Shown here: piece by piece, positions 1 to 64,000 of the stretch | Layout of the letters: each line of letters begins with the position of its first letter | Numbering within the stretch: position 1 is the first letter of the stretch | Origin: an uncultured Enterobacteriaceae bacterium | Lineage (GTDB): Bacteria > Pseudomonadota > Gammaproteobacteria > Burkholderiales > SG8-39 | NCBI GenBank assembly: GCA_964430565.1 | Contig: CAYSFD010000051.1 | Location: forward strand, 29,989 to 93,988 | DNA: 64,000 nt | Reading direction: 5' to 3' | Notes under the pieces: generated by a model | Seen by the model: the letters and a program-made list of their open reading frames with translations, nothing else | The model's database searches: none | What the model was told of the DNA's origin: nothing | Made by a program: the position numbers and the translations under genes

Positions 1-396
1 CTGATGCTCGCGCGCACCGATCTGGGCATCATCGCGGTCATCGGCATCATCCTCCTGATCGGCATCGTCAAGAAGAACGCGATCATGATGATCGACTTCG
101 CCCTGGAGGCCGAGCGCAAGGAAGGCAAGAGCCCGCGCGAGGCGATCTATCAGGCCTCGATGCTTCGCTTCAGGCCGATCATGATGACCACGATGTGCGC
201 GCTGCTCAGCGCGCTGCCGCTCGCGCTCGGCACGGGCGTCGGTTCGGAGCTGCGCCACCCGCTCGGCATCACCATGGTGGGCGGCCTCGTCCTCTCCCAG
301 GCGCTCACGCTTTTCACGACGCCGGTGATCTACCTGTGGTTCGATCGCCTCGCGCAGCGCCTGCGCACTCCGCGGGAGCAAGGCGTCGCACCATGA
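1..396 (+). CDS. mdtB: RND multidrug efflux permease, MdtB-like (C-terminal part only, truncated by window edge)
   Basis: [15 protein letters not shown]...[10 protein letters not shown]...[11 protein letters not shown] is the AcrB/MdtB C-terminal signature; ATGA overlap with the next RND gene. Confidence 0.8.
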
Positions 397-3300
397 ACCT
401 GTCCGAGCCCGCAATCCGGCGTCCCGTGGCCACGACGCTGCTCGCCGCCGGCGTCACGCTGGCCGGCGCTGCGGCGTTCAGCCTGCTGCCGGTAGCGCCG
501 CTGCCGCAGGTGGATTACCCGACGATTTCGGTGCAAGCGCAGCTTCCCGGTGCGAGCCCCGAGGTCATGGCAGCGACGGTGGCGACGCCGCTCGAGCGCG
601 CGCTCGGGCGCATCGCGGGCGTCACCGAGATGACTTCGTCTTCCTCGCTCGGCAGTACGCGCATCACGCTGCAGTTCGACCTCGACCGCAGCATCGACGG
701 TGCGGCGCGGGACGTGCAGGCGGCGATCAACGCGGCGAGGAGCCAGTTGCCGACGAGCCTGCCGAGCAACCCGACTTACCGCAAGGTGAATCCGGCCGAT
801 GCGCCGGTTATGATCCTCGCGCTCACCTCCGACACGATGGACCGAGGGCAGATGTACGACATGGCATCGACCATCCTCGCGCAGAAGATCTCCCAGGTCA
901 GCGGCGTAGGCCAGGTCACGGTGGGCGGGGCGTCGCTCCCCGCGGTGCGGGTCGAGCTGAACCCGACCACGCTCAACAAGTACGGCATCGGCCTGAACGA
1001 AGTGCGCGCGGCGCTCGCCGCGGCGAACGCCAACCGGCCCAAGGGCTCGGTCGAAGAAGGCGATCGCCACTGGCAGATCATGGCCGACGACCAGGCGAAA
1101 AAAGCGAGCGAGTACCTTCCGCTCATCATCGCATGGCGGACGGACAAAAGCGGCAACGGCGCGGCGGTGCGCCTCTCGGACGTCGCCGAGGTCGTCGACT
1201 CGGTCGAGGACCTGCGCAACGCCGGCTCTTCGAACGGCCGTCCTTCGGTGCTCGTCATCATCAACCGGCAGCCCAACGCCAACATCATCGAGACGGCGGA
1301 ACGCGTCCGGGAGCTCCTGCCGCTGCTGCGGGCTTCGATGCCGAAAGCAATCAATCTCGACGTGATGATCGAACGCACCAGCACGATTCGCGCCTCGTTG
1401 CGCGAGGTCGGACGCACCATGGTGATCGCGACGGGTCTTGTGATCCTCGTTGTCTTTCTTTTCCTGCGCAACGCCCGCGCGACGCTGATCCCCGCCGTGG
1501 TGGTGCCCATTTCGCTTATCGCCACGTTCGGCTTCATGTACCTCGCCGGATTCAGTCTCAACAATCTTTCCCTGATGGCGCTCACCATCGCGACCGGCTT
1601 CGTGGTGGATGACGCGATCGTGGTCCTGGAGAACGCCTCGAGGCATATCGAGCGCGGCGTGCCGCCGTATCAGGCTGCATTGAAGAGCGCGCGGGAAGTC
1701 AGCTTTACCGTCGTGGCGATGAGCCTGTCGCTGATTGCCGCGTTCATCCCGATCCTCCTGATGGGCGGCATCGTCGGGCGCCTGTTCCGAGAATTCGCAG
1801 TGACGCTTTCTGTGGCGATTCTCGTGTCGCTTGCCCTGTCCCTCACCATGACCCCGATGATGTGCGCTCGGATGCTGAAGGGCCCGGGCGAGCGGCGCCC
1901 GGGACGGCTTTTTCTCGAGAGCGAGCGGGTTTTCCACTGGATGCTGGCCGAGTATCAAGCGAGCCTTACCTGGGCGCTGCGACACTCGCGCGTCATGATG
2001 CTGATCCTTGCAGCCGTCGTCGGGCTCAATGTAACTCTCTACATCGCCGTGCCGAAGGGATTTTTTCCCCAGCAGGACGTGGGTCGAATGATGGGTTCGG
2101 TCCAGGCCGACCAGGGGATTTCCTTCCAGGCGATGCGCGAGAAGATGGCCGACTTCGTCGAGATCCTGCGCAGTGACCCCGCCGTCGAGAACGTGGTGGG
2201 CTTCACCGGCGGCGGCCGCCGAAACTCAGGCTTCATGTTCATGTCGCTCAAGCCGCTCTCGGAACGCAAGGTCTCGGTCGACCAAGTCATCGCCAGGCTG
2301 CGTCCGCGCCTCGCCCAGGTGCCGGGGGCGAATCTGTTCCTCATCCCGGTGCAGGACGTGCGCATCGGGGGGCGTCAAGCGGGCGCGCAGTACCAGTTTA
2401 CGCTGCAGGCCGACGAGCTCGCCGAGCTTCGGCTTTGGGAGCCGCGGGTGCGCCGCGCACTGTCTCAACTGCCCGAGCTGACCGACGTGAACACAGACCA
2501 GCAGGACAGGGGCCTGCAGACCACGCTCGTGATCGACCGCAGCACCGCGGCGCGTCTCGGGATCACGACCCGGATGATCGACCAGGCGTTGTACAACGCT
2601 TTCGGCCAGGCCCAGGTCTCGACGATCTATTCGGCGCTCAATCAGTATCACGTCGTCATGGAGGTGGCGCCGCAGTACTGGCAGAGCCCCGAGGCGCTGA
2701 AGGGCATCTACCTTCTCACACCGGACAAGGGCCAGGTTCCGCTCTCGGAGGTCGCGCGCTACGAGGCAAGCACCGCTCCGCTTTCGGTGAACCATCAGGG
2801 GCAGTTCGTGGCATCGACCATATCTTTCAATCTCCCGATCGGCGTCACCCTGGGCGACGCCGTGGCCGCGGTCAACGACGCCATGGCGAACCTGGGCGTC
2901 CCGACGACGGTTCTCGGCCGGTTTCAGGGCAGGGCGCGCGCGTTCCAGGCGTCGCTCGAGAGCCAGCCGTGGCTGATTCTCGCGGCGCTGGTCACCTTGT
3001 ACATCGTGCTCGGCATCCTCTACGAGAGCACCATCCATCCGATCACGATCCTTTCGACCTTGCCCTCGGCGGGCGTAGGCGCGCTGCTCGCGCTGATGGC
3101 GTTTCGGACCGAGTTCGACGTCATCGCCTTGATCGGCGTAATTCTGCTGATCGGCCTGGTGATGAAGAACGCCATCATGATGATCGACTTTGCGCTCGCC
3201 GCCGAGCGCGAGGAAGGCAAGCGCCCTGAGGAGGCGATCTTCCAGGCGTGCTTGCTGCGCTTTCGCCCCATCATGATGACCACCTTCGCCGCGATGCTGG

Positions 3301-3497
3301 GCGCCGTGCCGCTTGCGATCGGTTTCGGCTACGGCGCCGAGCTGCGCCGCCCCCTCGGGATCGCGATCGTCGGCGGGCTGATCGTCAGCCAGCTTCTCAC
3401 GCTGTATACGACGCCGGTGGTGTACCTGTATCTCGACCGCTTCCGCCTGTGGTGCCGGAGAGTTTGGGCGCGGCGCGCGGTGCTGGGGGTGCGATGA
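393..3497 (+). CDS. mdtC: RND multidrug efflux permease, MdtC-like
   Basis: Start [17 protein letters not shown] at ATG 393 overlapping the upstream stop; [27 protein letters not shown] and [11 protein letters not shown] motifs; second of two tandem RND subunits. Confidence 0.9.
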
Positions 3498-4990
3498 CTT
3501 TCCGCGCCGCCTGTCATTCTGAGGGCGCAGCCCGAAGAATCTGCTTTTCTTTGACCTTGGCGACCGCGCTGGTCGGCGGCTGTGCGGTCGGGCCCGACTA
3601 CGTGTTGCCCGACGCCCCGGTTCCGGCAGCGTACAAGGAGGCGGGCGAATGGAAAGTCGCGCAGCCGCGCGATGACGCGAACCGCGGAAAGTGGTGGGAG
3701 GTGTTCGGCGATCCGCAATTGAACGCCCTGATCGAGCAGGTCGAGATCTCGAACCAGAACGTTCTTGCAGCCGACGCGCGCTTCCGCCGGGCGCGTGCTT
3801 TGATCGCCGCCTCCCGTTCAGCCCTGTTTCCGACGCTCGACGGCAACGTTTCCATTACCCGCAGCCGCTCCCCTACAGGGGTGGTCGGCGGAACCACCGC
3901 GGGCAGCATCATCACCAATCGCAGCGCGAGCCTCGATGCCGGCTGGGAGGCGGACCTGTGGGGGCAGGTCAGGCGCGCGGTCGAAGCGAGCGAAGCGGGG
4001 GCGCAGGCGAGTTCGGCGGATCTCGCGGCCGCGGGCCTGTCGGCGCAGGCCGAGCTCGCCTCGAATTATTTCCTGCTGCGTACGCTCGATGCGCAAAGAC
4101 AGCTTCTCGACGATACCGCCGCGGCTTTCCAGAAACTTCTCGATCTTACGAAGAACCGCTACGCCGCCGGCGTCGTGGCGAAGGTGGACGTGGTCCAGGC
4201 CGAGACGCAGCTGAGGAGCACCCAGGCCGATGCGATCGACCTCGGCGTGCAGCGCGCCCAGCTCGAACACGCAATCGCGGTGCTCGTCGGCAGGCCGCCG
4301 GCTGCGCTTTCGATCGCGCGCGCGCCGCTTGCGGTCGCTATGCCCGTGATTCCGCCCGGCATGCCCTCGGAACTGCTCGAGCGCCGGCCCGACGTCGCCG
4401 CCGCGGAGCGGCGCGTCGCCGCGGCCAACGCCCAGATTGGCGTGGCGAAGGCGGCATACTTTCCTTCGCTCACGATTTCGGCATTGGGCGGCTACCGCAG
4501 CGCCGATCCGTCCCAGTGGTTCACGGCGCCCGCCCGCTTCTGGGCGATCGGGCCGGCGATTGCGCAGTCGCTCTTCGACGCGGGCCTGCGGCGCGCGCAG
4601 ACCGACCAGGCCATCGCCGGTTACGATTTGACCGTCGCCGAGTACCGCCAGACCGTGCTCGCCGGATTCCGGGAAGTGGAGGACAGCCTCGCGGCGCTGC
4701 GCATCCTGGAAGAAGAGGCGAAAGTGCAGCAAGAGGCGGTGCGCGCCGCGCGCGAGTCGGTCGCACTCACGCTCAACCAATACAAGGCGGGAACGGTGAG
4801 CTTCCTCAACGTCGCCGTCGTGCAGGCCGCGCAGCTCAACAACGAGCGCGCCGCGGTCGGCATCCTCGGCCGGCGGCTGGTCGCGTCCGTGAGCCTGGTG
4901 CGAGCGTTGGGCGGAGGGTGGAGTGCTTCGGAGCTGCCCGACGGCGAGTTGCTGCGCGCGCGCACGAGCCCGCCGGCGGCAGCACGCTAG
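3494..4990 (+). CDS. Outer-membrane efflux lipoprotein (NodT/OprM family)
   Basis: ATGA overlap at 3494; lipobox [10 protein letters not shown]; WEADLWG and [17 protein letters not shown] motifs; ends [10 protein letters not shown]. Confidence 0.92.
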
Positions 4991-5042
4991 AACGCTTGCG
5001 GCCTCGTGTTAGTATTTTGATTTACTCGTGTTTGGAAGCGTC

Positions 5043-6326
<1,284 letters not shown>

Positions 6327-6341
6327 GCGCCAAGCCACACC

Positions 6342-6824
6342 GTGAAGTGCCCCTACTGCAAGACCGAGGACACCGCGGTCATCGATTCGCGCGAGTCCGA
6401 CGACGGCGACAGCGTTCGGCGGAGGCGCCAGTGCGAGGCTTGCGACAAGCGCTTCACCACCTATGAGCGCGTCGAGCTTTCCATGCCGATGGTAGTGAAA
6501 ACCAACGGCAACCGCGTTCCCTACGATAGCGAGAAGATCCGCACCGGCTTCATGCGCGCGTTGCACAAGCGGCCGGTGCCCACCGAGTACGTCGAGCAGG
6601 CGGTCAACCGGATCGAGCAGCGCATCCTTGCGCTCGGCGAGCGCGAGATCGCGAGCCGCGTGATCGGCGAGATGGTGATGCGGGAACTCAAGAAAATGGA
6701 CGATGTCGCCTACATCCGCTTCGCCTCCGTGTACGAGGACTTCCAGCGCGTCGACGACTTCCGCGACGCGATCCTCGAGGTGAAGAAACCCGGCAGCAAG
6801 CGCGCGCGCCGTAACGCCAAGTAA
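6342..6824 (+). CDS. nrdR: Transcriptional repressor NrdR
   Basis: MKCPYC...RRRRQCEAC zinc ribbon, ATP cone, [10 protein letters not shown]; glyA-nrdR-ribD order. Confidence 0.97.
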
Positions 6825-7906
6825 TGTTCACCGCCGCCGACCATGAATTCATGGGGCAGGCGCTCGAACTTGCCGGGCGCGGCCTCTATACTACGACGCC
6901 CAATCCGCGTGTCGGCTGCGTGATCGTCAAGGACGGCGCGGTCGTGGCGAGCGGCTGGCACGAAAAGACCGGGCTGCCGCACGCGGAAGCGCTGGCCCTG
7001 AAAGCGGCCGCGGCGCGAGCACGCGGCGCGACCCTTTATCTCAATCTCGAACCTTGCAGCCATCAGGGTCGGACTCCGCCTTGCGTCGATGCCATCATCG
7101 AAGCCGGCGTGAAGCGCGTGGTCGCGGCTATCGGGGACCCCAATCCGAAAGTCGCCGGCGCGGGCTTTGCGAAGCTGCGCGCGGCCGGGATTGCGGCCGA
7201 GCAGGGACTTAGGGAGGACGAGGCGCGCGAGCTCAACATCGGCTTTCTCGCCCGCATGGCGCGCGGCCGGCCCTGGGTGCGCATGAAGATCGCGGCGAGC
7301 CTGGACGGCCGCACCGCGCTAGCGAACGGCAAGAGCCAGTGGATCACGGGGGAGGCGGCGAGGGCGGACGGGCATCGCTGGCGGGCGCGCGCCTGCGCGG
7401 TCCTCACCGGCTTCGGCACGGTGAGGGACGACGACCCACAGCTCAACGTGCGCGGCGTCGATACGCCCCGGCAGCCGCTCAAGATTGTCGTCGATTCGAA
7501 ATTCGAGATCTCCCCGTCCGCGCGGCTTCTGAAGGAGGGAAAGACGCTCGTCGTCGGCGCGGTGAACGACGAGAAGAAGATCACGGAGTTGAAGACCGTG
7601 GGGGCGGGCATCGCCATCATCCCGAACGACGACGGCAAGGTCGAGCTCTTCAAGCTCATGGAGGAACTCGCGCGGCGGGAGCTGAACGAAATCCACGTCG
7701 AGGCGGGAACGAAGCTGAACGGCTCGCTCCTGCAGGCGGGCGTGGTGGACGAGCTGCTCGTCTATCTCGCGCCGAGCGTCGTCGGCGACTCGGGGCGGGG
7801 GATGTTCAACCTGCCGGAGTTGACAGATCTGTCGCAGACCAAGGCGCTGAAAATCCGCGAAGTCGAGCGCGTGGGCGAGGATCTCCGCATCCTGGCGAGG
7901 CTTTAG
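6824..7906 (+). CDS. ribD: Riboflavin biosynthesis deaminase/reductase RibD
   Basis: [37 protein letters not shown] motifs. Confidence 0.97.
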
Positions 7907-7926
7907 GAACGTACGAGCGGTACGCA

Positions 7927-8850
7927 ATGCATTCCATCATCACCGTCACAAACCTGTCGAAAACCTACGCCTCGGGGCTGCAGGCTCTCAAGAAGATCAA
8001 CCTTGAGATTCGCCGCGGAGAGATCTTCGCGTTGCTCGGCCCCAACGGCGCTGGGAAGACGACGCTCATCGGCATCGTCTGTGGAATCGTCAATGCGAGC
8101 GCAGGGACGATTGTCGTGGACGGACACGACATCGTCGGCGATTACCGCGCCGCACGCTCCATGATCGGCCTCGTGCCGCAGGAGCTGACGACAGACGCGT
8201 TCGAAACAGTATGGAACACCGTGTCGTTCAGCCGCGGACTCTTCGGCAAGCCGGCCGACCCCGCGCACATCGAGAAGGTGCTGAAGGACTTGTCTTTGTG
8301 GGACCGCAAGGACAGCAAGGTCATGACCCTCTCGGGCGGAATGAAGCGGCGGCTGCTCATCGCCAAGGCGCTGTCGCACGAACCGCGGGTCCTGTTTCTT
8401 GACGAGCCGACCGCAGGCGTCGACGTGGAACTCCGGCAGGAGATGTGGAAGCTGGTGCGCGCGCTGCAGTCCTCAGGCGTGACCATCATTCTCACCACAC
8501 ACTACATCGACGAGGCCGAAGAGATGGCTGACCGGATCGGGGTGATCAACAACGGCGAGATCATCCTGGTTGAAGACAAGGCGGAAATCATGCGCAAGCT
8601 CGGGAGGAAACAATTGACTCTGCAGCTGCACGAGCCGCTTGCGCTTGTTCCGCAGGGGCTCTCCGCCTACAAGCTCGCGCTCTCGAGCAGCGGCGGCGAA
8701 TTAATCTACACCTACGATGAACGCGACCGCACCGGCATCACGGCGCTGCTTGCAGACCTGCCCGGGGCGGGAATCCGCTTCAAGGACCTTCACACGACAC
8801 AAAGCTCGCTCGAAGACATCTTCGTCACTCTGGTGAGAGAGAAGAAATGA
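7927..8850 (+). CDS. ABC transporter ATP-binding protein (YadG-like)
   Basis: Walker [10 protein letters not shown], signature LSGGMKRR, Walker B LFLDEPT; ATG at 7927. Confidence 0.92.
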
Positions 8851-9617
8851 GCGCCATGAACGTGCATGCGATCCGCGCGATCTACAAGTTCGAAATGGCG
8901 CGCACGCGGCGCACTCTGATGCAGAGCATCATCGCCCCGGTGATTTCGACGGCCTTGTACTTCGTCGTCTTCGGCGCGGCGATCGGCGCTCGCATACCCG
9001 AGGTCGAGGGCGTCAGCTACGGTGCCTTCATCGTGCCGGGGCTCATCATGCTGTCGCTGCTGACGCAGAGCCTCTCCAATGCGTCCTTCGGCATCTACTT
9101 TCCCAAGTTCACCGGGACGATCTACGAGCTCCTGTCGGCGCCGGTTTCCTATTTAGAGATCGTGGTGAGCTATGTGGGGGCGGCCGCAACCAAGTCGGTC
9201 GTGCTCGGCCTCATCATCCTCGCGACGGCGGCGCTGCTGGTGCCGGTGCGGATCGAGCATCCCTTCTGGATGATCCTCTTCCTCGTACTGACCTCGGTGA
9301 CCTTCAGCCTCATCGGCTTTATCATCGGAATCTGGGCGGACGGTTTCGAGAAGCTCCAGGCCATACCGCTCCTGATCATCACGCCTTTGACGTTTCTTGG
9401 CGGCAGCTTCTACTCCATCGACATGCTGCCGCCCTTCTGGCAGACGGTCTCGTTGTTTAACCCCGTGGTGTTCCTGGTGAGCGGGTTCCGCTGGAGCTTC
9501 TACGGGATCGCCGACGTGGGTGTCGGCGTGAGCCTCGCCGTGACCGGCCTGTTCCTGGCTATCGCGCTCGCGGTCGTAGCGTGGATCTTCAGGACCGGGT
9601 ATCGGCTGAAGAACTGA
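8847..9617 (+). CDS. ABC-2 type permease (YadH-like)
   Basis: Six hydrophobic segments; [11 protein letters not shown] and [17 protein letters not shown] motifs; ATGA overlap with the ATPase gene. Confidence 0.92.
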
Positions 9618-9695
9618 TTCTGTGTGTTACCGCTCGACTACGGCAGAGCTCCGGGCGATGGTCGAGGGGTGATTTAAGCGCGCGAAGGCGCCTGC

Positions 9696-10646
9696 TTACG
9701 CCCTGACTGCCTGCTCCAACAGCCATTTACGAAATGCGGCGACGGCTGGGCGCTCGGCGATGACCTCCGGGCACACGAGGTAATACGCCGATTGCGGTTT
9801 CAGTTCCACCTTGAACGGCGCGCACAGCCGCCCCGACGCGATGTCGTGGTCGATCAGAGGTTTCAGGGCGAGCGCCACGCCCAGCTTCTGCGACGCCGCC
9901 TCGAGCGACAGGATGTTCGAGGAAAAATGCGGCCCGCGGCTGCCGTCGACGCGATCGGCGACCCCCGCGGCCTCGAGCCATTTCTGCCAGGCGCGGCCGT
10001 GGGCCACGAGGTCCATGGCGTCGTCGTGCAGGAGCACGTGGCGCGCCAAGTCGGCCGGCTGTTCGAGCGGCGGATCGCCTCGCACCAGCTCGGGGCTGGC
10101 CACCGCGACGGTCGCGACGTCGAACAGGTGATCGGCGCGATAGCCGGGATAGGTTCCGCCGCCGAGATGGATTTCGACGCCGGACATCTCGTCCCTCAAA
10201 TCGAGATTTCCGACGAGAACAGAGGAATCGAGCGCGCCGGCGTCGACCATCCTGCTCGAGCCGAAGACGCGCAACTCGACGTGCGGCTCGCGTTTCGAAA
10301 AATCGGCCAGGCGCGGCATCAGCCAGCGCGCGGTGAACACCGGCGGCGCGGTGATCAGCAGCTCGGTCTCTTCGCCGCGCTCGCGGATCGTCTCCACCGC
10401 GGCGGCGAGCGACTCGAAGCCTTCGCGCAGTTTCGGCAAGCAGGCGCGCGCCGCTTCCGTCAGCTGCACACCGCGTCCCGCGCGGCGGAACAGCTCGATA
10501 CCGAGATACTCCTCGAGGCTCTTGATCTGATGGCTGACGGCTGCCTGGGTGATCGACAGCTCGTTTGCCGCCTCCTTGAACGAGAGGTGGCGCGCGGCGG
10601 CTTCGAATACCCGCAGTGCATTCAGCGGGGGCAGGCGGTAAATCAT
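9696..10646 (-). CDS. LysR-family regulator, GcvA/AmpR-like
   Basis: LPPLNALRVFEAAARHLSFKEAANELSITQAAVSHQIKSLEE HTH; alternative TTG start at 10655. Confidence 0.93.
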   Translation of the reverse strand: MIYRLPPLNALRVFEAAARHLSFKEAANELSITQAAVSHQIKSLEEYLGIELFRRAGRGVQLTEAARACLPKLREGFESLAAAVETIRERGEETELLITAPPVFTARWLMPRLADFSKREPHVELRVFGSSRMVDAGALDSSVLVGNLDLRDEMSGVEIHLGGGTYPGYRADHLFDVATVAVASPELVRGDPPLEQPADLARHVLLHDDAMDLVAHGRAWQKWLEAAGVADRVDGSRGPHFSSNILSLEAASQKLGVALALKPLIDHDIASGRLCAPFKVELKPQSAYYLVCPEVIAERPAVAAFRKWLLEQAVRA

Positions 10647-10670
10647 CCGGGGCAATTAGTCACAAATGGG

Positions 10671-10705
10671 ATGAGCTTTTCTTATATGACAGATGAGAAT
10701 TCATC
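10671..10705. promoter_or_regulatory. Putative LysR operator: ATGAG-N5-CTTAT (T-N11-A) at 10671-10685 plus palindrome GATGA-GAAT-TCATC at 10692-10705
   Basis: Read directly from the divergent intergenic region; T-N11-A dyads next to the divergent LysR gene are the established LysR arrangement. Confidence 0.6.
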
Positions 10706-10758
10706 GTTTGTTCTTCGGCCTTCGCGGGACTATCTTGTAACGCGTGATAGGAGCAAAC

Positions 10759-10935
10759 ATGAAATCCCGAACCAACTTGACCGTTTCCGAATTGTACGCG
10801 CTGGAAAGCGCCGCACGTTCGGCCCGCGCGCAGGAAGTCGCGCGCCTAATCCGCGCCGGCGTGGACGCATTGGGCCGGTTTGCCGGCCGTGCCTTGTCTG
10901 CGCTGGAGCATAGAAAGGAAATCAGCCATGCGTAA
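10759..10935 (+). CDS. Small helical protein (58 aa), RSP_7527-like, divergent from LysR
   Basis: AGGAG SD before ATG 10759; LYALESAARSARAQEVARLI pattern; family assignment is from memory only. Confidence 0.65.
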   Translation: MKSRTNLTVSELYALESAARSARAQEVARLIRAGVDALGRFAGRALSALEHRKEISHA

Positions 10936-11131
10936 CACATTGCGTACACCATTCTGGCGGGCGGCCTACCGATCGCTGCCGGACACCGTGCGGCGCCGCT
11001 ACCTCGGGCAAATCGAGCGTGCGGAACGCTGGGAACTCGCGCTCGATGCGGCGACCGAAGCCTTGTCGCGAGCGAAGGACGCACTGGCCAGGCTGTTTGA
11101 AGCGCCCACCAAGCCACGATCGGCACACTAA
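10928..11131 (+). CDS. Small hypothetical protein (67 aa)
   Basis: AAGGA SD; ATG overlaps the upstream stop (ATGCGTAA), consistent with translational coupling. Confidence 0.65.
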   Translation: MRNTLRTPFWRAAYRSLPDTVRRRYLGQIERAERWELALDAATEALSRAKDALARLFEAPTKPRSAH

Positions 11132-11139
11132 CCGTTTGC

Positions 11140-11251
11140 CTCGCCGTCCGCGTGACCTGAGGTCTCCTCCTCCTCCTCCTCCGGTCAATAGCGCGGGCGG
11201 CGAGCATCTAACGACGGAGATAGACCGCAGGGTCTGTCTCCGTTTTTTTTT
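11140..11251 (+). ncRNA. Candidate 3'-UTR sRNA: long hairpin with (UCC)6 anti-SD loop plus intrinsic terminator
   Basis: CTCGCCGTCCGCG (11140-52) pairs with CGCGGGCGGCGAG (11192-204); inner TGACC/GGTCA; TCC x6 at 11165-11182; terminator follows. Confidence 0.6.
11214..11251 (+). terminator. Rho-independent terminator
   Basis: ACGGAGATAGACC-GCAG-GGTCTGTCTCCGT stem (one G-U pair), ending in a T run at 11243-11251. Confidence 0.9.
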
Positions 11252-11339
11252 GATTCCTAGAAGCGATCCCAGCTTGCGGGCTCTCACCAGACCGGATCTC
11301 TGCCTGCCAGGCAATCAACGACTAAAATAATCTTTGCAG

Positions 11340-11366
11340 TGTCGATTTCGCCGAGCCTCGTTCGTC
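11340..11366 (+). promoter_or_regulatory. ECF sigma-type promoter TGTCGAT-N16-CGTC upstream of yciI-like gene
   Basis: Spacing matches the ECF41-type TGTCACA-N16-CGTC layout; lies upstream of a YciI/DGPF gene. Confidence 0.55.
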
Positions 11367-11446
11367 GTACAGTCAGAGCGAGGCTTTCCATCCGGTCGAG
11401 ACCGACCGAAGGTCCGGCGCCCCCCAAAAAAAACGGAGAAAAGGCG

Positions 11447-11863
11447 ATGCGATTCATGATGATAGTCAAGGCCACAAAGGACTCTGAGGCGGGCGTGATG
11501 CCCTCCGAGAAGCTCATTTCGGAGATGCAGAAGTACCACGAGGAGCTGCAGAAAGCCGGGGTGCTGCTCGATGGCTCGGGGCTCCAGCCGAGTTCGAAGG
11601 GTTGGCGAGTCAAGTACGCGGGAGCGAAGCGCGCGCTGATCGACGGGCCCTTTACCGAGGCTAAGGAGCTGATCGCCGGCTACACGCTCATCCAGGTAAA
11701 GTCGCGGGAAGAGGCGATGGAATGGGCGCGGCGCTTTCCCAATCCCGCCGGCGACGGCAAGGAGGGCGAAATCGAGGTCCGGCAGCTCTTCGAGCTGGAG
11801 GATTTCGGTCCGAGCGAGGCGGTCGAGCGCTTTCGCGAGATGGACATTCAAAAGAAGAAGTGA
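11447..11863 (+). CDS. YciI/DGPF-domain protein
   Basis: MRFMMIVKATKDSEAG, LLDGSGLQPSSKG, DGPFTEAKELIAGY, IEVRQLFE. Confidence 0.93.
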   Translation: MRFMMIVKATKDSEAGVMPSEKLISEMQKYHEELQKAGVLLDGSGLQPSSKGWRVKYAGAKRALIDGPFTEAKELIAGYTLIQVKSREEAMEWARRFPNPAGDGKEGEIEVRQLFELEDFGPSEAVERFREMDIQKKK

Positions 11864-11897
11864 CCGCGGCGGAAGGATATCTCTTAGAGAGGAGCGG

Positions 11898-13088
11898 ATG
11901 ATGGCAGGCAAAATCAGGAAGCCGGCAGTTCGAAAGCAGGGCGCCTCCAGCCGCTCGCGGCCACGGCGCCGTGTCGTGGTGATGGTCGCGACGCGCAAGG
12001 GCGCATGGCTCTATCACAGCGATGCGGCGCGGAAGACCTGGCGGGTCGACGGGCCGCATTTTCTGGGCCACGTCATCAGCCAGGTAATGCTCGACCCGCG
12101 CGACGGGCGGACGCTGCTCGCCGCGGCGAAGACCGGCCACCTCGGGCCGACCGTGTTCCGCTCCACGGACCTGGGGCGCACCTGGAAGGAAGCCGCGCAG
12201 CCGCCCGCGTTCGCGAAAGCGCCCGAGGGCCAGCAGGGGCGCGCGGTGGATCACACATTCTGGCTCACGCCGGGCCACGCATCGGAGCCCGGCGCGTGGT
12301 ACGCGGGAACATCGCCGCAGGGGCTGTTCCGCTCCGAGGACGGCGGGGTCACGTGGAAGCCGTTCTCGTCGATCGGCGACGATCCGCAGTACCGGAAATG
12401 GATGGGCACCGTGCAGGACGGCACGCCGGACGGGCCGAAGCTGCACTCGATCATCGTCGATCCGCGCGATCCCGCGCATCTGTACTTCGCCATGTCGGGC
12501 GGCGGCGTGCACGAGTCTGCCGACGGCGGCCGGACCTGGGCGCTGCTCCTGAAGGGGCTCGACGTGGTCGAGGGTCTCGACAAGACCCAACCCAACTTTC
12601 ACGACCCGCATTGCATCCGGATCTGCCCGAGCAACCCGGACCGTTTGTATCAGCAGAATCATTGCGGCATCTACCGGCTCGATCGGCCGTCGGACACGTG
12701 GGTGCGCATCGGCAAGAACATGCCCGAGCGGGTCGGCGACATCGGCTTTCCGCTGGTGGTGCACCCGCGCGACGCGGATACGGCGTGGGTGTTCCCGATG
12801 GACGGCACCGCCGTCTGGCCGCGCACCAGCCCGGACGGCAGGCCCGCGGTCTATGCCACGAGCAACGCCGGCAAGACGTGGCAGCGTCTCGACGCGGGGC
12901 TCCCCGCGAAGGAGGCATGGTGGACCGTGAAGCGCCAGGCGATGACGGGAGACGCAGCAGACCCCGTGGGCCTCTACTTCGGCACGACCAGCGGCGAGCT
13001 GTGGATGAGCCGCGACGAGGGCCGTCGGTGGGCCTGCATCGCGCGGCACCTGCCGGAAATCTATTCCGTGGAAGCGGCCGAGCTGTAG
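11898..13088 (+). CDS. BNR/Asp-box repeat beta-propeller protein (sialidase/photosystem II assembly-like fold)
   Basis: Repeated Asp-boxes SxDxGxTW (STDLGRTW, SEDGGVTW, SADGGRTW, SNAGKTW, SRDEGRRW); no signal peptide. Confidence 0.85.
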   Translation: MMAGKIRKPAVRKQGASSRSRPRRRVVVMVATRKGAWLYHSDAARKTWRVDGPHFLGHVISQVMLDPRDGRTLLAAAKTGHLGPTVFRSTDLGRTWKEAAQPPAFAKAPEGQQGRAVDHTFWLTPGHASEPGAWYAGTSPQGLFRSEDGGVTWKPFSSIGDDPQYRKWMGTVQDGTPDGPKLHSIIVDPRDPAHLYFAMSGGGVHESADGGRTWALLLKGLDVVEGLDKTQPNFHDPHCIRICPSNPDRLYQQNHCGIYRLDRPSDTWVRIGKNMPERVGDIGFPLVVHPRDADTAWVFPMDGTAVWPRTSPDGRPAVYATSNAGKTWQRLDAGLPAKEAWWTVKRQAMTGDAADPVGLYFGTTSGELWMSRDEGRRWACIARHLPEIYSVEAAEL

Positions 13089-13101
13089 AGCCGACAACGC
13101 A

Positions 13102-13359
13102 ATGAAGGTGCTGATACCCAGCGCGCTGCGCTCGTACACCGAGCGCAGCAGAGCCGAGGCGAGCGGCGCCACGCTGGCTGCCGTGCTCGCCGACCTTGAC
13201 CGCGGATACCCCGGGATTCGTTTCCGCATGATCGACGAGCAGGACAGGATACGGCGCCACATCCGCATCTTCGTCAACGGAGACCAGGTGCGCGACCTGT
13301 CGCAGTCGCTCAACCCGACCGACGAGGTGATCATCGTTCAGGCGTTGAGCGGCGGCTGA
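13102..13359 (+). CDS. MoaD/ThiS-family ubiquitin-like protein
   Basis: 85 aa; IPSALRSY, IFVNG, C-terminal ALSGG di-glycine. Confidence 0.92.
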   Translation: MKVLIPSALRSYTERSRAEASGATLAAVLADLDRGYPGIRFRMIDEQDRIRRHIRIFVNGDQVRDLSQSLNPTDEVIIVQALSGG

Positions 13360-13421
13360 CGGCGCCGCGCACTTACTGACCGTATATCTACCAATCCCAA
13401 CGAGAGCATGAGGAGAGTTTT

Positions 13422-13490
13422 ATGAAATACGTCGATGGATTTGTATTGCCGGTCCCGAAGAGGAAAGTGGAAGCCTACCGGCGAATGGCG
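13422..13490 (+). pseudogene. Truncated DUF1428 (YbaA-like) gene, first ~23 codons
   Basis: AGGAGAG SD; MKYVDGFVLPVPKRKVEAYRRMA matches the DUF1428 N-terminus, then runs into a palindromic repeat. Confidence 0.75.
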
Positions 13491-13494
13491 ACTT

Positions 13495-13537
13495 CCCCTC
13501 CTCGAAGAGGAGGGGTGCCCCGAAGGGGCGGGGTGGT
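13495..13537. repeat. REP-like double-hairpin element
   Basis: CCCCTCCTC-GAA-GAGGAGGGG (13495-515) followed by GCCCC-GAA-GGGGC (13517-529) and GGGGTGGT. Confidence 0.7.
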
Positions 13538-13543
13538 CGTTGC

Positions 13544-14641
13544 TCAGCCCGGCTGGCCGTCAAGGCGCGGGCGCGAAAGGATCGGAAAGTACGCGATCGT
13601 AAACACCGCGAATGCGGCCGACCACAGCAACGCGGACAGGCCGATCGTCGCGGCGTAGGCGCCGGGCAGGACCAGCGGACCCAGCACGCGCACCACGGCC
13701 GCGGCCTGCACCAGAGCGTAAGCCGCGAGCTCGGCGGGCCCGGTCGTCAGGGGCCGGGCGGTGTGGCCGCGCGCGGTGCGCGTCATCATGCCTAAAGTCA
13801 GGCCGCCGATCGCGCCGACCGCAAGCGCGTGGGTCGCGAGCGCGGCTGGCACGACATCGAACGCCGCCAGGCCGCGCAAGGCGAGATGCACCACGATCCA
13901 TGCGTACGACAGGTGCAGGATCCACAGGATCGGCCGCCCGCGCGTCTTGAACGGCGCCCATAGCGCGAGGCGCGCGGCATGCAAGGCTGAGGCAACCATG
14001 GCGGCCACCGCAACGGGCAGTTGAAAAGCGTCGAGGAACAAAAGCGCGACCACCGAAGCGAGCGTGGCGTACTCCAGAGCCTGATTGCGCCGCGCGCCCG
14101 CACCCGGCACGGCGGCGTTGGTGAACGCAGGAACGACGCGGCCCGCGACCACGGTCATGACGAGGAGCACGACGTCCAAGCCGACCGAGAGGCCGAGCTG
14201 CGGGTAAGCCTGGAAGGCCATGCTCGCCGCGCCCAGCGCGAGCACCAGCAGGATGAAGAACCAGTTGCGCCGGTTGCCGCTCGCGATGAGCGGCCGGCCG
14301 ATTCCCCAGGCGACGCCGAGGGCGAACAGCGCGTCGGCGAGGGCGGCCGCGGGCAACGAGTAGAAGGCCGCCACCCGGGCGGTTATCCACAGCGCTGCGA
14401 TGGCCCCAAGCGCGCCGCCTGTCGGCGTCGGCAAGCCGGTCCAGTTGCGCACCGCGGTAAGAAGAAATCCCGCGATCACCGCGAACGCGTAGCCGAACAG
14501 CATCTCGTGCGCGTGCCACAGCATATTGGCGCCCGGCAGCCAGCCGGCATATTGCAGGGCCCACACTGCGACGCTGAGCGCCGCGTAGCCGCCTGCGAGC
14601 AGGTACAGCGGCCGAAACCCGAGCGCGAACAGCGCGCCCAT
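13544..14641 (-). CDS. nnrS: NnrS family membrane protein
   Basis: LFALGFRPLYLLAG, WHAHEMLFGY, GFLLTAVRNWTG, LGMMTRTARGHT motifs. Confidence 0.93.
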   Translation of the reverse strand: MGALFALGFRPLYLLAGGYAALSVAVWALQYAGWLPGANMLWHAHEMLFGYAFAVIAGFLLTAVRNWTGLPTPTGGALGAIAALWITARVAAFYSLPAAALADALFALGVAWGIGRPLIASGNRRNWFFILLVLALGAASMAFQAYPQLGLSVGLDVVLLVMTVVAGRVVPAFTNAAVPGAGARRNQALEYATLASVVALLFLDAFQLPVAVAAMVASALHAARLALWAPFKTRGRPILWILHLSYAWIVVHLALRGLAAFDVVPAALATHALAVGAIGGLTLGMMTRTARGHTARPLTTGPAELAAYALVQAAAVVRVLGPLVLPGAYAATIGLSALLWSAAFAVFTIAYFPILSRPRLDGQPG

Positions 14642-14739
14642 CAGACCGAGCTGCGCAACGGCGCGATCTTGATGTGCTCGACGGTCCGCCCCGGTCTCGA
14701 TTCCTTGGGACAGACTTCGGCCAAAACGCGCTGGTTCAT
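14641..14739 (-). CDS. Small ORF (32 aa, MNQRVLAEVCPKESRPGRTVEHIKIAPLRSSV) coupled to nnrS
   Basis: Strong SD GAGGAG; stop overlaps the nnrS start (TGATG); absent from the ORF track. Confidence 0.45.
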   Translation of the reverse strand: MNQRVLAEVCPKESRPGRTVEHIKIAPLRSSV

Positions 14740-14811
14740 CTCTCTCCTCTTTTTGGGAGCATCCCGCCAGTTTTCATGCTACAAGAGAAACCCGATCGGG
14801 ACTGCCGCGAA

Positions 14812-15555
14812 ATGAAGATCGCTACCTGGAACGTCAACGGCGTCCGCGCGCGCCAGGCGCAGCTTCGCGAGTGGATGGAGCGCGACCGCCCGGACGTCGT
14901 GTGCCTGCAGGAGCTGAAGGCGGAGCCTTCCCAGATCCCCGAGCAGGTCAAGCTCGAGGACTACCACACGTTCTGGCATGGCCTGCGCGGCTACTCCGGC
15001 GTGTCGCTTCACATCAGAAAGGGCGCCTTCGACGCCGAGCCCGCGTTCGGCCACCCCGAGTTCGACATGGAATCGCGCATCGTGCAGGCCGATCTTGGCA
15101 AGCTCGTCCTCGCCTCGGTGTACGTGCCCAATGGCGGCAAGGACTACGAGGCGAAGCTCGGCTTCATGATCAAGCTCGCGGCCTGGGCGAAGCAGCTGCA
15201 CCGGGAAGGCCGCGATCTGGTTCTGTGCGGCGACATGAACATCACGCGCACCAACTTGGACGTGCATCCGAAGGAGCGCAAGCCTGGCATCATCGGCCAG
15301 CGGGAGGAAGAGCGCGAGCTGTTCGACAAGTTGCTGGGCGAACATCTCGTGGACGTCGGCCGCGCGCTCGATCCCGACAACCCGAACCTCTTCACCTGGT
15401 GGGCGCCCTGGCGCAACCTGCGCCAACGCAATATCGGCTGGCGCCTCGACTACATCCTCGCCTCGCCGGCGTTCGCTGAGCGCGCCGCAAGCTGCGCCGT
15501 GCTTGCCGATTTTGGAACGAGCGACCATGCGCCGGTGGTGATGATCACCGCGTAG
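14812..15555 (+). CDS. xth: Exodeoxyribonuclease III / AP endonuclease
   Basis: MKIATWNVNG, DVVCLQELK, SVYVPNG, GDMN, GWRLDYIL, SDHAPV. Confidence 0.95.
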   Translation: MKIATWNVNGVRARQAQLREWMERDRPDVVCLQELKAEPSQIPEQVKLEDYHTFWHGLRGYSGVSLHIRKGAFDAEPAFGHPEFDMESRIVQADLGKLVLASVYVPNGGKDYEAKLGFMIKLAAWAKQLHREGRDLVLCGDMNITRTNLDVHPKERKPGIIGQREEERELFDKLLGEHLVDVGRALDPDNPNLFTWWAPWRNLRQRNIGWRLDYILASPAFAERAASCAVLADFGTSDHAPVVMITA

Positions 15556-15632
15556 GCGCATTTGCTTCGGGCCGCACTCCGGGTAGGATGATCGGGTGCG
15601 ATGGAGCAATGACAAAGGAGGGAAGCGACGTG

Positions 15633-16601
15633 ATGCGATTACTCAAGATGTGGAGCGCTGCAATGTTCGCGGCGCTATGTTTGGCGAGCGCGGCAGTCGC
15701 GCAGCAATATCCGACCAAGCCGATCAAGCTCGTCGTGCTGATTGCGCCGGGCGGCGCGCCGGATGTAGCAGCGCGGGTCATGCAAGGCCCTCTTTCCGAG
15801 CGGCTGGGCCAGCCGATCGTGGTGGAGAACCGGGCGGGCTCCAACGGCAACATCGCCGGCGAGTACGTGGCGCGATCGGCGCCCGACGGCTACACGCTGC
15901 TGTTCGGCGCGGACAGCCTGATCGCGATCAACCCGCACATCTACGCGAAGATGAGCTTCGATCCGCTGAAGGATCTCGCGCCTGTGGCGACGACGGTGAT
16001 CACGCAGCTCATCCTGTCGGTCAATCCCGCCGTTCCGGTGAAAGACTTCAGGGAATTCCTCGAGTATGCGCGCAGCGCCAAACCGCCCCTAAACTACGCG
16101 TCGGGCGGCAACGGCAGCCAGCACCATCTCTCGATGGAAATGCTCAAGCAGCGAGCCGGCATCGACATGGTGCACGTCCCGTACAAGAGCGGGTCGCCGG
16201 CCGTCGCCGCGGCGGTTGCCGGCGAGGTGCCGATCGTGATGGCCGGCACGTCCTCCGGGCCATTGGTCAGAGCGGGCAGGCTGCGCGCGGTGGCGGTCAC
16301 CGGCCGGAATCGTCTGCCGCTGTTGCCCGACGTTCCGACGATCGGTGAATTCTTTCCGGGCTATGAAGTCAACAATTGGCTCGGCATCTGGGCGCCGGCT
16401 GGCACGCCGCAGCCGATCATCGCCCGCCTGCGCACGGCGATCAACGAGGTCCTCGCGCTAACCGAGGTGAGAAAGGGCATGGGCAGCGTCGGCGGGGCCG
16501 AGCTGTGGATCACGACGCCGGAGGAATTTGCCGCCACGATTCGCCGCGACTACGAGAAGTACGGCAAGCTCGTGAAGGAGATCGGCGCGAAGATCGATTG
16601 A
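15633..16601 (+). CDS. Bug/TctC tripartite tricarboxylate transporter substrate-binding protein
   Basis: Signal peptide; YPTKPIKLVV, PGGAPD, VVENRAGSNG, HVPYKSG. Confidence 0.93.
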   Translation: MRLLKMWSAAMFAALCLASAAVAQQYPTKPIKLVVLIAPGGAPDVAARVMQGPLSERLGQPIVVENRAGSNGNIAGEYVARSAPDGYTLLFGADSLIAINPHIYAKMSFDPLKDLAPVATTVITQLILSVNPAVPVKDFREFLEYARSAKPPLNYASGGNGSQHHLSMEMLKQRAGIDMVHVPYKSGSPAVAAAVAGEVPIVMAGTSSGPLVRAGRLRAVAVTGRNRLPLLPDVPTIGEFFPGYEVNNWLGIWAPAGTPQPIIARLRTAINEVLALTEVRKGMGSVGGAELWITTPEEFAATIRRDYEKYGKLVKEIGAKID

Positions 16602-16605
16602 GACG
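16542..16605 (+). repeat. 64-bp direct repeat, copy 1 (3' end and stop of bug gene)
   Basis: CGCCGCGACTACGAGAAG...AAGATCGATTGAGACG is identical to 18025-18088. Confidence 0.95.
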
Positions 16606-16756
16606 AAGGGACTGACTGACGCTCGCGCGTTTGTTCCGCCCGCTCGCGGGGGGCTGCCGGAGTTCATTCAACGGCTATTTGATCTGCCTCAATACGCGGG
16701 GTGCGCCCGGGGTGTAAAAAAAAGCGTGTGCTTCATTGGGTGAGAGTGGGTGAATC

Positions 16757-17971
16757 ATGTCGTCTCCCAACCCTTTGGTAGGCGCCAGAAAGCGTGTCGC
16801 GATACAGACGGCTTTCACGATTCTTGTACTCGGTATCGCCGCTTGTGGCGGCGGCGGGGGCGATGAGACAACAGCCAACCCACCGCCGGGCAGGGCGATC
16901 CCCGGCTCGGGCAACGAATCAGGATTCGCGGCCGGCGGCACCTCCGACGGCGGCTACATCATCGTCGGGACCGTCAGCCCGGGAGTATCGGGCGGCACGG
17001 ACGCCTACCTCGTGAAGGTTGATGCGACGGGCAACGTCGCATGGTCGCAATCACACGGCGGCAGCGGCGACGACAAAGGCTACTTCGTCCAGCCGACTCT
17101 CGACGGCGGCTACATCGTGGTGGGCGAAACAACATCGGCGATCGGGGGCGGCCCCGGAATCCACCTGGTCAAGACTCTTTCCAACGGCATTCTCGATTGG
17201 GAGAAGACCTACCCCGGCATTGTGGGCATCAAGCACTCGGAAGGGGCCGTCGTGCGCCAGACTGCAGGCGGTGGCTACATCATTGCCGGCACCGTGCCTG
17301 GCGCCGAGGGCAACCCGGAACCCGACGCAATCCTGATCAAGACCGATGCCAGCGGCAACGTCCAATGGCAGCAGACCTTTGGCGATGAGCTGCCCAACCT
17401 GTGGGCCGAGGGCTACGACGTGCGGCAGACACCCGACGGTGGCTATATGCTCGTCGGCTTTCACGAGTTCACTTCCAGCTTCGCGGTCAAGCTGGATTCG
17501 AACGGTGTCGCGCAATGGGAGCAAGCATTCGGCCAACTGACGGGGCCGATCTATTCGGTGCAGCAGACGACAGACGGCGGCTACATCTATGTCGGCCGAA
17601 CCGAGACGGGAGGAGGGCGCTGCGCGGCGCTCCTCGTGAAGGCGGACTTTCAGGGAACGCTGCAGTGGGAGAAAACCGTCGGCGCGCTGACCTCATGCCC
17701 GTCGCGTGTCACCGGTATGCAGACCGCCGACGGCGGCTACGTGATCGCGACCAAGGGCAACAGTCGCAGCGGCGATGCCTACGTGGTCAAGACCGACGCT
17801 TCGGGCAACGAGCAGTGGGCGAGGCTGTACGGTGGCGACGGCGGGGACGCCGTGAGCGCCATCGTCCAGCGCGCGGACGGCGGCTACACCGTGGTCGGCA
17901 CCACGAGCTCGTTCGGGAGCACGTCCGACATCTATTTCCTTCAGCTCGACGCGAGCGGGAATCCGCAATAG
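16757..17971 (+). CDS. Lipoprotein with ~7 DGGY..G / LVKxDxxGNxxW repeats (predicted beta-propeller)
   Basis: Lipobox IAAC followed by GGGGG; about seven ~50-aa repeats. Confidence 0.85.
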   Translation: MSSPNPLVGARKRVAIQTAFTILVLGIAACGGGGGDETTANPPPGRAIPGSGNESGFAAGGTSDGGYIIVGTVSPGVSGGTDAYLVKVDATGNVAWSQSHGGSGDDKGYFVQPTLDGGYIVVGETTSAIGGGPGIHLVKTLSNGILDWEKTYPGIVGIKHSEGAVVRQTAGGGYIIAGTVPGAEGNPEPDAILIKTDASGNVQWQQTFGDELPNLWAEGYDVRQTPDGGYMLVGFHEFTSSFAVKLDSNGVAQWEQAFGQLTGPIYSVQQTTDGGYIYVGRTETGGGRCAALLVKADFQGTLQWEKTVGALTSCPSRVTGMQTADGGYVIATKGNSRSGDAYVVKTDASGNEQWARLYGGDGGDAVSAIVQRADGGYTVVGTTSSFGSTSDIYFLQLDASGNPQ

Positions 17972-18024
17972 CGCTTTCCTGCCCCTCGCGTGCGGGCTAC
18001 GGGCTTCCCGACCAGTTGTCGGCG

Positions 18025-18088
18025 CGCCGCGACTACGAGAAGTACGGCAAGCTCGTGAAGGAGATCGGCGCGAAGATCGATTGAGACG
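18025..18088 (+). repeat. 64-bp direct repeat, copy 2 (orphan bug 3' end)
   Basis: Identical to 16542-16605; encodes RRDYEKYGKLVKEIGAKID* with no upstream bug sequence. Confidence 0.95.
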
Positions 18089-18112
18089 GGAGCGGGCCAG
18101 CGCCGATGCCGC

Positions 18113-19111
18113 TCACCGGAACGCCGCGAAGCCGAATCCCGTCCCGGTGCCGGCGGGGGAGCGATAGCCGGGGATGTATTCCGCCCACGCCGCGGGCAGA
18201 TGCTCCGAAGCGCCGGCCATGGCGATCCAGTTGCGGATCTCCGAGTTGCCGGAATTGAGCTTGCGCGGCGGCAGGCGCATGAGGGCCTCGCCGTCCTTCG
18301 CCTCGAGCGCGCGCACGATCTCGCGGTCGAAAGCCTCGTCGATGGCGAAGTGGGTCAGCCCGCCCGATCCGAGCACGCCCACGCGCGCCGGCCTGCCGTA
18401 GGATTCGATCGCGGCGCGAACCGCCTGGCCCAGGCGGAAGCAGCGCGCCGGCGTGGGTTGATTGGGCGGGTAGTAGGTGTTGAGGAACAATGGCACCATG
18501 GGCACGACCGGTGCCGTCCGCCCGAAGCCGAACAGGCGCTGGTGGACGAAAGCGAAAGCATGGCCTTCGCCTTCGCCGCGCGGGAAACGGTCGCACACCG
18601 CCACGTCGAAATCGCGCCGCATCAGCTCGGCGATCAGGTGCTCGGTCATCTCGTGTTCCACCGGATACTCCAAGCTTCCGCTCGGAAGGTAGTAGCGTCC
18701 CTGGATCGCGGCGAACCAGTCTACCCACTCGGGTTTCGGCGGCCGCATCGCGTGCGGCAGGGTCTTGCCACGATAGACGAGCAGAGCCGGGATATTGTCT
18801 TCGAGGAAGAGTTCCTTCTGATCGTCGCCGAAGACCACGAGCGCGTCGAGCCTGGCGTCGCGGATCTCGGCCGACAGCCGGTCGAGCGCGGCCTGCGCGG
18901 CGGCGTGGCGCGCGGCGAATTTTTCCGGCGTAGTTTCGCCCACGTAGCGATCCCCCGCTTCGCGAAGCAGCGCCGCGTAGGTGCAGGGATTGCCCTCGCG
19001 GTCGACGAATTTCATGGTCGGCTCGCGCGGCTCGAAGCGGCTCCATTCCGCCGCGGTCGCGTTCAGCATCGGCGAGTGCGAGGTACCGATGGCAAGGACG
19101 ATTTCAGCCAT
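18113..19111 (-). CDS. Class III extradiol ring-cleavage dioxygenase, LigB-like subunit
   Basis: MAEIVLAIGTSHSPML, VVFGDDQKELF, EGHAF, GSGGLTHF, NSGNSEIRNW. Confidence 0.88.
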   Translation of the reverse strand: MAEIVLAIGTSHSPMLNATAAEWSRFEPREPTMKFVDREGNPCTYAALLREAGDRYVGETTPEKFAARHAAAQAALDRLSAEIRDARLDALVVFGDDQKELFLEDNIPALLVYRGKTLPHAMRPPKPEWVDWFAAIQGRYYLPSGSLEYPVEHEMTEHLIAELMRRDFDVAVCDRFPRGEGEGHAFAFVHQRLFGFGRTAPVVPMVPLFLNTYYPPNQPTPARCFRLGQAVRAAIESYGRPARVGVLGSGGLTHFAIDEAFDREIVRALEAKDGEALMRLPPRKLNSGNSEIRNWIAMAGASEHLPAAWAEYIPGYRSPAGTGTGFGFAAFR

Positions 19112-19123
19112 GTCGTCGCGCTA

Positions 19124-19436
19124 TCACTCCACTTTCACGCCGGCGCTGCGCACCACGTGTCCCCAGTCGTCGGCTTCCTTGCGGATCAGCGCGGCGAATT
19201 CGCGCGGCGGCAGGCTGTCGGGCTCGGCGCCCATGCTGGCGATGCGCTCGCGGTAGTTGGGGTCGTAGCCGCGGCTGCAGCTTCTCCGCGGCGAGCCGCG
19301 CGAAGACATCCGGCGCGAACCCGGCCCCGTAAGGCACGATGATCCTGATCGGCTTAGCCGGATACGCCTGGCCCAGGGCGAGCGGCGCTGCCGCGAAGGC
19401 AAGCAACAGGAAAGCGAGCGTGCGCAGTGTCCGCAT
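19124..19436 (-). pseudogene. Bug/TctC gene with large internal deletion and frameshift
   Basis: N-terminus (signal peptide, YPAKPIRIIVPYGAG) joined out of frame near 19265-19270 to a C-terminus (DPNYRERIASMGAEP...WGHVVRSAGVKVE); ~310 bp versus ~970 bp for intact paralogs. Confidence 0.85.
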
Positions 19437-19563
19437 TATCATTTCTTCCGGTGAAAGCATCCGGCGGCCGTCATGCCGTTTTTATGAAGGACTAAAGCCG
19501 TGTGGAAAAATTCCAGGTACGTTTCCCGATCCCGATAGTACACTTCCCCCCCAGCCCTGAAAA

Positions 19564-20364
19564 ATGACCCTTCCAACGAAACTCCTCCGCAACGCGACGA
19601 TGCTTGCTTGCAGCGCGGCGCTCGCCGGTTGCGCCACCGTCCCGGCCGATGAGCTGCTCGCCTCGACCGCGATCGTTGCCGAGCTCGAGCGCGAGAGCGG
19701 CGCGGTCGTCGAAGCGGCGCGATTCTCCGAGGGCCGCGCCGGCGAGGTGCAGTCCGGCTGGGGCCGCTTCGTCGTTTCGCCCTTCGCGACGAAGAGCGCC
19801 TACGCCCTGGTCGAGAGCAACCCGGGCGTGGTGCTCGAGGGGCGCGCGGACGGCTCGGCCTCGGGGTTCTACCGGCGCATCCGCATCGATCCGGCGCGCC
19901 ATCCCGTGATCGAGTGGCGCTGGCGCGTGCTGCAGTCGCCGGCGGAGGTCGACCCGCGGGTTCCCGCGCGCGACGACTCTCCGGCGCGCGTGATCATCGC
20001 CTTCCATGGCGACCTGAAGCGCCTGGACTTCGGCGAGAAGTTCGCGTTGCGGCTCTACAACGCGCTCACCGGCGAGAAGATGCCGTACGCGATCATCATG
20101 TACAGCTGGTCGAGCAACGCGCCGGTCGGCACCATCATCGCCAACGACCAGACCGAGAAGATCCAGACCATCGTCGTCGAAAACGGCGGCGGCCGCATCG
20201 GCGAGTGGCGCGAGTTGCGGCGCAACGTGCTCGAGGACTACCGGCTCGCGTTCGGCGAGGAACCCTGGGACATCGTCGGGGTGGGGGTGATGACCGACGC
20301 GAGCAACACGCGCGAGAAGGCGCGCGCGCAGTACGGGGACATCAGCTTTCGGTTGGAGCAGTGA
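19564..20364 (+). CDS. DUF3047-family lipoprotein
   Basis: Lipobox LAGC; PVIEWRWRV, RDDSPARV, YSWSSNAPVG, GVMTDASNT. Confidence 0.85.
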   Translation: MTLPTKLLRNATMLACSAALAGCATVPADELLASTAIVAELERESGAVVEAARFSEGRAGEVQSGWGRFVVSPFATKSAYALVESNPGVVLEGRADGSASGFYRRIRIDPARHPVIEWRWRVLQSPAEVDPRVPARDDSPARVIIAFHGDLKRLDFGEKFALRLYNALTGEKMPYAIIMYSWSSNAPVGTIIANDQTEKIQTIVVENGGGRIGEWRELRRNVLEDYRLAFGEEPWDIVGVGVMTDASNTREKARAQYGDISFRLEQ

Positions 20365-20408
20365 CGGCCGTTGGCATTGAAGCTGCGCTTCCCGCTCCCA
20401 CGAGAGAG

Positions 20409-21188
20409 ATGACTTCCCCCGCACACACCTTCCACGCCGTCGCGTTCATCGAGAACCTGGCTCTCAAGGAGCTCGCGCCCGCCTTTCCGGAGGCGAAGCG
20501 CACGCCGCACGAGCTCTGGTACACGACCCCCGCGGGGGGAACCGTCTATGTCTATCCTTTTGGCGCGATGGTTTTTCACAACGTGCCGCCCGCGGAACGC
20601 GAGGCGCAGGCGGCGCGCCTGCACGCGGCCCGGCACGGGCTGACGAATGCGCTGGGCTTTGAAGAATCTTTCACGGTGCGGGAAGAGCCGGGCGCGCGGC
20701 CCGACGTTCGAGACGGCGTGCTTGTCGTCGACAACCTTACCTTCGAACGCGCGAGCGTGGTGGCGATGACCGTGGCGCAGAGCGCGGCCATGGATTACTA
20801 CGATCGCATCGTCGAGGAGATGTTTTCCCGGACCGATCGCCTGGTCGAACGGCTGGAGAAAGCGGGCAGGGCGCCGTTCGCGACCCGGCCCCTGCACCGG
20901 TTCATCGGGACCGCCATCGGGACGCGCAACGAAGTCCTCTCCATCCTGCACATGCTGGACAAGCCGGACGCGGTCTGGGAGGACGCGACCGCCGACCGCA
21001 TCTACCACGAGCTGCGGGCGGAGTTCGATCTGTCCGACCGCTACCAGGCGCTCGAGCTGAAGCTGCGCAGCGTGCAGGAGGCGCTGGAGCTGGTGCTCGA
21101 CGTGACCCGGGACTCCCGGCTGGTGCTGCTCGAGGCCTCCATCGTGCTCCTGATCATCATCGAGATCGCGCTGAGCTTCATTCGATGA
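20409..21188 (+). CDS. RMD1/DUF155 family protein
   Basis: VYVYPFGAMVF, VAQSAAMDYY, LDKPDAVWED, EFDLSDRYQALELKL, C-terminal LEASIVLLIIIEI helix. Confidence 0.85.
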   Translation: MTSPAHTFHAVAFIENLALKELAPAFPEAKRTPHELWYTTPAGGTVYVYPFGAMVFHNVPPAEREAQAARLHAARHGLTNALGFEESFTVREEPGARPDVRDGVLVVDNLTFERASVVAMTVAQSAAMDYYDRIVEEMFSRTDRLVERLEKAGRAPFATRPLHRFIGTAIGTRNEVLSILHMLDKPDAVWEDATADRIYHELRAEFDLSDRYQALELKLRSVQEALELVLDVTRDSRLVLLEASIVLLIIIEIALSFIR

Positions 21189-21338
21189 CGAATCCCTTGA
21201 TCGAATGGCGCCATGAGGCGCCCTTTCTCAAGTCGCCGACACAAACTCTTACAATCAGAATCATCGAATTCGCGAAATTAGGCTCAACCGCCGATACCGC
21301 CGGTGCGTTTCTGTACGGAGGAGACGCAGGAGGTATTC

Positions 21339-22559
21339 ATGAAAGCGTTCGGCAAACACGTCCTTCGGCAACTGCTGGTGCTGCTCGTCTCGGTGTCGGT
21401 CGCGTTTGCGCAGAGCCCTGCGCCTGCCTCGCGCAAAGCTGCGGCCACGCAGCCGGAGCTCGATCAGATGCTCGCGCCGATCGCGCTCTATCCCGATTCG
21501 CTGCTGTCGCAGATCTTCATGGCCGCGAGCTATCCGCTTGAAGTGGTGGAGGCGGCGCGCTGGTCGAAGGCGAATCCCGGTCTCAAGGGAGATCAGGCGG
21601 TCCAGGCGGTCGAGCAGAAGGATTGGGATCTCAGCGTCAAGTCGCTGACCGCGTTTCCGCAAGTCCTTGCGATGATGGACCAGCAACTGGAGTGGACTGC
21701 GCGGCTCGGCGATGTTTTCATCGCGCAGGAGCCGCAGGTGATGGAAACGGTTCAGAACCTGCGGCAGAAGGCGCATGCCGCCGGCAATCTGAAATCGACC
21801 GAGCAGGCCACCGTGTCCCGGCAGGGAGAGGCCCTCGCCATCGCGCCGGTGAGCACGCAGGTGGTCTATGTCCCGTATTACGATCCGCGCGTTGCGTACG
21901 GTTCATGGTGGTGGCCGGCGTATCCGCCTGTCTACTGGGGGCCCTGGCCCGGCTACTACGCCTATCCCGGATATCCGGCGGGATTCTTCTGGGGCGTAGG
22001 CATCACGGTGGGCGCGGGATTTTTCTACAGTTCCTGCGATTGGCACCGGCGCCGCATCACCGTCGTCCATGTCAACCACGTCGTTGTGAATCGCCCAGGG
22101 GGCATCCACCGGCCGCCACACGCGGGAACCGCGCCGGTGGCATGGCGGCATGATCCCGCGCACCGTCGCGGCGTGCCATATCGCATCGCGTCGGTGCAGC
22201 AGCAATACGGCCGCAGCCCGGCGGCCGGCGAGCGGCGCGATTTCCGGTGGCAGGGTCCGATTGCTCCGGCAACGCGCAACAGCTCGCTGAATCGGCCGGA
22301 GGCGCACGCCGCCAAGGGGCGAAGCGGTGTTTCCGCCAATCCCGCCACCGCTCGAAGCGAAGCGCGCCCTGAATTCCGCGGCCCCGTGGGCCGCCCGCAT
22401 GCGGCGCCGGTCGCCGCGGCCCCGCAGGTGCATGCGGGCCCCGGCAACGTTCCTCACGCGCAAGGCCCCACGCCGCAGCCGGGCACCGGTCACGGGCAGG
22501 CGGGAAAGCATGCAGCGCCGTCCCCGGCAAGAGCGCACGGCGAAGGGCGCGGACGCTAA
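21339..22559 (+). CDS. DUF3300-family secreted protein with Pro/Arg/Gly/His-rich tail
   Basis: Signal peptide; ELDQMLAPIALYPDSLLSQIFMAASYPLEVVEAARW; VYVPYYDPRVAYG; AGGAGG SD. Confidence 0.92.
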   Translation: MKAFGKHVLRQLLVLLVSVSVAFAQSPAPASRKAAATQPELDQMLAPIALYPDSLLSQIFMAASYPLEVVEAARWSKANPGLKGDQAVQAVEQKDWDLSVKSLTAFPQVLAMMDQQLEWTARLGDVFIAQEPQVMETVQNLRQKAHAAGNLKSTEQATVSRQGEALAIAPVSTQVVYVPYYDPRVAYGSWWWPAYPPVYWGPWPGYYAYPGYPAGFFWGVGITVGAGFFYSSCDWHRRRITVVHVNHVVVNRPGGIHRPPHAGTAPVAWRHDPAHRRGVPYRIASVQQQYGRSPAAGERRDFRWQGPIAPATRNSSLNRPEAHAAKGRSGVSANPATARSEARPEFRGPVGRPHAAPVAAAPQVHAGPGNVPHAQGPTPQPGTGHGQAGKHAAPSPARAHGEGRGR

Positions 22560-22880
22560 AAGCTTCGCCCCCGGCGCCATGAATGCGCCGGACCGTGGGC
22601 AAGCTTCTTGCCCACGCTCTCAACCGTAAGATCGCCCGCTTTTTGTGGTTGACTCATCCCGATTCCCGGGCCGACACTGGCCGGCTGCGAAAGGTTCATG
22701 AAAGGCAACATCGACCATGAATCATCTTCGATGGGTCGCCGCACCCTTTGGAACAGGCATCCCCAAGATTCAAGGGGAGATCGCGCCGTGTCCGCGCACA
22801 TTTCCGCTTTGCATCGTTCCGCCGGGAACCCCATTCCGAGCGCTATCCCGATTCGCTAACTCACTGACGAGGAGGCCCCC

Positions 22881-24719
22881 ATGAGCAAGAAGGACAAGGA
22901 CGGCAAGGACATCAAGGACATCAAGGACATGAGCCGCCGCAACCTGCTGAAGGCCGGCGCTGCAGCCGGCGTCTCGGTGGCGCTGGGCGGTCCCGCAGCA
23001 ACGCACGCCAACGAGCGCCACGGCGGCGGGTCCCACGGGAGGAAGTCCAGGGACCGCGAGCTCACGCTGGTCAACGGCAGGATCCACACGATGGACGATC
23101 GCAATTCCGTCGTCTCGTCGGTGACGATCCGCAACGGGCGCTTCGAATCCGTCGGCGGATGGGGCTGGAATTCGGGCGGCAGGGGCGAGGTCATCGACCT
23201 GCGCGGCCGCACCGTCGTCCCCGGTCTCCTCGAGAGCCACACGCACTTCGTCAGCCTCGCCAACCGTCCCGGCTACCACGTCGCGCAGTGGGAGCTCGCG
23301 AACAACGTCGCCGAGGTCCTGGCGCTGCTTGCCGCGCGCCGCGCGCGCGGCGACGTGCCGGAGGGCCAGTTCATCACCGCGATGGGCGCCGGCACCCCGC
23401 GGATGTTCGCCGAGCTGCGCCTGCCGTTCCTTGCCGAGCTCGACCAGGCGGTGCCCGACCGGCCGGTATTCCTGTACCAGGGCGGCGGCGGCCCCGCGCG
23501 CGTCAACTCGCTGGGAAAGGCCTTCTTCGAGAGCGTATCCAACCCCACGGTCAGCGTCGGCGCCGACGGCTCGATTCCCGGCGGCAATCCGAACCAGGCG
23601 AGCGCCGCCCTCTACCACCTCAGGATCCGCCAGACCTTCGAGGACAAGAAGAGGAGCGCGCTCGATTCGATGGCGTTCTCGGCGCAGGTCGGAATCACCG
23701 CCAACCTCGACCAGACGCTGGTCGCGGTGGCCACCGGGACGCTCAACCCGGCAACGCTCGACCCGCAGCCGAACCACGCGCTCTTCAACCTCAACCACTT
23801 CCGCATGTACGATGCGTGGCTGGCGCTGCACGCCGAGGGAAGAGCGTTCGTGCGCCTGCAGATGAACTTCCTGCACAACCAGGGGTTCATCGCCGAGCTC
23901 GGCGATCTCGCCCACCAGCTGCCCGAGCTGCGGGAGCGGCTCAAGAACCAGTTCCAGTTCTTCGGCGACGACATGCTGCGCACCGGCGCCATCGGCGAAT
24001 GGGCGGCGCCTTTTGTGGCCTCCACCTCAACGAACGTGGACGGCTACCGGGTGTGGCTGGAAGCGCAGCGTCTCTGCGCCCAGGCGCGCTGGCGAAACGA
24101 GAACAGCCAGGCCGGCAGCCCGACGAGCACCGACAACATCGAGCAGGTCATTGCGACCTACGAGGCGATGGACGCCGAGTTCGGCATCAAGGACCTGCGC
24201 TGGGCCCTGCAGCATGCTGATCACGCGACGCCCGCGCAGCTCCAGCGGCTGAAGGCGCTCAACTGCGGCGTCTCGATGTCCGGCTTCCGCTGGCTGAACG
24301 GGGTCCCGCGCACCGATGGACTGCCCGTTGGCCCGCTCTTCCCGCAGATCGTCGCGAGCGGCATCCCGGCCGGCCTGCACGAGGACGGTGTGCACATCGC
24401 GCCGCACAACCCGTGGTTCGCGCTGCACTACGCGACCACGGGCCTCAACGTGCTCGGTCAGCAGATCAATCCCGGCCAGCAGATCACCCGAGCGCAGGCA
24501 CTGCACGCCTACACGCGCGGCAACGCCTGGTACCTGAACCGGGAGGACGACCTCGGCTCGATCGAGAAGGGCAAGCTGGGCGATCTGGTCGTGCTCGACC
24601 GCGACTACTTCTCGGTGAGCGACGCGGACATGCGCAGGGTCCGCCCGATCCTCACCGTCGTGGACGGCGAGGTCGTGCACGACTCCGGCGTGCTGCGGCG
24701 CGACCGGCGCCACGATTGA
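22881..24719 (+). CDS. Tat-exported amidohydrolase (YtcJ/Amidohydro_3-like)
   Basis: SRRNLLK twin-arginine signal; DLRGRTVVPGLLESHTH; AYTRGNAW; GSIEKGKLGDLVVLDRD. Confidence 0.88.
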   Translation: MSKKDKDGKDIKDIKDMSRRNLLKAGAAAGVSVALGGPAATHANERHGGGSHGRKSRDRELTLVNGRIHTMDDRNSVVSSVTIRNGRFESVGGWGWNSGGRGEVIDLRGRTVVPGLLESHTHFVSLANRPGYHVAQWELANNVAEVLALLAARRARGDVPEGQFITAMGAGTPRMFAELRLPFLAELDQAVPDRPVFLYQGGGGPARVNSLGKAFFESVSNPTVSVGADGSIPGGNPNQASAALYHLRIRQTFEDKKRSALDSMAFSAQVGITANLDQTLVAVATGTLNPATLDPQPNHALFNLNHFRMYDAWLALHAEGRAFVRLQMNFLHNQGFIAELGDLAHQLPELRERLKNQFQFFGDDMLRTGAIGEWAAPFVASTSTNVDGYRVWLEAQRLCAQARWRNENSQAGSPTSTDNIEQVIATYEAMDAEFGIKDLRWALQHADHATPAQLQRLKALNCGVSMSGFRWLNGVPRTDGLPVGPLFPQIVASGIPAGLHEDGVHIAPHNPWFALHYATTGLNVLGQQINPGQQITRAQALHAYTRGNAWYLNREDDLGSIEKGKLGDLVVLDRDYFSVSDADMRRVRPILTVVDGEVVHDSGVLRRDRRHD

Positions 24720-24783
24720 TAGCCCCCGGCGGGGGAGTGACCAGCAACCTACACTCGCTTTCCCAGGAGCGTGCCATGAAGCG

Positions 24784-24818
24784 ACCCTTCTTGCCCGAGA
24801 GGGCAAGAAGGGTTTTTT
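24784..24818 (+). terminator. Rho-independent terminator
   Basis: ACCCTTCTTGCCC-GAGA-GGGCAAGAAGGGT, T6 at 24813-24818. Confidence 0.9.
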
Positions 24819-24854
24819 CCAGGTTGCGCGGGTCGCGCGCGTGGCTGCTCAGTT

Positions 24855-25832
24855 CTAAAGCTTGATACCCGCGCTCTTGATGATCTTCGACCACTTCGCG
24901 GTTTCGCTAACGATGAACTTCGCGAATTCCTCCGGGGTGCTGGCGCCGGCTTCGAGGCCTTGCTTGATGAGAACTTCCTGAACCTCCTTGACGGCCAGCG
25001 CACGCGCCACTTCCGCGTTGAGGCGCGCCACGATGGCAGCGGGCATGCCCTGGGGCGCGGCGAGGCCAAACCAGGTATAGGTCTCGAAGCCCGGTAATCC
25101 GGCTTCTGCCGAGGTCGGTACCTCGGGAAAGGCAGCGATGCGTTTGGTGCTGGCAGCGGCCAGTGCGCGCAGTTTTCCGGATCGTACGTGCTGTTCAAGA
25201 CCCGAAGGCACGATGAATGCGAGTTGAATCTGCCCGGCCATCAGGTCGTTGGTTGCGGCGGCCGCGCCTTTATACGGGACGTGCACGATGTCCACGCCCG
25301 TCATCGATTTGAACAATTCACCCGCGAGGTGGGGCAGGGTACCGGTGCCGTTGGAGCCGAAGTTGAGCGTGCCGGGTTTCGCCTTCGCCAGCTCTATCAG
25401 CTCGCGCAGAGAGTTCGCCGGTACCTGGGCGTTCACCAGCAGCATGCTGGGCGCAACCGCCATCAAGCTTATCGGCGAGAAAGACTTGACCGGGTCGTAG
25501 CCGATATTTGGATTCAGGAGGGGGTTGGTCACCAGCGTGGAAAGACTGCCGATCACCAGGGTGTAGCCGTCCGCAGGCGCGCGCGCCGCGGCTTCGGCCG
25601 CGATGGTGCCACCGCCGCCGCTCTGGTTTTCGATCACGACCCGCTGGCCGAGGCCCTCGGCGAGCCTCGCGCCGACCACCCGGCTCGTGATGTCCGCAGG
25701 ACCTCCGGGCGGGAAAGGCACTATCAGCCTGATGGGCTTGGCGGGGTAGGTTTGCGCTTGCGCCGCGCAGGCGAGCATCAGGGCCGCGAGCACGAGCAGT
25801 GCGCGGCAAAGCGAAAATAATCGTGAAGGCAT
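24855..25832 (-). CDS. Bug/TctC substrate-binding protein
   Basis: YPAKPIRLIVPFPPGGPAD, HVPYKGAAAA, PEVPTSAEAGLPGF. Confidence 0.94.
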   Translation of the reverse strand: MPSRLFSLCRALLVLAALMLACAAQAQTYPAKPIRLIVPFPPGGPADITSRVVGARLAEGLGQRVVIENQSGGGGTIAAEAAARAPADGYTLVIGSLSTLVTNPLLNPNIGYDPVKSFSPISLMAVAPSMLLVNAQVPANSLRELIELAKAKPGTLNFGSNGTGTLPHLAGELFKSMTGVDIVHVPYKGAAAATNDLMAGQIQLAFIVPSGLEQHVRSGKLRALAAASTKRIAAFPEVPTSAEAGLPGFETYTWFGLAAPQGMPAAIVARLNAEVARALAVKEVQEVLIKQGLEAGASTPEEFAKFIVSETAKWSKIIKSAGIKL

Positions 25833-26197
25833 CGTTGAGCTGAAAGATGCGTGTGCCTATTGTGGCGCTACGACCAACACCTGCAGTTTCTAACCTCGGA
25901 CAGTAGCGCTAAGGACGTGGCGACTCCACAACGTGGGCAATCCGAGCACGTTTGAGCTGAGAGTGCCTTGGCTGATCGTGATCAATCTTGGCGCTGGCTC
26001 GACTTCACTTTAGTGGCCTGTTGGCTGTCTAGAACGGCTGGATACGGCCACTTCCGGCCCATCTGCTCGAAAAATTACGAAACTGAGCGTCAGGAAACCG
26101 ATCAGAAACCTGTCGCTGGACTCTATCGATAGTCGGCCCGGTTGTCGGCCATTGCGGTCGTTCAAGTTGGCCGCCGTGGCCCGGTTTGTCCTCATCG

Positions 26198-27724
26198 TCA
26201 AGCAACCGGATCCCACAGCAGCACCATCCTCTCACCCACATGACGCCCATGGGTTAGCGTCACTTCGCTCAAGGTGAGCTGTTCACGAAGTTGGCGCGCT
26301 ACTGCTAGTGCGGTGCGAGCGTCGTCAAGATGCCCCAAGCGGTCCAGCGCCGCAGCCTCCAGAACACGCGTGAGATAGAGCTTTGAATCACGCCGGCTCG
26401 CAGTGCGCGCCTCCACCAGGGCTTCGTCGATTCGATTAGCCCTGAGCAGGAAAATACCCAGTGCCCAGCCCCAAAAACCAAGACGCCGGTCCCGTGGGCT
26501 TATCTTCATTCCGAAGCGAATTTTCTCGATGCCTGTCTCAAATTGCCCCATCAAGGTCAGTGCTGTGCCCAGAGCGACGTGGGCCTGGGCATTGCTGGGA
26601 TCAATCTCCAGTGCTTGACGAAGTATTTCAGCGCCTCGGTCAAGGTGTCCCAGATCGCACAACGCGCAACCGGCGTAGCCCAGCACCTCGGAACTGCCAT
26701 CATCCAATGCAATTGCGCGATTGGCGGCATTCAGCGCATCGCTTTGCATGCTCGAAGGATCGGCAAGCAACCCGATATTTCTGGCCAGAGCGGTTAATAG
26801 CGCGTAGTGGGCATGCCCCAAACCGAAAGACGGGTCGAGCGCCACGCTCTGTTGGAGATGGGACCGCGCCTCGGCCATGGCATCCTCACCCCAACCCTTC
26901 AAGGCGATCGCGCCGATAGCCTGATGGTAATGCGCCCACGCATTCTGGTTTTCGGGGCGCTGACGGCGAACATGCGCAATTTCCGCACGCCTGAGTTCGG
27001 GTTCAAGTTCCGTGATGATTCCGCGCGCGATGTCCTCTTGCAAGTCGAAAGCTTTGTCACGATGACTATCGAAGCGACCGCTCCACAGGACGTGCCCCGA
27101 TGCCGCGTCCGTAAGCTGAGTTGAGATCCGAAGCACATCACCCACCGGGCGCACGCTGCCCTCGACCACGAAACGAACCCCAAGCTGAAGGGCGACTTCC
27201 GGCAGGCTGGCATGCTGTCCGCGAAAAGCAAAAGACGATGCGTGGGAAATTAGCAAAAACCCGGAAACACGCGCCAAAAGCGCGATGACGTCTTCGGCCA
27301 GGCCGTCCGCCAGAAGATTCACATGGTGGTCATCCGACAGCACATTAAAAGGCAGCACGGCAATCGTGGGTCTGTCCGTGAAGGCTGCGGGGGCCTGTTG
27401 TGTCACGCTCTGAGACAACGCACCTTCTTGCCGTACGTCAAACGAAAGTCGATATCCGCGTCCGGGAATCGTGGTGATTGCCTTTCGGCCCAGAAGTTTG
27501 CGCAGCGCCGACACCTGCACCGACAAATTGTTTTCCTCAACGACCAGGCCAGGCCAGACGATTTCAAGCATCTCGCTTTTCGTGACGACCCGATCCCGGT
27601 GCGCCAGCAAGCACAGCAGCACATCGAAAGCACGGGCGCCTATTACCGCCGGCGCACCCTCAACAAGCAACAGGCGCTCTGCCGGCCTGACTTCAAAGCG
27701 ATCCAAGAAATAGTTGTTTTGCAA
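26198..27724 (-). CDS. Winged-helix (CadC/OmpR-type) + TolB-like + TPR transcriptional regulator
   Basis: RAFDVLLCLLAHRDRVVTKSEMLEIVWPGLVVEENNLSVQVSALRK, PTIAVLPFN, RFVVEGSVR, TPRs; TTG at 27724 has a GGGAGG SD. Confidence 0.88.
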   Translation of the reverse strand: MQNNYFLDRFEVRPAERLLLVEGAPAVIGARAFDVLLCLLAHRDRVVTKSEMLEIVWPGLVVEENNLSVQVSALRKLLGRKAITTIPGRGYRLSFDVRQEGALSQSVTQQAPAAFTDRPTIAVLPFNVLSDDHHVNLLADGLAEDVIALLARVSGFLLISHASSFAFRGQHASLPEVALQLGVRFVVEGSVRPVGDVLRISTQLTDAASGHVLWSGRFDSHRDKAFDLQEDIARGIITELEPELRRAEIAHVRRQRPENQNAWAHYHQAIGAIALKGWGEDAMAEARSHLQQSVALDPSFGLGHAHYALLTALARNIGLLADPSSMQSDALNAANRAIALDDGSSEVLGYAGCALCDLGHLDRGAEILRQALEIDPSNAQAHVALGTALTLMGQFETGIEKIRFGMKISPRDRRLGFWGWALGIFLLRANRIDEALVEARTASRRDSKLYLTRVLEAAALDRLGHLDDARTALAVARQLREQLTLSEVTLTHGRHVGERMVLLWDPVA

Positions 27725-27746
27725 GCGCCTCCCCCGAACACTGCAT

Positions 27747-27780
27747 TTTAGGGACATTTAGCAAACACTTAGGAATTTCA
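27747..27780. promoter_or_regulatory. Phased TTAG direct repeats (27747, 27757, 27768) in a divergent promoter
   Basis: 10-11 bp periodicity typical of winged-helix operators; adjacent to the wHTH regulator gene. Confidence 0.45.
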
Positions 27781-27915
27781 AAGGACGGGGCGGGTTCGCA
27801 GGGAAGACACTACAGCCACAGATCGGCAACCTTTACGTGTCGGCATCAACCCGGAGCGGGCATCAAGAATACGCCACTTGACTCCGGGCGCCCACCCAAC
27901 CAAGCGAGGCAAGCC

Positions 27916-28737
27916 ATGACCCATCCAATTCCCGTTCGCAAGATGGCCTTCGAGGTGCCAGCAGCGGAGGATTTCAATCCGCTTTACATCGCAGGCAACG
28001 CAACCCTGTCCTATATGCACACCGCCCTGGGCTTGTACGTCGTGCACCTGGAGCCCTTCATCGTGAAGTCCCTGCGCAAGGTGATGCCGCAGATCCGCGA
28101 TGAGGCGCTCAAGGAGGAGGTGGACCGTTTTTGCCAGCAGGAATCACAGCACTACCAGCAACATGCCGACTTCAACAAGGTGGTGCTGGCGCGCAACTAC
28201 CCCGGGCTGGAAGGGCGGCTCCATCGGCTGCGCGACGACTTCGAGGGCTGCCTGCACGAGCGGTCAGACCGCTTCCGCATCGGCTTCGTCGAGGGTTTCG
28301 AGTCCTACACCAGCCAGAGCGCGCTGACGCTGCTGAACAGCGGCTTCTACGAGCACAAGCGCAGCGAGCCGCGCTTTGCCGGCCTGTTCAAGTGGCACCT
28401 GCTCGAGGAGATCGAGCACCGCAACGTGGCCTTCGACATCTACCAGCACCTGTATGGCAACTACCTGGTGCGCGCGGGCATGTGCTGGGTGGCGCAGCAC
28501 CACCTGTTCAGCTTCTATGCCGATTGCATGCGCATCCTGTCGGCCGCCGAGGGGGAACGCAGCGGCGCGCGCTACCGCACGACCTTCAAGCACCGGCTGC
28601 TGTTCACCCGGGTCGATCCCTTCGTCAAGCGCCTGCGCACCATGTTGCCGGGGTACACGCCGCATGACCTCCGGATTCCCGCCGAGGTCGCCGAGCTGAC
28701 GAATCAGCTGAGCGCCCAGGCAGCGAGCGTACAGTAG
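27916..28737 (+). CDS. Predicted metal-dependent hydrolase (ferritin-like, Metal_hydrol type)
   Basis: IPVRKMAF, FCQQESQHYQQH, EGFESYT, KWHLLEEIEHRNVAFDIYQHL. Confidence 0.85.
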   Translation: MTHPIPVRKMAFEVPAAEDFNPLYIAGNATLSYMHTALGLYVVHLEPFIVKSLRKVMPQIRDEALKEEVDRFCQQESQHYQQHADFNKVVLARNYPGLEGRLHRLRDDFEGCLHERSDRFRIGFVEGFESYTSQSALTLLNSGFYEHKRSEPRFAGLFKWHLLEEIEHRNVAFDIYQHLYGNYLVRAGMCWVAQHHLFSFYADCMRILSAAEGERSGARYRTTFKHRLLFTRVDPFVKRLRTMLPGYTPHDLRIPAEVAELTNQLSAQAASVQ

Positions 28738-29023
28738 CTCGGTGCTTCCAGTCGCCGAGGAACTGCTAGCTCTTTCCCTGTGCCGTTGGAAAGCAAGGTC
28801 GCCCGCGCTACAAGTCAAAACGGTCGCTCCGCCTCCAGCGCAGAATGACGGATTCTGGCCGGGTGTGATCACTTGGCCAAATAACTCGGATGTCTCTTCA
28901 AGACGCGGAGCTGCCGTATGAGATACCGACCGGCAAGGTCTGCTCAGGGTCGAAAGCGGGCATTGCTTGCTTTAAGAGAACCTCAGTCCGCTGCCGGCAA
29001 TCCGCGGCGCGCTGCTTCGCGGC

Positions 29024-30862
29024 TCAAGGCGCTGTCTTACCGACGCTGCGCTCCCGCACGAACTCCTCCATCACCGTCTGCTCCAGCACGCGTGGCGGCA
29101 GCAGGCCCTGGGCGACGATGAAGTCGTTGAAGGCCATGAGGTCGAACTGCCGTCCCAGCGCGACTTCGGCCCGGGTGCGGAGCGAGCGCAACTGCAGGTA
29201 GCCGTAGTAGTAGGCGGTGGCCTGGCCGGGCGACTCGAAGGCGTAGCGGTCCACTTCCTGCTGGGAGAAGGGCTCGGAGATCACCACGTCCTCCATCAGG
29301 ATGCGCTTTGCCTCGGCCGGCGTGATGCGGCCGAGGTTCACCATCGGGTCGAGGAAGGCGCGCGCCATGCGCAGCAGCCGCCACTGCAGCGAGACGAGCT
29401 GCGCCTCCGGGGGCAGGTAAGGCATCATCAGCGCCTCGCTGTACAGCGCCCAGCCTTCGACGTTGGCGCTGTTGAACGCGAAGAGGGCGCGCGCCATCGA
29501 CACGCCGCGCTCGACCATGGAGGCGAACTGCAGCTCGTGTCCGGGCCGCGCCTCGTGCGCGGTGAGGGTCCAGGCCACGGCCTCGTAGCTGAAATCGTCC
29601 ATCTTCTCGAGCGTCTTCGCGTGCGGGTTGGCGAGCGGGATGAGGAACTCGCCGTACTCGCCCTGGTTGCCGATCAGGCGCGGCGTGCGCATCTGCGGCG
29701 CGGGTGTCTGCGCCGCTTCGGACTCGGTGGCGAAGCGGATCGCGGCTTCGCGCGCGGGCAGGCTGATGAGCTTTTCGCGGCGGATGATCGCCTCGATGTC
29801 CTTCAGCACGCCGCGGTACAGGGCGAGCATGGCCTCGGGCTCGACCTGGCGTTTCTTCAGCTCGCGGATCACGTCGCGGTAGTCCGCGGAAGGGAGCCTC
29901 CTCGCCGCGGCAAGCTGCTTGGCCAGGACCTGCATCTGGTCGCGCACTTCCTGGAAGTCGGCCCCGGCGCGCTCGATCAGCTCCTCGGGGGTGATGGCCA
30001 CGCCCACCTGCTTCAGCCGGTTCGCGTAGAGCGCGAGCGGCAGGCGTATTTCTGAGCGCGCGCGCGGCAGCACCGTTTTGCGCGCCCAGTCGTTGTAGTC
30101 GCGCAGCTGCCTGGCGAGCACCTCGAAGTCCGCCTGCCAGCCTTCGAGCTTCGCCTTCTCGAACAGCCTGGCGATGCCCTTCAGGAAGAACTCGGTCTTG
30201 TCGAGCTGCTGCCTGACCTCCTCGACGGTGGGGCCGATCAGCCCCGGCCTGGCGAGCTCTTCCTCGGTGCGCTCGCGCGCGCGCGTCGCGAGGGGCGTGG
30301 TGCCTGGCGCGAGGCCCGCGTAGCGCTTCAGGCGCACCAGGGCGCGCGCTTGCCGCTCGGGACGGTTGCGCGGGTCGAGCAGGCTCGAGAGGCCGAAGTT
30401 GACGATTCCCGGCGCGGCGACGTAGTTGATCAGGTAGCGGCGTTCCAGGCGCGCGGTCTCGATCACCTGCTCGCGCGAGGCGATCAGGATGTCGAGGTCC
30501 TGCCGCAGCTTGGGGTCGGTCTCGGCCGCGCGCAAGGCGCGCAGGGCGGCGAGGCGCTTCTCGGTCTGCGCGAGGTGGCGCTCGAAGAGGTTCGGGCCGA
30601 AGTCGGCTACCGCGGTGTCGAATTCCTCCTGCCCGGCGGAGGACGGTCCCTCCGGGAAGAACTGCCCCCGGTCGCGCAACACCTCTGCGGCGATCTTGTT
30701 GCTGCGCTCGACCCAGGCGGGCGTCTCTGCCCCGGCGAGGGCGGCGAACGAAAGCAGCGCGGCGAAGGCGAGAATGCGCAGGTTTCCCGGCGCTGCCGCA
30801 CCGCGATGGATGATTTGGATCAAAGCTGGCGGAGCAAGGCTGCTTCCGTGCGAATGCTGCAA
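29024..30862 (-). CDS. DUF885-family secreted protein
   Basis: TAHEARPGHELQF, NVEGWALYSE, PGQATAYYYGYLQL, FNDFIVAQGLLP; true start may lie downstream of the TTG at 30862. Confidence 0.9.
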   Translation of the reverse strand: MQHSHGSSLAPPALIQIIHRGAAAPGNLRILAFAALLSFAALAGAETPAWVERSNKIAAEVLRDRGQFFPEGPSSAGQEEFDTAVADFGPNLFERHLAQTEKRLAALRALRAAETDPKLRQDLDILIASREQVIETARLERRYLINYVAAPGIVNFGLSSLLDPRNRPERQARALVRLKRYAGLAPGTTPLATRARERTEEELARPGLIGPTVEEVRQQLDKTEFFLKGIARLFEKAKLEGWQADFEVLARQLRDYNDWARKTVLPRARSEIRLPLALYANRLKQVGVAITPEELIERAGADFQEVRDQMQVLAKQLAAARRLPSADYRDVIRELKKRQVEPEAMLALYRGVLKDIEAIIRREKLISLPAREAAIRFATESEAAQTPAPQMRTPRLIGNQGEYGEFLIPLANPHAKTLEKMDDFSYEAVAWTLTAHEARPGHELQFASMVERGVSMARALFAFNSANVEGWALYSEALMMPYLPPEAQLVSLQWRLLRMARAFLDPMVNLGRITPAEAKRILMEDVVISEPFSQQEVDRYAFESPGQATAYYYGYLQLRSLRTRAEVALGRQFDLMAFNDFIVAQGLLPPRVLEQTVMEEFVRERSVGKTAP

Positions 30863-30924
30863 ATATTAGTACACATCCTGAACGTCAGTTTTCGGATCGA
30901 AACGAATCAGAGGCGTTGAGCGCC

Positions 30925-31254
30925 TCAGGCCGCGATCTTTTCTCCACCGGTAAACGCGCGTTGCAGTTCCCGCCGGGTCGCGCCGGTTGCCAGGATGGCG
31001 CGGACCATCAAATCGATCGTCACGGAGGGGTCGCCGGCTTCGATCTTGGCGACGCGTGACTGGCTCGAGCCCATCCGTTGGGCGAGATCCACCTGGGAAA
31101 GGCGGCGCTTTTGCCGGGCCTGCTTGAGCGCGCCGGCGAGGGAGAGCTTCAGCTCCACCAGCGCGACCTCCTCGTCGCTCAACTTGAGGAAATCCTTGGC
31201 GCTGCCGACCTTCCAGCCGGCGGCGCGCAGTCTCTTCAATTTCGTGGCGTTCAT
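30925..31254 (-). CDS. XRE-family HTH antitoxin (HigA-like)
   Basis: GWKVGSAKDFL, LSQVDLAQRMGSSQSRVAKIEAGDPSVTIDL; directly downstream of the toxin gene. Confidence 0.88.
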   Translation of the reverse strand: MNATKLKRLRAAGWKVGSAKDFLKLSDEEVALVELKLSLAGALKQARQKRRLSQVDLAQRMGSSQSRVAKIEAGDPSVTIDLMVRAILATGATRRELQRAFTGGEKIAA

Positions 31255-31258
31255 GGAG

Positions 31259-31597
31259 CTACTCCTTTATCGAGGCATAGCTTCGCAGCCTCGCTTTGCA
31301 GACCTCGATCACGGTCTTGGGTGTCTTTTGCGTCGTCTTTGCAAACACGTCGAGAATCACGATCGCGTCGGCAGCGACGTGATAAACAATCCGCCACGTG
31401 CGGTTCGCGTCCTGCACGCGGAGCTCATGACAGGCTTTGCCGATGCTCGGCATGGGACGCGAGTGCGGGAGCGGAACTCTCTCGCCACGTTGCAAACGAC
31501 GCAGCAGCACGCCTGCCTCGATCCGGGCCTCGGCCGAAAACGGCGGCGTCTTGATTTCACCGTGCAGCCACGCCAGCGGCTTGTCGGCCTGGGGCAT
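31259..31597 (-). CDS. RelE/ParE-family toxin (Gp49/HigB-like)
   Basis: KPLAWLHGEIKTPPFS, HSRPMPSIGKACHELRV, WRIVYH, VFAKTTQKTP. Confidence 0.9.
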   Translation of the reverse strand: MPQADKPLAWLHGEIKTPPFSAEARIEAGVLLRRLQRGERVPLPHSRPMPSIGKACHELRVQDANRTWRIVYHVAADAIVILDVFAKTTQKTPKTVIEVCKARLRSYASIKE

Positions 31598-31607
31598 GAA
31601 GCGCAGT

Positions 31608-31627
31608 ATATGTCAGACTTGACATAT
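31608..31627. promoter_or_regulatory. TA operator palindrome ATATGTCA-GACT-TGACATAT overlapping the -10 TATACT
   Basis: Perfect 8-bp inverted repeat 10 bp upstream of the toxin ATG; minus-strand TATACT at 31605-31610. Confidence 0.8.
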
Positions 31628-31811
31628 CCGCAAACCTCGCCCGGCGAAAGGCGGGCGCGTCGAGCCGGGCAGTTGACGATCGCGCGCCCCGGCACTTGAA
31701 TCGCCTTGGTGTCGCTGTACGACGACACGTGAGCGTCGCGGCGAGCGCATTCCCGCGTTTCATCTCGCGGGAACCATCGTTTCCCCCTCCCAACAAAGTA
31801 GAATTCGCCCG

Positions 31812-34157
31812 ATGTTCCGTCTGTTCCCTCGCGAGAAACCGAATTTCTGGCGCTACCTCCGCTACGCCTTCCTCTCGCTCGCTCTGCTCGCGGCCGGTTT
31901 CACGCTGTATCTCGATTTCCGCGTGCGCAGCGAGTTCGAGGGACGGCGCTTCGCGCTGCCGGCGCGAATTTACGCGCGGCCGCTGGAACTGCACGCGGGG
32001 TTGCGAATTCCGCAAGCGGACGTGGTGCACGAGCTGCGCGAGGCCGGCTACCGCGAGGGCGTGCGCGAGGGCGAATCGGGATGGTTCGCGAGAAACGGCG
32101 AAGAGCTCGAGATCGCGCAGCGGCCGTTCGTGTTCTGGGACGGGTCTCAGGCCGCGAAGCGCGTCCGCGTGGCGTTCGACGGCAAGACGGTCGTCGCGGT
32201 GCGCGACGCCGAAGGGAAGGACCTGCCGCTCGCGCGACTGGAGCCCTTGCCGATCGGCGGTATCTATCCCGCGAATAATCAGGACCGCGTGCTCGTCCGG
32301 CTCGCCGAAGTGCCGAAGCACTTCGTGCAGGCGCTGATCGCAACCGAGGACCGCAACTTCTATTCTCACCACGGCTTCGACCTGCGCGGCATCGCTCGCG
32401 CCGCATGGAGCTTCGTCCGCTTGAGAGGGCTCCAGGGCGGGAGCACGCTCACGCAGCAGCTGGTGAAGAATTTCTTCCTCACCCGCGAGCGCACGCTCTC
32501 GCGCAAGGTCACCGAGCTGTTCATGGCTGTGCTGCTGGAAATCCACTACGACAAGGAGGAGATCCTCGAGACCTATCTGAACGAAATCTATCTAGGCCAG
32601 GACCGCGACCGCGCCATCCACGGCGTCGGGCTCGCGTCGCTCTACTACTTCGGCAAGACGGTCGAGCACCTCACGCTCGCCGAGAGCGCGCTCCTCATCG
32701 CCGTGGTGAAGGGCCCGGCCGTGTACGACCCCCACCGCCACCCGCAGCGCGCGCTCGAGCGTCGCAACGTTGTCCTTCGAGAAACCAAGGACCGGGGCTA
32801 CGCGACGATGGAGCAGTACGCGCAAGCGCGCGCCTCGGCCCTCGGAGTGAACGCCAAGGCGTCGGTCGGCACTTCGCCGCACCCGGCGTTCCTCGAGCTC
32901 GTGCATCGGCAGCTGCGGCGCGAATACGACGAAGCCGATCTGCGCTCGGAGGGCTTAAGGGTCTTCACCACGCTCGACCCGCGCGCGCAGGGCGCGGCCG
33001 AGCGGGTGCTCGCGCGCAAGCTCACGCAGTACGACAAGGGGAAACTCTTCGGCGCCGCGGGCCCTGGAGGGACGAAAGGGCCCCTCCCTGGTCTCGAAGG
33101 CGCGGTCGTGGTCACCGACACCCAGACGGGCGAGGTCGAGGCGCTGGTGGGCGGGCGCGATCCGCTCTACCGCGGATTCAACCGCGCCCTGGACGCCGCG
33201 CGGCCGGTGGGCTCGTTACTCAAACCCGCGATCTACCTCACGGCGCTCAGCCTGCCGGCGCGCTATACGCTGGTGACGCCGATCGACGACGGGCCCTTCG
33301 TCTGGAAGAGCCGCGGGGCACCGGACTGGGAGCCTGAGAACTACGACAAGAAATTCCACGGCGCGGTGCCGCTCCGGACCGCGCTCGCGCAGTCCTACAA
33401 CGTCGCGACAGCGCGCCTGGGGACCGAGCTCGGCGTGGAGAAAGTGCTCGCCACCGTGAAAGGGCTCGGAATCGAACGCGAACTCAAGCCCTATGCCTCG
33501 ACGCTGCTCGGCGCCGCGGAGATGAGCCCGCTCGAAGTGGCACAGATGTACCAGACCGTCGCGAGCGGGGGATTCCGCGTGCCGCTGCGCTCGATCCGCG
33601 AGGTGACCACCCAGGACGGCCGTCCGCTCAGGCGTTACCCGATCGCGGTGGAGCAGGCCTTCCCGGCGGAGCCGATGTACCTCATTGCCGTCGCCATGCA
33701 GGGCACCGTGCGCGAGGGTACGGCGCAGAGCCTCTCGAACTGGCTGCCACCGGAGACTGCGGTTGCCGGAAAGACCGGAACCACCGACGAGCAGCGCGAC
33801 GCCTGGTTCGCGGGCTTCACCGGCGACCGGCTCGGCATCGTGTGGATCGGCTACGACGACAACCGCGCGGCGCGCCTCTCGGGAGCAGGCGCCGCGATGC
33901 CGGTGTGGGGCGAGCTGATGGCCGGGCTCGATCCGGAGCCGCTTGCGCTGCAAAAGCCCGAGGGCATCGAGAACGTGCTCATCGATCCGGGCAGCGGACT
34001 GCGCGCCGACTTTGCCTGCGCCGGAGCGATCGAGCTGCCGTTCGCGCTGGGGTCGGCGCCGGCCGAGCGCGCGCCCTGCGCCTCCGCCGTGGGCGCCGCA
34101 GTCGAGCAGATGAAGGAGCACACGAAGAGCTTGTTCGAGCGCCTGTTCGGAAAATGA
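31812..34157 (+). CDS. mrcB: Penicillin-binding protein 1B
   Basis: N-terminal TM; PARIYARPLEL; UB2H-like region; transglycosylase EDRNFYSHHG and GGSTLTQQLVKN; transpeptidase SLLK, SYN, KTG. Confidence 0.93.
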   Translation: MFRLFPREKPNFWRYLRYAFLSLALLAAGFTLYLDFRVRSEFEGRRFALPARIYARPLELHAGLRIPQADVVHELREAGYREGVREGESGWFARNGEELEIAQRPFVFWDGSQAAKRVRVAFDGKTVVAVRDAEGKDLPLARLEPLPIGGIYPANNQDRVLVRLAEVPKHFVQALIATEDRNFYSHHGFDLRGIARAAWSFVRLRGLQGGSTLTQQLVKNFFLTRERTLSRKVTELFMAVLLEIHYDKEEILETYLNEIYLGQDRDRAIHGVGLASLYYFGKTVEHLTLAESALLIAVVKGPAVYDPHRHPQRALERRNVVLRETKDRGYATMEQYAQARASALGVNAKASVGTSPHPAFLELVHRQLRREYDEADLRSEGLRVFTTLDPRAQGAAERVLARKLTQYDKGKLFGAAGPGGTKGPLPGLEGAVVVTDTQTGEVEALVGGRDPLYRGFNRALDAARPVGSLLKPAIYLTALSLPARYTLVTPIDDGPFVWKSRGAPDWEPENYDKKFHGAVPLRTALAQSYNVATARLGTELGVEKVLATVKGLGIERELKPYASTLLGAAEMSPLEVAQMYQTVASGGFRVPLRSIREVTTQDGRPLRRYPIAVEQAFPAEPMYLIAVAMQGTVREGTAQSLSNWLPPETAVAGKTGTTDEQRDAWFAGFTGDRLGIVWIGYDDNRAARLSGAGAAMPVWGELMAGLDPEPLALQKPEGIENVLIDPGSGLRADFACAGAIELPFALGSAPAERAPCASAVGAAVEQMKEHTKSLFERLFGK

Positions 34158-34173
34158 GCGGAAATCGGAATCG

Positions 34174-34243
34174 CGTCATCCCCGCGCAAGCGGGGATCCA
34201 GTGACTTTGCCGCCGCTGGATTCCCGCTTGCGCGGGAATGACG
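34174..34243. repeat. Palindromic repeat element, dRS3-like (ATTCCC-N8-GGGAAT)
   Basis: CGTCATCCCCGCGCAAGCGGGGATCCAG...CTGGATTCCCGCTTGCGCGGGAATGACG; exact ATTCCC-N8-GGGAAT at 34220-34239. Confidence 0.85.
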
Positions 34244-34257
34244 GCACACTACGTCCG

Positions 34258-34764
34258 ATGAGAATCCTCCTTCCCTTCCTCGCGCTCGTCATCGCAGGCT
34301 GCGCGGCTGTGGTGCCGATGCCCGGGCCGGCTCCGGAGCGCGCTCCCGAGTTGCCTGCTCCTGCGCCTCCCGCTCCCGCGCCTCCCGTTCCCGCGCCTCC
34401 CGCTCCCGAGGTACCCGTTCCCGCGCCCGCCGCCCGCACCGAAAGCATCGCCATCGCCGGTCTCATGGACGGCGCGCGAACCGATGCCGCGGCCGGGCGC
34501 CTGGCGAACGCCGCGGCGCAGCTCGAGCGCGCGCTGCGCATCGAGCCGCGCAATCCGCGCCTGTGGCAGGAACTCGCGCGCGTGCGCTTGAAGCAGGGCG
34601 ACTACGCGCAAGTCGAAGGCACCGCCGCACGCTCCAACTCCTGGGCGCGGGACGATCCCGCGCTGCGCGCCGAGAACTGGCGCTTGATCGCGCAGGCGCG
34701 CGAGGCGCGCGGGGACGAGCAAGGCGCGCTGGTGGCGCGCGAAGCGGCGGCACGGCAGAGGTAG
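34258..34764 (+). CDS. Lipoprotein with Pro-rich linker and TPR domain, LpoP-like PBP1b activator candidate
   Basis: Lipobox IAGC; PAP repeats (15-bp tandem units at about 34366-34410); TPR LERALRIEPRNPRLWQELA; directly after mrcB. Confidence 0.75.
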   Translation: MRILLPFLALVIAGCAAVVPMPGPAPERAPELPAPAPPAPAPPVPAPPAPEVPVPAPAARTESIAIAGLMDGARTDAAAGRLANAAAQLERALRIEPRNPRLWQELARVRLKQGDYAQVEGTAARSNSWARDDPALRAENWRLIAQAREARGDEQGALVAREAAARQR

Positions 34765-34813
34765 GGCGAGGACTCCTTGAAAAGCGCTATCGGCTGTTGA
34801 GCGTGTCGCTCGG

Positions 34814-35836
34814 CTAACGTACAGAACCTGCGAGGAACCCGGCTTCCTTCATGAGCAAGAGATGCCGTGCTTCCTCGCGCCCCAACCAGGCCTCGTAATC
34901 CTTGCCGGTGATGACGGACTGGTTAAAGGCGCCGGTGTCCATGAACGTCTTCCATTCGGGGGCCGCCCGTACCTTATTGAGCAGATCGATATAGAAGTTC
35001 ACCTGATCCTGGGAAACCTCGCCGGGCATGAAAATGCCTCGCAGCATCAGGTACTCGATGTCGAGCCCGGTTTCTTTGCACGTGGGAATGTCATTCCACG
35101 ACATCGTCGTGGTGATCTTGGTCTTGTAGGGCATGCGCTTGCCGTCGAACACGCACAGCGGCCGCAGCGTTCCAGCGCGCCATTGCGCCACCGCCTCTAT
35201 CGGGTTGTTGACGCTCGAATCGATTTGCTTGCCGACCAGTTGCGTCGCCACCTCGCCGCCGCCTCGGTAGGAGAGGTAGGTGAACTTCGCACCGATCAGC
35301 TTCTCGACCAAAACCGTGATTATCTGATCCTCCTGCTTCGCTCCGGTGCCCCCCATCTTGAACTTGCCCGATCCCGCCTTCCTCACCGCTTCGGCGTATT
35401 GCTTCGGGGTCCTGTACGGCGTTTCGGCGTTCACCCAGAGAACGAACTCGTCCAGCGCCATCATCTGTACCGGGGTCAGGTCGCGCCAGTTGAAAGACGT
35501 ATTGGTTGCGAGTGGGGTCGTGAACAGGTTCGAGAGGGTGATGATCAACTTGTGCGGGTTACCTTTCGCCTCCTTGACGTCAAGGAAACCATCCGCGCCC
35601 GCCCCCCCACCCTTGTTGATGACCACCATCGGTTGCTTCATCAGTCCGTTCTTCGAGACCACCCCCTGGATGAGGCGAGCCATTTGATCGGCGCCACCAC
35701 CCGTGCCGGCCGGAACGATGAATTCCACGATCCTGACGGGCTCCCAGGCAAGCGCCGGGGCGGAAAGACCAGTTGCCGCAACTGCCGTCAACAACGCAAC
35801 GCCGCTGCGCCACACCTGATAAGCAGAAATGTTCAT
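34814..35836 (-). CDS. TctC-type substrate-binding protein
   Basis: WEPVRIVEFIVPAGTGGGADQMAR, NKGGGAGADG, FKMGGTG; ATG at 35836. Confidence 0.9.
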   Translation of the reverse strand: MNISAYQVWRSGVALLTAVAATGLSAPALAWEPVRIVEFIVPAGTGGGADQMARLIQGVVSKNGLMKQPMVVINKGGGAGADGFLDVKEAKGNPHKLIITLSNLFTTPLATNTSFNWRDLTPVQMMALDEFVLWVNAETPYRTPKQYAEAVRKAGSGKFKMGGTGAKQEDQIITVLVEKLIGAKFTYLSYRGGGEVATQLVGKQIDSSVNNPIEAVAQWRAGTLRPLCVFDGKRMPYKTKITTTMSWNDIPTCKETGLDIEYLMLRGIFMPGEVSQDQVNFYIDLLNKVRAAPEWKTFMDTGAFNQSVITGKDYEAWLGREEARHLLLMKEAGFLAGSVR

Positions 35837-35952
35837 ATGGTTCCTCTCACGGAGAGTATTGAGCCCAACGTCGAAAAGACCAGTATCCTCTAGTGTATAG
35901 CCGTATGTAGTCAAGCCAATTTGGCGATCGGCCAAGATAGCCGCAACAAAGG

Positions 35953-37005
35953 CTACTTTTTCGTCTTGATCAGCGCATCGTAGGCGTTGTCGCAACGCTC
36001 GACTTCGGCGCTGTCGGTCGCCGGATCGACGAACAGCATCTTGGCGCTCCGCAGCGGGGAGGGCAGGTTCTTCATCGGCGACAGGTAATTGAGCTTCAAC
36101 ATCAGCGGCTGCCCGTCGCTGATCGCGTATTCATAGAACAGCAAGGCGGCGTTCGGATGGGGCGGTTTGCGCGATACGCCGATGCCGTTCGAGCGCCCGA
36201 TCATCGGATCGATCGCGAACCAGTCCACCGGCGCCCCCTGCTGCTTGGCCTGGTCGATCATATGGCTGTAGACGGCGAGCGCCAGCGGCACTTCGCCCGA
36301 TACCACCATGTTGGCCAGGACCGAATTACCGCTGCGCACCGACCAGCCGTTGCGCGCCGCGATCTCCCGGAAGAGCTCCGTGCCTTTTTCCTCGCCCAGA
36401 TCCTTGAGCAGGCTGCAATACCATTCGCCGGCTTTCGCCTCCACTCCGAGCTTGCCCCTCCATCTGGGCTCGAGCAGATCGGTCCAGCGTTTGGGCAGGT
36501 CTTGCTTCTTGACCTCCCGGGTGTTGTACGCCTGCACGAAAACGTTGATGAACTGCGGCGCCCAACCGCGATGTGCCGGCAGGGTGCCTTCGAGCATTTC
36601 CTTGTGCCAGCCGGAATTGACTTCCTGCAGGACCTTTTCACGGTACAGCGCTTCGAGCTCCGGCGAAGAAACGCTGACCGCGTCGAAGTCCCAGCGGTTC
36701 GCTTGTTTCTCGGCCACCATGCGCTGCAGCACTTTGACCGAGGATGCCCGCCACACGTTGACGCGGACGCCGTAGCGCTTTTCGAAATCGGCGCTCAACA
36801 GCTTGATCGTTTCTGCGGCATTGGAGGTGTAGACGGTCAAAGAGCCTTCTTTTCGCGCCGCTTCCACCAGCCCTTGGTGACGGGAAGGACTGTCGTCGGA
36901 GGCCAGCTCGGCGAACGATTGCGCCGATGCGAAGGGGGCCGCAACGGCCATCAGGAACGCGGAGATCGTTGCGCGGGAGAATTCGATGACCCGAGAACGA
37001 TTCAC
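35953..37005 (-). CDS. ABC substrate-binding protein (Fe(III)/thiamine-like family)
   Basis: ARKEGSLTVYTS, FEKRYGVRVNVWRA, YNTREV, DLLEPRWRG, PPHPNAALLF. Confidence 0.88.
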   Translation of the reverse strand: MNRSRVIEFSRATISAFLMAVAAPFASAQSFAELASDDSPSRHQGLVEAARKEGSLTVYTSNAAETIKLLSADFEKRYGVRVNVWRASSVKVLQRMVAEKQANRWDFDAVSVSSPELEALYREKVLQEVNSGWHKEMLEGTLPAHRGWAPQFINVFVQAYNTREVKKQDLPKRWTDLLEPRWRGKLGVEAKAGEWYCSLLKDLGEEKGTELFREIAARNGWSVRSGNSVLANMVVSGEVPLALAVYSHMIDQAKQQGAPVDWFAIDPMIGRSNGIGVSRKPPHPNAALLFYEYAISDGQPLMLKLNYLSPMKNLPSPLRSAKMLFVDPATDSAEVERCDNAYDALIKTKK

Positions 37006-37022
37006 GTGTTACTCCCGCAGGA

Positions 37023-38114
37023 TCAAGCCGCCGCTTGCGCAGCCTGTGCCGCCCTGGAAATGCCGGCCGGGAGCGCCGACATGTCGAGGCCGTACAGCCT
37101 GCAGACATTCGCGGCCAGCACTTTCGTTTGCGTCTCCAAAGGCAGGTGGCCCAGGTCGCGCCGGATGACCTCGATCGAATTCGGCCAGGTCGAATTGGCG
37201 TGGGGATAATCGTTTGACCACATGAGGTTGTCCTGGCCCCACCACTCCAGATTGCGGCCGCAGACCGAATCGTTGAAGAAGCAGGAAAACACCTGATTGC
37301 GGACGTACTCGCCTGGGTCTTTGGTGAACGGCGGCGGATTCACGCCGCGGAAGCGGCGAAAGTAGTAATCCCACTGCTGGACCATGAAGGGGAGCCAGCC
37401 GGACTCGTTTTCCACCGTCACCAGCTTGAGTCTCGGGTAGCGCTCCAGCACGCCGTAGAAAATGAAATCGAAGAGCGCGTTGGTGACGTCCGCGAGCTTC
37501 AGGTTGACGCTGCCGCGGTAATGCTCGACGCCTTTTCTTTCCTTGCCGTGGTAGCTGTGGCCCGTCAGGATGTGCATGCTGACGGGCGCACCCAGGTCCT
37601 GGGCCGCCGCCCAGAACTTGTCGTAGTGAGGGGAATGAAAAGGCAAGTCCGGATGGGGCGCCTGCCAGATCAACGCGCCTTTGAGCCCCGCCTTGCGGCA
37701 GCGTTCCAGCTCCTTGACCGCATTGCCGACGTCATAAACGGAAATAGCCGGAACGCCGACGAGACGGTTCCGGTCCACGCTGCAATACCCGATCAGCCAA
37801 TCGTTGTAGAGGCGAAAGCAGGCTTCCTGCAGTCCGGCGTCCTTGAGAGCGTAGAGGCCCAGAAGGAGCGTCGGATAGAGCACTTCGGCGCTCAGGCCGT
37901 CGACCTCCATCTCCTTGATCCTTGCGTTCGGATCGGATCCGCCTTCGCGCCGCTGGAATCCTTCACCCAGCTTGTGAGGCGGGAAAAGCGGCGCGGCGTC
38001 GCGATATTTTTCCGGCACGCCTTTCTTCCAGAGATCGACCGGCTCCATGACGTGGGAATCCGCCGAAATGATGACCCCGTCGATCCCTAGCCCCCGGCTG
38101 TCCATCTTCCCCAT
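37023..38114 (-). CDS. Amidohydrolase_2 family protein (decarboxylase/hydratase-like)
   Basis: ISADSHVMEP, MEVDGLSAEVLYPT, VSMHI, LVTVENESGWLP, MWSNDYPH; SD AGGGAG before ATG 38114. Confidence 0.9.
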   Translation of the reverse strand: MGKMDSRGLGIDGVIISADSHVMEPVDLWKKGVPEKYRDAAPLFPPHKLGEGFQRREGGSDPNARIKEMEVDGLSAEVLYPTLLLGLYALKDAGLQEACFRLYNDWLIGYCSVDRNRLVGVPAISVYDVGNAVKELERCRKAGLKGALIWQAPHPDLPFHSPHYDKFWAAAQDLGAPVSMHILTGHSYHGKERKGVEHYRGSVNLKLADVTNALFDFIFYGVLERYPRLKLVTVENESGWLPFMVQQWDYYFRRFRGVNPPPFTKDPGEYVRNQVFSCFFNDSVCGRNLEWWGQDNLMWSNDYPHANSTWPNSIEVIRRDLGHLPLETQTKVLAANVCRLYGLDMSALPAGISRAAQAAQAAA

Positions 38115-38138
38115 GTTTACTCCCTGCAACGGCCTCGG

Positions 38139-38630
38139 CTACTCGAAGAACTCGCCGTCGCGGACCACCACCGGCACGCGCTTGTTCTCCTTCGAATCGC
38201 CGGGCATGGGCTCGCCGCGGATATTGAGCCGATTGGGAGCGTCCTGAGGCCCCGCCCGGCAACCGACCCGCACCAGCACCAGCGGCTCCTTGCTGGTGGC
38301 CTCGAACCAGTAGTACGCGCCGGCGGGCAGCATGATCCCCTCGTGCTTGCCGACATCCTTATGTCCTCCGTCCGCGTCGTAGTAGCGCGCGCTGCCCTGC
38401 AACACGAAGAAGGTGTGATCTTCGTTGGGATGCGTGTGCAGAGCGTTCTCGCCGCCGGAGGCGTAGACCTTGAGCGTCGCCCACATGTTGTCGGTCCTGG
38501 CGAGCGCGGTGTTGGTGCGCCCCTGATCGAGCATCTGGGCGCGCATCTTGAAGAACGACGGCTTCTTCGCCGTCGCATTAGTGCCGGCACGCGCGCTATG
38601 GAGTTTGTCGTCCTGGTCGGTTGCCTGCAT
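38139..38630 (-). CDS. Cupin-domain protein
   Basis: GGENALHTHPNEDHTFFVLQG...GIMLPAGAYYWF cupin motifs. Confidence 0.88.
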   Translation of the reverse strand: MQATDQDDKLHSARAGTNATAKKPSFFKMRAQMLDQGRTNTALARTDNMWATLKVYASGGENALHTHPNEDHTFFVLQGSARYYDADGGHKDVGKHEGIMLPAGAYYWFEATSKEPLVLVRVGCRAGPQDAPNRLNIRGEPMPGDSKENKRVPVVVRDGEFFE

Positions 38631-38677
38631 GGATATCTCCTTCGTCGAAAGCGCGCTCCGGAGCGACCAGCGCGCAA

Positions 38678-38691
38678 AACATCACGATGTT
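38678..38691. promoter_or_regulatory. Palindrome AACATC-AC-GATGTT in a divergent promoter
   Basis: Perfect 6-bp inverted repeat between the divergent cupin and SBP genes; regulator unknown. Confidence 0.35.
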
Positions 38692-38752
38692 AGATTAGTG
38701 CAGTGCCATACTCAAGGGCTCGCCCAGCCGCACACGCAGTGAAGGAGGAAAC

Positions 38753-39802
38753 TTGCGTTGGATACAAAGCGTCGGTCGTTTGGTACTGTCCCTCGCGGCG
38801 CTGGCAACGGCCGTGCCCGGCTTCGCACAAGATGAGTCGCTCGCGCTGTACGACGGCCCGGATCGGACCCAGAAGCTGATTGCGGCGGCGCAAAAGGAAG
38901 GCTCGTTCGCGCTGTACACGAGCTTTGCCGAAAAGGACCTGCCGCCTCTGACCGGCACGTTCGAGAAAAAGTACGGCGTCAAGGTCAGGGTCTGGCGCGC
39001 CGGGTCGGAAAAAGTGTTGCAGCGAACCCTCGCCGAAGCGGCGGCCAGGCGCTACGAGGTCGATGCGATCCATTCCGCGGCGCTCGAAATGGAGACGCTG
39101 CATCGGGAAAAAATCCTGCAACCGGTCGCGTTGCCGCTCTCGACGGAGCTGATCGCGGGCGCGCTGCGGCCGCATCGCGAATGGGTGGCGACCTACCTGT
39201 CGGTATGGGTGCAGGCCTACAACACGAAGCTCGTCAAGAAGGAAGACTTGCCCAGGACTTTCGAGGACCTGCTCGACCCGAAGTGGAAGGGCAGGCTCGG
39301 CATCGAGGCCAACGTTCCGGAGTGGTACTCGACCGTGATTTTGCATATGGGCGAGGAGAAGGGCATCCGGTTCTTCCGCGACCTGGTGGGCCGCAACGGC
39401 ATCTCGGTGCGCACGGGGCATTCACTGCTCAACAACATGGTCGTCGCGGGCGAAGTTCCGCTGGCGCTGACGGTCTACCAGTTCCTGCCGGAACCCGCCA
39501 AGCGCAAGGGCGCGGCGATCGACTGGTTCGTGCTGGAGCCGGCGGTCGCGCGCACCAGCGGCATCGGCGTCGCGCGCCGCGCGCCGCATCCGAACGCCGC
39601 GCTGCTGTTCTACGATTTCATGCTGTCGGACGAAGCGCAAAAACTGATGCTGGCGATGGAATATGTGCCGACAAGTACCAGGGTGCCCTCGCCGCTCGCC
39701 AGGCAGCGTTTCACGCTGGTAGACCCGGCAGTCGCGCTGGACCAGAGAGACAAATGGGCCAGGTCGTTTGAGGAGGTGATACTCAAGCGGGGCGGGCAAT
39801 AG
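38753..39802 (+). CDS. ABC substrate-binding protein (Fe(III)-like family), paralog of 35953-37005
   Basis: AQKEGSFALYTS, FEKKYGVKVRVWRA, DLLDPKWKG, APHPNAALLF. Confidence 0.88.
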   Translation: MRWIQSVGRLVLSLAALATAVPGFAQDESLALYDGPDRTQKLIAAAQKEGSFALYTSFAEKDLPPLTGTFEKKYGVKVRVWRAGSEKVLQRTLAEAAARRYEVDAIHSAALEMETLHREKILQPVALPLSTELIAGALRPHREWVATYLSVWVQAYNTKLVKKEDLPRTFEDLLDPKWKGRLGIEANVPEWYSTVILHMGEEKGIRFFRDLVGRNGISVRTGHSLLNNMVVAGEVPLALTVYQFLPEPAKRKGAAIDWFVLEPAVARTSGIGVARRAPHPNAALLFYDFMLSDEAQKLMLAMEYVPTSTRVPSPLARQRFTLVDPAVALDQRDKWARSFEEVILKRGGQ

Positions 39803-39804
39803 GC

Positions 39805-40908
39805 ATGGCACTCAAACGCCCGAAAGGTCCCTCCGGCACCCTTGTCGTGCTCGAGCACACCTCGAACATCCTCAAGGACAACCCCTTGCGCGATCCGCAC
39901 GTGCGCAAGCTCGGCGTATGGCTGCCGCCGCAGTACGACGAAAGCGGCAACCGCCGCTTTCCGGTGCTCTACGACCTCGTCGGCTTCACCGGCTCGGGTC
40001 TTGCGCACGCGAACTGGAAGCCCTTCGGCGACAACGTCCCGGAGCGCGCGGCGCGGCTCATCCGCGAGCGCAAGATGGGGCCGGCGATCATCGTTTTTCC
40101 CGATTGCTTCACGGCGCTCGGCGGCAACCAGTACGTGAATTCGTCCGCGATCGGCGATTACGCGGACTATCTCTCGCGCGAGATCGTTCCCTTCGTCGAC
40201 CGCGAGTTCAGGACGCTCGCCGCCCGCGAGCACCGCGGCTGCTTCGGAAAATCATCCGGCGGCTACGGCGCGATCATTCATGGGATGAAGTACGCGAAAA
40301 CCTGGGGCGCGATCGCGAATCATTCCGGCGACGCGTATTTCGATTTCGTGTATTGGCACGACTGGCCGAACACGCTCAACGAATTGGCCAAGCACCGCGC
40401 GCCCAAGCGCAAGGCCGGCCGCTACGACGCGCGCGGCGAATCGGAACGCAAGGGCCTCGATCGAGGACGGGACGACGGGCGCGTCAAACGGTTCCTTTCG
40501 CACGTGTGGAAGAAGGAAAAGCTCACCACCGCCGAAGGCCACTGCATCATGAACCTGTGCATGGCGGCCACCTACGATCCGGACCCGAAGGCGCCCAACG
40601 GCTTTCGCGTGCCGTTCAACCTCGAATCGGGCGAGCTGATCGAGGAGCGCTGGCGCAAGTGGCGAGAGCACGACCCGATCAATCTCGTCGCGAAATACCG
40701 GGGTAACCTCAAGTCCCTGCGAGGCATCTACATCGACTGCGGTTGGGGCGACCAGTACCACATCCATTACGGCGCGCGCATTCTCTCGAAGCGCCTCGCC
40801 GCGGCCGGCATCCGGCACCGCTACGAGGAATTCGACGACGACCACTCCGACATCGACTACCGGATGGACGTGAGCCTGCCGTTTCTCTACCGGGCGTTGA
40901 AACCCTGA
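39805..40908 (+). CDS. Putative esterase (Fes/enterochelin esterase-like alpha/beta hydrolase)
   Basis: RFPVLYDLVGF, GGNQYVNS, nucleophile motif GKSSGG, IYIDCG, EEFDDDH. Confidence 0.85.
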   Translation: MALKRPKGPSGTLVVLEHTSNILKDNPLRDPHVRKLGVWLPPQYDESGNRRFPVLYDLVGFTGSGLAHANWKPFGDNVPERAARLIRERKMGPAIIVFPDCFTALGGNQYVNSSAIGDYADYLSREIVPFVDREFRTLAAREHRGCFGKSSGGYGAIIHGMKYAKTWGAIANHSGDAYFDFVYWHDWPNTLNELAKHRAPKRKAGRYDARGESERKGLDRGRDDGRVKRFLSHVWKKEKLTTAEGHCIMNLCMAATYDPDPKAPNGFRVPFNLESGELIEERWRKWREHDPINLVAKYRGNLKSLRGIYIDCGWGDQYHIHYGARILSKRLAAAGIRHRYEEFDDDHSDIDYRMDVSLPFLYRALKP

Positions 40909-40916
40909 GAACCGGA

Positions 40917-41873
40917 ATGAAGACGATCCTCTGCGCGCTTGCCCTGCTCCTCGCCGCTACGGCGCAGGCGCAGGACGCCTACCCCTCGAAACCGGTGCGC
41001 ATCATCGTGCCCTCCGCGCCTGGGGGCGGAACCGACACCGTCGCGCGCCTGCTCGGGCAGACTCTCGCGAAGACGATGGGCCAGCCCTTCGTCATCGACA
41101 ACCGGCCCGGCGCGGGCAATGTCATCGGCGCCGAAGCGGCCGCCCGCGCGGCGCCCGACGGCTATACGCTGCTCATGGCGCCGAGCACGCTCGCCATCAA
41201 TCACATCGTGAGAAAGGACCTGCCTTACGATGTGCTGCGCGATTTTGCGCCTATCACGCAGATGGTTTCTCTGCCCAACGTGCTGGTCGTGACCGCGTCG
41301 CTGCCGGCCCGGTCGCTCGCCGAATTCGTCGCGCTCGCCAGGCAAAAGCCCGGCGAGCTGACGTTCGGCTCGGCGGGGATCGGCACTGCGCCGCACCTCG
41401 CGATGGAGCTGCTGATGAGCGCGACGGGTATCGAGTTGCGTCACGTGCCGTACAAGGGCGTCGCGCCGGCGCTGACCGACATCATCGCCGGGCGCGTGTC
41501 CGGAATGACGGTGAATGTGCTTTCGGCGAGACGGCACGTCGACGCGGGCACGTTGCGCGCGCTCGTCGTGACCGAGAACGAGCGCATGCGCGACCTGCCC
41601 AACGTGCCCACGGTGGCTGAGGCAGGCTATCCGAAAGCGCAATCCTTCCAGTGGTTCGGGTTGCTCGCACCCGCGCGCACGCCCCCTTTTATCATCGTGC
41701 GATTGCAGGCGGAGACGGTACGCGCGCTCCAGACGCCGGAGATGCGCGCGCGCCTGGCGACCGAAGGCGCCGATCCGGTCGGAAGCACGCCTGCCGAATT
41801 CGCGGCGCTCATCCGCCAGGAGATGGAGAAATGGACCGAGGTCGCGCGTGCGGCGAACATCAAGCCGGAGTAG
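40917..41873 (+). CDS. Bug/TctC substrate-binding protein
   Basis: YPSKPVRIIVPSAPGGGTD, DNRPGAG, HVPYKG. Confidence 0.94.
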   Translation: MKTILCALALLLAATAQAQDAYPSKPVRIIVPSAPGGGTDTVARLLGQTLAKTMGQPFVIDNRPGAGNVIGAEAAARAAPDGYTLLMAPSTLAINHIVRKDLPYDVLRDFAPITQMVSLPNVLVVTASLPARSLAEFVALARQKPGELTFGSAGIGTAPHLAMELLMSATGIELRHVPYKGVAPALTDIIAGRVSGMTVNVLSARRHVDAGTLRALVVTENERMRDLPNVPTVAEAGYPKAQSFQWFGLLAPARTPPFIIVRLQAETVRALQTPEMRARLATEGADPVGSTPAEFAALIRQEMEKWTEVARAANIKPE

Positions 41874-41933
41874 CGATCGCGGGGTTCGTGCCTTAGAATC
41901 GCGGCATCGAACCATTCATCGACCGGAGGCCCG

Positions 41934-42089
41934 TTGACCAATCATTCAAAGTTGGTGCAGACCCGACGCAGGAAGCAAAGAGCCAGGAAGGACGTCGCCA
42001 TGGCAGCCAAGCAGGCGAAGAAGCTTGGGAAGCAAGACACGAAGAAGGCGGGCGCGACCGCGCCGAAACTCGCGCAGATCCCCGGCTGA
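41934..42089 (+). CDS. Small very basic protein (51 aa, MTNHSKLVQTRRRKQRARKDVAMAAKQAKKLGKQDTKKAGATAPKLAQIPG)
   Basis: -10 TAGAAT at 41904, SD GGAGG at 41925, TTG at 41934, stop at 42087-42089; absent from the ORF track; in-frame ATG at 42000 is an alternative start. Confidence 0.6.
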   Translation: MTNHSKLVQTRRRKQRARKDVAMAAKQAKKLGKQDTKKAGATAPKLAQIPG

Positions 42090-42118
42090 CTCGAGCTTCC
42101 CGGCCGCCTGAGGCCGGT

Positions 42119-42577
42119 TCAGAGCTTGTGGCCCCCGATCATCAGCCGCTTGAACACTGAATAGTGCTCCTTGACGCCGTTATCGGTGGGGGTGCGCTCT
42201 ACCGTGATCCACACCTCGGGGCTGAAGCTTTCGCACAAGTCGGCGGTGTACTCGGCCTCGTCTTCCGCCACGGCGTTCGCCGCCTCCATGGTGGGGGCGC
42301 CGAGGTCGTCCGTGAAATGCTGCGTGAGGCGCTCGATGATCTGCCGATACCCCGTCTCGTCGATCTCCACGACTTCGGCGATGGTACAGCGCCCGTGGCT
42401 TTCCACGCCGACGAAGGAAGTGAGGCAATGGCATTTGGGCGTGCGGTGGCTAGCCCCGGTGGGATCGCATACGGCGTAGCCGCCCGACACCAGCCACTCT
42501 CCGTCGCGAGCGGCGCCGCCCTTGCAATAGACGAGATCGTCGGAAGCGTCGAGCCGCACCGCCTTTAGGAATTTCAT
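42119..42577 (-). CDS. DUF6505-like protein
   Basis: MKFLKAVRLDASDDLVY...GEWLVSGGY...FVGVES...GAPTMEAA pattern resembles DUF6505 as recalled. Confidence 0.65.
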   Translation of the reverse strand: MKFLKAVRLDASDDLVYCKGGAARDGEWLVSGGYAVCDPTGASHRTPKCHCLTSFVGVESHGRCTIAEVVEIDETGYRQIIERLTQHFTDDLGAPTMEAANAVAEDEAEYTADLCESFSPEVWITVERTPTDNGVKEHYSVFKRLMIGGHKL

Positions 42578-42640
42578 AAGCCGCGCTGTTACGGCTCGCC
42601 GCGGCGACTCGGCGGGCAAAGCCCAGTAGAATTCTTTCCC

Positions 42641-43228
42641 ATGTTTACTGGAATCATAGCCGCCATCGGCAAAATCAGTCGGGTCGAACCCGCTAAGGGC
42701 GGACTGCGCCTTGCTGTTGACACAGGCAAACTGGGCTTGAGCGACCTCAAGGTCGGCGACAGCATCGCGGTCAACGGCGCGTGCCTCACCGTCGTGAAAC
42801 GCGGAAAAAAAAGCTTCGGTGTCGATGTCTCCCGCGAAACCTTGCGCTGCACTGCCGGGCTGGACCGGGCGGGAGAGGTCAACCTGGAGAAGGCGCTCGC
42901 GCTTTCCGACCGGCTCGATGGGCATCTCGTTCTCGGTCACGTGGACGGCGTCGGGAAAGTAACGGGCTTCGAGCCGGCCGGCGCGAGCCGCGTGCTGCGC
43001 GTGCGCGCACCCGCAGGACTTGCCCGCTACATCGCGCGCAAGGGCTCGATCGCGGTGGACGGCGTGAGCCTTACGGTGAACGCGGTGAGGGGCACCGAGT
43101 TCGAGGTGAATCTGATTCCGCATACGCTCGCCGTGACGACGCTGAAGCATCTGCGGAAGGGCGACGTCGTCAATCTGGAAGTGGACCCGCTCGCGCGCTA
43201 CGCGGAACGCCTGCTCCGGAGGAAATGA
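42641..43228 (+). CDS. ribE: Riboflavin synthase alpha subunit
   Basis: MFTGII, GDSIAVNGACLTV, VNLEKAL, GHLVLGHVDG, KGSIAVDGVSLTVN (ribC in E. coli nomenclature). Confidence 0.97.
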   Translation: MFTGIIAAIGKISRVEPAKGGLRLAVDTGKLGLSDLKVGDSIAVNGACLTVVKRGKKSFGVDVSRETLRCTAGLDRAGEVNLEKALALSDRLDGHLVLGHVDGVGKVTGFEPAGASRVLRVRAPAGLARYIARKGSIAVDGVSLTVNAVRGTEFEVNLIPHTLAVTTLKHLRKGDVVNLEVDPLARYAERLLRRK

Positions 43229-43242
43229 GCGGGAAGGATCAG

Positions 43243-43343
43243 CCGTCATTCCCGCGAACGCGGGAATCCAGTGACGTTGCGCAAAAGTCTCTGGGTCCCC
43301 GCTCCCCGATTCCATTCGGGGACAGGTTTCGCGGGGACGACGG
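43243..43343. repeat. Palindromic repeat element, dRS3-like, with an extra internal hairpin
   Basis: ATTCCC-GCGAACGC-GGGAAT at 43248-43267; right arm CTGGGTCCCCGC...TTCGCGGGGACGACGG is interrupted by TCCCCGATTCCATTCGGGGA. Confidence 0.85.
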
Positions 43344-43349
43344 AAATTA

Positions 43350-46300
43350 ATGGCGTTCTCCCCGGCCGAGATCGAGCAGCGGCGCACGCTGCGCCCGCGC
43401 CCCGAGTTTCCGCCCGAACTGCCGATCTGCGCGAAGCGCGAGGAAATCGCAAAGGCCATCTCCGCGCACCAGGTGGTGATCGTCTGCGGGGAAACCGGCT
43501 CGGGCAAGACCACGCAGCTGCCGAAGATCTGCCTGGAGCTCGATCGCGGTATCCGGGGATTCATCGGCCACACCCAGCCACGCAGGATCGCCGCGCGCGC
43601 CACCGCCACCCGCGTCTCGCAGGAACTGAAGACCGAGCTGGGCAGCGCGGTGGGCTACAAGATTCGCTTCACCGACCGCGTCGGCCCGCGCTCCTATATC
43701 AAGATCATGACCGACGGCATCCTGCTCGCCGAGACTCAAGGCGACCGCGAGCTTCGCCAGTACGACACCCTGATCATCGACGAGGCGCACGAGCGCAGCC
43801 TCAACATCGATTTTCTGCTCGGCTACGTCAAGCAGCTCCTCCCGCGGCGGGCAGACTTGAAGCTCATCATCACTTCGGCGACCATCGACGCAGAGCGCTT
43901 CTCGAAGCACTTCGAAGTTGACGGAAAAGCGGCGCCGGTGGTCGAAGTATCGGGCCGGCTTTACCCGATCGAGCTCCGTTACCGGCCGATCGACGAGGAC
44001 GACAAGGACTACGACCTCAACCAGGCGATCGGCGACGCGATCGACGAGCTGGCGACATCGGGCGAGGGCGACGTCCTGGTGTTCCTCCCCGGCGAACGGG
44101 AGATCCGCGAGGCGGCCGAGGCCTTGAGAAAGCACGCCTTCGGCAAGGTGAGGCCGGGCATCCCCACCGAGATCCTGCCGCTGTTTGCGCGGCTCTCTGG
44201 AGAGGAGCAGGAGCGCGTGTTCAAGCCCCACGCGGGGCGGCGCATCGTGCTCGCGACCAACGTCGCGGAGACCTCGCTGACCGTGCCCGGGGTGCGCTAC
44301 GTCGTGGACACGGGTCTTGCGCGCGTCAAGCGCTACAGCTACCGCAACAAGGTCGAGCAGCTGCGCGTCGAGAACATCTCCCAGGCCGCGGCCAAGCAGC
44401 GCGCCGGCCGCTGCGGCCGGGTCGCGAGCGGGGTGTGCGTGCGCCTCTATGCCGAGGACGAATTCAAGCGGCGCCCCGAGTTCACCGACCCCGAGGTATT
44501 GCGCTCCTCGCTCGCGAACGTGATTCTTCGAATGAAGTCGCTGGGCCTGGGCGAGGTCGAGGAGTTTCCCTTCATCGATTCCCCGGCGCCCAAGGCGATC
44601 CAGGACGGCTACGCGCTGCTCGCCGAGTTGGGCGCCGTAGACGAGGCCAACGAGCTGACCGAAATCGGAAGGCAGCTTGCGAAGCTGCCGGTCGATCCGC
44701 GCATCGGCCGCATGGTGCTCGCTGCGAGAGTGGAGAATGCGTTAGCCGAAATTCTGATTATCGCCGCGGCGCTTTCGGTGCAGGACCCTCGCCAGAGGCC
44801 GAGCGAACAGGCCGCGGCGGCCGACGAGGCGCAGAAGCCCTTCGACGACGAGAAGTCCGATTTTCTTTCCTGGCTGAAGCTGTGGAAGTTCTTCGAGGAA
44901 GCGCTCGCGCACAGGAAATCCAACCGCAAGCTGCACGAGGCCTGCCGCGAGCATTTCCTTTCCTTCAACCGCATGCGCGAGTGGCGCGACGTACACGGCC
45001 AGCTGAAGGAACTGACCGCGGAGCTTGGCTGGCGGGCCTCGGGGACGCCGGCGACCTATGCCCAGATTCACCGCTCGCTGCTCGCGGGCCTCCTCGGCAA
45101 CATCGGCATGAAGACCGAGGAAGGAAATTTCCTCGGCGCCCGCGGAATCCGCTTCTGGGCGCATCCCGGGTCGGGAGTGGGCAGGAAAGCCGGCCGCTGG
45201 GTGATGGCGGCCGAGATCACCGAGACCACGCGCCTGTACGCGCGCTGCATCGCCTCGATCGAGCCCGAGTGGCTGGAGTCGGTCGGCGCGCATCTGGTCA
45301 AGCGCCACCGGTACGAGCCGCATTGGGAAAGGAAGCCCGCGCACGTGGCGGCCTTCGAGCGCGCGACGCTCTACGGCCTGCCTTTGTACACGAACCGGCG
45401 CGTGCACTATGGCCCCACGGACCCTGCCGGATCGAGAAAGGTCCTCATCCGTCAGGCGCTGGTCGAAGGCGACTACGAGACGCGCGCGCCGTTCTTCGCG
45501 CATAACCGCAGGCTCGTTCGCGAGATCGAGCAGCTCGAGCACAAGTCGCGCCGCCCGGACGTGCTGGTGGACGACGAGCTGATCTACGCCTTCTACGACA
45601 GCCTCGTTGCGGAAGGCATCCACAACGGCGCGGATTTCGAGCGCTGGCGGCGCGAGGCGGAGGCGAAGGAACCGAAGCTGCTGTTCCTCAAGCGCGAGGA
45701 CCTGATGCGGCACCAGGCGGCGGGCATTACCACCGCGCAGTTTCCGCACGAGCTGCAGATGGCGGGACGCAGCTTCGCGCTCGAATACCATCACGAGCCG
45801 GGCTCGCCGAAGGACGGCGTGACGCTCATCGCGCCGCTTCTCGCGCTCAATCAGATCGACGCGGCGAAGACGGACTGGCTGGTGCCGGGGCTCGCGCGCG
45901 AAAAGATCACGCGGCTCGCCAAGTCGCTGCCGCACAAGCTCCGCCATCCGCTCGGCCCGCTCCCGGAGTTCGTCGACGTCTTTCTAGCGGTCAACGAGAC
46001 GCAGGACGTGCCGCTCGCGCAGGCGATCGCCCGCTACGCGCGGCGCGAGCTGAATCTCGCGATCCCGCTCGATGCCTTCCGGACGGAGATGCTCCCCGCG
46101 CATCTGTCGATGAATTTCCGCATCGTCGATGAGCACGGGCGGCGGTTGGGGACGGGCCGCAACCTCGCGCAGCTGCGCGCCGAGCTGGGGCAAAAGGCGC
46201 AGGAGCAGTTCTCCGAGGTCGCCAAAGCCGACGTACCAGCCGCGGAATTCACCGGCTGGGAGTTCGGCGACCTCGAGGAAGTGATGGAGATCCGGCGCGG

Positions 46301-47096
46301 CTCCCAGACGCTCATCGGCTATCCCGGTCTCGTGGACAAGCGCGGCTCGGTCAGCCTCGAAGTGTTCGACTCAGCCGACAAGGCCCGCGAGGCGCACCGC
46401 GCGGGGCTGCGGCGGCTGTTCATGCTGCAGCTGAAGGAGCAGGCCCGCCATATCGAGAAGAATCTGCCCGGCCTGCAGGCGATGGCGGTGCAGTTCGCGG
46501 CCCTGGGCGGCGCGGCGGAATTGAAGGAGCAGCTGCTCGCGGCGGCGTTCGACCGCGCCTGCATGCAGGAACCCTGGCCGCGGATCCGAGCGGAGTTCGA
46601 GCGGCGGCGCGACGAGGCGCGCTCGCGGGTGACGCTCCTCGCCCAGGAGATTGCGCGCCTCGCAGGAGCGATCTTTGCCGAGCACGCGGCGCTGCAGAAG
46701 AAGCTCCAGCAGTCGTCCAAGGCTTTTCCCGGCCCCTGCCGCGACATCGAGGAGGCCGTCGCTGCGCTGATGTCCGGGCGGTTCATCGAGCAAACGCCTT
46801 ACGAGCGGCTGCAGCATTTTCCCCGCTACCTCAAGGCGGCGTGCCTGCGGCTGGACAAGCTGCGCGCCGATCCAAGGCGCGACGCGCGCCTCGCGGCGGA
46901 GTTTGCGCCATTGTTCGCGCAGTGGCAGCGCGAACGGGCGAAGCAGGCAAGATCGGGCGCGCCCGATCCGCGGCTGGAGCAGTTCCGCTGGCTGCTCGAG
47001 GAGCTGCGCGTGCAGCTTTTCGCACAGGAGCTCAAGACGCCGGTGCCGGTTTCGGTCAAGCGACTTACCAAGCTATGGCAGACTACGAGCCGGTGA
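43350..47096 (+). CDS. hrpA: ATP-dependent RNA helicase HrpA
   Basis: GETGSGKTTQLPK, DEAH, SAT, QRAGRCGR, C-terminal LEELRVQLFAQEL. Confidence 0.97.
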   Translation: MAFSPAEIEQRRTLRPRPEFPPELPICAKREEIAKAISAHQVVIVCGETGSGKTTQLPKICLELDRGIRGFIGHTQPRRIAARATATRVSQELKTELGSAVGYKIRFTDRVGPRSYIKIMTDGILLAETQGDRELRQYDTLIIDEAHERSLNIDFLLGYVKQLLPRRADLKLIITSATIDAERFSKHFEVDGKAAPVVEVSGRLYPIELRYRPIDEDDKDYDLNQAIGDAIDELATSGEGDVLVFLPGEREIREAAEALRKHAFGKVRPGIPTEILPLFARLSGEEQERVFKPHAGRRIVLATNVAETSLTVPGVRYVVDTGLARVKRYSYRNKVEQLRVENISQAAAKQRAGRCGRVASGVCVRLYAEDEFKRRPEFTDPEVLRSSLANVILRMKSLGLGEVEEFPFIDSPAPKAIQDGYALLAELGAVDEANELTEIGRQLAKLPVDPRIGRMVLAARVENALAEILIIAAALSVQDPRQRPSEQAAAADEAQKPFDDEKSDFLSWLKLWKFFEEALAHRKSNRKLHEACREHFLSFNRMREWRDVHGQLKELTAELGWRASGTPATYAQIHRSLLAGLLGNIGMKTEEGNFLGARGIRFWAHPGSGVGRKAGRWVMAAEITETTRLYARCIASIEPEWLESVGAHLVKRHRYEPHWERKPAHVAAFERATLYGLPLYTNRRVHYGPTDPAGSRKVLIRQALVEGDYETRAPFFAHNRRLVREIEQLEHKSRRPDVLVDDELIYAFYDSLVAEGIHNGADFERWRREAEAKEPKLLFLKREDLMRHQAAGITTAQFPHELQMAGRSFALEYHHEPGSPKDGVTLIAPLLALNQIDAAKTDWLVPGLAREKITRLAKSLPHKLRHPLGPLPEFVDVFLAVNETQDVPLAQAIARYARRELNLAIPLDAFRTEMLPAHLSMNFRIVDEHGRRLGTGRNLAQLRAELGQKAQEQFSEVAKADVPAAEFTGWEFGDLEEVMEIRRGSQTLIGYPGLVDKRGSVSLEVFDSADKAREAHRAGLRRLFMLQLKEQARHIEKNLPGLQAMAVQFAALGGAAELKEQLLAAAFDRACMQEPWPRIRAEFERRRDEARSRVTLLAQEIARLAGAIFAEHAALQKKLQQSSKAFPGPCRDIEEAVAALMSGRFIEQTPYERLQHFPRYLKAACLRLDKLRADPRRDARLAAEFAPLFAQWQRERAKQARSGAPDPRLEQFRWLLEELRVQLFAQELKTPVPVSVKRLTKLWQTTSR

Positions 47097-47103
47097 GAGA
47101 CGA

Positions 47104-47850
47104 ATGCAAAGGATCATTACTGCGCTCCTGAAGGCGTTTGGCAGCCTGCTGCATCCGAAGATGCTCTGGCTCATGGTGTGGCCGGCGGTGGTCGCGCTGG
47201 TCCTCTGGGTGACGCTCGCGGCGCTGTACTGGAGCGAGGCCGCCAAGTGGATCGACTTCCAGATGCACCAGTGGCCATTCTTCGAATGGGCAATCTCGAT
47301 TTGGCCGATGACCTTGATCGCCGCGTGGTTCGGCTGGCTTCTGCTGCTACTCGTTTTCGTGCCGGCGGTGCTGATCACGGCGGTGCTGATCATCAGCATC
47401 GTGTCCATGCCGGCGATGGTCGCTCACGTCGGCGAACGCGAATACCCTGGGCTCGCCCGGCGAAAAGGGGGTACGGTCGTGGGCAGCATCTGGAATGCGT
47501 TCGTAGCGCTCGTCGTGCTTGCGCTGCTCTTCGCAATCAGCCTGCCGCTGTGGTTGATTCCGCTGTTGTGGCCGGTGCTGCCTGTCGCCTTGTTCGGCTA
47601 TTTCAACGAGCGCGTGTTCCGCTACGACGCGCTCGCCGAACATGGGACCACCGCCGAGATTGCCGAGACAATCCAGCGCAGCCGCGGCGAGCTGTTCTTG
47701 CTCGGCGTTGTGCTTGCGCTCATCGGGCACATACCTTTCGTCGGGTTTTTCGTGCCGGTGTACGGGGGGCTTGCTTTCATCCACTACGGGCTTGGGCGCC
47801 TTGGCGAGCTGCGCAGCGAACCGATGCAGGGTGTGGCGAGGCGGGTGTGA
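47104..47850 (+). CDS. EI24/CysZ-like membrane protein
   Basis: Multiple TM helices; HVGEREYPGL, RVFRYDALAEH, FVPVYGGLAFIHY. Confidence 0.8.
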   Translation: MQRIITALLKAFGSLLHPKMLWLMVWPAVVALVLWVTLAALYWSEAAKWIDFQMHQWPFFEWAISIWPMTLIAAWFGWLLLLLVFVPAVLITAVLIISIVSMPAMVAHVGEREYPGLARRKGGTVVGSIWNAFVALVVLALLFAISLPLWLIPLLWPVLPVALFGYFNERVFRYDALAEHGTTAEIAETIQRSRGELFLLGVVLALIGHIPFVGFFVPVYGGLAFIHYGLGRLGELRSEPMQGVARRV

Positions 47851-48602
47851 GGGTCGGCGCAATCATCATCGGCGACGAAATCATTCGCGGCAAGCGCGAG
47901 GACAAGCATTTCGCGAAGCTCATCGCGATCCTCGGCGCACGCGGGATGAAGCTCGACTGGTGCGAGTACCTCGGCGACACGCCGGAGCTCATCACCGCGA
48001 CGCTCAAGCGCACGCTCGTCTCGGGCGACCTCGTCTTCAGCTTCGGCGGCATCGGCGCAACGCCGGACGATCGCACCCGCCAGTGTGCGGCGGACGCGCT
48101 TGGTGTCCGACTCGTGTTGCACCCGGAAGCCGAGGCGGCGATACGGTCCCGCGCGGACATGGAAATCACACCTCAGCGGCTCAAGATGGGGGAATTTCCG
48201 ATGGGTTCCAGCATCATTCCGAATCCGTACAACCGCATCCCGGGATTTTCCGTGGCGGATCACCATTTCGTTCCCGGATTTCCGGTGATGGCCTGGCCGA
48301 TGGTCGAGTGGGTGCTCGACCATCGCTATGCGCACCTGTTCCACCTCGCACCCGAAGCCGAGGCCTCGATCATCGTGTATGACCTTCCGGAATCGACGGT
48401 TACGCCACTCATGCTGGAGGTGGAAGTGCGCTACCTCCGCTTGAAGTCCTTCAGCCTTCCGAGCATGGGCGAGGGGGGGGTGCGCCGTCACATCGAGCTC
48501 GGCGTGCGCGGCACGCCCGACGAAGTGGCGCCGGCCATCGAGCAGATGAAGGCGGGAGTCGCTGCGCTCGGCGGTAGGTGGGAACCCGCCGGGAAAGCCT
48601 GA
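47847..48602 (+). CDS. CinA N-terminal / molybdopterin-binding-like protein
   Basis: GTGA overlap; IIIGDEIIRG, GGIGATPDD, HFVPGFPVMA. Confidence 0.88.
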   Translation: MRVGAIIIGDEIIRGKREDKHFAKLIAILGARGMKLDWCEYLGDTPELITATLKRTLVSGDLVFSFGGIGATPDDRTRQCAADALGVRLVLHPEAEAAIRSRADMEITPQRLKMGEFPMGSSIIPNPYNRIPGFSVADHHFVPGFPVMAWPMVEWVLDHRYAHLFHLAPEAEASIIVYDLPESTVTPLMLEVEVRYLRLKSFSLPSMGEGGVRRHIELGVRGTPDEVAPAIEQMKAGVAALGGRWEPAGKA

Positions 48603-48637
48603 CCAACATCGTGGCAAAAAGCTAGGCGAGAGCAATA

Positions 48638-48652
48638 GTTATACTTAATAAT
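48638..48652. promoter_or_regulatory. AT-rich imperfect dyad GTTATA-CTT-AATAAT, candidate MarR-type operator
   Basis: Overlaps TATACT/TAATAAT -10-like hexamers upstream of ech-fcs. Confidence 0.4.
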
Positions 48653-48678
48653 CGCGGTAGTGAGGTCTCGGAGGAGCG

Positions 48679-49482
48679 GTGAACGAGCCGGCTGATGGTT
48701 CTACAATTTCGACGCAGGGCTTGCTGAGGGTCGAGCTCGACGGGGACATCGCTCTGGTGTCCCTGAGTCGTCCGGCTAAACGCAACGCCTTGAACGACGC
48801 CCTCTTTTCCGGGATCGAGCGGTTCTTCTCCGACGTTCCGGCCGGGGTGCGCGCGGTCGTGTTGTACGGTGAAGGCGATCATTTCAGTGCGGGCCTTGAC
48901 CTTTCCGAGCTGAAGGGTCTGACCGCCGCCGAAGGGATGATGCACTCGATAGCCGGGCATCGCGCTTTCGACCGGGTCCAGTTCGGCTCGGTACCGGTAG
49001 TCGCGGTGTTGCACGGGGCGGTGGTAGGCGGCGGGCTGGAGCTTGCTTGCGCGGCGCACATTCGAGTCGCCGAAACCTCGGCGTTCTATGCGCTTCCCGA
49101 GGGCCAGCGGGGAATTTTCGTCGGCGGCGGCGGTTCGGTGCGCGTGCCCCGGACGATCGGCGCCGCGCGCATGACCGACATGATGCTGACAGGGAGGGCC
49201 TATTCCGCGGAGGAAGGTCAGGAGGTTGGGATTTCACACTATCTCGTCGGACCCGGCGAAGGGCGGCGCAAAGCCATCGAGCTGGCGAGATCGATAGCCA
49301 AGAATGCAGTGCTCACCAACTTCGCAGTGATGCACGCGCTTCCGCGGATTGCTGAAGCGGGGCAGGACCACGGCATGTTCATGGAGGCGCTGATATCGGG
49401 CATCGCGCAGGCGGATCCCGAAGCGAAGAAGCGCATGCAGAGCTTCCTGGACAAGAGTGCTCCGAAGTTGAGGGAAGACTGA
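48679..49482 (+). CDS. Crotonase/enoyl-CoA hydratase family protein
   Basis: LSRPAKRNAL, FSAGLDL, GGGLEL, LPEGQRG; GGAGGAG SD. Confidence 0.92.
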   Translation: MNEPADGSTISTQGLLRVELDGDIALVSLSRPAKRNALNDALFSGIERFFSDVPAGVRAVVLYGEGDHFSAGLDLSELKGLTAAEGMMHSIAGHRAFDRVQFGSVPVVAVLHGAVVGGGLELACAAHIRVAETSAFYALPEGQRGIFVGGGGSVRVPRTIGAARMTDMMLTGRAYSAEEGQEVGISHYLVGPGEGRRKAIELARSIAKNAVLTNFAVMHALPRIAEAGQDHGMFMEALISGIAQADPEAKKRMQSFLDKSAPKLRED

Positions 49483-51350
49483 TGTCGGGCTCCGCTCCGC
49501 TCAGGCGGACGCGTTTCGGGCCGATCGGCGTAGATGTTTCGAGGTCCTTAGGCGATGTGACCTACCTCCGATCGCCCTATCCCCTTGGGGTCTACCCGAG
49601 GACCCTCACCGAGCGGCTCCTGCACTGGGCGCGCCTCGTACCCGATCGCACCTGTATAGCCGGCCGTGACCGAGCAGGTCATTGGAGGGTGCTTGACTAC
49701 GCCGCGAGCCTGCGGCACGTGCGCTCGATCGGGCAGGCGCTCCTGGACAGAAAGCTGTCCGAGAATCGGCCGGTCGTGATCCTCTCGGAGAACGATGTCG
49801 AGCACGGATTGCTTGCGCTTGCGGCAATGCATGTGGGGGTGCTCTTCGCGCCGGTATCGCCGGCCTATTCGCTCGTGTCCTCCGATTTCAGCCGGCTGCG
49901 GCATATCCTCTCGCTGCTCAAGCCGGGACTGGTATTTGCTGCAGACGGGCGCCGCTATGCTCGCGCGATCGCGGCGACCGTCCCGGCCGACGTGGAACTG
50001 ATTGTAGCTGGGGAGGCACCCGAAGGGCGTCGCGCGACGCCTTTCGCCACGCTGGAACGGACCGAAGCGACCGAGGCGGTGGAGCGAGCCTACGAGAATG
50101 TCGGGCCCGATACGGTTGCGAAAATCCTCTTCACCTCCGGCTCCACGTCCCACCCGAAGGGTGTAATCAACACACAGCGGATGCTCTGCAGCAACCAGCA
50201 GATGATCCTGCAGACGCTGGCGTTTCTCGGAGACACCCCGCCCGTGCTGCTCGACTGGTCGCCGTGGCACCACACGGCGGGCGGAAACCACAACTTCGGA
50301 CTGGTCATCTACAACGGCGGCTCGCTTTACATCGACGACGGTAAGCCGGGCCTCGGCGAGATCGACAAGACCGTGCGCAACCTGCGGGAAATCGCGCCGA
50401 CCTTCTATTTCAACGTTCCCAAGGGCTATGAGGACCTCATTCCCTATCTGCGGCGTGAGCCTGCGCTGCGGCAGAAGTTTTTCAGTCGGCTCTCGATGCT
50501 GCTCTATGCGGGCGCAGGCATGTCCCAAAATGTGTGGGACGCGCTCGAGGAGCTTGCGGCGGAAACCTGCGGCGAGCGCGTTCCCCTGATCACGGCACTC
50601 GGTTCGACCGAAACGGCGCCGTTCGCGCTGTGCGGCAACTGGGATACCGGCGGTCGCGCCGGCGTCATCGGCCTTCCCGCGCCGGGTTTGGAAGCGAAGC
50701 TCGTCCCGAACGGTGAGAAGATCGAGATCCGAGTACGTGGCCCCAATATCACGCCGGGTTACCTGCACGAGGAAGCGCTCACTCGGGAGGCGTTCGACGA
50801 AGAGGGCTACTATCGCATGGGTGACGCGGTGAAATTCGTCGAGTCGGCGGACCCGAAGAAGGGGTTGCTCTTCGACGGTCGCATCGCGGAGGATTTCAAG
50901 CTTTCGACGGGTACCTGGGTCAACGTTGGGGCGCTTAGGGCAAAAGTGATCCTCGAGGGCGCGCCTTATGTGCGGGACGTGGTAATCGCGGGACACGACC
51001 GGGACTGCATCGCCGTGCTCGTCTTTCCCAATCTAGCGGCCTGCCGGGAGTTTTGCAGCGGCGCGCCGGATTCCGAAGTCTTTGGCAACAGATTCGTGCG
51101 CGCGTGTTTCGAGACCCTGCTGAAGCGTTTGGTCGCAGACAGCACCGGCAGCTCCAACCGGGTCGCTCGAATGATCCTGCTCGAAGCGCCGCCGTCGATC
51201 GATGCGCACGAAATCACCGATAAGGGCTCGATCAACCAGAGCGCGGTCCTAAAAAACCGGGCGGATCTCGTCGAAGAACTTTACCGCAGGCCGCTTTCGC
51301 CCAAGGTCATCGCGGTGGGCGCAGAGGGAGGGACGCGCGCCGCAGCCTAG
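49482..51350 (+). CDS. fcs: Feruloyl-CoA synthase-like acyl-CoA ligase
   Basis: LFTSGSTSHPKG, PWHHTAGGNHN, GSTETAP, RGPNITPGY, FDGRIAEDFKL, ITDKGSINQ. Confidence 0.88.
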   Translation: MSGSAPLRRTRFGPIGVDVSRSLGDVTYLRSPYPLGVYPRTLTERLLHWARLVPDRTCIAGRDRAGHWRVLDYAASLRHVRSIGQALLDRKLSENRPVVILSENDVEHGLLALAAMHVGVLFAPVSPAYSLVSSDFSRLRHILSLLKPGLVFAADGRRYARAIAATVPADVELIVAGEAPEGRRATPFATLERTEATEAVERAYENVGPDTVAKILFTSGSTSHPKGVINTQRMLCSNQQMILQTLAFLGDTPPVLLDWSPWHHTAGGNHNFGLVIYNGGSLYIDDGKPGLGEIDKTVRNLREIAPTFYFNVPKGYEDLIPYLRREPALRQKFFSRLSMLLYAGAGMSQNVWDALEELAAETCGERVPLITALGSTETAPFALCGNWDTGGRAGVIGLPAPGLEAKLVPNGEKIEIRVRGPNITPGYLHEEALTREAFDEEGYYRMGDAVKFVESADPKKGLLFDGRIAEDFKLSTGTWVNVGALRAKVILEGAPYVRDVVIAGHDRDCIAVLVFPNLAACREFCSGAPDSEVFGNRFVRACFETLLKRLVADSTGSSNRVARMILLEAPPSIDAHEITDKGSINQSAVLKNRADLVEELYRRPLSPKVIAVGAEGGTRAAA

Positions 51351-51386
51351 CCGGACAGGGCTTTTGTTTCTTTGCAGACGACAAAC

Positions 51387-51414
51387 AAAAAGCCCTGGCT
51401 TGCGCCAGGGCTTT
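51387..51414 (-). terminator. Rho-independent terminator (phasin transcript; possibly bidirectional)
   Basis: AAAGCCCTGGC-GCAA-GCCAGGGCTTT with a GNRA loop on the minus strand, followed by T-rich sequence. Confidence 0.9.
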
Positions 51415-51454
51415 AGGGCGCCCCACAGAGAGGAGGAGGAGGACTGTGGGGCGC
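51387..51454 (-). ncRNA. Candidate 3'-UTR sRNA: 11-bp stem with UCCUCCUCCUCCUCU loop plus terminator
   Basis: GCGCCCCACAG (51418-28) pairs with CTGTGGGGCGC (51444-54); 15-nt loop; starts 17 nt after the phasin stop. Confidence 0.6.
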
Positions 51455-51470
51455 GGTAAAACTTGCGAAT

Positions 51471-52019
51471 CTAGGCTGTCGCGCGCTGCTTCCGGTGGGT
51501 TTCCTTTGCGGCCGTGGTCGCTGCGGCGAAATTCGCCTCGGCGATCTCGGCGGCTTGTTTCGCCACCTTGCTGAAGCTTTCGTAGGCGGAGTTGGTCGCG
51601 GCGAGTGCGGACTTCACGGCAGCGACTGCGGTCTCGGACCCGGCGGGGGCGTTTTTCGAGACGTTGTCGATAAGTCCGGCCAGGTTCTTGTTAAACTCGG
51701 CCACTCGCGCTTCGAAAAACTTCGCCAGCTCGCCCTGCGCTTGAGATGCAACCTCATATACGCTGCGTGAGTAGGCAATGGCCTTTTCGATCGCCGGCTG
51801 GGCAGTTGCTGCGGTCAAATTGACGTATTCCTGGGCGTCTCTGGCGCCGAGCAGCGCCTTGGCGTGACCGGTGCCCTCTTCATAGGCGGTCTTGGTCGCA
51901 CTGACGTTCAGTGTGGACAGGCGTTCGAAAGCGGCAAGTTGGGAACTTGCGAGACCTAGAATGGCCTCGACGCCGGCCTTGTTCGCGGTGGCGATTTGTT
52001 CGGGTGTAATAGAGTTCAT
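51471..52019 (-). CDS. phaP: Phasin (PHA granule-associated protein)
   Basis: TPEQIATANKAGVE, AIEKAIAYSRSVYE, KNAPAGSETAVAAVKSALAA; GGAG SD. Confidence 0.92.
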   Translation of the reverse strand: MNSITPEQIATANKAGVEAILGLASSQLAAFERLSTLNVSATKTAYEEGTGHAKALLGARDAQEYVNLTAATAQPAIEKAIAYSRSVYEVASQAQGELAKFFEARVAEFNKNLAGLIDNVSKNAPAGSETAVAAVKSALAATNSAYESFSKVAKQAAEIAEANFAAATTAAKETHRKQRATA

Positions 52020-52052
52020 GGTCATCTCCGTAAGAACGGGGTTGGAAAAATA

Positions 52053-52121
52053 TTGCACTGCAACAAACACGAATTCTACAGGTGAAAATGATCGTGTCAA
52101 GAGAAATATGCTGCAATGCAA
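52053..52121. promoter_or_regulatory. Two TGC-N3-GCA boxes (TTGCACTGCAA 52053-63; CTGCAATGCAA 52111-21), PhaR-type operators
   Basis: Upstream of phasin; PhaR repressors are known to bind TGC-rich dyads at phaP promoters. Confidence 0.6.
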
Positions 52122-52261
52122 GATACCTGGTCCATCATTCGGAACAACTCCACATAAACAAAGACATATAGCTGAGCTGCTCCTCGCGCGTCTGCCCTGA
52201 AGTCAGTAGCACTAATGCGTAACCCATTGCTTTTACATATGACTCTTCTTTCCAACCAATC

Positions 52262-53164
52262 ATGAGCACGCGCCATGACGCGCTGCCGCCGTCGATCATC
52301 GTCCTGGTAGTCCTGCTTGCGCTGGGCTGGGGATCAAATTGGCCGCTGATGAAGGTCGTGATGACCGAAATGGCGCCCCTGCATTTCCGCGTTTTGTGTC
52401 TGATCGCCGGCGCCGCGGGCCTCTTCGCCATCGCACGTGCCAACCGGCTGCCGATCCGGGTCCCTCGTGGCCAATGGCCGCGGTTGATCGCGATCGCGGC
52501 ATTCAATGTGGCTGCCTGGAATGTCCTAGCGGTGTACGGCGTCACATTCATGGAATCGGGCCGCGCGGTGATTCTCGCGTATACCTTTCCGGTGTGGGGC
52601 GTGCTGCTCGGCGTCTGGTTCCTGCATGAGCCGCTGACCGGGAGGCGTCTCGCAGGAGTGGTTCTGGGTCTCCTCGGGATGCTGTTGCTCCTCGGCGAGG
52701 AGATGCGCGCCGTCGGGCGTTCGCCGACCGGGGCGCTGTTGCTCATCGCCTCGGCGATCAGCTGGGCAATCAGCACGGCCATCATGAAGCGCTGGCCGGT
52801 CGATCTGCCGACTACATCATTTACCGGTTGGCAGATGCTGCTTGCCCTCCTGCCGATTCTCTCTGGCGCGCTAATTTTCGAGAAAGGGAGCTTTTCGCCG
52901 TTTGAGCTATCAACCTTGCCCTTGCTGGGGTTGATCTATAACGCGATCGTCAGTTCGATCTTCTGCAACTGGGCCTGGATCAAGATCGCGACTCACGCGC
53001 CGATCAGTGTCTCCTCTCTCTCCACGCTGATGATTCCGATCGTGGGCGTGTTCAGCGGCATGTTCGTGCTCGGCGAGCGCCCGCAGTGGAGCGATTTCGC
53101 CGCGCTCCTCCTTGTCGTCGCGGCGGTCGCGGTCGTCCTCATGCCGCAGCGCAGGACGGCCTGA
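52262..53164 (+). CDS. EamA/DMT family transporter
   Basis: Ten TM helices; WGSNWPLMK, LAYTFPVW, LMIPIVGVFSGMFVLGE. Confidence 0.92.
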   Translation: MSTRHDALPPSIIVLVVLLALGWGSNWPLMKVVMTEMAPLHFRVLCLIAGAAGLFAIARANRLPIRVPRGQWPRLIAIAAFNVAAWNVLAVYGVTFMESGRAVILAYTFPVWGVLLGVWFLHEPLTGRRLAGVVLGLLGMLLLLGEEMRAVGRSPTGALLLIASAISWAISTAIMKRWPVDLPTTSFTGWQMLLALLPILSGALIFEKGSFSPFELSTLPLLGLIYNAIVSSIFCNWAWIKIATHAPISVSSLSTLMIPIVGVFSGMFVLGERPQWSDFAALLLVVAAVAVVLMPQRRTA

Positions 53165-53210
53165 TCGGTAGTCCCCAGTTTATGAGCGAGCCGCGCGTTA
53201 AACTGCACTG

Positions 53211-54005
53211 ATGGTCGTGTCGCTCGTCAAGATCGTCGTCGGCGTTGCCCTGGGCGTGCTGCTATTCATGTGGCTTTTCCAGGAGCGCATGATGTTCTTT
53301 CCACGGTCGCTGGAGTCCCGCCCCACGCCGGGCCCCAATATCGAGGACGTGACCGTCGTCGCTGCGGACGGCGCAAAACTGCGCGGCTGGTTGGTCAAAG
53401 GCGTCGGGACGTCCGCGCCGCTGGTTATCTACTTCGGCGGTAACGCGGAGGAGGTCTCCTGGCTCGCCGGCGTCGCAGACCAGTTCGCGGGCTGGTCGTT
53501 GCTGCTCGTGAACTTTCGCGGCTACGGCGAAAGCGATGGCAAGCCCGGCGAGAAGGAACTCTTCGAGGACGCACTCGTGATTCACGATTACGCGAAGCTG
53601 CGCCCCGACGTGAGTCCCGAGCGTATCGTCGCGATGGGCCGCAGCCTTGGGAGCGGGGTCGCGGTTCACCTTGCGGCGCATCGCCCCGTGCGCGGCGTGA
53701 TTCTGGTGTCGCCCTATGACAGCATCGCCGAAGTGGCGAAGCGCCACTATCCGTTTCTGCCGGTGTCGCTCATGCTGCGGCACCGCTTCGACTCGCTGGC
53801 CCGCGCGCCGCAGATCGAGGCTCCGCTCTTGTGCCTGGTTGCGACCGAAGACCGGATCATCCCGTCCGCGCATTCGCGCGTCCTGTTCGAAGCCTGGCGT
53901 GGCGCGAAGACCTGGCGCGAGGTTCCCCGATCGGATCACGACAGCATCTCAGGCGAGCCCGAGTACTGGCGCTCGATCGCGGAGTTTCTAAAGGCGCTAC
54001 GCTAA
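53211..54005 (+). CDS. Alpha/beta hydrolase (BEM46/ABHD13-like) with N-terminal anchor
   Basis: IYFGGNAE, NFRGYGES, GRSLGSG nucleophile motif, D and H of the triad (EDRII, SDHD). Confidence 0.9.
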   Translation: MVVSLVKIVVGVALGVLLFMWLFQERMMFFPRSLESRPTPGPNIEDVTVVAADGAKLRGWLVKGVGTSAPLVIYFGGNAEEVSWLAGVADQFAGWSLLLVNFRGYGESDGKPGEKELFEDALVIHDYAKLRPDVSPERIVAMGRSLGSGVAVHLAAHRPVRGVILVSPYDSIAEVAKRHYPFLPVSLMLRHRFDSLARAPQIEAPLLCLVATEDRIIPSAHSRVLFEAWRGAKTWREVPRSDHDSISGEPEYWRSIAEFLKALR

Positions 54006-54067
54006 GCTGGGGGCGGAAACGCCACTGCTATACTGCTGACCGTTCAACGAATTCCGGAGATTTCCGC

Positions 54068-54448
54068 ATGACGACCGTGGTGCTGACGAAGGATAATTTC
54101 GAGCAGGTTGTGAACGGCAACGACATGGTCCTCGTCGATTTCTGGGCGCCCTGGTGCGGGCCCTGCAAGGGCTTCGCGCCGGTATTCGAGGCGGCCTCGG
54201 AAAAGCACGCCGACATCATTTTCGGCAAGGTGAACAGCGACGACGAACAGGAACTCGCCGCCTCGTTCAACATCCGCTCGATACCCACCCTGATGCTGTT
54301 CCGCGAAAAGGTGATCCTTTTCTCCCAAGCGGGAGCGATTCCCGGCTCAGCGTTGGAGCAGGTTATCGCGAAAGGCAAGGAACTCGACATGGCGGAAGTG
54401 CGCAAGGAGTTGGCCGAGCGCGAGGACACGCCCGCAGCCCAACCTTAA
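54068..54448 (+). CDS. Thioredoxin
   Basis: DFWAPWCGPCK active site; SIPTLMLF. Confidence 0.95.
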   Translation: MTTVVLTKDNFEQVVNGNDMVLVDFWAPWCGPCKGFAPVFEAASEKHADIIFGKVNSDDEQELAASFNIRSIPTLMLFREKVILFSQAGAIPGSALEQVIAKGKELDMAEVRKELAEREDTPAAQP

Positions 54449-54501
54449 ACGGCCCCGTCTTCGGCCTCCGGCTCCGGAGGTGCCGGGAAACGCAAAAAAT
54501 A

Positions 54502-54532
54502 AAAAAGGCAGGGAAATCCTCCCTGCCTTTTT
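54502..54532. terminator. Bidirectional intrinsic terminator
   Basis: AAAAAGGCAGGGA-AATCC-TCCCTGCCTTTTT between convergent genes. Confidence 0.88.
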
Positions 54533-54548
54533 CAGCGCGTCGGGAACC

Positions 54549-54764
54549 TTACTTCTTCGCTTCGTCCTTCTTGGCAGCCTTCGTGTCTTTCTTAGCGGCC
54601 TTGGCGTCCTTCTTGGCGGGGGCTTTCTTTGCGGCCTTCTTATCGCCGTCTTTCTTCATCTCATCTTTCTTCGCGGGCTGGGCGCCGGCGTGAGACGCCG
54701 CGACGGCAAAGCCGCTCGAAAGAGCGAAGACTGCAGCAATCAACAACGAAAAAAGTTTCTTCAT
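54549..54764 (-). CDS. Small secreted Lys/Ala/Asp-rich protein (71 aa)
   Basis: GAGGAG SD; signal peptide MKKLFSLLIAAVFALSSGFAVA; KKD/AKK repeats; upstream TTGACC-N18-CATTCT. Confidence 0.85.
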   Translation of the reverse strand: MKKLFSLLIAAVFALSSGFAVAASHAGAQPAKKDEMKKDGDKKAAKKAPAKKDAKAAKKDTKAAKKDEAKK

Positions 54765-54951
54765 TTGATCTCTCCTCTGAGCGTTTTTAGAATGATCCGG
54801 TCACCGGAAGCCGGTCAACCAGCGCCTATCCTATCAGAGAACCTTGAAAACGCGAAGGTTTTCCTGAGAGTCGGTCGGCGGCGCCCACGCGGCATATGGA
54901 ATCGCCGGTACCCTATTGGTTTTTCTATGGACCAGGCACTCTAATCAACCC

Positions 54952-55995
54952 GTGAGAACCGGCATCTACCACGCCCTCGCAGCTGCGGTCCTGTTCGGGG
55001 CGAGCACGCCGATCGCCAAGCTGCTCGTCGGGGCAATCGAGCCGGTCATGCTGGCCGGCCTCTTCTACGCGGGATCGGGATTGGGCCTGGGTTTGTGGCT
55101 CGCGCTGCGTGGCCCGGCCGAGTCAGGGGCCGAGCGCCCGCGGTTCGCGCCGGGCGATTACCGATGGCTCGCCGGGGCCGTCATTTCGGGTGGCGTGATC
55201 GGACCCGCGCTCCTCATGCTCGGCCTGGTCGCCACCGCTGCCTCTGCCGCGTCGCTGCTCCTCAACCTCGAGGGTGTATTTACCGCGCTTCTTGCCTGGT
55301 TCGCGTTCCGGGAGAATTTCGACCGCCGCGTGATGTTCGGAATGTTCCTGATCGTCTGCGGCGGGGTGGTCCTCGCCTGGCGGCCGGGCGAACTGGCCGT
55401 GTCCTGGTCGGCGCTCGCGGTGGCAGGGGCCTGTTTGTTCTGGGCGCTCGACAACAATCTCACGCGCAGGATCTCCTCAGGCGATGCAGTCAAGATTGCC
55501 GGCATCAAGGGTCTTGCGGCAGGCGCGGTCAACATTCTTCTAGCGCTGACCTTCGGCGCTGCGCTGCCGGCGCCGGATCTGGCCTTCGCCGCGGCGCTGG
55601 TGGGGCTGCTTGGCTACGGGATCAGCTTGGCCCTGTTCGTAGTGGCGCTGCGCCATCTCGGTACGGCGCGGACCGGTGCGTATTTTTCAACCGCGCCGTT
55701 TATCGGCGCGGCGTTGTCGTTTGCGCTGCTCGGCGAGGCGCCGGACGCCTGGTTCTGGACTGCCTCGGTATTGATGGCGGCGGGCGTTATCCTGCATCTC
55801 ACCGAGTACCATAAACACTTGCACGGACACGAAGCGCTTACCCATGTCCACTCCCATCTGCACGACGAACACCATCGTCACCGCCACGCCTTCGTCTGGA
55901 ACGGCGCCGAGCCGCACGCGCATGCCCACCAACATGAGCGGCTGAGCCACAGCCATCCGCACTTTCCGGACATTCATCATCGGCACGATCATTGA
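54952..55995 (+). CDS. DMT/EamA transporter with His-rich C-terminal tail
   Basis: LFGASTPIAKLL, WALDNNLTRRIS, GTARTGAYFSTAPF; more than 20 His in the last ~65 aa. Confidence 0.9.
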   Translation: MRTGIYHALAAAVLFGASTPIAKLLVGAIEPVMLAGLFYAGSGLGLGLWLALRGPAESGAERPRFAPGDYRWLAGAVISGGVIGPALLMLGLVATAASAASLLLNLEGVFTALLAWFAFRENFDRRVMFGMFLIVCGGVVLAWRPGELAVSWSALAVAGACLFWALDNNLTRRISSGDAVKIAGIKGLAAGAVNILLALTFGAALPAPDLAFAAALVGLLGYGISLALFVVALRHLGTARTGAYFSTAPFIGAALSFALLGEAPDAWFWTASVLMAAGVILHLTEYHKHLHGHEALTHVHSHLHDEHHRHRHAFVWNGAEPHAHAHQHERLSHSHPHFPDIHHRHDH

Positions 55996-56011
55996 CATCG
56001 CGCGTGCTCTC

Positions 56012-57163
56012 GTGCTCGCCTCGTTTGCGGTCGCGGCGCAGGCCGCGCCCTACGTCCCCGAGAACGACGCGACCGTGCTCGAGCACCTCCCCGTGAGGCC
56101 GGGCGATCCCGTCGCACGCGAGCTGCGGGGGCTGCGCGCCGAGCTTGCCCGCGACCCGCGGGATCTGGAGGTCGCGCTCCGGCTCGCCGAGCGCTACTTC
56201 GAGCTTGCAGGCGCGGAAGGCGACCCGCGCTACATCGGTTACGCCCAGGCTGCGCTCAAGCCTTGGTGGGACTTGCCCGATGCGCCGGCCGGTGCGCGCG
56301 TCATGCGCGCGATCGTCAAGCAATACAGCCATGACTTTTCCGCGGCGCTGCGGGATCTTCAAGCCGCAACTCACGAAGACCCCAAGAACGCGCTCGCCTG
56401 GTCCTGGCGCGCTGCGATCCATATGGTGCAGGCGGACTATGCTGCCGCACGCGCCGATTGCGAGGCGCTTCTAGAGATCGAGACTGAGCTGGGCGCCGTC
56501 TCCTGCATGGCCTATGTCGACGGAACCACCGGGAAGGCCGCGGTCGCGCATCGCGCGCTCTCTACTGCGTTTGCGCGCGACTCGGGTGTCTCATCCGCAG
56601 CGAAGGTCTGGGTGTTGACGCGGCTTGCCGAGATGTCCCTGCGCCAGGGCGATGCGAAACAGGCCGAGGAGCATTTCCGGGCCGCGCTCGCTCTGGACGT
56701 GCGTGATCAGTTCCTGCTCGCGGCTTGGGCCGATTTCCTGCTCGACCAGCGTCGGCCGGCGGAAGTGGTCGCGCTGCTACGCGACTGGGTGCGATCGGAC
56801 GTGCTGCTCTTGCGTCTCGCGTTCGCCGAAAAGGCGCTGGATGCACCGGCGGCGAAAGAGCACATTCAGGCGCTGAAAGCGCGTTTCGACGCCGCGGCGC
56901 TGCGCGGCGACAAGCTCCATCTGCAGGAAGAAGCGCGCTTCAACTTGTATCTGCTCGGGCAGAAAGAAAAGGCGCTCGCCCTCGCGCAGGAGAACTGGAA
57001 ATCCCAGCGCGAGCCGCGCGACGCGCGCATTCTTCTGGAGGCGGCGCTGGCGACAAACGACCCTTCGGCCGCGAAGGAGGTGTTCGACTGGCTCGAGCGC
57101 TCCGGGCACGAGGATCCACGCCTTCGCCAGACTGCGGAAAAACTGAGGAGGCTTAAGCAGTGA
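56012..57163 (+). CDS. Secreted TPR-repeat protein
   Basis: APYVPENDATVLEHLP, GDPRYIGYAQAAL, HLQEEARF, QREPRDARILLEAA; start uncertain. Confidence 0.82.
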   Translation: MLASFAVAAQAAPYVPENDATVLEHLPVRPGDPVARELRGLRAELARDPRDLEVALRLAERYFELAGAEGDPRYIGYAQAALKPWWDLPDAPAGARVMRAIVKQYSHDFSAALRDLQAATHEDPKNALAWSWRAAIHMVQADYAAARADCEALLEIETELGAVSCMAYVDGTTGKAAVAHRALSTAFARDSGVSSAAKVWVLTRLAEMSLRQGDAKQAEEHFRAALALDVRDQFLLAAWADFLLDQRRPAEVVALLRDWVRSDVLLLRLAFAEKALDAPAAKEHIQALKARFDAAALRGDKLHLQEEARFNLYLLGQKEKALALAQENWKSQREPRDARILLEAALATNDPSAAKEVFDWLERSGHEDPRLRQTAEKLRRLKQ

Positions 57164-58281
57164 GATCACTGCTGGCCTTGCTGTTAGCGCTCGCCGCGCC
57201 GATTGCGCTCGCGCACAAGCCTAGCGACAGCTACCTCGCTATCCGTGTCGAGGGCGCAACTGTGAGCGGGCAGTGGGACATCGCGCTGCGCGACCTCGAA
57301 TTCGCGATCGGCCTGGACGACAGCGGCGACGGCGACGTTACCTGGGGCGAAGTCAAGGCGCACCACGCCGACATTGCCGCCTACGCGCTGGCGAGATTGA
57401 AGTTGCGCTCAGGTGGCGCCGATTGCAACGCGCGACCGACCGGGTTTCTCGTCGACGACCACAGCGACGGCGCTTATTCGGTGATGCGCTTCGCCGCAAG
57501 CTGTCCGACCGAAGTCACGACGCTCGAGATCGGCTACAGTCTCTTCGCCGACCTTGATCCGCAGCACAAGGGGCTGCTGCGCCTCGAGCACGGCCCGGCG
57601 ACGCGCACCGCGATCTTCAGCCCCGAGCGGGCGACGCAATCCTTCGAGCTCGCGAAAATCTCGGCGCTCACACAGTTCTTCGATTACGGACGGGAGGGTG
57701 TGTGGCATATCTGGATCGGTTTCGACCACATCCTCTTCTTGCTCTCACTCCTCCTTCCCGCCGTGCTCGCGCTTGAAGGAGGGCGCTGGCAGCCGGTCGC
57801 GCGTTTCCCCCCGGCGTTCTGGGAGGCATTCAAGATTGTCACCTCGTTTACCGTTGCACACTCGATCACGCTCAGCCTCGCAGCGCTGGGCGTGATCTCG
57901 CTGCCCTCGCGGCTGGTCGAATCGGCGATCGCGATCTCGGTCGTGCTCGCCGCGCTGAACAACGTTTTTCCCGTCGTGCTCGGACGCCGCTGGATGGTCG
58001 CTTTTGCCTTTGGTCTGATTCACGGCTTCGGCTTCGCGAGCGTCCTGAAAGACCTCGGCCTGCCGCAGGGCGCGCTGCTCGTGGCGCTCGTCGGATTCAA
58101 TCTCGGCGTGGAGGTCGGCCAGCTCGCGATCGTGAGCGCGTTCTTGCCCGCCACGTACTGGTTGCGGGCGACCTGGTTCTACCGGCGCCTAGTCTTCGTG
58201 GCCGGTTCTTTGGCGATCGTTGCGATCGCGGGAATCTGGCTCGTCGAGCGCGCCTTCAATCTAAAGATCATCAGCGCTTGA
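57160..58281 (+). CDS. HupE/UreJ-family protein with N-terminal periplasmic domain
   Basis: AHKPSDSYL; GVWHIWIGFDHILFL, FTVAHSITL, FGLIHGFGFA, FNLGVEVGQ. Confidence 0.92.
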   Translation: MRSLLALLLALAAPIALAHKPSDSYLAIRVEGATVSGQWDIALRDLEFAIGLDDSGDGDVTWGEVKAHHADIAAYALARLKLRSGGADCNARPTGFLVDDHSDGAYSVMRFAASCPTEVTTLEIGYSLFADLDPQHKGLLRLEHGPATRTAIFSPERATQSFELAKISALTQFFDYGREGVWHIWIGFDHILFLLSLLLPAVLALEGGRWQPVARFPPAFWEAFKIVTSFTVAHSITLSLAALGVISLPSRLVESAIAISVVLAALNNVFPVVLGRRWMVAFAFGLIHGFGFASVLKDLGLPQGALLVALVGFNLGVEVGQLAIVSAFLPATYWLRATWFYRRLVFVAGSLAIVAIAGIWLVERAFNLKIISA

Positions 58282-58326
58282 TGAACCGGCTGGGCGCCCC
58301 AATATCGTCGACACGGAGAGTTCGCA

Positions 58327-59025
58327 ATGATTGAAATCCGAAAAAGCAAGGACCGCGGTTACGCCGACCACGGCTGGCTGCGCTCCTACCATACCTTCTC
58401 GTTCGCCGGCTATCACGATCCCGAGCACATGGGCTTTGGCCATCTCAGGGTGATCAACGAGGACCGCATCCAGCCGGGCACGGGCTTCGGCACGCACGGC
58501 CACCGCGACATGGAGATCATCAGCTACGTGCTCGAGGGGGCGCTCGCGCACAAGGACAGCATGGGCAACGGCTCGGCCATCGTGCCGGGCGACGTTCAGA
58601 GGATGAGCGCGGGGATGGGCGTGCGGCACAGCGAGTTCAACCACGCCCAAGACGGCGTCACGCACTTTCTTCAGATCTGGATCGAGCCTAACGTCACCGG
58701 CATCCCTCCAAGCTACGAGCAGAAACACTTTGACGCAGCGTCCAAACAGGGCAGGCTGCGGCTGGTCGCCTCGCCCGACGGCCGCGAGGGCTCGGTGAAG
58801 ATTCACCAGGACGCCTTTCTCTACGCGGCGCTACTCGACGGGGCGGACCGAGCGGCCCACAAGCTGCAATCGGGCCGGCGCGCCTACGTGCACGTGGCGC
58901 GCGGCAAGCTCACAGTCGGCGGCCAGCCGCTCGAGGCGGGCGATGCGCTCAAGGCCTTCAGCACCGTTGAGATCGTGCTCGAGAAAGGCGAAGAGGCCGA
59001 AGTCCTGTTGTTCGATCTCGCATGA
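58327..59025 (+). CDS. Pirin family protein (YhhW-like)
   Basis: HGWLRSYHTFSFA, GFGTHGHRDMEI, GDVQRMSAG, HSEFN, FLQIWI. Confidence 0.95.
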   Translation: MIEIRKSKDRGYADHGWLRSYHTFSFAGYHDPEHMGFGHLRVINEDRIQPGTGFGTHGHRDMEIISYVLEGALAHKDSMGNGSAIVPGDVQRMSAGMGVRHSEFNHAQDGVTHFLQIWIEPNVTGIPPSYEQKHFDAASKQGRLRLVASPDGREGSVKIHQDAFLYAALLDGADRAAHKLQSGRRAYVHVARGKLTVGGQPLEAGDALKAFSTVEIVLEKGEEAEVLLFDLA

Positions 59026-59828
59026 GCGTCACTGCAACACGCAACGATTCCAGAATGCCTGTCGTATTCTTCGGGCACGGTAGCCCGATGAACGCGCTCG
59101 AGCGCAACAGCTACACGGAGGCCTGGCGAAAGCTCGGCGAAGCGATCACTACACCCAAAGCGATCCTGTGCGTCTCCGCGCACTGGACCACGCGGGGCAC
59201 CGCGGTGACGGCGATGGCAGATCCCAAAACTATCCACGACTTCTACGGTTTTCCGCAGGCGCTGTTCGACGTTCGGTACCCGGCCCTGGGCGATCCGCGG
59301 CTTGCCTCGCGCGTGCGCGAGCTGCTTGCGCCGCTCGAGGTGCACCCTGACCATTCGTGGGGACTGGACCACGGAACCTGGTCGGTGCTGAAGCACGCGT
59401 TTCCCGATGCGGACATCCCTGTAGTCCAGCTCAGCATCGACGGCACGCAGCCGCCGCAGTTCCACTACGACACCGGCAAGCGGCTCGCGCCGCTGCGCGA
59501 CGAAGGCGTGCTCGTGGTGGGCAGCGGGAATGTCGTGCACAACCTTGGGCTGATGAAGCGCAGTGGCGGGCCGCCGTTCGACTGGTCAGTGCGCTTCAAC
59601 GAGAAGATACGCGAGGCGCTCACATCTCGCGACCACGCCACGCTGGTCGATTTCAAGCGCCTGGGCGAGGACGCGAAGCTGTCGGTCCCTACGCCTGAAC
59701 ATTACCTGCCGCTGCTCTATGTCGCCGCCCTGCAAGGCAAGGACGAAACGATGTCATTCGCCGTGGACGGCTACGATCTGGGCTCGGTGAGCATGCTCAC
59801 CGCGGTCGCGGGGATGCGAGCGAGCTAG
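59022..59828 (+). CDS. ygiD: 4,5-DOPA dioxygenase extradiol (YgiD/LigB family)
   Basis: FFGHGSPMNAL, SAHW, TIHDFYGFP, WGLDHGTWSVL, GSGNVVHNL, PTPEHYLPLLY. Confidence 0.92.
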   Translation: MSVTATRNDSRMPVVFFGHGSPMNALERNSYTEAWRKLGEAITTPKAILCVSAHWTTRGTAVTAMADPKTIHDFYGFPQALFDVRYPALGDPRLASRVRELLAPLEVHPDHSWGLDHGTWSVLKHAFPDADIPVVQLSIDGTQPPQFHYDTGKRLAPLRDEGVLVVGSGNVVHNLGLMKRSGGPPFDWSVRFNEKIREALTSRDHATLVDFKRLGEDAKLSVPTPEHYLPLLYVAALQGKDETMSFAVDGYDLGSVSMLTAVAGMRAS

Positions 59829-59908
59829 CAAGTCGTTTGCACGTCAGTTTCGCGCGCCGCGCCGCCCGCGCATAATGCGGCGAGCCCCTTTTCTTCCGGA
59901 TCCTCGCC

Positions 59909-61702
59909 ATGCACCTGCTCGAACAGGCAGCCGTATTTCTTCTCACCGCGGTATTGCTCGTGCCCTTGTTCCGGCGCTTGAAGCTGGGCGCCGTGCTCGG
60001 CTATCTCGGCGCTGGCATGCTGATCGGTCCCTGGGGCCTCGGCATGATCGGCGAAGTGCAGGCCACCCTGCAGTTCGCCGAGTTCGGCGTGGTGCTGCTC
60101 CTTTTTCTCGTGGGCCTCGAGCTGCAGCCGAGCCGCCTCTGGGTGCTGCGCCGGCCGGTATTCGGTCTGGGCGGCGCGCAAGTGCTCGCAACCGGCGCGG
60201 CGCTTTTTGCACTGGCGCTTGCGTTAGGCCTGGCGTGGCAGGCGGCGCTCGTCGCCGGTTTCGGGCTTGCGATGTCTTCGACCGCCCTCGTGCTCGCCTC
60301 GCTCGCAGAACGCAAGCAGCTCGCTACGCGCCACGGTCGCGAGGCGTTCGCGGTGCTGCTCTTCCAGGACCTCACGGTAATCCCATTGCTTGCGCTCTTG
60401 CCGCTGCTCGGGGACACGGGGGCGCGCACAGCGGGCGGCTGGCTGCCGGCGCTGAAGGGACTTGCGGCGATCGTCGTAGTCATTGTCGCGAGTCGCATCG
60501 TAGTGCGTCCAATACTCAAGGCGGTGGCAAGCTACGGCGGACGCGAAGTGTTCACCGCTGCGGCGCTGCTGCTCGTCGTAGGCGCGGCGCTTTTCATGGA
60601 GAAAATCGGCTTGTCCGCATCGCTCGGTGCGTTCCTTGCCGGCGTGCTGCTCGCCGATTCCGAATTCCGCCATGAGCTGGAAGCCGACATCGAGCCTTTC
60701 AAGGGCCTACTCCTCGGACTTTTCTTCATCGCAGTGGGAATGAGCGCCAATCTTGCGCTCGTCCTGGAGCGCCCGCTTACCGTGCTCGGGCTCGCCGCAG
60801 GCCTGATGATCACGAAGACCGCCTTGATGTATGGAATCGCGAGAATCGGCGGCGCGACAAACGGCACGGCGCAGCGCCTGGCAGTCGCGGTTTCGCAAGG
60901 CGGCGAGTTTGCCTTCGTCCTCTTCGCCGCAGCGGGCGCGCTCGGCGTTTTTGAAACAGGAACCGCGCAGCTGCTCGTCGTGGTCGTGACTGTCTCGATG
61001 CTGCTCTCACCGTTAACATTCGAGCTGCACGAGCGCATCCTCACGCGTTGGCTGGACCGGCACGCCGCGCCCGAGTTCGACTCTATCGCGGGGCCCGGTA
61101 ATCCGGTCATCATCGCAGGCTACGGACGCGTTGGGCAGATCGTCTCGCGCGTGCTGCGCATGTGCGGCGTGCCGTTCACAGCGATCGAGGCAAGCTACCA
61201 GCAGGTGGATTTCGTACGACGCTTCGGCAGCAAAGTCTATTACGGCGACGCTTCGCGGCTTGAGCTGCTTGAGGCGGCGAAAGCGGGCGAGGCGAAGCTT
61301 TTCGTGCTGGCGATCGACGACGTCGAGGCGTCGGTCAAAACCGCTGCGGTCGTGCGGCGGCATTTCCCGCATGTTCCGATTCTCGCTCGGGCGCGCAACC
61401 GCGTGCACTTGTTCCGCCTGCGCGACCTCGGCGTGAAGCTCATCTGGCGTGAGACTTTCCCCACGAGCCTCGACATGGTGCGGCACGCGCTGCACTCACT
61501 CGGTTTCGGCATCGCGGCCTCAGAGCGCGCGGTGACGCTGTTCAAGCAACACGACGAGCAGCAGCTCGAAGCGCAGTACGCGGTGCAACACGACGAGGCG
61601 CAAATCATCCAGACTTCTAAGGAAGCCGCCGAGCAACTGCAGGAGCTGTTCGAAGCGGACGGTCTCCAGCCGCTCCCGCAGCTTCCGCGCGCCGGCGCTT
61701 GA
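59909..61702 (+). CDS. kefC: Glutathione-regulated K+ efflux antiporter (KefB/KefC family)
   Basis: CPA2 domain (LELQPSRLW, LLFQD, SEFRHELEADIEPFKGLLLGLFF) plus KTN domain GYGRVGQ. Confidence 0.88.
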   Translation: MHLLEQAAVFLLTAVLLVPLFRRLKLGAVLGYLGAGMLIGPWGLGMIGEVQATLQFAEFGVVLLLFLVGLELQPSRLWVLRRPVFGLGGAQVLATGAALFALALALGLAWQAALVAGFGLAMSSTALVLASLAERKQLATRHGREAFAVLLFQDLTVIPLLALLPLLGDTGARTAGGWLPALKGLAAIVVVIVASRIVVRPILKAVASYGGREVFTAAALLLVVGAALFMEKIGLSASLGAFLAGVLLADSEFRHELEADIEPFKGLLLGLFFIAVGMSANLALVLERPLTVLGLAAGLMITKTALMYGIARIGGATNGTAQRLAVAVSQGGEFAFVLFAAAGALGVFETGTAQLLVVVVTVSMLLSPLTFELHERILTRWLDRHAAPEFDSIAGPGNPVIIAGYGRVGQIVSRVLRMCGVPFTAIEASYQQVDFVRRFGSKVYYGDASRLELLEAAKAGEAKLFVLAIDDVEASVKTAAVVRRHFPHVPILARARNRVHLFRLRDLGVKLIWRETFPTSLDMVRHALHSLGFGIAASERAVTLFKQHDEQQLEAQYAVQHDEAQIIQTSKEAAEQLQELFEADGLQPLPQLPRAGA

Positions 61703-61832
61703 TCGAGCGAACCGACGCAGTGTGCCGGACCTCCCCACGGAGACACGGATGTGCTCGCGGTCCTCATTCGCCATCGCGTTGCAGCATCGCCAAAGCGGCG
61801 GTGCCGCGAGGCCGAGACGATAGAATAGCGGC

Positions 61833-62459
61833 GTGAAGAAGATCGTCATCCTGATCTCCGGGCGCGGCAGCAACATGGAGGCGATCGTGCGCGCGGGGCT
61901 CCCTGCGAAAGTCGCCGCAGTGATCAGCAACCGCGCCGACGCGACAGGCCTGAAATTCGCCGTCCAGTCGGGCGTTCCTGCTCAAGTCGTCGATGACCGC
62001 GAGTTTTCCTCGCGCGAGGCCTTTGACGCCGCGCTCGCCAAGGCGATCGACGCGCATTCGCCCGACCTCGTTGCGCTCGCCGGCTTCATGCGCATCCTCG
62101 GCGGGGATTTTGTGCGGCGCTATTCGGGTCGTCTGGTCAACATCCATCCGTCGCTGCTGCCTGCGTTCCCCGGGTTGCATACCCACCGGCGCGCAATCGA
62201 GGAAGGCGTGAAGCTGCACGGCTGCACGGTGCACTTCGTCACGCCGCAGGTGGATCACGGCCCGATCATCGTCCAGGCAGCGGTGCCCGTGCGCACCGGG
62301 GATACCGAAGAGTCGCTCGCTGCGCGCGTACTGCGCCAGGAGCACCGGGTCTATCCGCTCGCGGCGCGTTGGTTCCTCGAGAGCCGCCTAGTCGTCGAGA
62401 ACGGCGTGGTACGCGTTAACGGACCGGACGCTGCCCAAGCCCTGCTCGCCGAAGAATGA
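61833..62459 (+). CDS. purN: Phosphoribosylglycinamide formyltransferase
   Basis: ILISGRGSNM, LAGFMRIL, NIHPSLLP, GCTVHFV, DHGPII. Confidence 0.97.
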   Translation: MKKIVILISGRGSNMEAIVRAGLPAKVAAVISNRADATGLKFAVQSGVPAQVVDDREFSSREAFDAALAKAIDAHSPDLVALAGFMRILGGDFVRRYSGRLVNIHPSLLPAFPGLHTHRRAIEEGVKLHGCTVHFVTPQVDHGPIIVQAAVPVRTGDTEESLAARVLRQEHRVYPLAARWFLESRLVVENGVVRVNGPDAAQALLAEE

Positions 62460-63157
62460 TCTGCAGCCCCGTATCGTTGTGCCGCGCGGGCCTCGCAGCG
62501 CTCGCGCTGGGAGCCGCAGCGGCGCAGGCCTCGCCGCCCGAGCGCGTCACCCTCCACTATCAGATGATCCGCAACGGCTCGGTCCTGGGGGATGCCGTGG
62601 AGACTCTCGAACACGACGGCCGCACCTACACGATCACCTCCGAGCTGAAGGGGAGGGGAATCCTGGCGATGTTCGGGGCATTGAAGCGCACCAGCCGCGG
62701 CCGCATCACGCCGCAGGGGCTCCGGCCCGACGAATTCCGCGACCAGCGAGGCAGCAGTTGGGCGGTGTCGGCGAAGTTCAACTGGGAAACGCGCTCGGTG
62801 ACGCAGGAGCGCAAGGGGAGATCAGAGACGCTTAAGATGCCGGCGACGGCGCAGGACCCCTTGAGCCTCGCCTACAGCTTCGCTTTCACGCCGCCCAAGA
62901 GCAAGGAATACGAGGTGACGCGAGCCGACGGCAGGGGGCTCACGCCGTTCCGCTTCATCGTCGTCGGCAACGAAAAGCTCGCCACTCCCGCGGGCGAGAT
63001 CCTGACGCTGCGCGTCGCGAAAGTGCCCGACGGTCCCGAGGACAAGGCGACCGATATCTGGTTCGCCGTCGATCGTGATTTTCTGCCGGTGCGCATGCTG
63101 ATCGTGGATAAAGACGGCACACGCGCCGACCAGGTCGTCACGCGCATCGGCAATTGA
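62456..63157 (+). CDS. DUF3108-family secreted protein
   Basis: Signal peptide; ITPQGLRPDEF, AQDPLSLAY, LATPAGEI, IWFAVDRDFLPVRM; purN-DUF3108-rsmB-like order. Confidence 0.82.
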   Translation: MICSPVSLCRAGLAALALGAAAAQASPPERVTLHYQMIRNGSVLGDAVETLEHDGRTYTITSELKGRGILAMFGALKRTSRGRITPQGLRPDEFRDQRGSSWAVSAKFNWETRSVTQERKGRSETLKMPATAQDPLSLAYSFAFTPPKSKEYEVTRADGRGLTPFRFIVVGNEKLATPAGEILTLRVAKVPDGPEDKATDIWFAVDRDFLPVRMLIVDKDGTRADQVVTRIGN

Positions 63158-64000
63158 TGCGCTTCTCTCGCCCGCTGCTCGACGCGTGCACGGCGGCCTT
63201 TGCGGCCGTGCTTCCGCTCGAACAACCCGCTGATGCCTTGCTTTCGGGGTTTTTCCGCAGCCACCCGAAAATCGGCCAGCGCGACCGCGCGACGATCGCC
63301 GATTCTGTGTACGCGGCGCTGCGGCGCCGCCGGCTGCTCGAGCGTGTCGCGGCGACCACAAACCCGCGGCGGCTCGCGCTCGCAACCTGGACGGCGCTGC
63401 TCGGCGCGAACCTGCGCGAGATTGATCCCTGGCTGCGCGGCGACGAGGCCGAATGGCTCGCCGTAGTGAAACGCGAGGCGCACGCGCCGCAGCCTCTCGA
63501 AATTGAATGCGAACTTCCAGACTGGGTGATCGAGCGGCTGCGCGCGCGCTTCGACGAACGGTCGCTGCTCGAGCTCGCGACAGGTCTTCTGCAGATCGCG
63601 CCGCTCGATCTGCGCGTCAACCCGATAAAAATCTCGCGCGAGGCGGCACTCGAACGCCTCGCCGCAGACGGGCTTCACGCCGCGGCAACGCCGTACTCGC
63701 CCGAAGGCATCCGGCTTGAGGGCAAGCCCCAGATCAACAGGCATCCTTTGTTCCTGGAAGGCGGCGTCGAGATCCAGGATGAGGGGAGCCAATTGCTTTG
63801 CCATCTGGTTGCGCCGAAGCGCGGCGAAATGGTTGTGGATTTCTGCGCGGGCGCCGGAGGTAAGACTCTTGCGCTCGGCGCGCTGATGCGCTCGACTGGG
63901 CGCCTGTACGCGTTCGACATCTCCCCGAAGCGGCTCGCGGGCTTGAAGCCGCGCCTTGCGCGCTCGGGGCTCTCGAACGTGCACCCGCAGAGGATCGAAG
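63157..64000 (+). CDS. RsmB/NOP-family RNA m5C methyltransferase (partial, runs off window)
   Basis: My translation from ATG 63157: MRFSRPLL...FFRSHPKIGQRDR...DLRVN...EIQDEGSQL...VDFCAGAGGKTLAL; no stop, so absent from the ORF track. Confidence 0.9.
   Translation, partial: MRFSRPLLDACTAAFAAVLPLEQPADALLSGFFRSHPKIGQRDRATIADSVYAALRRRRLLERVAATTNPRRLALATWTALLGANLREIDPWLRGDEAEWLAVVKREAHAPQPLEIECELPDWVIERLRARFDERSLLELATGLLQIAPLDLRVNPIKISREAALERLAADGLHAAATPYSPEGIRLEGKPQINRHPLFLEGGVEIQDEGSQLLCHLVAPKRGEMVVDFCAGAGGKTLALGALMRSTGRLYAFDISPKRLAGLKPRLARSGLSNVHPQRIE

Follow-up and report, generated by a model that had tools for sequence, protein, structure and literature searches.

A lipoprotein gene inserted at the 3′ end of a bug gene between exact 64-bp direct repeats: the possible scar of a recent rearrangement in a bacterial chromosome

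In the stretch of 64,000 nucleotides analysed in the current work (named the window), a bug gene has received, at its 3′ end, a segment of approximately 1.48 kb carrying one lipoprotein gene; it has remained intact, and direct repeats have been left on either side of the insert, as the earlier note on this DNA had proposed. The explanation preferred here, to which we give about even chances, is that this structure represents the scar of a recent, strain-specific rearrangement and not a mobile element, a gene having been relocated by illegitimate recombination and its target having been duplicated in place. The features of the locus are, from left to right:

14806..15555, forward strand: xth, encoding exodeoxyribonuclease III (TIGR00633, 224.7 bits, above the cut-off; Pfam Exo_endo_phos).
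15633..16601, forward strand: bug, the intact target gene, encoding a periplasmic binding protein of the bug/TctC family (PF03401 TctC, E = 1.3e-66).
16542..16605, forward strand: R1, the left repeat copy, comprising the last 57 coding nt of bug, TGA and GACG.
16606..16636, no strand: left junction filler of ~30 bp, common to no relative and to no other part of the window.
16637..16756, forward strand: native 5′ region (putative promoter) of the lipoprotein gene, brought along by the insertion and aligning with locus L003 and with contigs from X8, X9 and X15.
16638..16654, forward strand: left arm of a 17-nt inverted repeat, inside the conserved upstream region of the lipoprotein gene.
16757..17971, forward strand: the lipoprotein gene (cargo; 404 aa), an ORF with a lipobox (LGIAAC) and seven 'DGGY' beta-propeller-like repeats of ~50 aa.
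17975..18024, no strand: right junction filler of 50 bp, unique to the strain and holding the right arm of the inverted repeat (17981-17997).
18025..18088, forward strand: R2, the right repeat copy, non-coding, which retains the ancestral junction with the spacer and LigB.
18089..18112, no strand: the ancestral 24-bp spacer between bug and LigB, seen in L006 and in an X8 contig.
18113..19111, reverse strand: gene for a LigB-family class III extradiol dioxygenase (PF02900, E = 1.4e-17), convergent with bug.

The exact duplication that the earlier note had reported around ~1.4 kb with a single lipoprotein gene is confirmed: R1 (16542-16605) and R2 (18025-18088) are identical at 64 of 64 positions, have a start-to-start spacing of 1483, and are separated by 1,419 bp in which the lipoprotein gene is the one credible gene. 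They represent the sole two copies of this sequence in the 64-kb window when up to three mismatches are allowed (as compared to 0 in 100 shuffles), and the only exact repeat of at least 28 nt within it. The repeated sequence (named R) consists of the final 19 codons of bug (RRDYEKYGKLVKEIGAKID), the TGA stop codon (16599-16601) and four further bases, and its right copy is located outside any gene, being preceded 5′ by 53 bp of non-bug sequence and then by the stop codon of the lipoprotein gene. The last 63 nt of bug are more conserved than the remainder of the gene in 11 of 11 orthologues, the bug orthologues displaying 77-91% amino acid identity. This conservation is explained by the conserved C-terminal peptide, and the notion of R as an unusually conserved functional element was rejected for that reason.

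The host of the insertion is one strain of a sediment betaproteobacterium. In its source run X1 (Logan record SRR9952630), the 64-nt repeat unitig has a depth of 104.6, and bug, the lipoprotein gene and the LigB contigs have depths of 55.5, 51.8 and 52.2, respectively, corresponding to a ratio of 1:2:1:1 for bug, repeat, lipoprotein and LigB. Misassembly was rejected based on this ratio, and is very probably not the source of the R1/R2 structure; the lipoprotein insert is single-copy in this genome (1x depth), and the depth in X1 allows a few percent of empty sites at most. The lipoprotein gene is present on a 1,479-nt graph contig bounded on each side by 30 nt of R, namely the end of R at the start of the contig and the beginning of R at its end. 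Logan contigs, for which 30-nt overlaps point to k = 31, cannot link sequence across the 64-bp repeat, and every 31-mer of the excised forms is also contained in the integrated form. The evidence for the integrated order is therefore the equal depth together with the source assembly, rather than reads that span the repeat, and contigs from other samples which cross one repeat copy (X3 at 16133-16653, X4 at 17846-18187, and X5) tell which junction words were sampled and do not establish linkage over the 64 bp. The only other path through the assembly graph would be an empty site accompanied by a separate circle of 1,483 bp. A graph with k = 31 permits both resolutions, between which Logan contigs cannot separate, but we hold such an artefact to be extremely unlikely, as the depth of the insert equals that of its flanks (52.2-55.5), the circle would hold no replication gene, and the source contig (434 kb) has the insert in integrated order. 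Contigs of the same strain from three further samples are also compatible with the window sequence, being not discriminating by themselves.

The empty site, the retrieval of which in relatives had been proposed as a check, was found in two of them. In a beta-proteobacterial MAG (L006/L090) with a bug gene that is 89% identical at the nucleotide level, the order is bug, a single copy of R (63/64), spacer and LigB, and the insert is lacking; this spacer and LigB are homologous to the window from position 18089 onwards. A relative with ~95% identity (runs X8/X9) has bug, one repeat copy and LigB, again with no insert, and the exoIII gene (xth) beside bug. From this relative, an X8 contig of 219 nt (~94% identical) aligns at 16412-16604 and again, through the same bases, at 18025-18112, corresponding to the order bug, R and LigB spacer; two contigs from X8/X9, 477 and 455 nt long, connect xth and bug without gaps, and in X8 the depth over 16823-17848 is zero. 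The left neighbour of bug in the window, xth, is thus kept adjacent to it in the ~95% relative, and the right neighbour of the empty site is LigB, which adjoins bug in L006/L090 (the NCBIfam matches of the LigB protein are all below the curated cut-offs). With respect to the window, R differs at two positions in the ~95% relative and at one position in L006, R1 and R2 being identical to each other, which agrees with the recent event that the earlier note had deduced from this identity. Judging from the empty site in the ~95% relative and in L006, the insertion is strain-specific and recent.

The refuting case named in the earlier note, in which an entire bug gene would have been duplicated in tandem and then decayed, was not seen, the relatives having a single bug gene at the site. 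A tblastn comparison for bug-like sequence 5′ of R2 extends across only six weakly similar codons, which is at chance level, before the end of the lipoprotein gene is reached, and an older bug remnant upstream of R2 ('PDQLSA' versus 'PEEFAAT') was rejected, its 10/18 nt match being at chance level. Since L003 has xth and then directly a lipoprotein gene, we also considered bug to be the inserted piece and R2 to be the remnant of an original bug gene. This was rejected because the ~95% relative has both the xth-bug and the bug-R-LigB arrangement, with one bug identity class, and L006 has bug-R-LigB. The presence of two bug copies in the ~95% relative, one linked to xth and one to LigB, was likewise rejected, as the mismatches of the xth-bug contig are dense in xth and sparse in bug, a pattern that fits one genome with one bug copy. 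A further possibility is that the order R, lipoprotein gene and R is old. The insert would then have been excised precisely through R1-R2 recombination on two occasions, once in L006 and once in the ~95% relative, and gene conversion would have kept the copies of the present strain identical. Direct repeats of 64 bp promote precise deletion, and L003 shows a lipoprotein gene near xth in a more distant lineage. This history would, however, require two independent precise losses and a non-coding R2 that stays 64/64 while bug diverged by 5-11%, and a decayed lipoprotein locus with other flanks is present elsewhere in the ~95% relative, so that this history is considered very unlikely.

As regards the inserted DNA, the cargo appears to be a resident chromosomal gene and does not look like a mobile cassette. 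Its GC content (63-67%) and GC3 (0.80) match those of the neighbouring genes, it has more than 7,000 homologues as well as weak DUF5122 and SBBP-lipoprotein matches which are below the cut-off, and there is no plasmid match. In L003, xth is followed by a lipoprotein orthologue (74% amino acid identity) and then by a pirin gene, and the upstream spacer is homologous, with an alignment score of 19.5 between 16637..16756 and the xth-lipoprotein spacer of L003, as compared to a shuffle maximum of 16.5. At the lipoprotein locus of X8/X9, this upstream region is retained together with the 3′-terminal 40 nt of the gene, a deletion of 1,201 bp having removed what lies in between, and 93-95% copies of the gene are present in X15 and X16, the upstream flank of X15 being common with that of X8/X9. 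The gene decays in relatives, through the 1.2-kb deletion or through a premature stop. The module is 89-92% identical to the copy of the ~95% relative and the flanking core genes are 86-96% identical, the two being alike in divergence. The view of the cargo as a mobile cassette was consequently not borne out, given that it is an ordinary gene of the clade, located at other chromosomal loci in relatives, with no att of its own.

Comparison with these loci also delimits the inserted module. Homology to the lipoprotein locus of relatives begins at ~16637 (X8/X9), ~16643 (X15) and 16659 (L003). The lipoprotein loci of relatives are flanked by '...CCCACCGCCGCTCGCGC' upstream and 'GGTACCCGCTCTCCCGCG...' downstream, and their native downstream flank starts with 'GGTAC...' (as does that of X16), unlike 17975..18024; L003 and L120 differ too. 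For the 30-bp and 50-bp fillers, neither the window nor the loci compared gave a significant match, the termini of the insert are unrelated to each other (AAGGGACT... versus ...GTCGGCG), no terminator, promoter or stable RNA structure was found in the flanks, and the fold of either flank is no better than that of shuffled sequence.

A local origin of the module may also be envisaged, in which a tandem duplication with its ends at the start of R and just past a nearby native lipoprotein gene would generate the 18024|18025 joint, followed by a deletion between R1 and the module and by loss of the original copy. Tandem duplications with later trimming are frequent rearrangements in bacteria, which is counted in favour of this history. 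The region is moreover in flux, with blocks transposed relative to L006 and a LigB-adjacent bug gene with an internal deletion, native lipoprotein copies are easily lost in relatives, and a nearby native site would explain the presence of the gene near xth both here and in L003. Nevertheless, three events would be needed, of which no intermediate was seen; neither a second lipoprotein copy nor flanks of one could be traced in the 64 kb, and the native flanks of the lipoprotein locus of the ~95% relative, at which the deletion is located, match nothing in the window. We therefore regard local tandem duplication as improbable.

According to the preferred explanation, i.e. relocation by illegitimate recombination, the ancestor would have had the order xth, bug, 24-bp spacer and LigB, the latter on the opposite strand. 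The inserted DNA would comprise the resident lipoprotein gene with ~120 bp of its own upstream sequence (~16637-17974), with unrelated sequence at both borders (left, ~30 bp; right, 50 bp). The left joint (16605|16606) would have been formed 4 nt past the bug stop codon, and the right joint (18024|18025) would have been attached to a target position located 64 nt further upstream. As the joints overlap by 64 nt on the target, this stretch would have been copied in place, which may have involved the repair of a staggered break with fill-in, or a replication template switch returning 64 nt behind its departure point. The duplication preserves the full reading frame of bug, which is probably the reason why the variant survived. 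We infer from these sequence comparisons that the joints would be illegitimate and not site-specific, and that the gene would have moved within the same lineage instead of being imported; no donor site was seen in the 64 kb analysed, out of a contig of 434 kb, and the sequence at the joints was compared with loci of relatives. A target duplication of 64 bp is long for break repair, which counts against the relocation model. The lipoprotein gene is located directly beside xth in L003 and 1.2 kb from xth in the present strain, an odd coincidence for a random insertion that also counts against this model.

The relocation model furthermore leaves unexplained an inverted repeat (16638-16654 and 17981-17997), and this, too, counts against it. 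The earlier note had described a 17-bp imperfect inverted repeat (15/17) approximately 30 nt inside each end; it is indeed present, with 15 of 17 positions complementary, but is not conserved. It represents the only inverted repeat near the ends of the insert, with its arms positioned 33 and 27 bp inside the insert and not at its ends, and it is rarer than expected by chance, as 0.4-0.5% of random equally placed window pairs reach 15/17 (P~0.005). This level is reached by 0.04% of piece pairs outside a strict gene mask, these pieces still including real coding sequence. The right arm sits in the 50-bp stretch common to no relative, and the inverted repeat is absent from the orthologous locus L003.

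In an alternative reading, R1 and R2 would be the attL and attR of a minimal, cis-mobilizable and integrase-free element, an unlinked tyrosine or serine recombinase having inserted a circle of 1,483 bp composed of R and the module. The layout fits, with direct repeats that contain the 3′ end of the target, a restored gene and an empty site in relatives, and in such a circle the arms of the 15/17 inverted repeat, rarer than chance as stated above, would flank R at 27 and 32 bp, in a manner resembling arm sites. CIMEs, which keep attL and attR and have lost their integration genes, are moreover a described class (PMC5704250). We nonetheless consider this reading unlikely, if worth keeping in view. 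A Pfam search of ~50 ORFs spread across the 64 kb retrieved no recombinase, and neither an integrase or transposase nor a phage or other mobile-element gene, so that the recombinase acting in trans suggested by the earlier note received no positive evidence. The interior of the insert has no ICE, IME or prophage remnant and is limited to one gene of native composition, and relatives have this gene and its upstream region, including the left arm, at chromosomal loci of a different kind, the visible flanks of which show no R-like sequence. Furthermore, R1 equals R2 though the closest relative differs at 2/64 positions, which is more readily reconciled with copying in place than with an imported attP.

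The bug family often has dozens or more paralogues per genome in Burkholderiales. In a broader version of the recombinase reading, R would be a true recombination site, and an unlinked recombinase would move single-gene modules with their promoter into the conserved 3′ ends of bug/TctC genes with restoration of the gene, the 17-nt repeats being the arm sites and the varied contexts of the lipoprotein gene representing other landings. If true, bug genes would constitute a distributed set of cassette landing pads, and thus a new cassette system in bug-rich bacteria. We judge this very doubtful indeed. The general landing pads that had been suggested at bug 3′ ends yielded no second case, neither in the window (three further bug genes plus a bug remnant) nor at ~90 bug loci from metagenomes and genomes, and no comparable 3′-end duplication at other bug genes was found either in the window or across the 892 kb made up by 120 loci.

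Homologous capture of the Campbell type, in which a circle having the 64-bp bug 3′ end beside the module would be integrated through a single RecA-dependent crossover in R, represents another possible origin, again an unlikely one that deserves some weight. A single crossover yields exact direct repeats and an intact target gene, as observed, and it is counted in favour of such a capture that R, at 64 bp, is longer than the minimal homology for RecA-dependent recombination. It would, however, require that R and the lipoprotein gene were already adjacent, an adjacency which is absent at the ~12 closest bug orthologue loci and at several lipoprotein loci, and the origin of the R-lipoprotein junction would merely be moved one step back.

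When compared with known systems, the locus resembles integrative elements and genomic islands located at gene 3′ ends in its flanking direct repeats that include the gene 3′ end, its intact gene and the unoccupied site in relatives. It differs from them in that no integrase is present in or near the insert, the gene is of native composition with orthologues at ordinary loci, and there is one copy at one site; as to a foreign origin, GC and GC3 are like those of neighbouring genes, and neither mobile-element genes nor a plasmid match were found. Such an att-like signature (3′-end direct repeats and an empty site) can thus come from ordinary rearrangement, which calls for caution in island-finding pipelines that use flanking repeats alone. 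A CIME is similarly a repeat-flanked segment without recombination or transfer genes; CIMEs are, however, decayed ICEs or IMEs, usually located beside a functional element or sharing sites with one, whereas here neither a remnant nor a partner is present in the 64 kb. Transposable elements also produce a direct target duplication around the insertion, implying staggered joints. Their target duplications are short and of fixed length (about 2-14 bp), and transposons are multi-copy with inverted-repeat ends, in contrast to the 64-bp duplication, the lack of inverted-repeat ends, the single copy and the absence of a transposase here. The attC-type structure of an integron cassette is absent, the fold of the flank 17965-18030 being no better than that of shuffles (z = +1.27), and there is no integrase. 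Xer/dif-dependent elements have a duplicated dif-like 28-bp site at their borders; R, as read by eye, is a GC-rich coding sequence with no AT-rich central region. Campbell-type insertion-duplication shares the exact direct repeats around the insert, but differs in its need for a pre-existing circle with the 64 bp, the donor arrangement of which was not found. Illegitimate recombination or template switching (microhomology-mediated break-induced replication, or double illegitimate recombination in transformation) is alike in its two non-homologous joints, filler, duplicated target and lack of an enzyme gene. To our knowledge, naturally fixed illegitimate insertions with a whole functional gene and a neatly preserved target gene are seldom documented, and the present locus would constitute a clean and datable natural case of a single functional gene moved in a bacterial chromosome without mobile-element machinery, the states before and after being recoverable from metagenomes.

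The 64-bp sequences at 16542-16605 (R1) and 18025-18088 (R2) are identical (64/64 nt), and these are the only two copies of the repeat (R) present in the window when up to three mismatches are tolerated, with none obtained in 100 shuffles; R is also the sole exact repeat of at least 28 nt within the 64 kb. The gene order in this region is NnrS (-), xth (+), bug (+), lipoprotein (+), R2, LigB (-), internally deleted bug (-) and DUF3047 (+), involving the following features:

14806-15555, + strand, xth, exodeoxyribonuclease III (TIGR00633, above its cut-off)
15633-16601, + strand, bug/TctC gene (PF03401, E = 1.3e-66)
16757-17971, + strand, lipoprotein gene (404 aa, lipobox LGIAAC, seven ~50-aa 'DGGY' repeats)
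18113-19111, - strand, class III extradiol dioxygenase, LigB family
19124-19436, - strand, bug gene missing a large internal part

R1 comprises the last 19 codons of bug, its TGA stop and four further bases, while R2 is non-coding. The interval between R1 and R2 (1,419 bp) holds one credible gene, which belongs to a very large lipoprotein family and whose 'DGGY' repeats weakly match the beta-propeller families DUF5122 and SBBP. The exact duplication of a bug 3' end around a single lipoprotein gene, described in an earlier note as a mini-island, is thus borne out, and the 15/17 inverted repeat named there is present.

For the source run, a freshwater sediment metagenome, the Logan assembly breaks exactly at R, yielding a bug contig that ends at 16571 (depth 55.5), a 64-nt repeat unitig corresponding to R (depth 104.6), a lipoprotein contig of 1,479 nt (16576-18054, depth 51.8) and a LigB contig that starts at 18059 (depth 52.2). 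The 30-nt overlaps between contigs imply k = 31, and the corresponding graph can be resolved in two ways, as the integrated order or as an empty site with a separate circle of 1,483 bp; contigs of other samples across one copy of R are compatible with both and were not counted as linkage. That insert and flanks are equally covered (51.8 versus 52.2-55.5) argues strongly for an integrated single copy over a circle. The integrated copy is further favoured because the putative circle carries no replication gene and because the 434-kb source contig has the integrated order. On the same three grounds an assembly artefact is extremely improbable, and the 64-bp duplication and the insertion are real.

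The empty site predicted for relatives was found in two of them. The first is a beta-proteobacterial MAG contig (L006, the same contig as L090; bug identity 91% for the protein and 89% for the DNA) containing DUF3047, bug and LigB, in which R differs by one base and is directly followed by a spacer and LigB homologous to 18089-19121. The second is a ~95% relative present in sequencing runs X8 and X9, where a 219-nt contig (bases 1-193 corresponding to 16412-16604 and bases 131-218 to 18025-18112) reads through bug, R, spacer and LigB end without the insert. Contigs of 477 and 455 nt from these runs lead gap-free from xth via a spacer into bug, with mismatches frequent in xth and rare in bug, as one genome would give, and X8 has no depth over 16823-17848. 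This relative therefore has the order xth-bug-R-LigB, which is precisely that of an unoccupied site. Its R differs from that of the window at two positions and R1 from R2 at none, so that the duplication is younger than the split from this relative, in agreement with the recent event that had been proposed; an old structure, lost twice through R x R deletion, is very unlikely. The insertion at the bug 3' end accordingly holds as a structural deduction. Among the loci compared, bug-LigB adjacency is shared by L006/L090 only, and the relatives collected on the basis of LigB are MAGs assigned to Burkholderiales or to betaproteobacteria.

Immediately upstream of LigB and in its orientation, the bug remnant at 19124-19436 retains 54 N-terminal codons followed, 4 nt on and out of frame, by 48 C-terminal codons (~220 codons missing), which places bug debris on both sides of LigB; its sequence recurs in an independent Logan contig (L002). 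Relative to L006 (89%), blocks are transposed without inversion (19564-20364 and 23244-24248 versus L006:9117-9914 and 7998-9002), DUF3047 being upstream of bug in L006 and beyond LigB in the window, and another 1-kb block has also switched sides. The neighbourhood is prone to rearrangement. Elsewhere, REP-like GC-rich palindromic units (CGTCATTCCCGCG...CGCGGGAATGACG) occur at 34174-34245 and 43242-43276, one being a 28-nt hairpin with arms 93% complementary and a related copy lying 9 kb away in inverted orientation, and approximately six tandem 15-nt repeats (CGCTCCCGCGCCTCC-like) are located at 34341-34430, just downstream of the PBP1A gene.

The lipoprotein gene matches its neighbours in GC content and GC3, has the sequencing depth of a single copy in the source genome and is 89-92% identical to the remnant in the ~95% relative, within the range of flanking core genes. 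In L003 (~80% nt identity) an orthologue (74% aa) lies directly after xth and before a pirin gene, and the xth-lipoprotein spacer aligns with 16659-16742 with a score above all 500 shuffles. At another locus in X8/X9, a 1,201-bp deletion (16734-17934; joint 16733 to 17935) has joined the shared upstream region (alignable from ~16637) to the final 40 nt of the gene. Copies with 93-95% identity to that of the window are present in runs X15 and X16, the upstream flank being common to X15 and X8/X9, and a downstream flank starting 'GGTAC', unlike the window's, to X16 and X8/X9. From this native composition, single copy, core-like divergence and the orthologues at other loci, we infer that the gene was probably relocated within the lineage and not imported from a distant donor. 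It is decaying in relatives, as seen in the X8/X9 deletion allele and a premature stop in L120 (82% nt; L120:7-993), and appears dispensable. The gene is near xth in two separate lineages, directly after it in L003 (1-1916) and 1.2 kb off with bug between in the window (14806-17971), and is absent from the xth-bug-LigB locus of the closest relative. The 28 nt right after the xth stop (15556-15583) resemble 16625-16651, upstream of the lipoprotein gene (21/28, one gap, shuffle P ~0.03), which may be a trace of old xth-lipoprotein adjacency, or chance. Tandem duplication from a nearby native copy, with later trimming, is improbable.

The 15/17 inverted repeat has its arms 33 and 27 bp in from the ends of the insert and is rarer than chance (reached by 0.4-0.5% of random window pairs). 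Its left arm falls within sequence upstream of the lipoprotein gene that is conserved in relatives, and its right arm within strain-specific filler; L003 has no counterpart, and the flanks fold no better than shuffled sequence. At the DNA level, the last 63 nt of bug (16539-16601) exceed the remainder of the gene in conservation in 11/11 orthologues (L006-L017; e.g. 59/63 versus 82%) because of a conserved C-terminal peptide, RRDYEKYGKLVKDIGAKID. The suggestion that bug 3' ends act as general landing pads found no support, since no other duplicated 3' end occurs at bug genes in the window, nor in 892 kb of other sequence comprising 80 metagenomic loci that carry bug relatives and 30 genomic loci that carry LigB relatives. 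No plasmid match was obtained. Some 50 ORFs spread over the window, searched against Pfam, gave matches to housekeeping and transport genes (glyA, nrdR, ribD, PBP1A, hrpA, purN, an RND efflux pump, three more TctC) and none to integrases, transposases or functions of phages or plasmids.

Relative to the empty site, two joints are new in the window (16605 to 16606 and 18024 to 18025), and projected on the target they overlap over 64 nt. The most economical account, to which we assign roughly an even chance, is that a DNA segment would have been inserted by illegitimate recombination at the bug 3' end, the 64-nt stretch between staggered joints being duplicated in place, either by break repair with fill-in or by a replication template switch back 64 nt behind the departure point; as bug would be left intact, survival of this outcome would be favoured. 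Illegitimate insertion fits the unrelated filler at both joints (16606-16636 and 17975-18024, without match in the relatives' lipoprotein loci or elsewhere in the window), the lack of any gene for a dedicated enzyme, and the identity of both R copies to the host allele; it leaves the inverted repeat and the nearness to xth in two lineages unaccounted for. Campbell-type capture, in which a circle would already have carried R, is rather unlikely; the lipoprotein gene adjoins bug in no locus compared. The feature is best regarded as a structural variant of this strain that arose by ordinary rearrangement; its modest significance would rise sharply only if products of excision, or more cassettes at the ends of other bug genes, came to light. 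The proposed att sites and recombinase gain no support, the ~50 ORFs searched across the window including no recombinase gene and the very ends of the insert having no inverted repeats, and we hold it rather unlikely that a recombinase acting in trans integrated the insert in the manner of CIME-like elements (PMC5704250).

What the first reader, a model, noticed from the sequence alone, without database searches (positions are those of the whole stretch)
51387..51454. Second anti-SD loop element, in the phasin 3' UTR, with the same architecture as 11140-11251
Seen: stop codon, then a perfect 11-bp stem with loop UCCUCCUCCUCCUCU, then a GNRA-loop terminator. The stems share no sequence with the first element, but the loop motif and layout are the same. 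Inference: a family of 3'-UTR-derived anti-SD sRNAs. This copy would be co-induced with phasin, linking PHA carbon storage (PhaR control) to broad translational dampening. I know of no description of a phaP 3'-UTR sRNA, but could not check.
Basis: partly seen in the sequence, partly recalled or inferred. Interest (0 to 1): 0.75.

Follow-up and report, generated by a model that had tools for sequence, protein, structure and literature searches.

The report
Conserved anti-SD hairpin behind phasin gene
The tail of the messenger RNA for a carbon-storage granule protein (phasin) carries a strongly conserved 73-base double hairpin whose open loop copies the ribosome's own mRNA-docking sequence, so it is probably a small regulatory RNA tying translation to carbon storage; this kind of RNA is known, but not at this location.

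Summary
After the phasin stop codon (51473-51471) come a 16-nt spacer, a perfect 11-bp hairpin with the loop UCCUCCUCCUCCUCU (51454-51418), the spacer CCUAAA, and a GCAA-loop intrinsic terminator with tail UUUUUGUUUG (51411-51382).

It is not chance. All 15 orthologous phasin loci recovered carry the same 73-nt module. It stays 90-100% identical where third codon positions fall to 51-69% and the flanks to 44-62%. Two stem pairs show compensatory changes. The module follows phaP, not the downstream gene.

A CUCCUCC-type motif lies within 120 nt after the phasin stop in 37 of 127 betaproteobacterial loci. It never occurs antisense there, and the background is 1.5%. It appears in three clade-specific layouts and is predicted wholly or mostly unpaired in the hairpin-loop layouts, less so in the Rhodocyclales-type.

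No Rfam family reaches its threshold. The window element scores 18 bits on RF02278 (threshold 50); Rhodocyclales-type versions score 29-45.

Best reading: a phaP-cotranscribed, probably 3'UTR-derived, anti-Shine-Dalgarno sRNA module. Processing, trans action and targets are inferred only. I found no published phaP 3'UTR RNA.

The element at 11140-11251 is independently conserved but not a sequence homologue.

Verdict: new variant of a known kind, moderately high interest.

The parts
52073..52100 (-). phaP promoter TTGACA-16-TAGAAT (11 of 12 matches)
   Evidence: It is the only promoter-like site in 51300-52300, and none lies near the 3' end of the CDS.
52053..52120 (-). Two TGCA-N-TGCA dyads bracketing the promoter (TGCATTGCA 52120-52112; TTGCAGTGCAA 52063-52053); candidate repressor (PhaR-type) operators
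   Evidence: Sequence. The downstream dyad is conserved in close orthologues. The assignment to PhaR is inference from PMC11332829 and general knowledge, and was not tested.
51471..52019 (-). phaP (phasin) coding sequence, 182 aa, SD GGAGA 6 nt upstream of the ATG at 52019
   Evidence: Pfam Phasin_2 5.7e-25 and TIGR01841; 1618 homologues at E<=1e-10.
51455..51470 (-). Variable U/pyrimidine-rich single-stranded spacer (AUUCGCAAGUUUUACC); candidate endonucleolytic processing site
   Evidence: Variable between orthologues at 44-81% identity. It resembles RNase E sites mapped at CcsR 5' ends (PMC8034643). Processing is inferred, not shown.
51418..51454 (-). Hairpin 1: 11-bp stem with the 15-nt anti-Shine-Dalgarno loop UCCUCCUCCUCCUCU (51443-51429)
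   Evidence: Compensatory changes occur at two stem pairs (AU/CG/GC and GC/AU) across 11 distinct orthologous sequences. The loop core CCUCCUCCUCC is invariant.
51412..51417 (-). Inter-hairpin spacer CCUAAA, near-invariant
51382..51411 (-). Intrinsic terminator GCCCUGGC-GCAA-GCCAGGGC plus UUUUUGUUUG; the stem is invariant and the tetraloop varies only within GNRA (GCAA/GAAA/GUAA)
11140..11251 (+). Companion element of the same kind (not a homologue): long stem 11140-11152/11192-11204, inner stem 11153-11157/11183-11187, CU run UCUCCUCCUCCUCCUCCUCC at 11163-11182, terminator 11213-11244 plus U tract. It follows the small ORFs 10759-10935 and 10928-11131.
   Evidence: (16.2 bits on model R1). 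It is conserved after orthologues of the 67-aa ORF in 4 of 5 lineages sampled.

Best explanation
The last 73 nt of the phaP (phasin) transcript form a conserved regulatory RNA module.

Shown:
- phaP has one strong sigma-70 promoter.
- The transcript ends at an intrinsic terminator.
- Just upstream of that terminator, a very stable hairpin displays a fully unpaired 15-nt (UCC)4UCU loop. The loop contains four overlapping copies of CCUCC, the core of the 16S rRNA anti-Shine-Dalgarno sequence.
- The module is under stronger nucleotide-level selection than the phasin coding sequence.

Inferred:
- The module works by base pairing of its loop with GGAGG-type ribosome-binding sites. This blocks 30S binding on a set of mRNAs.
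- It most likely does so as a ~70-75-nt sRNA, released from the abundant phaP mRNA by endonucleolytic cleavage in the U-rich spacer after the stop codon. The 5' hairpin and the 3' terminator would protect it from exonucleases.
- Because phaP is transcribed when PHA granules titrate the repressor PhaR, the amount of the RNA would report carbon-storage state.
- By analogy with Burkholderia double-hairpin sRNAs and with MmgR, likely targets are carbon and amino-acid uptake or catabolism genes, and possibly PHA genes themselves.
For: - Anatomy and accessibility.
- Duplex energies: the loop pairs with GGAGG at -8.3, AAGGAGGUGA at -10.9 and AGGAGGAGGA at -18.5 kcal/mol.
- Conservation: all 15 orthologous loci carry the module.
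- Selection: module identity to the window is 90-100%. In the eight more distant orthologues, third codon positions are 51-69% identical, the spacer 44-62% and the downstream 60 nt 48-62%.
- Structure: RNAalifold independently predicts the same two helices. 98.5% of cells are paired, against 29-53% when the partners are slid, and two pairs carry compensatory changes.
- Linkage: the module stays with phaP where the convergent acyl-CoA synthetase gene is replaced by other genes.
- Motif enrichment: CTCCTCC|CCTCCTC lies within 120 nt after the phasin stop in 37 of 127 loci in sense and 0 of 127 in antisense, against a 1.5% background.
- Layouts: three clade-specific layouts exist. Predicted accessibility of the motif is near-complete in the hairpin-loop clade and mostly partial in the Rhodocyclales-type clade.
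- Independent lineage: a second clade has an unrelated stem around the same loop, 100% paired, with 3 compensatory pairs.
- Similarity to a known family: Rhodocyclales-type versions score 29-45 bits on RF02278 in 11 of 12 loci.
- Precedents: CU-rich double-hairpin sRNAs pair with RBS regions, and NcS27 overexpression slows growth (PMC5688073, PMC10987360). CcsR RNAs with CCUCCUCCC loops are cut from a 3' UTR by RNase E (PMC8034643).
Against: - There is no expression or processing data of any kind. The organism is an uncultured betaproteobacterium.
- No promoter-like site for an independent sRNA was found, so a separate RNA species depends entirely on unproven processing.
- The spacer where cleavage is proposed is not conserved in sequence.
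- A crude scan of translation-initiation regions in the window did not separate the real loop from composition-shuffled loops, so no target is supported.
- The covariation is modest: 2 pairs among 11 closely related sequences. The terminator helix never varies, so it says nothing about structure.
- The 127 loci are not phylogenetically independent, so the enrichment statistic overstates the number of independent events.
Confidence: 0.5

Rival explanations
1. The element acts in cis as an autoregulator. The anti-SD loop in the 3' UTR pairs with the Shine-Dalgarno region of the same phaP mRNA, as in the Staphylococcus aureus icaR 3'UTR-5'UTR interaction. This would limit phasin translation or trigger decay, so that phasin output matches granule surface.
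For: The motif sits on the same molecule as a GGAGA Shine-Dalgarno sequence. Every phasin examined has GGAG(A). No separate promoter is present. Rhodocyclales-type versions contain UCUCCU, fully complementary to their own AGGAGA. The icaR precedent is from my own knowledge. In Sinorhizobium, the anti-SD-type sRNA MmgR represses phasin synthesis post-transcriptionally (PMC8401924), so phasin translation is a known control point.
Against: In the window, pairing between the loop and its own initiation region is weak: -6.6 kcal/mol and 4-5 pairs, with no UCUCC in the loop. Pairing with GGAGG-type sites is -8 to -18 kcal/mol. Phasin SDs do not differ between loci with and without the motif, so there is no sign of 5'/3' co-evolution.
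Confidence: 0.2
2. The element is a protective or protein-binding 3' end. The double hairpin stabilises the very abundant phaP mRNA against 3' exonucleases or improves termination. The pyrimidine loop and the invariant terminator would be recognised by a protein (Hfq, a ProQ/FinO-type protein, S1 or another), with no role for base pairing to ribosome-binding sites.
For: Both hairpins are very stable (-44.9 kcal/mol for 75 nt). The terminator stem, the CCUAAA spacer and the U tail are invariant beyond what termination alone requires, which suggests sequence-specific recognition.
Against: Stability needs no particular loop sequence. Yet the CCUCCUCC core is invariant in clade A and recurs in unrelated structural settings in other clades: in a loop with a different stem, or single-stranded 5' of a hairpin. 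The motif is exactly the anti-SD core, and known RNAs with the same motif act by pairing with RBS regions (PMC5688073, PMC8034643).
Confidence: 0.15
3. The function lies on the opposite (+) strand. There the loop reads AGAGGAGGAGGAGGA, a GGA-rich or SD-like hairpin loop. It could act as a CsrA/RsmA-type binding site, a ribosome-binding decoy, or part of a bidirectional terminator for the convergent acyl-CoA synthetase gene.
For: The hairpins also fold on the + strand (-54.3 kcal/mol, z = -3.9). GGA motifs in hairpin loops are typical CsrA sites (my own knowledge).
Against: The U tract lies only on the phasin strand; the + strand has UUUAGGG after the hairpin. The element is kept where the convergent gene is replaced. 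The pyrimidine motif is in phasin sense in 37 of 127 loci and never antisense.
Confidence: 0.03

Closest known systems
Betaproteobacteria toxic small RNA / Burkholderia 'double-hairpin RNAs' (Rfam RF02278; ncS03, ncS05, ncS27, ncS62 of B. cenocepacia; PMC5688073, PMC10987360)
   Same: Same bacterial class. It is a ~57-92-nt RNA made almost entirely of two hairpins, the second an intrinsic terminator. CU-rich stretches sit in unpaired regions and are complementary to ribosome-binding sites. Phasin-3'UTR elements of the Rhodocyclales type align end to end with the model (UGUCUCCUCC, hairpin, AUUCA, terminator) at 29-45 bits.
   Different: The window element scores only 18.3 bits against a threshold of 50. 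It has one CU stretch, in the loop, rather than two. It lies inside an mRNA 3' UTR with no promoter of its own, whereas the Burkholderia RNAs have their own transcription start sites in intergenic regions. No link to phaP has been reported for them.
CcsR1-4 / 'cuckoo' RNAs of Alphaproteobacteria (PMC8034643, PMC4615179)
   Same: Anti-SD motif displayed in hairpin loops. They are co-transcribed with an upstream protein gene and released from its 3' UTR by RNase E at U-adjacent sites. The upstream gene's promoter sets their level.
   Different: A different class of bacteria. CcsR RNAs carry CCUCCUCCC in both loops, occur as tandem copies, and follow a DUF1127 gene. Here there is one loop motif, (UCC)4UCU, in a single copy after a phasin gene. 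No CcsR model hit was listed for the phaP element.
MmgR (alpha-r8 family; Rfam RF00519 'suhB') of Sinorhizobium meliloti (PMC8401924, PMC9049629)
   Same: A CU-rich (UUUCCUCCCU-type) sRNA tied to PHB metabolism. It is controlled by the PhaR orthologue AniA and by NtrC, and it represses phasin synthesis post-transcriptionally. This gives the same physiological logic: a PHA-status-linked anti-SD RNA.
   Different: MmgR is a free-standing gene in Alphaproteobacteria. The Rfam score here is only 21 bits against a threshold of 41. Here the RNA is physically part of the phasin mRNA.
NfeR1 / alpha-r14 (RF02344), BjrC68 (RF02353), anti-hemB/ncS04 (RF02837), ncS54 (RF02871)
   Same: Hairpin(s) with a ~15-nt CU-rich loop followed by a terminator. 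These are the best sub-threshold Rfam matches to the window element: 29, 26.8, 23.2 and 24.1 bits.
   Different: All are well below their thresholds (58.8, 39, 49.5, 43). The matches rest on the generic layout and the CU loop, not on family-specific sequence.
icaR 3'UTR anti-SD motif of Staphylococcus aureus (own knowledge)
   Same: A pyrimidine anti-SD motif located in the 3' UTR of an mRNA.
   Different: icaR acts in cis on its own Shine-Dalgarno sequence through extended complementarity. Here complementarity to the own SD is weak.

Membership tests
RF02278 Betaproteobacteria toxic small RNA / double-hairpin RNA | Covariance-model score at or above Rfam's gathering threshold (50 bits) | tested here: not met
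   The window element scores 18.3 bits, and the gathering scan of the whole window finds nothing. Rhodocyclales-type phaP elements score 28.7-44.8 bits in 11 of 12 loci, which is near but still below the threshold.
RF02278 Betaproteobacteria toxic small RNA / double-hairpin RNA | Short RNA consisting almost entirely of two hairpins, the second a rho-independent terminator | tested here: met
   with the terminator scan. The module is 73 nt.
RF02278 Betaproteobacteria toxic small RNA / double-hairpin RNA | [quoted passage not shown] | tested here: met
   One 15-nt stretch, with unpaired probability 1.0 and perfect complementarity to GGAGG. The family consensus has two stretches: a 5' single strand and the loop.
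RF02278 Betaproteobacteria toxic small RNA / double-hairpin RNA | Independently transcribed from its own start site in an intergenic region | tested here: inconclusive
   No sigma-70-like site was found in or near the 3' end of phaP, and the element starts 16 nt after the stop codon. Without RNA 5'-end data this cannot be settled.
RF02278 Betaproteobacteria toxic small RNA / double-hairpin RNA | Growth attenuation when overexpressed (toxicity in E. coli; the NcS27 phenotype) | not testable with these tools
   Requires an experiment.
CcsR / cuckoo RNA family | CCUCCUCCC motif in each of two hairpin loops | tested here: not met
   Only hairpin 1 carries a CU loop, (UCC)4UCU. It contains CCUCCUCC but not CCUCCUCCC. 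The second loop is GCAA.
CcsR / cuckoo RNA family | Tandem copies next to a DUF1127 gene | tested here: not met
   There is a single copy after a Phasin_2 gene.
CcsR / cuckoo RNA family | Released from a 3' (or 5') UTR by RNase E | not testable with these tools
   The location in a 3' UTR is shown. Cleavage is not.
3'UTR-derived sRNA (processed type) | Lies between the stop codon and the mRNA's own intrinsic terminator, sharing that terminator | tested here: met
3'UTR-derived sRNA (processed type) | 3'UTR segment, including the seed, conserved beyond neutral expectation | tested here: met
   Identity is 90-100%, against 51-69% at third codon positions and 44-62% in the flanks. The loop core is invariant.
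3'UTR-derived sRNA (processed type) | A stable short RNA species with a processed 5' end accumulates | not testable with these tools
   No transcriptome is available for this organism.
MmgR / alpha-r8 (RF00519) | Score at or above the gathering threshold (41 bits) | tested here: not met
   21 bits.
alpha-r14 / NfeR1 (RF02344) and BjrC68 (RF02353) | Score at or above the gathering threshold (58.8 and 39 bits) | tested here: not met
   29.0 and 26.8 bits.
icaR-type cis 3'UTR/5'UTR anti-SD pairing | Extended complementarity between the 3'UTR motif and the mRNA's own Shine-Dalgarno region | tested here: inconclusive
   The best duplex with the own initiation region is -6.6 kcal/mol with 4-5 pairs. 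The SD is GGAGA in loci with and without the motif. Weak intramolecular pairing cannot be excluded.

The most novel reading that the evidence does not exclude
phaP mRNA would be a dual-function transcript in many Betaproteobacteria. It encodes phasin, and its 3' end is released as an anti-Shine-Dalgarno sRNA whose level reports PHA-granule status through PhaR. This would couple carbon storage directly to translation of a regulon. The free-standing 'toxic/double-hairpin' sRNAs of Burkholderia (RF02278) and these phaP-3'UTR modules would then be one diverged family, one form having arisen from the other.
Probability: 0.3. Interest if true: 0.75.

Novelty: new variant of a known kind. Interest (0 to 1): 0.6.

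Why it matters
Phasin mRNA is among the most strongly induced transcripts when bacteria store carbon as PHA. A conserved anti-SD RNA built into its 3' end would give a direct post-transcriptional output of the PhaR/granule sensor, a layer missing from current reviews of PHA regulation (PMC8401924; PMC9049629 does not mention UTRs at all). It would add a metabolically meaningful example to the 3'UTR-derived sRNAs. It would extend the poorly understood CU-rich double-hairpin sRNAs of Betaproteobacteria to a defined regulatory input. It also has a practical side: phaP cassettes used in bioplastic strain engineering may or may not carry this module. The claim is directly testable, because some cultured or completely sequenced carriers exist, for example Sulfurisoma sediminicola BSN1 (L068) and Ca. 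Desulfobacillus denitrificans (L064).

Tried and rejected
1. Wrong-frame error. For the small ORF upstream of the companion element I first used 10929-11133, which is out of frame. The Pfam and NCBIfam results for that ORF, and the 'no homologue' result, are therefore void. The correct ORF is 10928-11131. It has 78 homologues.
2. Rfam membership. Scans at gathering thresholds of the window and of 20 motif-bearing loci found nothing. All E-value hits are sub-threshold, so membership in any Rfam family is rejected for the window element.
3. One family for both window elements. This is rejected: model R1 scores element 1 at 16.2 bits.
4. Target scan. A crude scan of about 68 guessed translation-initiation regions in the window with RNAduplex gave a median of -8.3 kcal/mol for the real loop and -8.2 for composition-shuffled loops. 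It is uninformative, and I draw no target from it.
5. Own-SD pairing and 5'/3' co-variation. Pairing is weak and does not discriminate.
6. Plasmid-borne phasin paralogues of Caballeronia, Ralstonia, Cupriavidus N-1 and Polaromonas lack the motif. The element therefore belongs to particular phasin clades, not to all phasins.
7. Independent promoter inside the phaP 3' end: none found.
8. Opposite-strand function: rejected on orientation statistics and the position of the U tract.
9. Literature searches for a phaP or phasin 3'UTR sRNA found nothing relevant. The original 'toxic small RNA' paper is not in the library.
10. An exact-protein look-up of the window phasin found only a 4-kb Logan contig, which is uninformative about the source organism.

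Full report
OBSERVATION. The finding's coordinates are right, but the feature reads on the minus strand. The ORF 52019-51471(-) is a phasin: Pfam Phasin_2 at 5.7e-25 and TIGR01841. After its UAG stop come a 16-nt spacer and then a perfect 11-bp stem, GCGCCCCACAG/CUGUGGGGCGC. The stem closes a 15-nt all-pyrimidine loop, UCCUCCUCCUCCUCU (51454-51418). Next are the spacer CCUAAA, the hairpin GCCCUGGC-GCAA-GCCAGGGC, and the tail UUUUUGUUUG (51411-51382). The fold is far more stable than shuffles (z = -5.4, 0 of 200). The terminator scan calls the second hairpin on the minus strand. The loop has an unpaired probability of 1.0 both alone and in a 260-nt mRNA context.

CONTEXT. phaP has a single strong promoter, TTGACA-16-TAGAAT (11 of 12 matches, 52100-52073), bracketed by two TGCA-N-TGCA dyads. 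No promoter-like site lies near the 3' end of the gene, so the element is made as part of the phaP transcript. The neighbour downstream is a convergent acyl-CoA synthetase gene (49482-51350). An EamA transporter gene lies divergently upstream. Homologues show that the organism is an uncultured soil-type betaproteobacterium of the Burkholderiales.

CONSERVATION IN ORTHOLOGUES.
- One scan of GTDB species genomes with a phasin alignment and one metagenome scan with the window's phasin gave 131 loci.
- The 15 orthologous loci are L001, L002, L020 and L081-L092, with phasin 68-92% identical to the window's. All 15 carry the same module.
- Conservation is sharply bounded. It starts at the base of hairpin 1 and ends with the U tail, and both flanks are variable.
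- In the eight more distant orthologues the module stays 90-96% identical. There the coding sequence is 72-80% identical, third codon positions 51-69%, the spacer 44-62% and the next 60 nt 48-62%.
- RNAalifold predicts the two helices without guidance.
- On 11 distinct sequences 98.5% of cells pair, against 29-53% when partners are slid. Two stem positions change on both sides: A-U/C-G/G-C, and G-C/A-U.
- The terminator stem never varies. Its tetraloop varies only as GCAA, GAAA or GUAA, all of which are GNRA loops.
- The convergent synthetase gene is present only in the seven closest loci. In the others the downstream gene differs, yet the module is retained. The upstream EamA gene confirms that these loci are orthologous.
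- The module therefore belongs to phaP.

WIDER DISTRIBUTION.
- CTCCTCC or CCTCCTC occurs within 120 nt after the phasin stop in 37 of 127 loci in phasin sense, and in 0 of 127 in antisense. The figure for other 120-nt windows of the same loci is 1.5%. The loci are related to one another, so this is not a count of independent events.
- The motif comes in three layouts that follow phasin clades.
- Layout A is the window type.
- Layout B is a hairpin with an unrelated stem (CGCUGACAGC) around a CUCCUCCUCC loop, followed by two more hairpins. Its stem is 100% paired, with three compensatory and three one-sided changes in seven sequences.
- Layout C is the Rhodocyclales type: a single-stranded (U)GUCUCCUCCUCC, then a small hairpin and a terminator.
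- Minimum-free-energy folds leave the motif fully or almost fully unpaired in nearly all loop-type loci (layout B, L016, L028, L095). In most layout-C loci it is partly unpaired, and it is largely paired in L063, L069 and L075.
- A clade lying between A and B has shorter CU-rich tracts. A large clade of soil MAGs, and the Thauera and Zoogloea types, lack the motif.
- Plasmid-borne phasin paralogues also lack it.

COMPARISON WITH KNOWN RNAs.
- No Rfam 15 family reaches its gathering score in the window or in 20 motif-bearing loci.
- Sub-threshold matches to the window element are ar14 at 29 bits (threshold 58.8), BjrC68 at 26.8 (39), ncS54 at 24.1 (43), anti-hemB at 23.2 (49.5), mmgR at 21 (41) and RF02278 at 18.3 (50). 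All reflect the generic layout of a CU loop followed by a terminator.
- Layout C differs. It aligns end to end with RF02278, the Betaproteobacteria toxic small RNA, at 28.7-44.8 bits in 11 of 12 loci. That is close to, but below, membership.
- In B. cenocepacia, RF02278 members (ncS03, ncS05, ncS27, ncS62) are 57-92-nt 'double-hairpin RNAs'. Their unpaired CU-rich stretches are complementary to ribosome-binding sites. NcS27 overexpression attenuates growth, and silencing its CU region has the opposite effect (PMC5688073, PMC10987360).
- In Rhodobacter, CcsR RNAs carry CCUCCUCCC loops and are cut by RNase E from the 3' UTR of a small-protein mRNA (PMC8034643).
- In Sinorhizobium, the CU-rich sRNA MmgR is controlled by the PhaR orthologue AniA and represses phasin synthesis (PMC8401924).
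- Two reviews of PHA regulation and my literature searches show no RNA element in a phaP 3' UTR.

MECHANISM. What is shown: the module is co-transcribed with phaP, it is strongly selected, and it exposes an invariant copy of the anti-SD core. What is inferred: the loop pairs with GGAGG-type ribosome-binding sites (-8 to -18 kcal/mol for model sites). I also infer that the module most likely acts after release as a ~73-nt RNA. The spacer just 5' of the hairpin is variable but follows a purine-then-U/pyrimidine pattern (AAG|UUUUACC, AAG|UCUCC, AGG|UUUC). This resembles RNase E sites mapped at CcsR 5' ends (PMC8034643). In Ralstonia, phaP is derepressed when PhaR binds nascent granules (PMC11332829), so the RNA's level would follow carbon-storage state. 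I give this reading 0.5.

RIVALS.
- Cis pairing with the mRNA's own SD, as in icaR, gets 0.2. Own-SD pairing in the window is weak (-6.6 kcal/mol), and SDs do not co-vary with the motif.
- A stabiliser or protein-binding 3' end gets 0.15. The invariance of the terminator and spacer argues for it. The recurrence of the same loop sequence in unrelated scaffolds argues against it.
- Function on the opposite strand is close to excluded.

THE 'FAMILY' CLAIM.
- The element at 11140-11251 has the same layout: a long stem, a 20-nt CU run, and a terminator, whose loop is GCAG rather than GNRA.
- It follows two overlapping small ORFs, 10759-10935 and 10928-11131, which lie divergent from a LysR gene.
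- The 67-aa ORF has 78 homologues.
- In four of five lineages sampled, the ORF is followed by the same hairpin with a CCUCCUCCUCC loop.
- The companion is therefore real and conserved. The phaP model scores it at only 16.2 bits.
- The two elements are members of one kind, not of one demonstrable sequence family.

CAVEATS. No transcript data exist for this organism. The covariation rests on closely related sequences. No targets are known, and my crude target scan was uninformative. One set of early calls used a wrong reading frame for the small ORF and is void (for that ORF).

VERDICT. This is a real, strongly conserved RNA module that is not in Rfam 15 and not described in the literature I could search. 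It is a new phaP-3'UTR variant of the known CU-rich anti-SD sRNA kind.

Noticed in passing
window 10759-11251 (+): Two overlapping small ORFs of 58 aa and 67 aa (ATGCGTAA overlap), without Pfam domains, lie divergent from a LysR gene (9696-10655, -) and are followed by the companion CU-loop hairpin and a terminator. The 67-aa protein has 78 homologues, and the hairpin is conserved after it in 4 of 5 lineages. The layout recalls ccaF1-ccsR: a small protein gene with an anti-SD RNA in its 3' UTR.
   Followed up: partly
window 51382-51417 (-), and L001, L002, L020, L081-L092: The terminator stem GCCCUGGC/GCCAGGGC, the spacer CCUAAA and the tail UUUUUGUUU are invariant or nearly so across 16 sequences, although synonymous sites are close to saturation. 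The tetraloop varies only within GNRA (GCAA/GAAA/GUAA). This is more constraint than termination needs. It may reflect protein recognition or a second pairing site.
   Followed up: partly
L056-L079 (Rhodocyclales-type loci), about 10-100 nt after the phasin stop: The phasin 3'UTR elements here align over the full length of RF02278 (toxic small RNA) at 29-45 bits, below the 50-bit threshold, in 11 of 12 loci. They may be unrecognised, phaP-linked relatives of that family.
   Followed up: partly
L068:3060-3126 (Sulfurisoma sediminicola BSN1): This phasin 3' UTR carries two anti-SD motifs. One, CUCCUCCUCCCC, lies before a small hairpin. The second, CCUCCUCCCC, lies in the loop of the terminator itself.
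   Followed up: no
L003, L007-L014, L017-L023 (motif-less soil-MAG clade), 3' UTR of phasin: Instead of a pyrimidine motif, these UTRs share a conserved GCGCCAAA...GATCTAGCGC segment and purine-rich AAGAAGAAG(U) tracts before the terminator. I do not know what these are; unannotated coding sequence for a lysine-rich tail in another frame was not excluded.
   Followed up: no
window 51356-51397 (+): After the stop of the convergent acyl-CoA synthetase gene, CAGGGCUUUUGUUU (51356-51369) is a near-perfect inverted repeat of AAACAAAAAGCCCUG (51383-51397). The latter is the U-tract and 3' arm of the phaP terminator read on the other strand. The two convergent 3' ends could therefore pair, or form an alternative long hairpin.
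   Followed up: no
L048:3338-3408: A near-perfect ~23-bp palindromic hairpin (CGCGUUUUCUGUACGGAU...AUCCGUACAGAAAACGCG) lies about 200 nt downstream of the phasin terminator. It produced a spurious mir-4520 match on both strands.
   Followed up: no
window 52053-52120 (-): Two TGCA-N-TGCA dyads flank the phaP promoter, and the downstream one is conserved in close orthologues. They are candidate PhaR-type operators. No phaR gene was looked for in the window.
   Followed up: no
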